Source: a virus (lineage: Duplodnaviria; Caudoviricetes). Taken from it: a stretch of DNA of 24,120 nucleotides. Below the pieces are notes generated by a model. The model ran no database searches. It worked only from the letters and a program-made list of their open reading frames with translations, and was not told where the DNA came from. The stretch spans positions 1 through 24,120 of the IMG/VR virus record IMGVR_UViG_3300036943_000252. One strand, given 5' to 3'. Position numbers and translations under genes: made by a program. Shown one piece after another: positions 1 to 24,120 of the stretch (position 1 is the first letter of the stretch; the number at the start of each line of letters is the position of its first letter).

Positions 1-1
1 G

Positions 2-145
2 GCGGAGAACCACGCAAATGAAGTCTTAGAGCTAACAGCAAAGATAGACCGAAAACTGAAGTGGTACAGATATGGGGTAGCTGGGCTGTTAGTGGTTGTG
101 CTTGCTGAAACCATAATAATATCCGTTGATATGGTGGTGGATTAA
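2..145 (+). CDS. 3' end of a gene running in from the left edge; C-terminal hydrophobic (transmembrane-like) segment
   Basis: Open frame from position 2 reads AENHANEVLELTAKIDRKLKWYRYGVAGLLVVVLAETIIISVDMVVD* (TAA 143-145) and is followed by a terminator. Not in the ORF track because it is 5'-truncated. Confidence 0.6.
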   Translation, partial: AENHANEVLELTAKIDRKLKWYRYGVAGLLVVVLAETIIISVDMVVD

Positions 146-187
146 ACGCGCATAGCGGTATTCCGTTTGCGCCCCTTCTCTCTCTTT

Positions 188-217
188 GGGTCGATCCTTC
201 GGGGTCGGCCCTTTTTT
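188..217 (+). terminator. Rho-independent terminator
   Basis: GGGTCGATCC-TTCG-GGGTCGGCCC: 10-bp stem (2 G-U pairs) with a C(UUCG)G tetraloop, followed by TTTTTT. Confidence 0.9.
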
Positions 218-222
218 AGTCT

Positions 223-393
223 TGTGTGTCTACCGTGGACACGGCAAAAAAGTGTGTGTCTACCGTGGACACGGCAAAAAAGTGTGTGTCTACCGTGGAC
301 ACGGCAAAAAAGTGTGTGTCTACCGTGGACACGGCAAAAAAGTGTGTGTCTACCGTGGACACGGCAAAAAAGTGTGTGTCTACCGTGGACACG
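223..393. repeat. Perfect tandem repeat, 30-bp unit x5 plus a 21-bp partial copy (iteron- or centromere-like array)
   Basis: Unit TGTGTGTCTACCGTGGACACGGCAAAAAAG at 223, 253, 283, 313, 343 and partial at 373. Each unit has a 17-bp near-palindrome GTGTCTAC-C-GTGGACAC and an A6 tract. No spacers. Confidence 0.95.
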
Positions 394-432
394 CTAGAGA
401 CATGTGAATCTAATAAAACGCAATAATATTAC

Positions 433-461
433 TTGACAATTATTTACAATACCGTTAAGCT
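433..461 (+). promoter_or_regulatory. sigma70/sigmaA-type promoter of the replication-initiation operon
   Basis: TTGACA (433-438), 17 nt, TAAGCT (456-461) in an AT-rich stretch; G-rich SD before ATG 498. Confidence 0.75.
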
Positions 462-497
462 ATTAGAATACTTACATCAGAGTACAAGGGGGGTACT

Positions 498-902
498 ATG
501 ACGAAGGAGCTAAATGATGCAATTATAGCTATTATAAAAAGTTATGATGATGAAGATTATGGAAAAAACAAGAAAACCGGACAGAAATTAAAAGCCCTTA
601 AAGACGCCTACAACGAAAATTGGAATGGCAAGACTTTAACTCAGGAGCGTGTAATTTTTGTAGAAAAATGTTTACAGCAGGGAATGTCAAAAAGAGAAGC
701 CGCAAGGCAATTGGTAAAGCGCGATCCGAGAATAGGAAAAGGTAGCGCAGAAACAATTGTGTACCAGAACTTCTCAGGGATGTATCAAACTACACGTCGA
801 GGGAGGAGATACAAATACAGCAACAACCCACCAAAACCTATTGAAGAGAGCCAAAATATATTAGAGACACCTGACATTAGTAACGATGAGGAATTGTTAT
901 GA
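498..902 (+). CDS. Small putative DNA-binding (HTH-like) protein, first gene after the repeat array
   Basis: 134 aa with strong SD; QQGMSKREAARQLVKRDPRIGKGSAETIVY resembles a helix-turn-helix; basic RRGRR patch; ATGA overlap with next gene. Confidence 0.55.
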   Translation: MTKELNDAIIAIIKSYDDEDYGKNKKTGQKLKALKDAYNENWNGKTLTQERVIFVEKCLQQGMSKREAARQLVKRDPRIGKGSAETIVYQNFSGMYQTTRRGRRYKYSNNPPKPIEESQNILETPDISNDEELL

Positions 903-1660
903 CACCGATGTTCAGCACATATGAAAACCTATTAAAACTTCATACCGATCTTATAGAACATCAGGGAAAATCAGTGCCTATTATAGAATTGTATATATAC
1001 TATTGCATTCACAATGGAGAAATAATTACACAAAAACAGATTCAAAATGATATGAAATGGAGTTATGATAGGGTTATTTCTTGTACCCAGCTATTAAAAG
1101 ATGCAGGTGCAATAGAAGTAACTAAACATAAGCACAATAAGAAGTTATACAATGTTTGTGATTTATTGTATTCCATTCCTCGGTTTTTGGTTTCTTCTTC
1201 TTCTAGTACTAGTAATATATATACTAGTAAGACTAGAAGACTAGAAGATGAGAGTAAAGGAATGAAAAAAGTAGAAGAGATTGAAAACGATGAAGATTGG
1301 AAGGCTATTGAAGCTATCTTGTTGAAGTACTTTCATAAACATCAAATTAAACCCGTATTCTTAAAGAACGGCCATTTATGGGATCGGCTGTATAATCTAT
1401 ACTCTGAGGAGGGGTTTGATTTCGATGGGTACTGTAAATGGTATAGGGTGAACAAATATCCTATGAAGAAGTTTCATTATGGATTGTTACTGTATGATGG
1501 TATGGTCAGCGAATATAAAGACGCGCTATTGGATGAGGAGGAGGACAGTCGGTATATACACACCGACACTATGAACAACAGTGATAGTTTTAAGAAATCT
1601 TTGAAGAAGAAAAAGAAGATGTATGAAGATATGGGGCTCAATGAGGAGGGTGATGATTGA
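899..1660 (+). CDS. Putative phage replication initiator (N-terminal winged-helix-like domain)
   Basis: 253 aa; ITQKQIQNDMKWSYDRVISCTQLLKDAGAIEV is wHTH-like; low-complexity linker encoded by an inverted-repeat DNA cluster; directly upstream of DnaC-like loader and DnaB, the usual initiator position. Confidence 0.6.
   Translation: MTPMFSTYENLLKLHTDLIEHQGKSVPIIELYIYYCIHNGEIITQKQIQNDMKWSYDRVISCTQLLKDAGAIEVTKHKHNKKLYNVCDLLYSIPRFLVSSSSSTSNIYTSKTRRLEDESKGMKKVEEIENDEDWKAIEAILLKYFHKHQIKPVFLKNGHLWDRLYNLYSEEGFDFDGYCKWYRVNKYPMKKFHYGLLLYDGMVSEYKDALLDEEEDSRYIHTDTMNNSDSFKKSLKKKKKMYEDMGLNEEGDD
1193..1248. repeat. CTAG-rich inverted-repeat cluster inside the initiator gene (candidate origin)
   Basis: TCTTCTAGTACTAGTAATATATATACTAGTAAGACTAGAAGACTAGAAGA: five CTAG, TACTAGTA palindromes flanking an (AT)n core, and TCTTCTAGT/ACTAGAAGA inverted repeat. 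Confidence 0.65.
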
Positions 1661-2478
1661 TGATACACGATGATTTGTTTGAGTATCTATTGGAGCTTCG
1701 AAGGGAGATTGTTGATAACCATGAACCATGTAATGGGGATGGATGGCTCCCTCCTGAGAACCCCGGAGAGTTGAATCCGTGTGATTGTATGGTTGCTTAT
1801 ACATATATTGCTGAACTTGTGAAGGCATACATTCCAAAAGATTATTGGTGGTTGAATATTGATGATTTGGAAGTCGATAAAGCGGATATTGCATTTTGTA
1901 AGAACTACATGAATAAACTGGATAAGGCAAAAGAGCACGCTTTGGGAGTATTATTTCATGGCCCGAATGGAATCGGTAAGACCAGTATGCAATGTATGAT
2001 TGGTAAAGAGGCGATTGTATATGGGTATACGGTTCGATATTTTACCGCACAGCAATACATTGAAGCTAAAAAGCAAAAAAGTGAATTATTGGAATACTAT
2101 GAGTCTGCTGATTTTATCCTATTCGACGAGCTTGATAAAGTGTACATCAGCCGAGGAAGTAATTTTGTGCTGAAGACTTTAGAAGACTTTATCAGACGAA
2201 TGACTTCTTTGGGGAAAGTGTTGATAATTTGTACAAATAGCGATGAGGAGTATCTGAATAAGACTTTCGGGGCATCTACTATGTCGGTACTTCGAAGACA
2301 TCTTGGGTTTCTTCCCGTGGAAGGTACAGATTACAGCGGTAATATGCAAGATCGTTGGCACGCTTTGTTACAATCAGACCGGGATTACTTATCTGATTCT
2401 ATACTTTCGATTGCCCGACGGCGTATGGAGAGAGAGCTTCAGGAGGATAAGCGTGAGTGGGAAAAAACTTATAGATGA
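1657..2478 (+). CDS. dnaC: DnaC/IstB-like helicase loader AAA+ ATPase
   Basis: N-terminal Zn-binding-like motif (HEPC...PCDC), Walker A GPNGIGKT, Walker B FILFDE, ICTN sensor motif. Confidence 0.85.
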   Translation: MMIHDDLFEYLLELRREIVDNHEPCNGDGWLPPENPGELNPCDCMVAYTYIAELVKAYIPKDYWWLNIDDLEVDKADIAFCKNYMNKLDKAKEHALGVLFHGPNGIGKTSMQCMIGKEAIVYGYTVRYFTAQQYIEAKKQKSELLEYYESADFILFDELDKVYISRGSNFVLKTLEDFIRRMTSLGKVLIICTNSDEEYLNKTFGASTMSVLRRHLGFLPVEGTDYSGNMQDRWHALLQSDRDYLSDSILSIARRRMERELQEDKREWEKTYR

Positions 2479-3904
2479 AGATATCCGCGATAAAGCGCAG
2501 GATTTCAGGGACACGGAGATTGAATATCAGGTAATGGCGTATATTTTGAGGGTGAACCCGTTGGCTATAAGTGCCGTTGATTCTTCGTGGTTCAGTGATA
2601 TCATTCTTCAGGATATATTTGAAATAGCTAACGATCTTAGGATGTTATTCTCTCGTGCCATGTTGATGACAGAGTTGAAAGACCGTTCGAAAATGCCAAA
2701 GAAGGAGGAGGGGTTATATTCTGAAGTCGTTAATCAGTTGTTTGATGATATTGATATCAACATTTTGAATGATAAAAATGTGCGTCATATGATGACTCAG
2801 TTATTGCGGTTATATGAGACCCGTAAAGTCTTAGTGGGATGTGGAGAGGTGATATCAACCATTCGAAAGTTTGATCTTGATTCTGCGAAGAGGAAATTGT
2901 ATGCACTGGGAAAGCCAGTTACTCTTTTTGACACTCGCAGAGCCGGGGACTATCTTCAAGATTATGGAGAACGGGTCGATACGATCACTTCTCGGGCGGA
3001 GGTAGCGGGGGATTCAGAGGATTCCCTTGTTGGCATAAAAACCGGAATATTCCGTTTTGATAAGTTTACTGGGGGGGTTATGCCTACCGAGTTCGGAGTG
3101 GTTGTTGGTATGACTGGAGTTGGTAAAACCGCCGCACTTATCGAGTTTGGGGTGACTGCTTGGGAGGATGGTCACGATGTGATGGTTTGTTCGGGAGAGA
3201 TGGATAAACAGTCCTTGGAGTTTCGCATTGATTCTCGGATTACTCGGATTCATGGGATGAAGTTTCGAAATGCTGATTTGGATGATGACGAATATAAAAA
3301 ATGGGACTCAACGATAAAGATGTACCGTGCTAAATATGAGAATCGATTATATGTTGTTAGTTATCCAAGAAGATTTACCGTAAATGATATAGAATCTGAT
3401 ATCTTGAGGATTGAAGAAGAGACCGGAAGAAAGATACAATTACTATGCCTTGATTACATAAATATTATGGAACCTGTGAGAAGCCCGAAGGGAGATTGGA
3501 GGGATCAATCAGAAGCGGTGTGGGATTTCAAATCATTATTAGCAGAGCATAATATCGCGGGGTGGACTGCTGGGCAGGTAAAGGACGATGCTTATGATAA
3601 GGAGCTTTATGATCCACAGGATGCGAAGTACGCCCGCGCAATATCTGAGGCCGCTCCGATTATGGTGGGGCTGATACGTACACCGAAGGATATACTTGAA
3701 AAGCGGATGAAGTTTCAGATCATTAAGATGCGTAATACTCCCATACCTACCCGACCAATTTTACTTACTCCGAATCTGAATATCATGAGACTCAATGAGC
3801 ATAGCGGAACCCATAAGAGCTTGAAAGGTCGTCAGAGTGATTTTCTGGATGTGAAAAAGAAGACAAGAACTGCAAGGCCGAGGAAATCCTTGCACGGGAA
3901 GTAG
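2453..3904 (+). CDS. dnaB: Replicative DNA helicase, DnaB family
   Basis: Walker A GMTGVGKT, SGEM, LCLDYINIM, AGQ and KMRN motifs. Start moved from 2303 to GTG 2453, which follows AGGAGG at 2441-2446. Confidence 0.88.
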   Translation: MSGKKLIDEDIRDKAQDFRDTEIEYQVMAYILRVNPLAISAVDSSWFSDIILQDIFEIANDLRMLFSRAMLMTELKDRSKMPKKEEGLYSEVVNQLFDDIDINILNDKNVRHMMTQLLRLYETRKVLVGCGEVISTIRKFDLDSAKRKLYALGKPVTLFDTRRAGDYLQDYGERVDTITSRAEVAGDSEDSLVGIKTGIFRFDKFTGGVMPTEFGVVVGMTGVGKTAALIEFGVTAWEDGHDVMVCSGEMDKQSLEFRIDSRITRIHGMKFRNADLDDDEYKKWDSTIKMYRAKYENRLYVVSYPRRFTVNDIESDILRIEEETGRKIQLLCLDYINIMEPVRSPKGDWRDQSEAVWDFKSLLAEHNIAGWTAGQVKDDAYDKELYDPQDAKYARAISEAAPIMVGLIRTPKDILEKRMKFQIIKMRNTPIPTRPILLTPNLNIMRLNEHSGTHKSLKGRQSDFLDVKKKTRTARPRKSLHGK

Positions 3905-3906
3905 GA

Positions 3907-4863
3907 ATGGATGTATATAAGGAACTAAGCGATAGGGGAATTGATTTCCAAGAGTCGGGGGGAAATCGGTATATGCTTAATTGCCCTTTCCATGATGACA
4001 ATAACCCATCGTGCGGGGTGTGGAAAGATAGTGGGTATTTTTTATGCTTCGGATGCGGTGCCAGGGGGAGTTTTACCGAACTTATCGCGGAGCTTGATGG
4101 TGTTAGTTTCGATGAGGCACACAGGTCGCTTAGAAGTGAGGACAATGTATCGACAATTGAATCGAAGATTAGACGATTCCTTGATGAAGATGTTGATGCT
4201 TTAAAGTTTTTTAATTTGAAGTCTTTTTTGAAGGTGTACCCGAAGCTGAAAGAGGGCGATCCCGGTTGGCAGTATTTGTTGGGCCGTGGAATAACCCCGG
4301 AATCCATTCACAGGTTTCGTATGCGTGAGGGGACAAAAAGATATCATGGTAGAGTTGTACTTCCTATATTCACGCCGGAGGGAAAATTATTGTCATATGT
4401 TGGGAGGGCCATAAATCCCGATGTACGTCCTAAGACGATTAAAAGTCGATCGCCCCATAGGACTTTTTATGGCATTTTTGAAATATTGAGAGATAGTCGG
4501 GTAGAGCCGAAAAGCCTTTCAATGGTAATCGTTGAGGGTGAGTTTGATGCGGTGTATTTACAGCAGTTTGGTATTCCGGCAGTGTCGAATATGGGGACTA
4601 CTCCGATGACCCCGTATAAAATTAGAATATTGAGAAGATATGCGAAACGTGCCGTCTTGAGTTTTGATGGGGATGACGCCGGGTATCATGCTATGTATGG
4701 CGATGGGGAGAAAAGACGGTGTGGTATAGTTCATGAGTTAAGAAAGCATTTACCAGTTACAGTGGTTGATTTACCCGATGGGAAAGACCCAAACGAATTA
4801 AGTGCTGAGGATGTTATAGATTTGTACGGTAAATATTCAATACAGGGGGGGCTTTATGTCTAA
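3907..4863 (+). CDS. dnaG: DNA primase (CHC2 zinc finger + Toprim)
   Basis: CPFHDDNNPS...CFGCG zinc finger; VEGEFDA and FDGDDAG Toprim motifs; GKDPNE. Confidence 0.92.
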   Translation: MDVYKELSDRGIDFQESGGNRYMLNCPFHDDNNPSCGVWKDSGYFLCFGCGARGSFTELIAELDGVSFDEAHRSLRSEDNVSTIESKIRRFLDEDVDALKFFNLKSFLKVYPKLKEGDPGWQYLLGRGITPESIHRFRMREGTKRYHGRVVLPIFTPEGKLLSYVGRAINPDVRPKTIKSRSPHRTFYGIFEILRDSRVEPKSLSMVIVEGEFDAVYLQQFGIPAVSNMGTTPMTPYKIRILRRYAKRAVLSFDGDDAGYHAMYGDGEKRRCGIVHELRKHLPVTVVDLPDGKDPNELSAEDVIDLYGKYSIQGGLYV

Positions 4864-5770
4864 AAAGATTGTTAAAGAAGAGTTTAAGGAGGAGGTGAAG
4901 AAAGCAGAGAAGGAAGAAGCGGAGGAAAGGTCTTTAGCTGTTGTGGAGAGAACTTTGGCTACGATGGAGAAGAACTTGGATATTCAAGAGAATGAGGGGG
5001 GTTCGGTTTATACCATACCTATACCCGCACGCCTCCTTAATTCTGTCGAGATAACTATAGATAATTTTGATTATGACGAAGTAGTGAAAGATTTGCGGTC
5101 GTCAATTCGATCGAGCGAAGATTTGGCGCATATGTCTTCTCTTGTGACGATAGCAACTGCAAAGAAGATATGGTGTGTTGATAATATTATTAACCAACTG
5201 CCGGAATATACGATTAAGCAGTTATGTATTGATGCTGAGGTTCCTAGAAGTACGTATTATAAGTATAGGGATAAGGTGCAGGAGCTTATAGACTCCGGCA
5301 AGGATTTGGATGCTATTCCTGATACCATGCCTGTAAACGAGGCATTACGGATTGAGTCTACTTCGATAAAAAATAAGTTTGAGGCTTATAAGCGGGTTGC
5401 GGCTGAATATCAGATGGCTTATGAGGAGTCTGAGATAGAGCGAGAGCGTCAGGCAAGAGATGCACTTAATAAACAAAAAAAGGCGTTAGCGACACAGAAG
5501 GCAAAATATGAAAAGCTTTTGGAACAGGCAAAGTCTATCAATCCTACTAAGGAGGAGCGTGAGGAGTTGGAGGCGCAAATTGTTGCTATACGAGAGCAAA
5601 AAGAGAATCTCGAAACTGAGATAAACAGTATTAATACTAAGTTGGAGCGTTATTCTAATACGAAGAGTTTTATTGCGCTTGTAGATGATATGGCACGTAT
5701 TTCTAGAGATATTATTGCTATACACGAGGCTATGCCGTTTCATATAAAACGAAAAAAGGAGGCAGAGTAG
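4856..5770 (+). CDS. HTH plus long coiled-coil protein (TubY-like architecture; possible tubulin partner)
   Basis: TIKQLCIDAEVPRSTYYKY HTH-like motif then about 100 aa of E/K/Q-rich heptad sequence; stop overlaps the tubulin start (TAGTG). Confidence 0.6.
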   Translation: MSKKIVKEEFKEEVKKAEKEEAEERSLAVVERTLATMEKNLDIQENEGGSVYTIPIPARLLNSVEITIDNFDYDEVVKDLRSSIRSSEDLAHMSSLVTIATAKKIWCVDNIINQLPEYTIKQLCIDAEVPRSTYYKYRDKVQELIDSGKDLDAIPDTMPVNEALRIESTSIKNKFEAYKRVAAEYQMAYEESEIERERQARDALNKQKKALATQKAKYEKLLEQAKSINPTKEEREELEAQIVAIREQKENLETEINSINTKLERYSNTKSFIALVDDMARISRDIIAIHEAMPFHIKRKKEAE

Positions 5771-6876
5771 TGTTTGATTTTTGTATTGGATTAGGGCAGG
5801 GAGGAGGAAGGATTGCGAATGCGTTTTACAACGGGTTTTCTATTCCCACGGTGTACATGAATCTTGCCGGGATCGATTTTACTCATATGAAGATTTCGTC
5901 TCGCGATTTGTTGGTATTTGAAGAGGGCGGTACTGGGCGTAATCCGAAGTTTGGAGAGTCTGTAGTTCGTAGTCGTCTTGATGATGTTATTCGGTTTTTA
6001 CAGCGTGATGAGGTTCGTAATGCTCAACGGGTTCTTGTTACCGTCGGTGGTGGGGGTGGTGCCGGAACCGGATTTCTTATTCCTATTTTAGATCATTTAA
6101 CCGATTTGAAGAAGGATGTTTTCTTGATCTATACATTACCAGAGAAGCGTGAAGGTATCCCGACAAAGCCGAATGCGCTTGAAATGTTGGATAGGGTCAT
6201 CGCCAGATATTTGCAAAGTGAATCGAGGAGGAAGATAAGCCTTCTTTTGATTGATAATGATTTTTGCGTGTCACGATATGGGAATGGTGATGGGTTTGAT
6301 TATTGGCATTCTGTGAATGTGGGTATTGTTGCCGGGCTGAAAAGATTTTGGCTTCTTACTCAGTTGGATCGATTCTCTGCGTTTATTGATATAGCTTCTG
6401 GGTATAAGGCCCTTGATGCGAATGATGTTCGGCGGGTTCTATTTGCTAAAAATGGGTATACCGATATTAGACAAGTAGTATTTGATAGCCCGAAAGAGGA
6501 TGAGGGGATGATGCGTAAAATAAAAACATCAAGCCTTATTTTCGGTTCGTTGGACATTCGAACAGCGAAGCAGTATGTGGTTTCAATAGGCGTTCCCATG
6601 GGTTGGAAAAACTACCCTCGGACGGGGAAGTTTATTGAGGAGGTATTTCAAACAGTGTCCAAGGCAACCCGACATACCCCAGATGCTATCCGTACCAGTT
6701 ACTTTAATTCGAAGCTTGTTTCGATGCAGGTTCATATTCTTCTCTCGGGTATGGCAAAAAGCCCTGGGATTGATAGGATGATTCGAGGGGCGGAAAAAGA
6801 TCGTGTTCGGTTGGACAGTAGGGGGGACGTACAGCGTCTTGATTTGGAGAATATTGTAAATCGTGTAAAAAAGTGA
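5770..6876 (+). CDS. Phage-encoded FtsZ/tubulin-family GTPase (TubZ/PhuZ/CetZ-like)
   Basis: T1 loop IGLGQGGGRIA, T3 GGTGRNPKFGE, signature loop GGGGGAGTG, T5 LPEKRE, T6 LIDND, T7 LDANDVRRVL, C-terminal LLSGM strand and basic tail. Confidence 0.92.
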   Translation: MFDFCIGLGQGGGRIANAFYNGFSIPTVYMNLAGIDFTHMKISSRDLLVFEEGGTGRNPKFGESVVRSRLDDVIRFLQRDEVRNAQRVLVTVGGGGGAGTGFLIPILDHLTDLKKDVFLIYTLPEKREGIPTKPNALEMLDRVIARYLQSESRRKISLLLIDNDFCVSRYGNGDGFDYWHSVNVGIVAGLKRFWLLTQLDRFSAFIDIASGYKALDANDVRRVLFAKNGYTDIRQVVFDSPKEDEGMMRKIKTSSLIFGSLDIRTAKQYVVSIGVPMGWKNYPRTGKFIEEVFQTVSKATRHTPDAIRTSYFNSKLVSMQVHILLSGMAKSPGIDRMIRGAEKDRVRLDSRGDVQRLDLENIVNRVKK

Positions 6877-6885
6877 AAAAAGTTG

Positions 6886-6914
6886 TGTACAAACATAGAA
6901 AATTGTGATAGATT
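6886..6914 (+). promoter_or_regulatory. Probable promoter for the recombination/replication operon
   Basis: TGTACA (6886-6891), 17 nt, extended -10 TG-A-TAGATT (6906-6914) in the only sizeable gap between 498 and 15648; SD AGGGGG follows. Confidence 0.5.
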
Positions 6915-6933
6915 GTATATAGGGGGATAAAGA

Positions 6934-7443
6934 ATGAATAGATCGTTAAAAGGAGCCACCAAAGAGGATTTGGATAATTCCAAGATTGAGTTCAATTACA
7001 ATGGAAAAGACTATTCGGTCAAAATTGAAAATAACTTCTCGATGAAGGATATGTCTCCGGCGGAAATAAAAGATTATCTGAATCAGATTCCGGCCCGATT
7101 TGCCTACTGGAAAGGTATTCAGGTTGGTTTGGAACGGGAGATTGAGGAGATGGAAGAGGACTTTGAAGTATGGTTCCAAAAACTCTATATGGATATTGAT
7201 GCGGAGTATCCTAAGAAGACCGAGGGGTGGAAGAAATCAAAAGTTCTTCTTGAAAATGCTGATGAGTATAGGAATCAGAAAAAGAAGCTTCGCGATGTGA
7301 AGGATGTAAACAAGAAAATTAGTGTTATTGTTTCCAGCTACAATACTATGACATGGACTCTTCGGGAAATCGCTCGGTTGACATACGCCGAGATGAGTAA
7401 TATTGAAATACGCGGGCGGGGAACGCTCGCGGGAATGCAATAG
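6934..7443 (+). CDS. UvsY-like recombination mediator (helical)
   Basis: 169 aa helical protein whose pattern (PARFAYW...TEGWKKSKV...DEY...TLREIARL) recalls T4 UvsY; lies directly before SSB and RecA. Confidence 0.5.
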   Translation: MNRSLKGATKEDLDNSKIEFNYNGKDYSVKIENNFSMKDMSPAEIKDYLNQIPARFAYWKGIQVGLEREIEEMEEDFEVWFQKLYMDIDAEYPKKTEGWKKSKVLLENADEYRNQKKKLRDVKDVNKKISVIVSSYNTMTWTLREIARLTYAEMSNIEIRGRGTLAGMQ

Positions 7444-7452
7444 GAGGAGCTA

Positions 7453-8508
7453 ATGAAAAGTTTAAAAAGGAATGAGGATATCCAAACAACGCACGATGCG
7501 GCGGAAGGCGGACAAAGTTACTTTTTGTCTATACCGGAAACGCGGACTCCGTGGTTTCTGATGAGTCTTGACTATGCTGATGGGTTCGTGCATTGGGTGG
7601 ATATCGGTGGGCAGGTACGGCGTGTAGTTTGCGCCGGGGGTCTGGATGGAAAGGGGTTCGCTCCTGATGATTGTCCCATCTGTTCATATGTTGTGGGGCT
7701 GTATCAGGAAGCGAAAGAGCTTCGGGAAGCGGGTCACACTGCGAAGGCTGATAAGCTGAAGAATAAAGCCAATCGTATGCGCGGTAAGCTGGAAGTTCAG
7801 TTCAAAGCTATTCGCGGAGCGTTTGAAATCGAACGGGATAGGAAGACTGGAAAGAAAATCAAGGTTGTGTCTTTCGATCAGGAAGATGAGGACCTTGACG
7901 TATCCCCCGGAATTATTGCTCTAAGTAGCTCTCAGTTTGATGGACTTACTGGGCTGATTAAGGGAGAGGATACTCCGTTTATCGAGGTTGGTGATGATCT
8001 TGGTAAGCACTATCTCATTACGAAAAAGGAACGGAAGAAAGGTCGTAGTGGGGGAAAGTACAGTCAGGTTGTTTGGGATGCTGAGGAGGAGGAAGTGTCC
8101 GAGGTACCCGATGTAGAGATTCCAAAGGAGCTTACTGAAATCAACCTGGAAGATAATTTTCAGATCAACGATGAAGAGCTTCAGAAGGTCTATGGGCTTA
8201 TTACTGGGGAATCTTCTGAGGAGCCCGACGATGATGAGGATGTTGAGTTGGAAGAGGACTCCTCTGAAGAGCCGGATGAAGCGTACCTTGATGACGTCGA
8301 AGATGATGATGAGGAGAGTGCGGAGGATGAAGAGGCTGACGAGGAGGTCGATGATGAAGTTCTTGAGTTTGAAGATGACATGCCGGACGAAGAGCCTCCG
8401 AAAAAGAAAAAGGCAATCCCCACCAAAGGAAAGACTGCAAAGCCTATCCCGAAGCGGAATACTGCTAAAACGGCACCGAAACGGAAGTCAGGTAAAACGA
8501 GGCTTTAA
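7453..8508 (+). CDS. Single-stranded DNA-binding protein, T4 gp32-like
   Basis: VHWV...VVC...DCPIC Zn-ligand pattern, long D/E-rich tail, position next to RecA. Confidence 0.7.
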   Translation: MKSLKRNEDIQTTHDAAEGGQSYFLSIPETRTPWFLMSLDYADGFVHWVDIGGQVRRVVCAGGLDGKGFAPDDCPICSYVVGLYQEAKELREAGHTAKADKLKNKANRMRGKLEVQFKAIRGAFEIERDRKTGKKIKVVSFDQEDEDLDVSPGIIALSSSQFDGLTGLIKGEDTPFIEVGDDLGKHYLITKKERKKGRSGGKYSQVVWDAEEEEVSEVPDVEIPKELTEINLEDNFQINDEELQKVYGLITGESSEEPDDDEDVELEEDSSEEPDEAYLDDVEDDDEESAEDEEADEEVDDEVLEFEDDMPDEEPPKKKKAIPTKGKTAKPIPKRNTAKTAPKRKSGKTRL

Positions 8509-8510
8509 TT

Positions 8511-10043
8511 GTGAATCATGAAGATTTGCGTAAGAAGGTGAACGCCGAACTCAAACGTCCGGCGTTTGCCGGATTGACCCAAGAGAGAGGGGAGAGAATC
8601 ACTAATGGGCTTTCATCGGGAAGCATGATGCTGAACGTGGCCCTTAGTGGTTCCCCGTTTGTTGGGTATGTATGGGGTCGGGTTGCAGAAGTATACGGAC
8701 CAGAGGCGTGTTTAGATGCAAATACATTCATTCAATATTCTGTTGTTGGTAAGGATGGAAAGAGGCAGAATCATAAGGGCGGGACAGTACGTCGGTTGTA
8801 CGAGCGCTTTCATGGTATTGCGCGAAGAGGAAAAGGGTTCTACCAAAGGAAAAGTACGGTAGATAGCGAGTTCTTTGTGCCGTCAATTGATTGGAATGGG
8901 TGTGTGTTTTCTAACCGTGTTGCCGATGTAGTGTTTACCGGAAGAAAGAGATGTTTCCTTGTTCGCTCTGTCTCTGGAAAAGAGATTGTTTGTACTGGGG
9001 ATCATAAGTTTTTTACAGGTAACGGGTACACCAGTCTTAGTGAGCTTTATATTGGTTCCACTATTTTTGTTCACACGAATCGGGTGAATGTAGTGGTTGA
9101 AGATTCGATTGAGAGTATAGTTTCGGTAGGGTTTAGAGAGACTTGTGATGTGAAGTGTTTTTTTCCGCATAATAACTATGTGGCAGGTGGATTTGTTGTC
9201 CACAATTCTGGAAAGACTACACTTGCTTTGACTGCGATCAGGGAGGCCCAGAAGCTTGAGGCATCGAGTGGTGAATCTATACCTTGTTTATTCGTTGATG
9301 CTGAATATGCTTTGGATACTTTCTATGCGGAGAGCATTGGTATTGATTTGGACAATCTTACCATTTCACAGCCAGGGTGTGGTGAAGATGCTTTAAACGA
9401 GGTTGAAGTAGGGGTAAAGAATGGGTATCGACTTGTAGTGATAGACTCGGTTGCGGCCCTTACTCCAAGAGCGGAGATAGAGGGTGAGATGGGACAAGCG
9501 CATGTGGGTCTACAGGCCCGGCTTATGAGTCAGGCTTTGAGAAAGTTGACGGGGCTTGTAGCTAAAAGCGGTGCGATTGTTATTTTTATAAACCAGGTAA
9601 GGATGAGGGTTGGAATCGTGTACGGAAGCCCGGAAATTACAAGTGGCGGGCAGGCCTTGAAGTTTTATGCTACCTACCGATTGGAAATACGCTCTCCCAG
9701 ATCGGGGAAGAAAACCGGAAAGACGTTAATGGGATATGGGGACACAGAACAATCGGTTGAGTTGGGTACTGTTGCCAATGTGAAAGTAAATAAAAATAAG
9801 GTTTTTCCACCGCATCGATCTGCAAGCTTCATAATTGAGTATGGGAAAGGTATCGATAAAATATCTGATGCGATAGCCTTTTTGGAGTTTGCTGAGGTGT
9901 TTAAGTCGGAGGGTGGTAAAATAGAAATACCATCGAAGGGAAAATCATATACAGCGCGTGGATTAGCAAAGATTTTACACGAACCTGAAGTACAATCCGA
10001 TGTGATTGATATTATACGTGGTATTGAGGGGGGTGTGGGGTGA
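8511..10043 (+). CDS. recA: RecA/UvsX recombinase with an intein (mature protein about 344 aa)
   Basis: GPEA|SGKTTL P-loop, FVDAEYALD, VIDSVAALTPRAEIEGEMG, GLQARLMSQALRKL, FINQVR, SGGQALKFYA. Confidence 0.96.
   Translation: MNHEDLRKKVNAELKRPAFAGLTQERGERITNGLSSGSMMLNVALSGSPFVGYVWGRVAEVYGPEACLDANTFIQYSVVGKDGKRQNHKGGTVRRLYERFHGIARRGKGFYQRKSTVDSEFFVPSIDWNGCVFSNRVADVVFTGRKRCFLVRSVSGKEIVCTGDHKFFTGNGYTSLSELYIGSTIFVHTNRVNVVVEDSIESIVSVGFRETCDVKCFFPHNNYVAGGFVVHNSGKTTLALTAIREAQKLEASSGESIPCLFVDAEYALDTFYAESIGIDLDNLTISQPGCGEDALNEVEVGVKNGYRLVVIDSVAALTPRAEIEGEMGQAHVGLQARLMSQALRKLTGLVAKSGAIVIFINQVRMRVGIVYGSPEITSGGQALKFYATYRLEIRSPRSGKKTGKTLMGYGDTEQSVELGTVANVKVNKNKVFPPHRSASFIIEYGKGIDKISDAIAFLEFAEVFKSEGGKIEIPSKGKSYTARGLAKILHEPEVQSDVIDIIRGIEGGVG
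8709..9206 (+). mobile_element. Mini-intein (166 aa) in the RecA Walker A motif
   Basis: Starts CLDANT, block B CTGDHKFF, ends VVHN followed by Ser; removal restores GPEASGKT; no endonuclease domain. Confidence 0.93.
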
Positions 10044-10071
10044 TATCTGTGGACGAAAGAGGGGGTACGGA

Positions 10072-11205
10072 ATGTTTATAATTGCGGATATTCATTTAGG
10101 GAAAACTAATGATTCAATTATTACGGAATACGATAAGCCAAGCCAACTTTGTGATAGCATTACCCGTCTGGAGGAGGTAATGTATCTGGCTAGGGATGCT
10201 GAGGAAAGTATTGTGATCGCCGGGGATGTATTTAATCGAGTTAACCCGACATCGGAAATGATTTCGGAGTTCTTCCATTGGCTTTCTTTATGCGGGGATT
10301 ATAAAGTTCCGGTTTATATATTGGCGGGAAACCATGATTCTGGAGTGGACTGGGTAAATACTAAGATGGTTGGCAATGCAAGTATGTCGGGCATTACTGT
10401 AATTAGTGGTTTGGGTACAGTTTCAATACGTGAGCACGGTACGAAGAGGGATATCCTTATGGTTCCCCATTTGCCTTTGGCGGAGCGTCAAAACTTGTAT
10501 GGTAGTGATAACCCCGATTTTGTTATGTGGAATGCTCTAGATAATACCCCCGATTTACGTGATAAGTGTGAGATGTGTATTACTCACGGACAAGTTGTTC
10601 AATCGGATTACACAAACGATATTTTCTTCGAGGCCGGGAATGCTATGGAACTTTATCCAGACTCACTATCTGAATTGAAATTGATGGTTGCCGGGCATAT
10701 TCACGACCATAGGGTATATGGAAAAGTGGTATATCCGGGAAGCTTAACAATAAATAACTTTGGAGAAGTGGATGAGCAGAAGGGTTATTTGCGTGTTAAT
10801 ATTTCAACACTGAAGTGGGAATGGTTTCCTTTTAGCGAGGAAAATGTTACCCCATGGCGCCATGTAGAGATTGATCTTACTGAGAAAGATGAGTCATCTC
10901 TTGACCCGGAAGTTATCGAACGTATTGTTTCGGGGGCTGTTATTAAAATTACGGTGTATGCAAAGCGGTATGGGATAATAAACGAATCATATATACGTCA
11001 GTTGTTTAATCAATATGGTAAAGTTACTCGTTTTGAAACTGTTGTTGTTGCCGATGGCGAAAGTGTAGATGATGTTCAAGAATACCAGCGATTATCTCAT
11101 ATCGATCTGCTACGTAACTTTATTCAGGGAGAAGACGCAAAGGCGGAAATAAAGAAACATGCTATGGCTTTGGGAAAGCCGATTATTGAGGGGGTGGTGG
11201 AATGA
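10072..11205 (+). CDS. sbcD: Mre11/SbcD-family DNA repair nuclease (T4 gp47-like)
   Basis: Metallophosphoesterase motifs ADIHLG, AGDVFN, GNHD, THG, GHIH, YPGS. Start set at ATG 10072 after AGGGGGT. Confidence 0.9.
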   Translation: MFIIADIHLGKTNDSIITEYDKPSQLCDSITRLEEVMYLARDAEESIVIAGDVFNRVNPTSEMISEFFHWLSLCGDYKVPVYILAGNHDSGVDWVNTKMVGNASMSGITVISGLGTVSIREHGTKRDILMVPHLPLAERQNLYGSDNPDFVMWNALDNTPDLRDKCEMCITHGQVVQSDYTNDIFFEAGNAMELYPDSLSELKLMVAGHIHDHRVYGKVVYPGSLTINNFGEVDEQKGYLRVNISTLKWEWFPFSEENVTPWRHVEIDLTEKDESSLDPEVIERIVSGAVIKITVYAKRYGIINESYIRQLFNQYGKVTRFETVVVADGESVDDVQEYQRLSHIDLLRNFIQGEDAKAEIKKHAMALGKPIIEGVVE

Positions 11206-13166
11206 TAAAATCAATTAAACTCAAAAACTTTTTATCATACGAAGATGCTGAAGCGTCATTTGATGGGTCTACTGTATCGATTACTGGAGAGAATGGGGCC
11301 GGGAAAAGTTCTTTGCTTGAGGCCATACCCTATGCATATTTTGGAATTGGCAGAGAGCAGAAGGGTGGAATGAGTCGTATTGGCGGTGATGGATCGCACG
11401 AAGTACGTATTGTAGAGGAAGGTAACGTCGAAATTGTCAGGGGTAGAAAGTCAGGCGGTGCTGGGTATTGCAAAGTGTATTCCGGCGGGTCTTTAGTTTC
11501 CAGTGGCAAAGAGGCCGACGGTTGGATTGAGGAGCATCTTGGAATGAATGCCGATACCTATATGCTTACCGCTTTTTTTGGTCTTCATGATTCTCGCCAT
11601 GATGTGTTGATCCGCGTTCCTCCGGCGTCTCGTTTGGAGACTATGCAGAAATTGGCGGAGATTGGCCCGTATAAGACCTTTTTGAAGAAAGTTAAATCAA
11701 ATCTATCGGAGTCAAACTTTAAGTATGAAAAGCTCCTGTCTATGATAGAGGGTACTGAGGCAGTGATGGTGGATGAGAAAACTATTCGGGAAGGTATTGA
11801 TGCGGCCAATGCTCTTCTATCGGAGAAATCTGAAGAATTGAAAGAGTTGAAGAGGGAGCGGACTGAAAGACAAGTAGAGGAAGAAAAATACCAGGCGTTT
11901 GTGAAAGAGCGGGAGCGTCTTAGTGCGGATCGTAAGAATATTCGAAAAGATATAGAGGCAGTTGAAAGGGACTTGGAAGACCTTGATGAGGAGATGGTAG
12001 AGTCGGGGAACTCTTATGAGTCTGCTAAAAAGTCTATCGAATTATATGAGGAAAAATTGAAAGAGGTCGATATGGACGAATTACGTTCTGATTCCGATAA
12101 TTTGAAAGCAGAGCGTACCGAGTCGTCTCATATGCTTGATCTGAAGAAAATGGCGGTATCTATTTCTGGGGTTAGAAAGTGTCCGTTGTGTGGCTCTACT
12201 ATTGATGATTCTATTTTTATTGCATGGAAGGATGATGTGTCTAAACTTGAGAAACGGATAGACGCTTTGAAGGCCGAGATAGAGTCTACAGAAGCTAACT
12301 ATACGAAGCTGACTGTCATGTCTCGGGATTTGGATTCTACTAAAAATCGTATTGGTATTTATTTGGATACGTTTGAAAAGGCGAAGAAAAAAATGAAAGA
12401 GCTTGAGCGTGAGCGTGGTCGTCTTGAATCTGAATTGGAAAATAAGGAAAACCGTTATATTGATCTTACTGAGAAACTTGGTGAAGAATATTCTGGACTT
12501 CAGAGTCGTATAAAAGAATTGGATGAATATATCGGGACGGTTCTTGGTCAGATAGGGGAGTTGAATGGAGAGATAAAGCATCTTCGTGAGTCTTTGAAGA
12601 AGAGTAAGTCGGCTCAGGAATTGGTCAAAACGTACAGGGCTGAGATAAAGACTGTGGAAAAAGATATATCTGCATATTTACTTTTACAGAATGCGTGGAG
12701 TCGTTATGGCATTCCCTTACAACTTATTCAAGATATGTGTAAGTCTATTGAAGGGCGGTCTACGGCTGTGTATCAGGAGTTTGACAATGGCACAATTGAA
12801 GTGCGTGAAGTAGAGGATCGAGGAAAACCGGGGATAGAGTTTTATTTAATCGATAGGAAGGGGGAGCGTACTTTTGGACAATTGAGTGCCGGGGAGAAGG
12901 TAATGTTCTTTATTTCTATTCGGGTGGCGATTGCTCAGATAGTGGCGGCAAAGAAGAATGTCCAGATTGATTATTTAGTACTTGACGAGGCGATGGGGAA
13001 TCTAAGCGAGAAGAGGCGCGATGATCTTATTCGGGTGGTGAATAAGGTTTTGCGGAAATTGTTTCCACAGGTGCTCATGGTATCGCATACTGAAATGAGA
13101 GATATATTCTCTCAGACTATAAAAGTGTCTGCGGAAAACGGAATATCTATTTTAGAGGTGGCATAA
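11202..13166 (+). CDS. sbcC: Rad50/SbcC-family ATPase (T4 gp46-like)
   Basis: Walker A GENGAGKSS, coiled coils around a CPLCG zinc hook, signature LSAGE, Walker B LVLDE, H-loop VSH. Confidence 0.92.
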   Translation: MIKSIKLKNFLSYEDAEASFDGSTVSITGENGAGKSSLLEAIPYAYFGIGREQKGGMSRIGGDGSHEVRIVEEGNVEIVRGRKSGGAGYCKVYSGGSLVSSGKEADGWIEEHLGMNADTYMLTAFFGLHDSRHDVLIRVPPASRLETMQKLAEIGPYKTFLKKVKSNLSESNFKYEKLLSMIEGTEAVMVDEKTIREGIDAANALLSEKSEELKELKRERTERQVEEEKYQAFVKERERLSADRKNIRKDIEAVERDLEDLDEEMVESGNSYESAKKSIELYEEKLKEVDMDELRSDSDNLKAERTESSHMLDLKKMAVSISGVRKCPLCGSTIDDSIFIAWKDDVSKLEKRIDALKAEIESTEANYTKLTVMSRDLDSTKNRIGIYLDTFEKAKKKMKELERERGRLESELENKENRYIDLTEKLGEEYSGLQSRIKELDEYIGTVLGQIGELNGEIKHLRESLKKSKSAQELVKTYRAEIKTVEKDISAYLLLQNAWSRYGIPLQLIQDMCKSIEGRSTAVYQEFDNGTIEVREVEDRGKPGIEFYLIDRKGERTFGQLSAGEKVMFFISIRVAIAQIVAAKKNVQIDYLVLDEAMGNLSEKRRDDLIRVVNKVLRKLFPQVLMVSHTEMRDIFSQTIKVSAENGISILEVA

Positions 13167-13354
13167 TGAAATACCATAAATGGACGAGGGAAGAGAGGGA
13201 GCGGGTAGCGGAGTATGTTGATTACGCTGAATGGCCTTTATCTCCTCTGTATATCGACAATTTTGCGAAGGAAATTGGGGTATCTGTTAGTTCGGCCCGG
13301 GGAGCTGTAAGCCGTGAAATGGCCCGCAGACGAAGAGCTGAGAAAACGCATTAA
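13166..13354 (+). CDS. Small HTH-like hypothetical protein
   Basis: 62 aa; TAATG coupling with sbcC; FAKEIGVSVSSARGAVSR is HTH-like. Confidence 0.55.
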   Translation: MKYHKWTREERERVAEYVDYAEWPLSPLYIDNFAKEIGVSVSSARGAVSREMARRRRAEKTH

Positions 13355-13727
13355 CGGGTTTACGTATGCTTTGGATGATGGGGATTGGTCGGAAAAAGTA
13401 AAAGACCGGGCGGATGGGAAATGCCAATGGCCCGGTTGCGGGAGTAAGTGGGAATGCTCCCCCCATCATGTATTTGATCGTAGGTATTTAAGCTTACGAT
13501 TAGTTATAGAAAATGGAGTGTATTTGTGTGGGAAACATCATCAACTGATCCAAACGTCGGGGAAATTGCGACCAGAGATGTCAATGCTTCTGGTGGGTCG
13601 GAAAATGTATTTGGCACTACAGGCCGCGCTACAGATTTTTTCGTGCCAGAGACATACCGCCCCCACCAGCGAGAGACAATCGAAGCGATTGAAGCGGCTT
13701 TCGAGCAGGGATATCGGTACGTTATAG
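13314..13727 (+). CDS. HNH endonuclease-family protein
   Basis: VKDRADGKCQWPGC...SPHHVF...ENGVYLCGKHH, a Zn-binding HNH pattern; GGGGAG upstream of GTG. Confidence 0.75.
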   Translation: MKWPADEELRKRINGFTYALDDGDWSEKVKDRADGKCQWPGCGSKWECSPHHVFDRRYLSLRLVIENGVYLCGKHHQLIQTSGKLRPEMSMLLVGRKMYLALQAALQIFSCQRHTAPTSERQSKRLKRLSSRDIGTL

Positions 13728-15145
13728 TTGACGCTCCAACCGGATCGGGTAAGAGTCATATTTCTCGGGCATTCTCGTTTCAATCAAATAGTGCGCATAT
13801 ATTAACTATTCAGAAGCTGTTGCAGGATCAATACCAGAATGATTTTCCCGATATGTTCATTATGAAGGGTCGCAATGCTTACACTTGTAATTATAGTACT
13901 TCGGAGGAGCCATTGACGTGTGCAGAGGGCCCCTGTCAAAAAAAGAAAAGAGACTTATGTAAAGACTGCCCGTATTTAGTAGCTAAGGCCACTGCGCAAC
14001 GTTCTCCGGTCGTTGTGCATAACTTTGATTCCTTCTATTACCAATGTACTTTTGGCGGTTCTTTTTCAGCTCGTAAGTTAATGGTTATTGATGAGGCGCA
14101 TAATATACCCGGAAAGTTTTCAGATTTTATGTCGTTTACTATCGATAGTAAGGGTGGGATAGAGGTTCCAAAATTGCGGTCTTTAGAGGATTATGTGGTA
14201 TTTATTGACTCTGCATATAAAGAGTACAAGTTGATTTTGGAGGCTTTAGATACTGAGTATACTACGATTGGATTGTCGAAGGAAAAGACGAAATATAGGA
14301 ATGAGATTGCCGGTTTGGTGTTTAAGACCGGCAAGTTTCTTCGAGAGATGCAATCGAACAACCCTACTGAATATGTTTTTGATTACTCGGATTCCGGTAG
14401 GAACTCTCCAAAAATTATTGTGCGTCCAGTAAATGCGGGTAAGTTCTCATTCGAATGGCTCACCAATTATGCAGAGCGTGTAATTTTTATGAGTGCTACG
14501 ATCCTTGATCGTGACTTGTTTTGTAATGAGGTAGGTATAAACTCAAATGATGCATATTATATTAGAGTACCTAGTTCATTCCCCCCTGAAAATAGACCGA
14601 TTATTAAGAAATATGCCGGTCGTATGAGTTATAAATACATTGACGATACCCTTCCGAAAATAGTTGAAAAGATAGAAGAGATTGCAGATAGGTTTCCGAA
14701 TAAGAAGGGGATTATACAGACCCATTCAGATAAGATTGCCAAATATCTTGAAGACAATCTCGACGACCCTCGGTTTACTTTCAATTCTCGGTATCCTACT
14801 CCGCAGTCGATGTTGGTTGCTCATAAGATGAAATCCAATTCGATTATTGTAGCGTCTGGGTTACGCGAAGGGCTTGATCTTAGAGGGGATATGAGCAAAG
14901 TTCAGATTTTCTGTAAAGTTCCATATCCAAGCCTTGGTGATAAGGTGGTGAAGAGAAAACTTGAATTGAATGAGCGTTGGTATGGTTGGATTACTACCCT
15001 TATGTTTGTACAGGCGTTGGGTCGATCCGTTCGCAGTTCGAATGAAAAGGCTGTAACATATATACTGGATTCCGGGTTCGGGTATTTCTATACTCGGAAT
15101 AAGCAGTTTATACCTGAGTATATAAAGGATGCGATTGTATGGTAG
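13526..15145 (+). CDS. DinG/Rad3-like SF2 DNA helicase
   Basis: Q motif YRPHQ, Walker A DAPTGSGKS, Cys cluster (C...C...C...CKDCPY, Fe-S-like), DEAH, MSATI, EGLDL, QALGRSVR. Start uncertain (GTG 13526 or 13643). Confidence 0.88.
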   Translation: MWETSSTDPNVGEIATRDVNASGGSENVFGTTGRATDFFVPETYRPHQRETIEAIEAAFEQGYRYVIVDAPTGSGKSHISRAFSFQSNSAHILTIQKLLQDQYQNDFPDMFIMKGRNAYTCNYSTSEEPLTCAEGPCQKKKRDLCKDCPYLVAKATAQRSPVVVHNFDSFYYQCTFGGSFSARKLMVIDEAHNIPGKFSDFMSFTIDSKGGIEVPKLRSLEDYVVFIDSAYKEYKLILEALDTEYTTIGLSKEKTKYRNEIAGLVFKTGKFLREMQSNNPTEYVFDYSDSGRNSPKIIVRPVNAGKFSFEWLTNYAERVIFMSATILDRDLFCNEVGINSNDAYYIRVPSSFPPENRPIIKKYAGRMSYKYIDDTLPKIVEKIEEIADRFPNKKGIIQTHSDKIAKYLEDNLDDPRFTFNSRYPTPQSMLVAHKMKSNSIIVASGLREGLDLRGDMSKVQIFCKVPYPSLGDKVVKRKLELNERWYGWITTLMFVQALGRSVRSSNEKAVTYILDSGFGYFYTRNKQFIPEYIKDAIVW

Positions 15146-15648
15146 ATGATAGATCATATATAGGAATAGATAATGGGGTAAGCGGTTCAATAGCATTCAT
15201 CTCCCCGGATAAAACTGTATTCATGCACACTCCAATTAAGAAAGAGCAGAATTATACAAAGAAAAAGCAGAGTATACAAAGAATAGATTGGAGAGACCTT
15301 TCGATATTTCTTTATTCCTGTGCAGACCATGTATCCGAAATGCCTCGGGTATTTATAGAGCGGCCATTTGTAAATCCCACCGGGTTTAAAGCTACCGCTA
15401 GTGCTTTGCGCTCTTTGGAAGCTACGCTTGTCGTGCTTGAGATGTATCAATTTCCTTATCAATATATTGACTCAAAGCAGTGGCAATCCGAGATGTTGGC
15501 TAAGGGATATAAAGGTACGGCGGAGCTGAAATACGCATCCATGTGTGCGGGTATTAGATTGTGGCCAGAATATGAGGAGGCTATACGTAAGCATAAGGAC
15601 GCCGATTCGTTGTTGATTGCTGAATGGGCAAGGAGGAATAGGCTATAA
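15139..15648 (+). CDS. RuvC-like Holliday junction resolvase
   Basis: YIGIDNG, VFIE, KQWQ and DADSLLIA acidic-residue pattern of the RNase H/RuvC fold. Confidence 0.8.
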   Translation: MVDDRSYIGIDNGVSGSIAFISPDKTVFMHTPIKKEQNYTKKKQSIQRIDWRDLSIFLYSCADHVSEMPRVFIERPFVNPTGFKATASALRSLEATLVVLEMYQFPYQYIDSKQWQSEMLAKGYKGTAELKYASMCAGIRLWPEYEEAIRKHKDADSLLIAEWARRNRL

Positions 15649-15683
15649 ATTATAATAGGAAAGTGGTTTTTTATGTAAAGCTT

Positions 15684-15699
15684 ATTTTGATATCAAAAT
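15684..15699. promoter_or_regulatory. Perfect 16-bp palindrome, candidate operator
   Basis: ATTTTGATATCAAAAT, intergenic, between TATAAT (15651-15656) and the SD of the 15718 gene. Confidence 0.5.
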
Positions 15700-15717
15700 G
15701 GGAAGGGGGGTATAGTT

Positions 15718-15975
15718 TTGGGGTTTAGTAAAGACCTGGATCGGCACGCTGAAAGGTTGGCAAAAAACAAAGAATACATTGGTCGGATACAATATTGTAT
15801 CGATAACGGAGCGGAGCTCAATTCTTGGGAGGATGATTTTTTGGATAGTTTCAAAGATCAGCTTATTGAAGGCCGGGAACCAAGCAGTTTACAACTTCAA
15901 AAATTAGAGGAGATTGAATATGTTTGTGAGTGGGGGAGGAGTGCTTTTTTCGAAGAGTTTGGGTTTCGAGATTGA
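15718..15975 (+). CDS. Hypothetical protein
   Basis: 85 aa, TTG start with strong SD GAAGGGGGGT; LNSWEDDFLDS...LQKLEEI pattern common in small phage proteins. Confidence 0.7.
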   Translation: MGFSKDLDRHAERLAKNKEYIGRIQYCIDNGAELNSWEDDFLDSFKDQLIEGREPSSLQLQKLEEIEYVCEWGRSAFFEEFGFRD

Positions 15976-15984
15976 GGGGTATGT

Positions 15985-16866
15985 ATGAAAAGCTTGTCTG
16001 ATTTCAAGCCATATTCTCGGATGTTCATAGACGGGATGAATCTGTTATCTCGTAGTTATCATGGTATGGTGTCTTTTGAGTACCGCGGTAAGAAGACGGG
16101 TATGTTGTTTGGGGTTTCGCGTCTCGTGCTTCAATGGAGAGACAGTAATCCAGGCATTGATATCTCGTTTTTATGGGAGGGTCGAGATTCATGGAGAAAG
16201 CGGGCACACTCCATATATAAGGCAAACCGAAAGGGGGATTATAACTCTGACGACAGGGATGAGTTTTTTGACTGTGTGGAGAGGGTGCGTGATGCCCTTC
16301 CTTCCATGGGGGTTCGTCAGATAGTTGCCGATTCATATGAGGCTGATGATTTAGCATATTCACTCAGTATGGACACAGGATTAAAGACTATATTTGTATC
16401 CACTGATTGGGATTGGTGGGCTCTTTCGAGACGTGGCGATATTTTGTATAATAATGACATTATGAGTTTTGATGATCTTCAACGTAAGTTTGTGAGGAAG
16501 TATGGTAGTCGGGAGATTGACTTTGAAAAGCTTTGGATTTTCAAAGTATTGACCGGTGATCCATCGGACAATATTAGCGGGGTTCCGAGATTCCCCAAAA
16601 AGTTGGCTGTAGATGTAGCGAATGGGGTAGAGGATGTTACATATGCCGCTTCTTTTTTACGTCAGAATGGTAATGAGGCTTGGGCGAAGAAGGTTGAGGC
16701 ATATAATTGGTTAATATCTAGGAATACTGATTTGATACTCCCCTGTTTTGTTTCCCCGGATGCTATGGACGTTATTGAGGGTTGTTTTGACAGGGACAAA
16801 GTCGGTGAAATACTATTGAAGAGCGGGATTGATTCGCTATACGATAGGTATATTGGGGAGAGTTAA
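15985..16866 (+). CDS. 5'-3' exonuclease / flap endonuclease (T4 RNase H-like)
   Basis: FIDGMN, YKANR, YEADD, STDWD and GDPSDNISGV (H3TH) motifs. Confidence 0.9.
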   Translation: MKSLSDFKPYSRMFIDGMNLLSRSYHGMVSFEYRGKKTGMLFGVSRLVLQWRDSNPGIDISFLWEGRDSWRKRAHSIYKANRKGDYNSDDRDEFFDCVERVRDALPSMGVRQIVADSYEADDLAYSLSMDTGLKTIFVSTDWDWWALSRRGDILYNNDIMSFDDLQRKFVRKYGSREIDFEKLWIFKVLTGDPSDNISGVPRFPKKLAVDVANGVEDVTYAASFLRQNGNEAWAKKVEAYNWLISRNTDLILPCFVSPDAMDVIEGCFDRDKVGEILLKSGIDSLYDRYIGES

Positions 16867-16867
16867 T

Positions 16868-17191
16868 ATGCCGAATATAAATTATGAGGGTAATAGATCA
16901 AGCATACATCCAGAAGATATTATGGAAGAGTATATGAAGTTTCCAGAACCGTTAAAATGTGCTGTAACGAATCTGCGAGGGTCTGTAGCATTTATGCTGG
17001 GGACGGTAATTGATAAGACCAGAGAGGAAAATGAGGATTTGCCGTATGATACTACGGCAGATTGGGTGTGTGGGCCGAATGAATCTATCGCACTTGTTTT
17101 GAACTTTATTTTAATCGGACAAAGGACGTATGGTGAAGTATGGGTAGAAGAACTCTTTCGACGGTATCAGAAACTGTCGACGAACCAATAG
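16868..17191 (+). CDS. Hypothetical protein
   Basis: ATG 16868 just after the exonuclease stop, with GGGGAG SD; fills the gap to the polymerase. Confidence 0.6.
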   Translation: MPNINYEGNRSSIHPEDIMEEYMKFPEPLKCAVTNLRGSVAFMLGTVIDKTREENEDLPYDTTADWVCGPNESIALVLNFILIGQRTYGEVWVEELFRRYQKLSTNQ

Positions 17192-20100
17192 TAGAGTATA
17201 ACCCCGATTGTAAGTTATGCCCGAAGCTATCTGGAAATGCGTTTACGGTATGTATGCAAGGGGATGGACCTTCGAATGCCGATTTGATGATAGTCGGGGA
17301 GGCTCCTGGGGAGCAGGAAGATGACTTGAACCGTCCATTTGTTGGGCAGGCTGGTGAGTACCTTCGGGATGATTTATTGGTCCCGGCGGGTATTCCTGAA
17401 TCAAAAGTTAGATTCACGAATGCTGTACGTTGTCATCCGAAGCAAAATAAGACCCCTTCAGCAGGTGCGATTCGTAAATGTAGACAATATTTGGAAGCCG
17501 AGATTCGTAGGATAAACCCGATAGTTATTGTTGGTATGGGGAATGTGCCGCTTGCTTCGCTTCTCCATTTTTTCTATTCTAAGGGCGTTGAAGATGGGGC
17601 GTCCAAGAAGACAGAGGCGAAGGTCGGGGGTATTACAAAATGGCAGGGAAAAACTATTTGGCTTCAAGAGTTTCAATGTTGGTTTATACCTACATTTCAT
17701 CCAAGCTATTGTATGCGTAATGAGCGCGGTGGTTCTTTGTATAGTACCAATAAAGTAATTGAAGATTTGTCGAAGGCGTGGGGTTTGGCAAATAAACCCC
17801 GTCCGAATTACCGTATGCCAATAGCGGAAATAGTGGATTCCCCGGAACATGCTCTTACCGTTATTGATGAAATGAAAGAGAACAAGGTATTTGCATTTGA
17901 TATAGAGACCGGAGGAAAGGGCCGTGCAATCGACAAATATGTGCTTGGTGCATCGTTCTGTTGTTCCGAAGATAGGGGTTACTATATTCGATGGAAAACA
18001 TTGAAAGACCCGAAAGTATACTGTGAGTTTATTTCTCTGGTGAATAATAAACTATATACGAAAGTTATGCACAATGGGGCTTATGAACTGAGGATTTTTA
18101 AGTTTAATGATATACCTATTAGTGACAATTATTACGATACGATGATGGCGGTTCATCTTTTGGATGAGAACTTTTATAAAGGATTGAAACCGAATGCGTG
18201 GGTGATGACGAGGTTTGGAGGATACGATGTTGAATTGGAAAAGTACAAGTCTGAGAATAAAATAGTTGAAGATTATTCAAAGATACCGGACGATATGCTT
18301 ACCGAATATGGTGCGTATGATGCTATAGCAACGTGGATTATTTATAATAAAACAAAAAAGGCATTGAAAGAGGAGACTATGTTACCTCTTTTCAATAAGA
18401 TTATTATGCCTGTTCGAAGAGTGCTTACTAATGCAGAAGTAACAGGTATGCGAGTGGATATAGAGCGGGCGAATGCTCTTAAAGATGCAAGCAAAAGAGC
18501 TATGGAAGCTTTGGAAAATTGTATTTATAAAGAAGCTGGTGAAGAGTTTAATCTGAACAGCACCAAACAGCTATCGGATGTGTTGTATGTTCGTATGAAG
18601 CTTCCTGCATTAAAGAAGACGATAAGCGGCTATAGTTGTGACAAAGAGTCTATTGAATATATAAAGAATAAGACCGGCCATCCGATTGCGGGGTATCTAT
18701 CCGATCGTAATTACATTAAAACTATGTTTACTACGCATATATCACAGGCCATTGAGTTTGCATGGCCCGAAGATGGGCGGATACATACGAATTATAATTC
18801 TACCGGGACGGTAACCGGGCGGATAAGTTGTATTGCTGAGAGTACTTTGGTACAGACTTCCCGGGGTAAGGTTCCAATAGAGCAAGTAGTTCCAGGGGAT
18901 TTGGTTCGTTCACATACTGGGGAGTTCCGAAAAGTGCTTCAAACCTTGGATCAAGGTGTACGGCCCGTTTATCGATTGACAACGGAAAAGTCCCGACACA
19001 TACTGTGCACAAGTGACCATAGGTTTCTTACTCCGTTGGGGTGGGTATGTGCAAAGAATCTTGAGGAGGTTTATTGTGATCGACAATCCTATGCTATGCA
19101 CACCCACGGGGCACCGGAGTTTACACCGGAAGTGGAAAGCATTGCGTCATTCACCTATGTGGGAGAAATACAAGTCTATGATCTTACCGTAGATGTCGAT
19201 GCGTCATTTATTGCGGAGGGTTTTTTAGTTCATAATTGTTCGATGCCATCCCTTCAGAACGTCCCCTCTGATTCTTTGATTCGGTCGTTATATACTGCTA
19301 GCCCCGGGAATATGTTGGTAGAGGCAGATTTGAAGAGCGCGGAGATGGCAATTATTGCCGCTATTAGTGGGGAGAGAACGTTTATACGGTCTTTTGAAGA
19401 GGGGCTTGATATTCATTCTGAAACATATCGTCAAATATATGATCTACCCGCTGATTATGAGTGTACAAAGTTAGAGCGTAGGTTGGCTAAGTGTTTTCAT
19501 CCAGATACCGAGGTGCTAACCCCCCGTGGATGGGTTAGAATGCGGGATTTGAGAGGGGAGCCTATAATTCAGGCGGTTCTTGGCTCTATCGGTGAGCCAG
19601 TGAGCTTGGAGTGGACTTCTGAGTATACGTGCCCTCTCGCTCCGAATGAGCACGATAAACTAGTGCATCTCAAAAATGAAGGGATTGATTTAATGGTAAC
19701 CCCGGATCATAGGATGGTTGTCCAAAAATCTGGAACATCGAAAGAGTGGAGTGTAGTGACCCCGTATGAGGTGGAGAAATCACGAGGATGGGTCAATGCT
19801 GGTGTGCTTACTGGTGGTAAGGTAGTGAATGAGGATGTCTTACGTCTTGCTGTCGCCATCCAGGCTGATGGTAGTTTGAATGGTGATCGTGTTAGGTTCG
19901 GGTTTACTAAGAGACGTAAGAAGGATCGTTTATGCCGTCTTTTAGATAGTTTGGGGGCCGAGTATACTGTAGACTGGAAATATCACTGGAAAACTCCGAT
20001 GTGGTATTTTATGGTTTCCGGCGATGCGGTTACTTCTGCATTAAACTTTCTTGAAGATAAGTGCTTTTCGTGGGGAATGCTTGCGTTAGATTTTGATTCC

Positions 20101-20976
20101 CGAAAGGTAATTGTAGATGAGAGTAGATTTTGGGATTCTCATAGGGCGTGTAATCGGAAACAGTTTATTTACTCTTCAAATACTAAGCAGAATGTTGATA
20201 TTTTACAGGCCATTGCATCCTCTATAGGGTTAAAGACTCGGGCGGTGTATAATGGTCGTGGTATGTGGCTTTTGAGTGTTAAGGATCATGCAAAAACTCA
20301 GGGTGGTTCATTGAAACTTACTGAGATACCTTACACTGACAGTGTGGCTTTACTGTCCGTTCCCAGTACGTTTGTATTGGTTCGTTATGGTGGGGTTCCG
20401 ATTATTACTGGACAAACAATTAACTTTGGCCTTATATATGGTATTTCTGCCTCTGGGCTCTCCGCTCGTCTTGGTATGTCTATTGAAGAGGCTCAGGAGT
20501 TCATAGATTTATATTTTGAGCGTCTTCCAAACGTTTCTAAGTGGATGGACAAACAGAAAAGATTTGTTAGGGCTTATGGGTATGTAGAGTCTCCATTTCA
20601 TCGTAAGCGGCATCTTCCTGAAGCGTTATCGGATAAGCCTGTGGATATAGGTAGGGCGGAAAGGCAGGCCATGAATAGCCCTATTCAATCTGGGGCGGCG
20701 GATTATACGTATGTGGGTCTTATACGGTTGGATAGATCGATAAGGAATGACCGTTTGGATGGGCGTATTGTACATTCAGTACATGATTGTGTGGTTACTG
20801 ATACTCCAATGGCGGAGATAGACCAGATGTCGGAATTGGTTGTGAGTGCGTTTGAGCGTCCGTTAAAAATTGTGCCAATTAGGATGGTTGCTGAAGTTGA
20901 AGTCAATAAGCGGTGGGGCCAACAGAATGAATCGAAACTACAGACTATCTTAGATAGTCTTAAAATAGAAGTTTAA
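17140..20976 (+). CDS. polA: Family A DNA polymerase with N-terminal family-4 uracil-DNA glycosylase domain, 3'-5' exonuclease and two inteins (mature about 834 aa)
   Basis: UDG4: CKLC, GEAPGEQED, PFVGQAG, TNAVRC, TFHPSY. Exo: FDIET, HNGAYE, YGAYDA. Pol: TVTGRIS|CSMPSLQN, ADLKSAEM, RRLAK|TINFGLIYG, NSPIQSGAAD, VHD. Confidence 0.95.
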   Translation: MGRRTLSTVSETVDEPIVEYNPDCKLCPKLSGNAFTVCMQGDGPSNADLMIVGEAPGEQEDDLNRPFVGQAGEYLRDDLLVPAGIPESKVRFTNAVRCHPKQNKTPSAGAIRKCRQYLEAEIRRINPIVIVGMGNVPLASLLHFFYSKGVEDGASKKTEAKVGGITKWQGKTIWLQEFQCWFIPTFHPSYCMRNERGGSLYSTNKVIEDLSKAWGLANKPRPNYRMPIAEIVDSPEHALTVIDEMKENKVFAFDIETGGKGRAIDKYVLGASFCCSEDRGYYIRWKTLKDPKVYCEFISLVNNKLYTKVMHNGAYELRIFKFNDIPISDNYYDTMMAVHLLDENFYKGLKPNAWVMTRFGGYDVELEKYKSENKIVEDYSKIPDDMLTEYGAYDAIATWIIYNKTKKALKEETMLPLFNKIIMPVRRVLTNAEVTGMRVDIERANALKDASKRAMEALENCIYKEAGEEFNLNSTKQLSDVLYVRMKLPALKKTISGYSCDKESIEYIKNKTGHPIAGYLSDRNYIKTMFTTHISQAIEFAWPEDGRIHTNYNSTGTVTGRISCIAESTLVQTSRGKVPIEQVVPGDLVRSHTGEFRKVLQTLDQGVRPVYRLTTEKSRHILCTSDHRFLTPLGWVCAKNLEEVYCDRQSYAMHTHGAPEFTPEVESIASFTYVGEIQVYDLTVDVDASFIAEGFLVHNCSMPSLQNVPSDSLIRSLYTASPGNMLVEADLKSAEMAIIAAISGERTFIRSFEEGLDIHSETYRQIYDLPADYECTKLERRLAKCFHPDTEVLTPRGWVRMRDLRGEPIIQAVLGSIGEPVSLEWTSEYTCPLAPNEHDKLVHLKNEGIDLMVTPDHRMVVQKSGTSKEWSVVTPYEVEKSRGWVNAGVLTGGKVVNEDVLRLAVAIQADGSLNGDRVRFGFTKRRKKDRLCRLLDSLGAEYTVDWKYHWKTPMWYFMVSGDAVTSALNFLEDKCFSWGMLALDFDSRKVIVDESRFWDSHRACNRKQFIYSSNTKQNVDILQAIASSIGLKTRAVYNGRGMWLLSVKDHAKTQGGSLKLTEIPYTDSVALLSVPSTFVLVRYGGVPIITGQTINFGLIYGISASGLSARLGMSIEEAQEFIDLYFERLPNVSKWMDKQKRFVRAYGYVESPFHRKRHLPEALSDKPVDIGRAERQAMNSPIQSGAADYTYVGLIRLDRSIRNDRLDGRIVHSVHDCVVTDTPMAEIDQMSELVVSAFERPLKIVPIRMVAEVEVNKRWGQQNESKLQTILDSLKIEV
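18829..19236 (+). mobile_element. Mini-intein (136 aa) in PolA at TGRIS|C
   Basis: Starts CIAESTLV, block B CTSDHRFLT, block F VYDLTV, ends LVHN followed by Cys. Confidence 0.93.
19492..20415 (+). mobile_element. Intein (308 aa) with LAGLIDADG-type endonuclease region and C-terminal Gln, in PolA motif B
   Basis: Starts CFHPDTEVLT, block B VTPDHRM, LAVAIQADG motif, ends PIITGQ followed by Thr; removal restores RRLAKTINFGLIYG. Confidence 0.9.
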
Positions 20977-20987
20977 TTGGAGGGTGT

Positions 20988-21722
20988 ATGAACGTTAATC
21001 CTTATTTGTTTGAAAATCGATTGAAGGTGTCTCTTTTGGATGGGTTTGAAGGGGTGGAATATGATGAACAAGGGCGTATTATTGTACGAACTGCCTATTT
21101 GAAAAGTTCAGAGGTGGGAGGATCGGTACGGTTATATTTTGATGGGAACCGAAAAGAGGTTATGACTGGGAGGCGGTTTGATCCAGTATCTGGCGTAATG
21201 TTACTCAGGCCCGGAACTGTTTATCGAGTGTATACGAATATTACAATGTCAATTGCTTTGCCGAAAGATGTATATGCCGAGATTGTACCGACCGAGGAGG
21301 CCCGTGATGTCCTGACTATCCTCGACGGTCGTATCGAGGAAGGGTTTGAAGGCCAGTTGGTGTTTACTATTATGCCCTATCGACGGATCGAGATGGATAA
21401 ACACACCTCTATCGCTCGTCTTTTATTTCGAAGTGAGAACCCGATGTTTTTTGACGGTAGTGTTGTTATGGATGATGGGTATGTTGATGATCCTCTCAAT
21501 AACACGCCCATTAAGGACTCATATGATGGTACGGGCGATACCCTTACTGAGGAACGAATTACTATTCCAGGCCCATCATTTCTACCCCCGTCAGATTCTG
21601 ATGATCCTGCGCCTTCAAAGTCTACAGTATCCGATGATTCTAATAGAGGCAAAAAAACCACCAAACCAGATAAAAAATCGAAGAGTTCCGAGGGTAAAGA
21701 TTCTACTGTTAAAAAGGATTAA
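20988..21722 (+). CDS. dUTPase/dCTP-deaminase-fold protein with divergent catalytic motifs
   Basis: LLRPGTVY...LPKDVYAEIVP...GRIEEGFEGQL...SIARLLF follows the trimeric dUTPase motif spacing; low-complexity C-terminal tail. Confidence 0.6.
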   Translation: MNVNPYLFENRLKVSLLDGFEGVEYDEQGRIIVRTAYLKSSEVGGSVRLYFDGNRKEVMTGRRFDPVSGVMLLRPGTVYRVYTNITMSIALPKDVYAEIVPTEEARDVLTILDGRIEEGFEGQLVFTIMPYRRIEMDKHTSIARLLFRSENPMFFDGSVVMDDGYVDDPLNNTPIKDSYDGTGDTLTEERITIPGPSFLPPSDSDDPAPSKSTVSDDSNRGKKTTKPDKKSKSSEGKDSTVKKD

Positions 21723-21726
21723 CTAT

Positions 21727-22464
21727 ATGCATGTAAGCTATTTGACCGATATAGAAACTATGAAATCGATTTCTCTATCTGACATTTATACTATGTTTCC
21801 ATCAATACGGGATGATGCGTATATGTGCGCCTTTGCAGAAAAGTCGGTAGAGGGAAAGACCATTGTACAGGTTGGTAGCGAGGAGTATATAGAATATGCG
21901 AAGATAGGGTTAGTACATTCTATTCCAAAACTTAAAGAATTGAGGAATGAAATACTGGGGGTAGTTATTACTGACGAGGGCCAGTATCGGATGGCTAAAT
22001 CTATTGAGGCTGTTGATATAATAGCAATCCGTATGCCATCTGAAAAGCGTATGTTTTTTATCAATTCTCTTGTTGAATCCGAAGATTTTGATTACTCGAA
22101 GGAACATTGGCTGTACGGTGTAAGTAACCCCGCGGAAATGGCTATGTATCGTCATTTCTTCAGTTCGTATACTTCTAGACGGATATCGGTGGCTATATGC
22201 GGGTCGTGTTACTTTGCGAGTGTGTATGGGGTATCGTTTTCTTGGGACTATGGGGTAATAAAGGGGTTTCATCAAATATCGGATTTTGGGGTCCAGTTGC
22301 GAATACCAAGAAATTATGATCGACGTTTGAGCAAAGAACAATATCGATTGTTTTTGCGGAATCAGGAATTGGTTAGGGACTTTTCTTTGGGGGCTGTGGC
22401 CCGGTCGTATGCAGAAAAGATTCGTATTATGCTTGATGGAGGAGGTTTATATGAGGATTTTTAA
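21727..22464 (+). CDS. Hypothetical protein, possible degenerate tRNA-guanine transglycosylase (TGT)-like fold
   Basis: Start set at ATG 21727 after AAGGA. RMFFINSL...KEHWLYGVSNPAEMAMY...RISVAICGS...YG resembles the HxLG...SxDS region of phage TGT-like proteins, from recollection only. Confidence 0.45.
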   Translation: MHVSYLTDIETMKSISLSDIYTMFPSIRDDAYMCAFAEKSVEGKTIVQVGSEEYIEYAKIGLVHSIPKLKELRNEILGVVITDEGQYRMAKSIEAVDIIAIRMPSEKRMFFINSLVESEDFDYSKEHWLYGVSNPAEMAMYRHFFSSYTSRRISVAICGSCYFASVYGVSFSWDYGVIKGFHQISDFGVQLRIPRNYDRRLSKEQYRLFLRNQELVRDFSLGAVARSYAEKIRIMLDGGGLYEDF

Positions 22465-22897
22465 GAGAAAATATGGAGTATATTGTGCGGGATGCGCTTA
22501 TCTTTTTCTCATGCCTGGCGGCGCGCCTCAGTGTCTCGCTACGGCGGACTTTGTGAGGGGGCCGATACGATCTAAAATAGATGTAGTTGGAAGGGTTCCT
22601 GCGGAAAAGCGCAATTCAAATAACGATTGTCCCTATAGGCAACCAGTTAGTTTACGCGCATGGGAAATGAAGCGTTGGATATTATGGAGACTTAGTGATG
22701 GCGAAGACAAACTCAGGGAGCGGAAAATCAAAGAGTACCCGATCCAAGATGAATACAGACGGACACTCAAGTATAGACGGGGCGGGATCGAACAACCGCA
22801 AGACCACCCCAAGTCCGACTACGCAGTCGAATGCGGGGAAGAAAGCACCCTCGAAGACACCAGCTTCGAGGAAGAAATCGACGGTCAAGAGGACTAA
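22451..22897 (+). CDS. Hypothetical Cys-containing (Zn-binding-like) protein
   Basis: ATG 22451 after GGAGG; CAGC...C...CPY; acidic tail. Confidence 0.6.
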   Translation: MRIFKRKYGVYCAGCAYLFLMPGGAPQCLATADFVRGPIRSKIDVVGRVPAEKRNSNNDCPYRQPVSLRAWEMKRWILWRLSDGEDKLRERKIKEYPIQDEYRRTLKYRRGGIEQPQDHPKSDYAVECGEESTLEDTSFEEEIDGQED

Positions 22898-23126
22898 AAG
22901 GACATACCATTGTCTGGGGATGATCGAGGTTACGACAACCCCCCCTTTGAATTACGATTCAAAGGATGTGGAAGTTGTTACTCCGGGGTTGGAGGTGGAT
23001 GAAAATGGGAATGCGTTTGTCAATGCATCTTTGGAGATAGTTGTCGATGGGGTATCGAAAGTACGGATACTTGATGCGCATGGTGTGGCGATACTTTTGA
23101 AGTTTTTGAAGGTGGTGCCGAAATGA
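22695..23126 (+). CDS. Hypothetical protein with basic, disordered N-terminus
   Basis: GGAG SD at 22686; GTG 22695 or ATG 22698; ATGA coupling to the next gene. Confidence 0.55.
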   Translation: MMAKTNSGSGKSKSTRSKMNTDGHSSIDGAGSNNRKTTPSPTTQSNAGKKAPSKTPASRKKSTVKRTKRTYHCLGMIEVTTTPPLNYDSKDVEVVTPGLEVDENGNAFVNASLEIVVDGVSKVRILDAHGVAILLKFLKVVPK

Positions 23127-23806
23127 AATCTGGGTACGATGCGAGTATGTGTCAGGAAATGCTTGATTATGCGGATACTGAGAAAGTAATACAGTTAGAT
23201 TATTCTTCCGGCCCTCCTGAAATGGTTATGGCCCCGATACAAGGGGCTCTTCATGGAGATTTTTTTGAGGTGTCGGAAGTATCAAAAATAGAAGACCTTC
23301 CAGCATTGCCGGAACGGTTACGTGATTTTTCTTTTCGATATGCCACTGAATACCATAAAACACATAAAGCATGGGCGAAAGATTATGGGGTGTCGGCGTC
23401 TGCTATAGAGAAATGGTTATATAACCCGAAGGTGCAGACCTATATTACTGCTGTACGTTATCAGCATCGTTTATTTACTTTGGCGCAATCAATAAAGCTG
23501 CAAAGGCTTACTAATGAAACCATTTATAGAATATTGGGGCATAAATTGACAAGCGACACAATAGGGCCTATCGGTACAATGGCTCGTTTTATGTATAATG
23601 CTTTTACAAATCCTGAAGCGAATAAGCAGTCATCGGGGAATATGAACATTCTTAATGCGTCTGCCTCTGTAAATCCGTCTGATAATCCATATCGATCTGA
23701 GCGAGACGTTACTCCAAAAAGGTTGGAGGATATTCGGAGCGAGATTGAAAACTTGGAAGCCCTAGCGGACGGTCTCGGAGTAGATTATGAACTTGATGGA
23801 TCGTGA
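23123..23806 (+). CDS. Putative terminase small subunit (HTH)
   Basis: HKAWAKDYGVSASAIEKWLYNPKV HTH; directly upstream of and overlapping the large terminase gene. Confidence 0.55.
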   Translation: MKSGYDASMCQEMLDYADTEKVIQLDYSSGPPEMVMAPIQGALHGDFFEVSEVSKIEDLPALPERLRDFSFRYATEYHKTHKAWAKDYGVSASAIEKWLYNPKVQTYITAVRYQHRLFTLAQSIKLQRLTNETIYRILGHKLTSDTIGPIGTMARFMYNAFTNPEANKQSSGNMNILNASASVNPSDNPYRSERDVTPKRLEDIRSEIENLEALADGLGVDYELDGS

Positions 23807-24120
23807 TAAGTTCGATAAACTCTCATACGACGATCAGAAAAAGTATATATCGGCCAGTTCGAAATACGCAAATATTCTAAACTCATCAGTATTAAAAGAG
23901 GTATCAAAGTATAGGCCGCTTCATTGGGCGGTTTATAGACACCGAAATACGCGCCTTCAGAGGATGAACTTTAAGGATGTTCCGTATTTATTATCATTGT
24001 ATAAACAGATTGATGATATACCACATTTGGTGGTGGAAAAAAGCGTGCAATGTGGCTTATCGGAATTATTTATTATTTTATCGCATATAGAAGCCGGTGA
24101 GAGAGGGATGACAGTAATGT
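23787..24120 (+). CDS. Terminase large subunit, lambda GpA-like family (5' part; runs off the window)
   Basis: Not in ORF track. GGAG then ATG 23787: MNLMDRDKFDK...RMNFKDVPYLLSLYKQIDDIPHLVVEKSVQCGLSE..., matching the GpA-type F..PY motif and deviant Walker A KSxQxGxSE. Confidence 0.8.
   Translation, partial: MNLMDRDKFDKLSYDDQKKYISASSKYANILNSSVLKEVSKYRPLHWAVYRHRNTRLQRMNFKDVPYLLSLYKQIDDIPHLVVEKSVQCGLSELFIILSHIEAGERGMTVM

Follow-up and report, generated by a model that had tools for sequence, protein, structure and literature searches.

Two kinds of phage tubulin were found in the literature: the PhuZ proteins that jumbo phages encode, and the TubZ of c-st, a plasmid prophage. According to the accessible part of one report, PhuZ positions DNA during infection (PMC4244570), and the available text of another describes it as non-essential in some nucleus-forming jumbo phages (PMC11724907). 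A link between TubZ and replication has already been published for Bacillus plasmids, as far as the accessible part of that study goes (PMC4219350). In Corynebacterium prophage CGP3, the available section of the report describes AlpA and AlpC as an early co-transcribed adaptor and filament; the adaptor binds upstream of its own operon and both proteins are needed if the phage is to replicate efficiently (PMC4446434). The general idea that a phage filament moves DNA, and that TubZ is tied to replication, is already known.

Here we analysed a stretch of 24,120 nucleotides (the window) from an uncultured tailed phage of bacterial host type, in which a tubulin gene lies amid DNA-replication genes, as in most relatives. 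A preliminary description had read this locus as a four-part TubZRC and TubY system. The motor of that scheme is supported and its adaptor weakly so, whereas the TubY assignment did not hold and the centromere claim failed across the clade. Our best reading is that the system represents a new TubZ subfamily and not a classical plasmid partition cassette. With a probability of roughly one half, the TubZ-fold GTPase polymerises and positions replicating phage DNA during infection, with the small protein encoded at 498..902 as its likely adaptor. What is new here is a TubZ-fold subfamily in mid-sized phages, for which no integrase was found, fixed between primase and recombination genes.

The tubulin and its place among the replication genes

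The gene at 5770..6876 (plus strand) encodes a tubulin/FtsZ-family GTPase (PF00091, E 3e-9, above the cut-off). Its structural model (pLDDT 88.8) matched best to TubZ of B. cereus (Z 35.0, rmsd 2.8, 338 aligned). Other matches were TubZ of B. thuringiensis (Z 31.4) and c-st (30.4), CetZ2 (30.2, a tie with c-st TubZ), FtsZ (23.6) and PhuZ (21.8-21.9). Foldseek agreed with a TubZ-type fold, and sequence identity to TubZ of the known type III systems is 16-18%. Searches recovered a further 58 clusters, with identities of 38-71% and E values no worse than 1.5e-71, followed by a drop to E 3e-5; the tubulin belongs to a separate TubZ-fold subfamily of 59 clusters. G93-G97, G99, G101 and D216 are kept in 54 of 54 aligned rows, position 219 is D or E in all 54, and Q10 is found in each of the 52 rows that cover it. 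As in type III systems, the protein is a TubZ-type GTPase whose nucleotide-binding residues and T7 catalytic residues are intact. It likely polymerises during infection.

Six coupled junctions lead from the small gene at 498..902 to the tubulin (-4, -4, -26, +2, -8 and -1 nt; the -26 value uses the DnaB start GTG at 2453, inferred from its Shine-Dalgarno site), which confirms the tight coupling first noted. Between the two lie, all on the plus strand, genes for a replication initiator-like protein with a DnaD-like N-terminal winged helix (899..1660; phrog_186, E 3e-4), a DnaC-like helicase loader (1657..2478; phrog_50, E 3e-23), a DnaB-like helicase (2453..3904; PF03796, E 7e-20), a DnaG-type primase (3907..4863; phrog_47, E 1e-52) and an orphan protein (4856..5770). 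The initiator genes of relatives match DnaD_N, HTH and Phg_2220_C models. Within the initiator linker we found an AT-rich inverted repeat (1199..1240) that none of 40 synonymous shuffles reached; in three of nine relatives, no more than 3 of the 40 did so. It is a candidate replication origin.

The array, the coupling and the tubulin of the preliminary description are confirmed, but the run does not end with the tubulin as it had stated. Another same-strand gene begins after a gap of 57 nt, in which the scan lists no terminator, and same-strand genes run on from the tubulin to the terminase. The first of these form a conserved pair (6934..8508, plus strand; phrog_1069, E 3.5e-5, unknown function), a 169-aa protein that we take to be UvsY-like and an acidic-tail protein that is presumably SSB-like. 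The SSB-like gene follows the tubulin in 11 of the 12 tubulin-bearing relatives with downstream DNA.

The relatives are myoviruses of 87-96 kb, and the complete relative G011 (95,702 bp) is far under the 200 kb of nucleus-forming jumbo phages. The tubulin lies at most 1.4 kb after the primase in 10 of the 12 relatives with a visible slot, L051 and L070 being those without it. This conserved position, together with the modelled fold and the intact motifs, supports the motor role proposed at the outset. Members of the clade can do without the tubulin, as G012 (96% complete) is tubulin-less. An apparently broken tubulin in G001 proved to be an N gap in the assembly, with no frameshift demonstrated.

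No tyrosine recombinase or integrase (PF00589) was found in ten relative records, three of them 95-100% complete, and no HTH_3 repressor (PF01381) in five records. A Pfam scan of 117 of the 134 ORFs of G011 gave no partition, recombinase or repressor family, and partial scans of G001 and G011 gave no match to a multisubunit RNA polymerase. The missing integrase and HTH_3 matches are compatible with a plasmid prophage. When 50,697 phage records were searched by tblastn with the tubulin, no cultured member was returned, and a plasmid search returned one weak match (E 3e-3). No relative came from a viral scan with a single sequence, and no new record from a further DnaB scan; the relative set is incomplete, as the metagenome scan covered 11 of 64 parts and the DnaC scan 33 of 64. 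One relative, L023, sits in an archaeal bin, but the bacterial-type promoter and replisome suggest mis-binning. We found no paper describing this phage clade, most subscription papers being outside the reach of the search.

The small protein as a candidate adaptor

The gene at 498..902 (plus strand) encodes a small protein that is conserved in the clade and whose acidic tail ends in LL. Its model contains helices only, with a three-helix bundle at residues 47-91 (pTM 0.50). The earlier label of a small HTH-like protein is plausible at most: the bundle was modelled, but no structural match was significant (best Z 6.2, to RecX). TubR has a winged-helix fold; it is absent from the structural matches listed for the small protein, which may still have a TubR fold. 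An Atlas search was uninformative, and the copy in L009 gave a match to StbA_2 (E 6e-4, 20 bits against a cut-off of 100) that serves as a lead only.

A homologue of the small protein is present in all six tubulin-bearing relatives with upstream DNA, five of which were members of the search profile. The copy in G005 was at first found at E 0.015 only, and that in G008 scores 4e-4. The third helix is nearly identical across the four closest relatives, the LL tail is absent in the tubulin-bearing L009 and L069, and the copy of L009 carries Lys/Ala-rich tails. Among the two tubulin-less relatives, the fragment G006 holds a homologue (E 3.3e-6 among 11,897 frames) and G012 does not.

In complex predictions, the small protein and the tubulin scored 0.54 (runs 0.41, 0.54 and 0.56), compared to 0.00 for the best of three controls; at least 57% of contacts agreed between runs and the partner pLDDT was at least 57. 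The mark is reached by 116 of 157 solved pairs and 2 of 215 mismatched pairs. The pass is a weak one, because scores of 0.60 or less hold only 18 of the 157 solved pairs but both mismatches. Taken with the homologues in six of six tubulin-bearing relatives, this prediction weakly supports the small protein as the best candidate for a DNA-to-filament adaptor; its retention in tubulin-less G006 counts against the role.

The same observations bear on a tubulin that works without a dedicated DNA adaptor, for instance as a scaffold of the replication and recombination machinery or as a disruptor of host division, with the small protein as an ordinary regulator or DNA-coating protein. Such a tubulin would fit the G006 homologue, the sigma-like gene that neighbours the small gene in relatives and the Lys/Ala-rich tails in L009, and no conserved repeat site was found in 13 relative records or loci. 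The accessible part of one study also describes a RepX-like TubZ as an orphan without TubR (PMC4219350). However, the fold is nearer to TubZ than to FtsZ, the predicted complex exceeds its controls, and both genes are missing in G012. We give this explanation a real but minor chance, and retain the adaptor reading.

The repeat array and the gene preceding the tubulin

Upstream of the small gene, a terminator-like hairpin with a T-run (188..217, hairpin 188-211, plus strand) closes a lysis-type gene, and the layout upstream is the same in eight relatives. A tandem array (223..393) with a period of 30 bp, 5.7 copies and 100% identity is placed between this hairpin and a TTGACA at 433-438. Each unit contains a 17-bp near-palindrome, with six exact occurrences compared to 0.00 expected in 100 shuffles, and an A-tract. 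The TTGACA, 17 nt and TAAGCT at 433..461 (plus strand) form a likely sigma-70 promoter. It was read by eye and is unlisted in the promoter scan, whose count is at chance level (16 vs 18.4). CTTGACA recurs upstream in the four closest relatives as well as in the window.

The array itself is real. Unitigs of the repeat reached depths of 41.6 and 57.6 in run X1, which may be the source sample, vs 16.4 and 7.8 for the flanks. These depths would fit some 5-6 copies, a number that comes from X1 alone. A 60-base tandem unitig was present in each of X2-X6, runs that may be one campaign; no RNA data set was among those listed. The read unitigs of X1 and X2-X6 led us to reject an assembly artefact as far as the existence of the tandem is concerned.

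We did not find the array in any of the eight relatives with that region covered, including five in which the tubulin was seen. An exact search of viral contigs with an 18-mer of the array gave no match, and the 17-mer palindrome had no match at up to three mismatches in ten relative records, with near-chance counts at four to five. A scan for non-coding repeats (at least four 8-mers in 300 bp) recovered the array of the window; of the 13 relative records or loci covered, L020 alone reached this threshold. Rfam gave no family in 1-9000. In all eight relatives, a sigma-70-like or same-position gene stands between the promoter and the next gene. No shared binding site was found upstream in the window and its four closest relatives: words common to the window and at least three of the four are promoter- or terminator-like; the exception is GACACA, which in relatives overlaps the -35 box. 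Among the records examined, the array is specific to the lineage of the window. It is likely a recent expansion in the promoter region of that lineage and may act here as an operator or tether site. It had first been taken for a centromere, but its absence from eight of eight relatives with that region does not support this role as a feature of the family. For the array, this is the outcome that the preliminary description had named as counting against it.

The orphan gene at 4856..5770 (plus strand) shares 8 nt with the primase gene and 1 nt with the tubulin gene. As first described, it is coupled to the tubulin; its HTH-like stretch (residues 103-147; NF003361, E 4.5e-6, far below the cut-off) and coiled-coil-like stretch (169-266; NF045487, E 4e-4, below the cut-off) are sub-threshold matches. 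TubY has an N-terminal MerR-like HTH, a coiled coil and a lysine-rich tail, whereas here the HTH-like stretch is central and precedes the coiled-coil-like one, the protein has a basic end that is short, and no MerR match was obtained at E 0.5. We found no homologue across the relatives and in repeated searches. In the Atlas all leads were sub-0.9, among them a cluster with 26% DUF3102. The slot between primase and tubulin is empty in four of ten relatives, including the complete G011. The published TubY is encoded outside the tubRZ operon (PMC7762940), in contrast to this gene, and a TubY-like role of the orphan is not supported.

These results weigh on a full type III cassette of a plasmid prophage, with the array as tubC, the small protein as TubR, the orphan as TubY and the tubulin as TubZ. 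The array lies directly upstream of the promoter and the small gene much as tubC sits upstream of tubR in the accessible part of one report (PMC6009700). True systems also conserve centromeres and adaptors poorly (PMC7762940), the orphan has its HTH-like and coiled-coil-like stretches and basic end, and a plasmid prophage would allow for the integrase not found. Nevertheless, the array is absent from eight of eight relatives, even though the four closest share a nearly identical third helix in the small protein; the palindrome search of the relatives was negative, and the complete G011 carries the tubulin but lacks both the array and a slot gene. The small gene and the tubulin are moreover five genes apart, and c-st has a tyrosine recombinase, according to the available text (PMC8026635), which was not found here. 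We consider this cassette improbable.

A swapped adaptor in the slot itself, HTH-like here and DUF3102 or ParB-like elsewhere, is improbable too. The position directly upstream is that of tubR. Four of ten relatives encode a long helical tubulin-coupled protein there, with DUF3102 (L004, L023), ParB_N (L002) or no assignment (L009), and the tubulin tree groups the window with L004 and L023 (95/93). But beside the empty slots, two of ten relatives have one small unrelated ORF, and neither DUF3102 nor ParB_N occurs anywhere in G001 (95% complete). The other slot proteins show no significant similarity to the orphan (hhalign probability 2% for the DUF3102 pair), and none of five other viral DUF3102-like loci has a tubulin within up to 6 kb of flank. 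The slot looks like a general insertion site, because methylase genes occur in L016 (MT-A70, in the slot region) and tubulin-less L051 (methylase-like). The orphan is likely an exchangeable accessory gene.

Comparison with described systems

In the preferred reading, a filament that positions replicating DNA, the tubulin and replisome genes would be transcribed together from one early host-type promoter. The tubulin would treadmill driven by GTP, by analogy with TubZ, and the small protein would bind DNA and contact the filament. The filament would then move or position replicating phage DNA in productive infection, and not serve plasmid inheritance. A bolder version, that virulent ~90-kb myoviruses rebuilt a plasmid TubZ into replisome-wired lytic DNA transport, with a new non-TubR three-helix adaptor linking phage DNA to the filament at the onset of replication, and with a fast-turnover DNA site that has lately grown into the perfect 30-bp array as a newborn centromere, seems unlikely to us. 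The locus offers a small testable system to ask whether ordinary phages organise DNA replication with filaments, with a candidate adaptor unlike TubR and with natural comparators in those close relatives that lack the tubulin.

Type III TubZ-TubR-tubC(-TubY) systems (B. cereus pBc10987/pXO1-type RepX-TubZ, pBtoxis and c-st) share with this locus the TubZ-type fold with a C-terminal helix and a small helical protein downstream of the promoter; in the window, repeats lie upstream of it, but they are not conserved across this clade. In these systems tubR and tubZ are in tandem (PMC7762940), whereas here the small gene and the tubulin are 4.9 kb apart, and the tandem position is held by the orphan that relatives lack. 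The carriers are ~90-kb myoviruses in which no tyrosine recombinase was found. PhuZ of phiKZ, 201phi2-1 and Goslar is likewise phage-encoded and dispensable in some members, but is structurally farther from the window tubulin (Z 21.8-21.9 vs 35.0 for TubZ), and its phages exceed 200 kb, compared to 87-96 kb with host-type promoters here. The archaeal tubulin-like CetZ has a similar fold (Z 28.0-30.2) but is cellular, whereas this tubulin lies in the context of a bacterial-type phage replisome. By analogy, AlpAC of CGP3 is the best functional counterpart; AlpC is actin-like and CGP3 integrates, whereas here a tubulin-like motor lies among the replisome genes.

Fold, distribution and possible loss of the tubulin

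The window spans its entire 24,120-bp contig, with all substantial genes on the + strand. They encode an initiator-like protein, DnaC, DnaB, a primase and the tubulin, further RecA with an intein-like insert, SbcCD, a helicase, a resolvase and an exonuclease; the last are a family A polymerase that contains Hint domains and a large terminase, of which the window has only the start. The insert in RecA (8511-10043) is not present in relatives, and the polymerase (17140-20976) begins with a UDG domain and contains two inserts of the Hint type. The relatives have genes for tail sheath, baseplate, portal and capsid, and relatives that are 95-100% complete measure 87-96 kb. The complete G011 (95.7 kb; L072-L076) harbours a counter-defence set of Tad2-like, SAM-lyase, ART-PolyVal, DUF932 and SNF2-helicase genes. 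The runs containing the stretch are oil-field metagenomes (2020), possibly from one campaign. Our literature search found no description of this phage clade, and no cultured phage matched the window's tubulin.

The tubulin (5770-6876) matches PF00091 above the cut-off. Its model, built from 54 aligned sequences (pLDDT 88.8), had B. cereus TubZ as best structural match among 48,161 representative chains (Z 35.0, rmsd 2.8, 338 aligned), and Foldseek returned the same TubZ as top match. The next Z scores were 31.4 for B. thuringiensis TubZ, 30.4 for c-st TubZ, 30.2 for CetZ2, 23.6 for FtsZ and 21.8-21.9 for PhuZ. The glycine-rich signature and both acidic positions of the T7 loop are kept in all 54 sequences. 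With TubZ as best structural match and intact GTPase motifs, the predicted motor role of this gene is supported. Judged by sequence, the family stands clearly apart: a further 58 clusters share 38-71% identity, and the next match falls to E 3e-5. Other distant tubulin/FtsZ-like genes (24-30% identity; L010-L014, L021, L022, L024) occur on contigs from viruses and metagenomes; several of them encode a long extra N-terminal part and lie among different neighbours.

The stretch after the primase is visible in 12 relatives, near-identical records counted once. Ten have the tubulin at most 1.4 kb after the primase (L001, L002, L004, L005, L008, L009, L019, L020, L023, L069). The tubulin itself led to most of these ten, so their proportion is not a frequency estimate. 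At a further five tubulin loci (L007, L015-L018), the sequence stops short of the primase. The tubulin is missing at this place in L051 (record G006, 35% complete) and L070, whose 96%-complete record G012 lacks a tubulin altogether. Because these two fall in different places of the DnaB tree, each among tubulin-bearing phages (94/94 and 85/89, neither starred), the tree suggests that the tubulin was lost separately in them.

The upstream region and the candidate origin

The preliminary description had read the repeats at 223-393 as a centromere. The array itself is real and consists of 5.7 identical 30-bp units, with six exact copies of the near-palindrome of the unit versus 0.00 expected. In the metagenome run X1, the repeat unitigs had depths of 41.6 and 57.6 versus 16.4 and 7.8 for the flanks, thus being 2.5 to 7 times deeper; by our arithmetic, 5.7 copies predict a ratio of ~4.7. 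From the identity of the units we infer a recent expansion. The same run showed four single-base variants at 1-142, indicating that two or more strains are present left of the array.

Eight relatives (L001, L004, L009, L023, L025, L051, L069, L070) cover the DNA from the upstream gene to the operon, and the tubulin is seen in five of them. In all eight, a hairpin and T-run or a similar element is followed at a short distance by a -35-like box, and this by a sigma-70-like gene or a gene at the same position. The sigma matches were all below the cut-off (best TIGR02937, E 1.5e-10, in L070), L001 having none and L025 and L051 being judged by eye. The window lacks, at 394-497, this first gene of the operon and has the array instead; its sigma-like gene may lie outside the contig. 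Neither TRF nor a word-cluster scan, which does detect the window's array, found an array in any of the eight, which argues against the array as the centromere of the clade. The relatives examined do not keep array, HTH gene, coiled-coil gene and tubulin together: the array is missing from all eight, and no homologue of 4856-5770 was found. The palindrome did not recur in 10 relative records. In the small protein encoded by 498-902, helix 3 is almost unchanged among the four closest relatives, so that any site it binds should be recognisable there, and none was found in their upstream regions.

Lineage-specific palindromes, possibly operators, were seen by eye in two promoters: one of 24 bp upstream of the -35 box in L023 (approximately 3874-3897) and one of 18 bp overlapping it in L004. 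The tubulin-bearing L020, whose contig carries neither initiator nor small gene, starts with a near-perfect 6.1 x 18-bp array (11-120), 730 bp upstream of DnaB; one frame is open throughout, so that the array possibly encodes a hexapeptide repeat.

The array could alternatively serve as replication origin. This is unlikely, because the initiator linker holds an AT-rich inverted repeat (1199-1240) whose score was reached by none of 40 synonymous shuffles. Similar repeats were found in L023, L009 and L004 (1, 2 and 3 of 40 shuffles, respectively), and the remaining six relatives scored at chance level. Lambdoid phages provide known cases of origins within initiator genes.

Candidate partners of the tubulin

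The tight coupling described for the operon was confirmed, as the six junctions between 498 and 5770 are all overlaps except for one gap of 2 nt. No end of the operon is visible at the tubulin: only 57 nt separate it from the following gene, no terminator is listed, and the spacing is then tight again (9 and 2 nt). This gap may hold an internal promoter. Inspected by eye, the gap (6877-6933 in the window) has in several relatives a TATA-like word immediately ahead of the Shine-Dalgarno site, possibly an internal promoter for the recombination genes.

The product of 498-902 belongs to a small family. Its model has a three-helix core at 47-91 (block pLDDT 83-92) and a disordered tail, and structure comparison gave no significant match. 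Homologues were found in all six tubulin-bearing relatives with upstream DNA (G001, G002, G003 C7, G005, G011 and, as a weak match on the opposite strand, G008); of the tubulin-less records, G012 lacks the gene and G006 has it. These counts are too small for a test, and five of the six positive relatives were members of the search profile. An acidic tail ending in LL is present in 7/7 close homologues and missing in L051, L009 and L069. The L009 homologue (4391-4888) has Lys/Ala-rich tails and a weak StbA_2 match (E 6e-4). When its complex with the tubulin was predicted, the score was 0.54 (0.41, 0.54, 0.56) versus 0.00 for the best control, with contact agreement of at least 57% and partner pLDDT of at least 57; the prediction gives no interface. 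Of 157 solved pairs, 116 attained the score mark, as did 2 of 215 mismatched ones; with a score of 0.60 or under, it was attained by only 18 of the 157 and by both mismatched pairs. The prediction thus lends weak support to a contact. It raises the odds of the adaptor role proposed for this protein, which is favoured by its presence in the six relatives and disfavoured by its retention in tubulin-less G006, to roughly even.

For 4856-5770, sub-threshold matches point to an HTH-like and a coiled-coil-like stretch. Neither the candidates of a 5.8-billion-protein search nor 1.84 billion representatives included a homologue. The slot between primase and tubulin is empty in four of ten relatives (L001, L019, L020, L069), and in two (L005, L008) a single small unrelated ORF occupies it. 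In the other four, the tubulin gene is coupled to one for a long helical protein, with DUF3102 in L004 and L023, ParB_N in L002 and no family assigned in L009; that such proteins recur is the strongest point in favour of a function of the slot gene. In the tubulin tree, the window groups with the DUF3102 phages L004 and L023. No relationship of 4856-5770 to the slot proteins of relatives was detectable, DUF3102 and ParB_N occur nowhere in G001, and no tubulin was found in the flanks covered of five other viral DUF3102-like loci. TubY binds the filament and competes for the C-tail (PMC5322520); it is encoded outside the tubRZ operon and has an N-terminal MerR-like HTH (PMC7762940). Given this published arrangement, the lack of homologues and the four empty slots, the TubY-like assignment of 4856-5770 is not supported. 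Downstream of RecA, L020 encodes a protein that is ParB-like by eye (8290-9201), with no Pfam match at E 0.01.

A proposed role during infection and comparison with known systems

No tyrosine recombinase was found in 10/10 records and no HTH_3 in 5/5. Partition, recombinase and repressor families were absent from 117 of the 134 ORFs of complete G011, the 17 not scanned being replication or structural genes. Phage c-st encodes a recombinase of the Xer type, and the presence of filament genes is not enough to prove a plasmid state (PMC8026635). Because the tubulin gene is tightly coupled to DnaB and primase, its position suggests expression during active replication, and we favour a role in productive infection rather than in a plasmid state.

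Gene order, fold, motifs and distribution are established; the course of events described next is proposed. After entry, host polymerase would read the operon from a promoter near 433, the initiator would open an origin located in its own gene, and DnaC, DnaB and primase would load. The tubulin would polymerise and treadmill, and the 498-902 protein would bind both phage DNA and the filament, so that new copies are moved or spread.

A link of TubZ to replication was already known (PMC4219350), and phage G has been discussed with an FtsZ/TubZ homologue (PMC12484599). In a review of jumbo phages, two types of tubulin are mentioned, for jumbo phages only (PMC7824862). Assignment to the type III cassette (TubZRC) is not shown, because the tandem tubR-tubZ arrangement is not found here and tubC is not conserved. 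The proposed system would work like AlpAC (PMC4446434) or PhuZ, with a TubZ-type motor.
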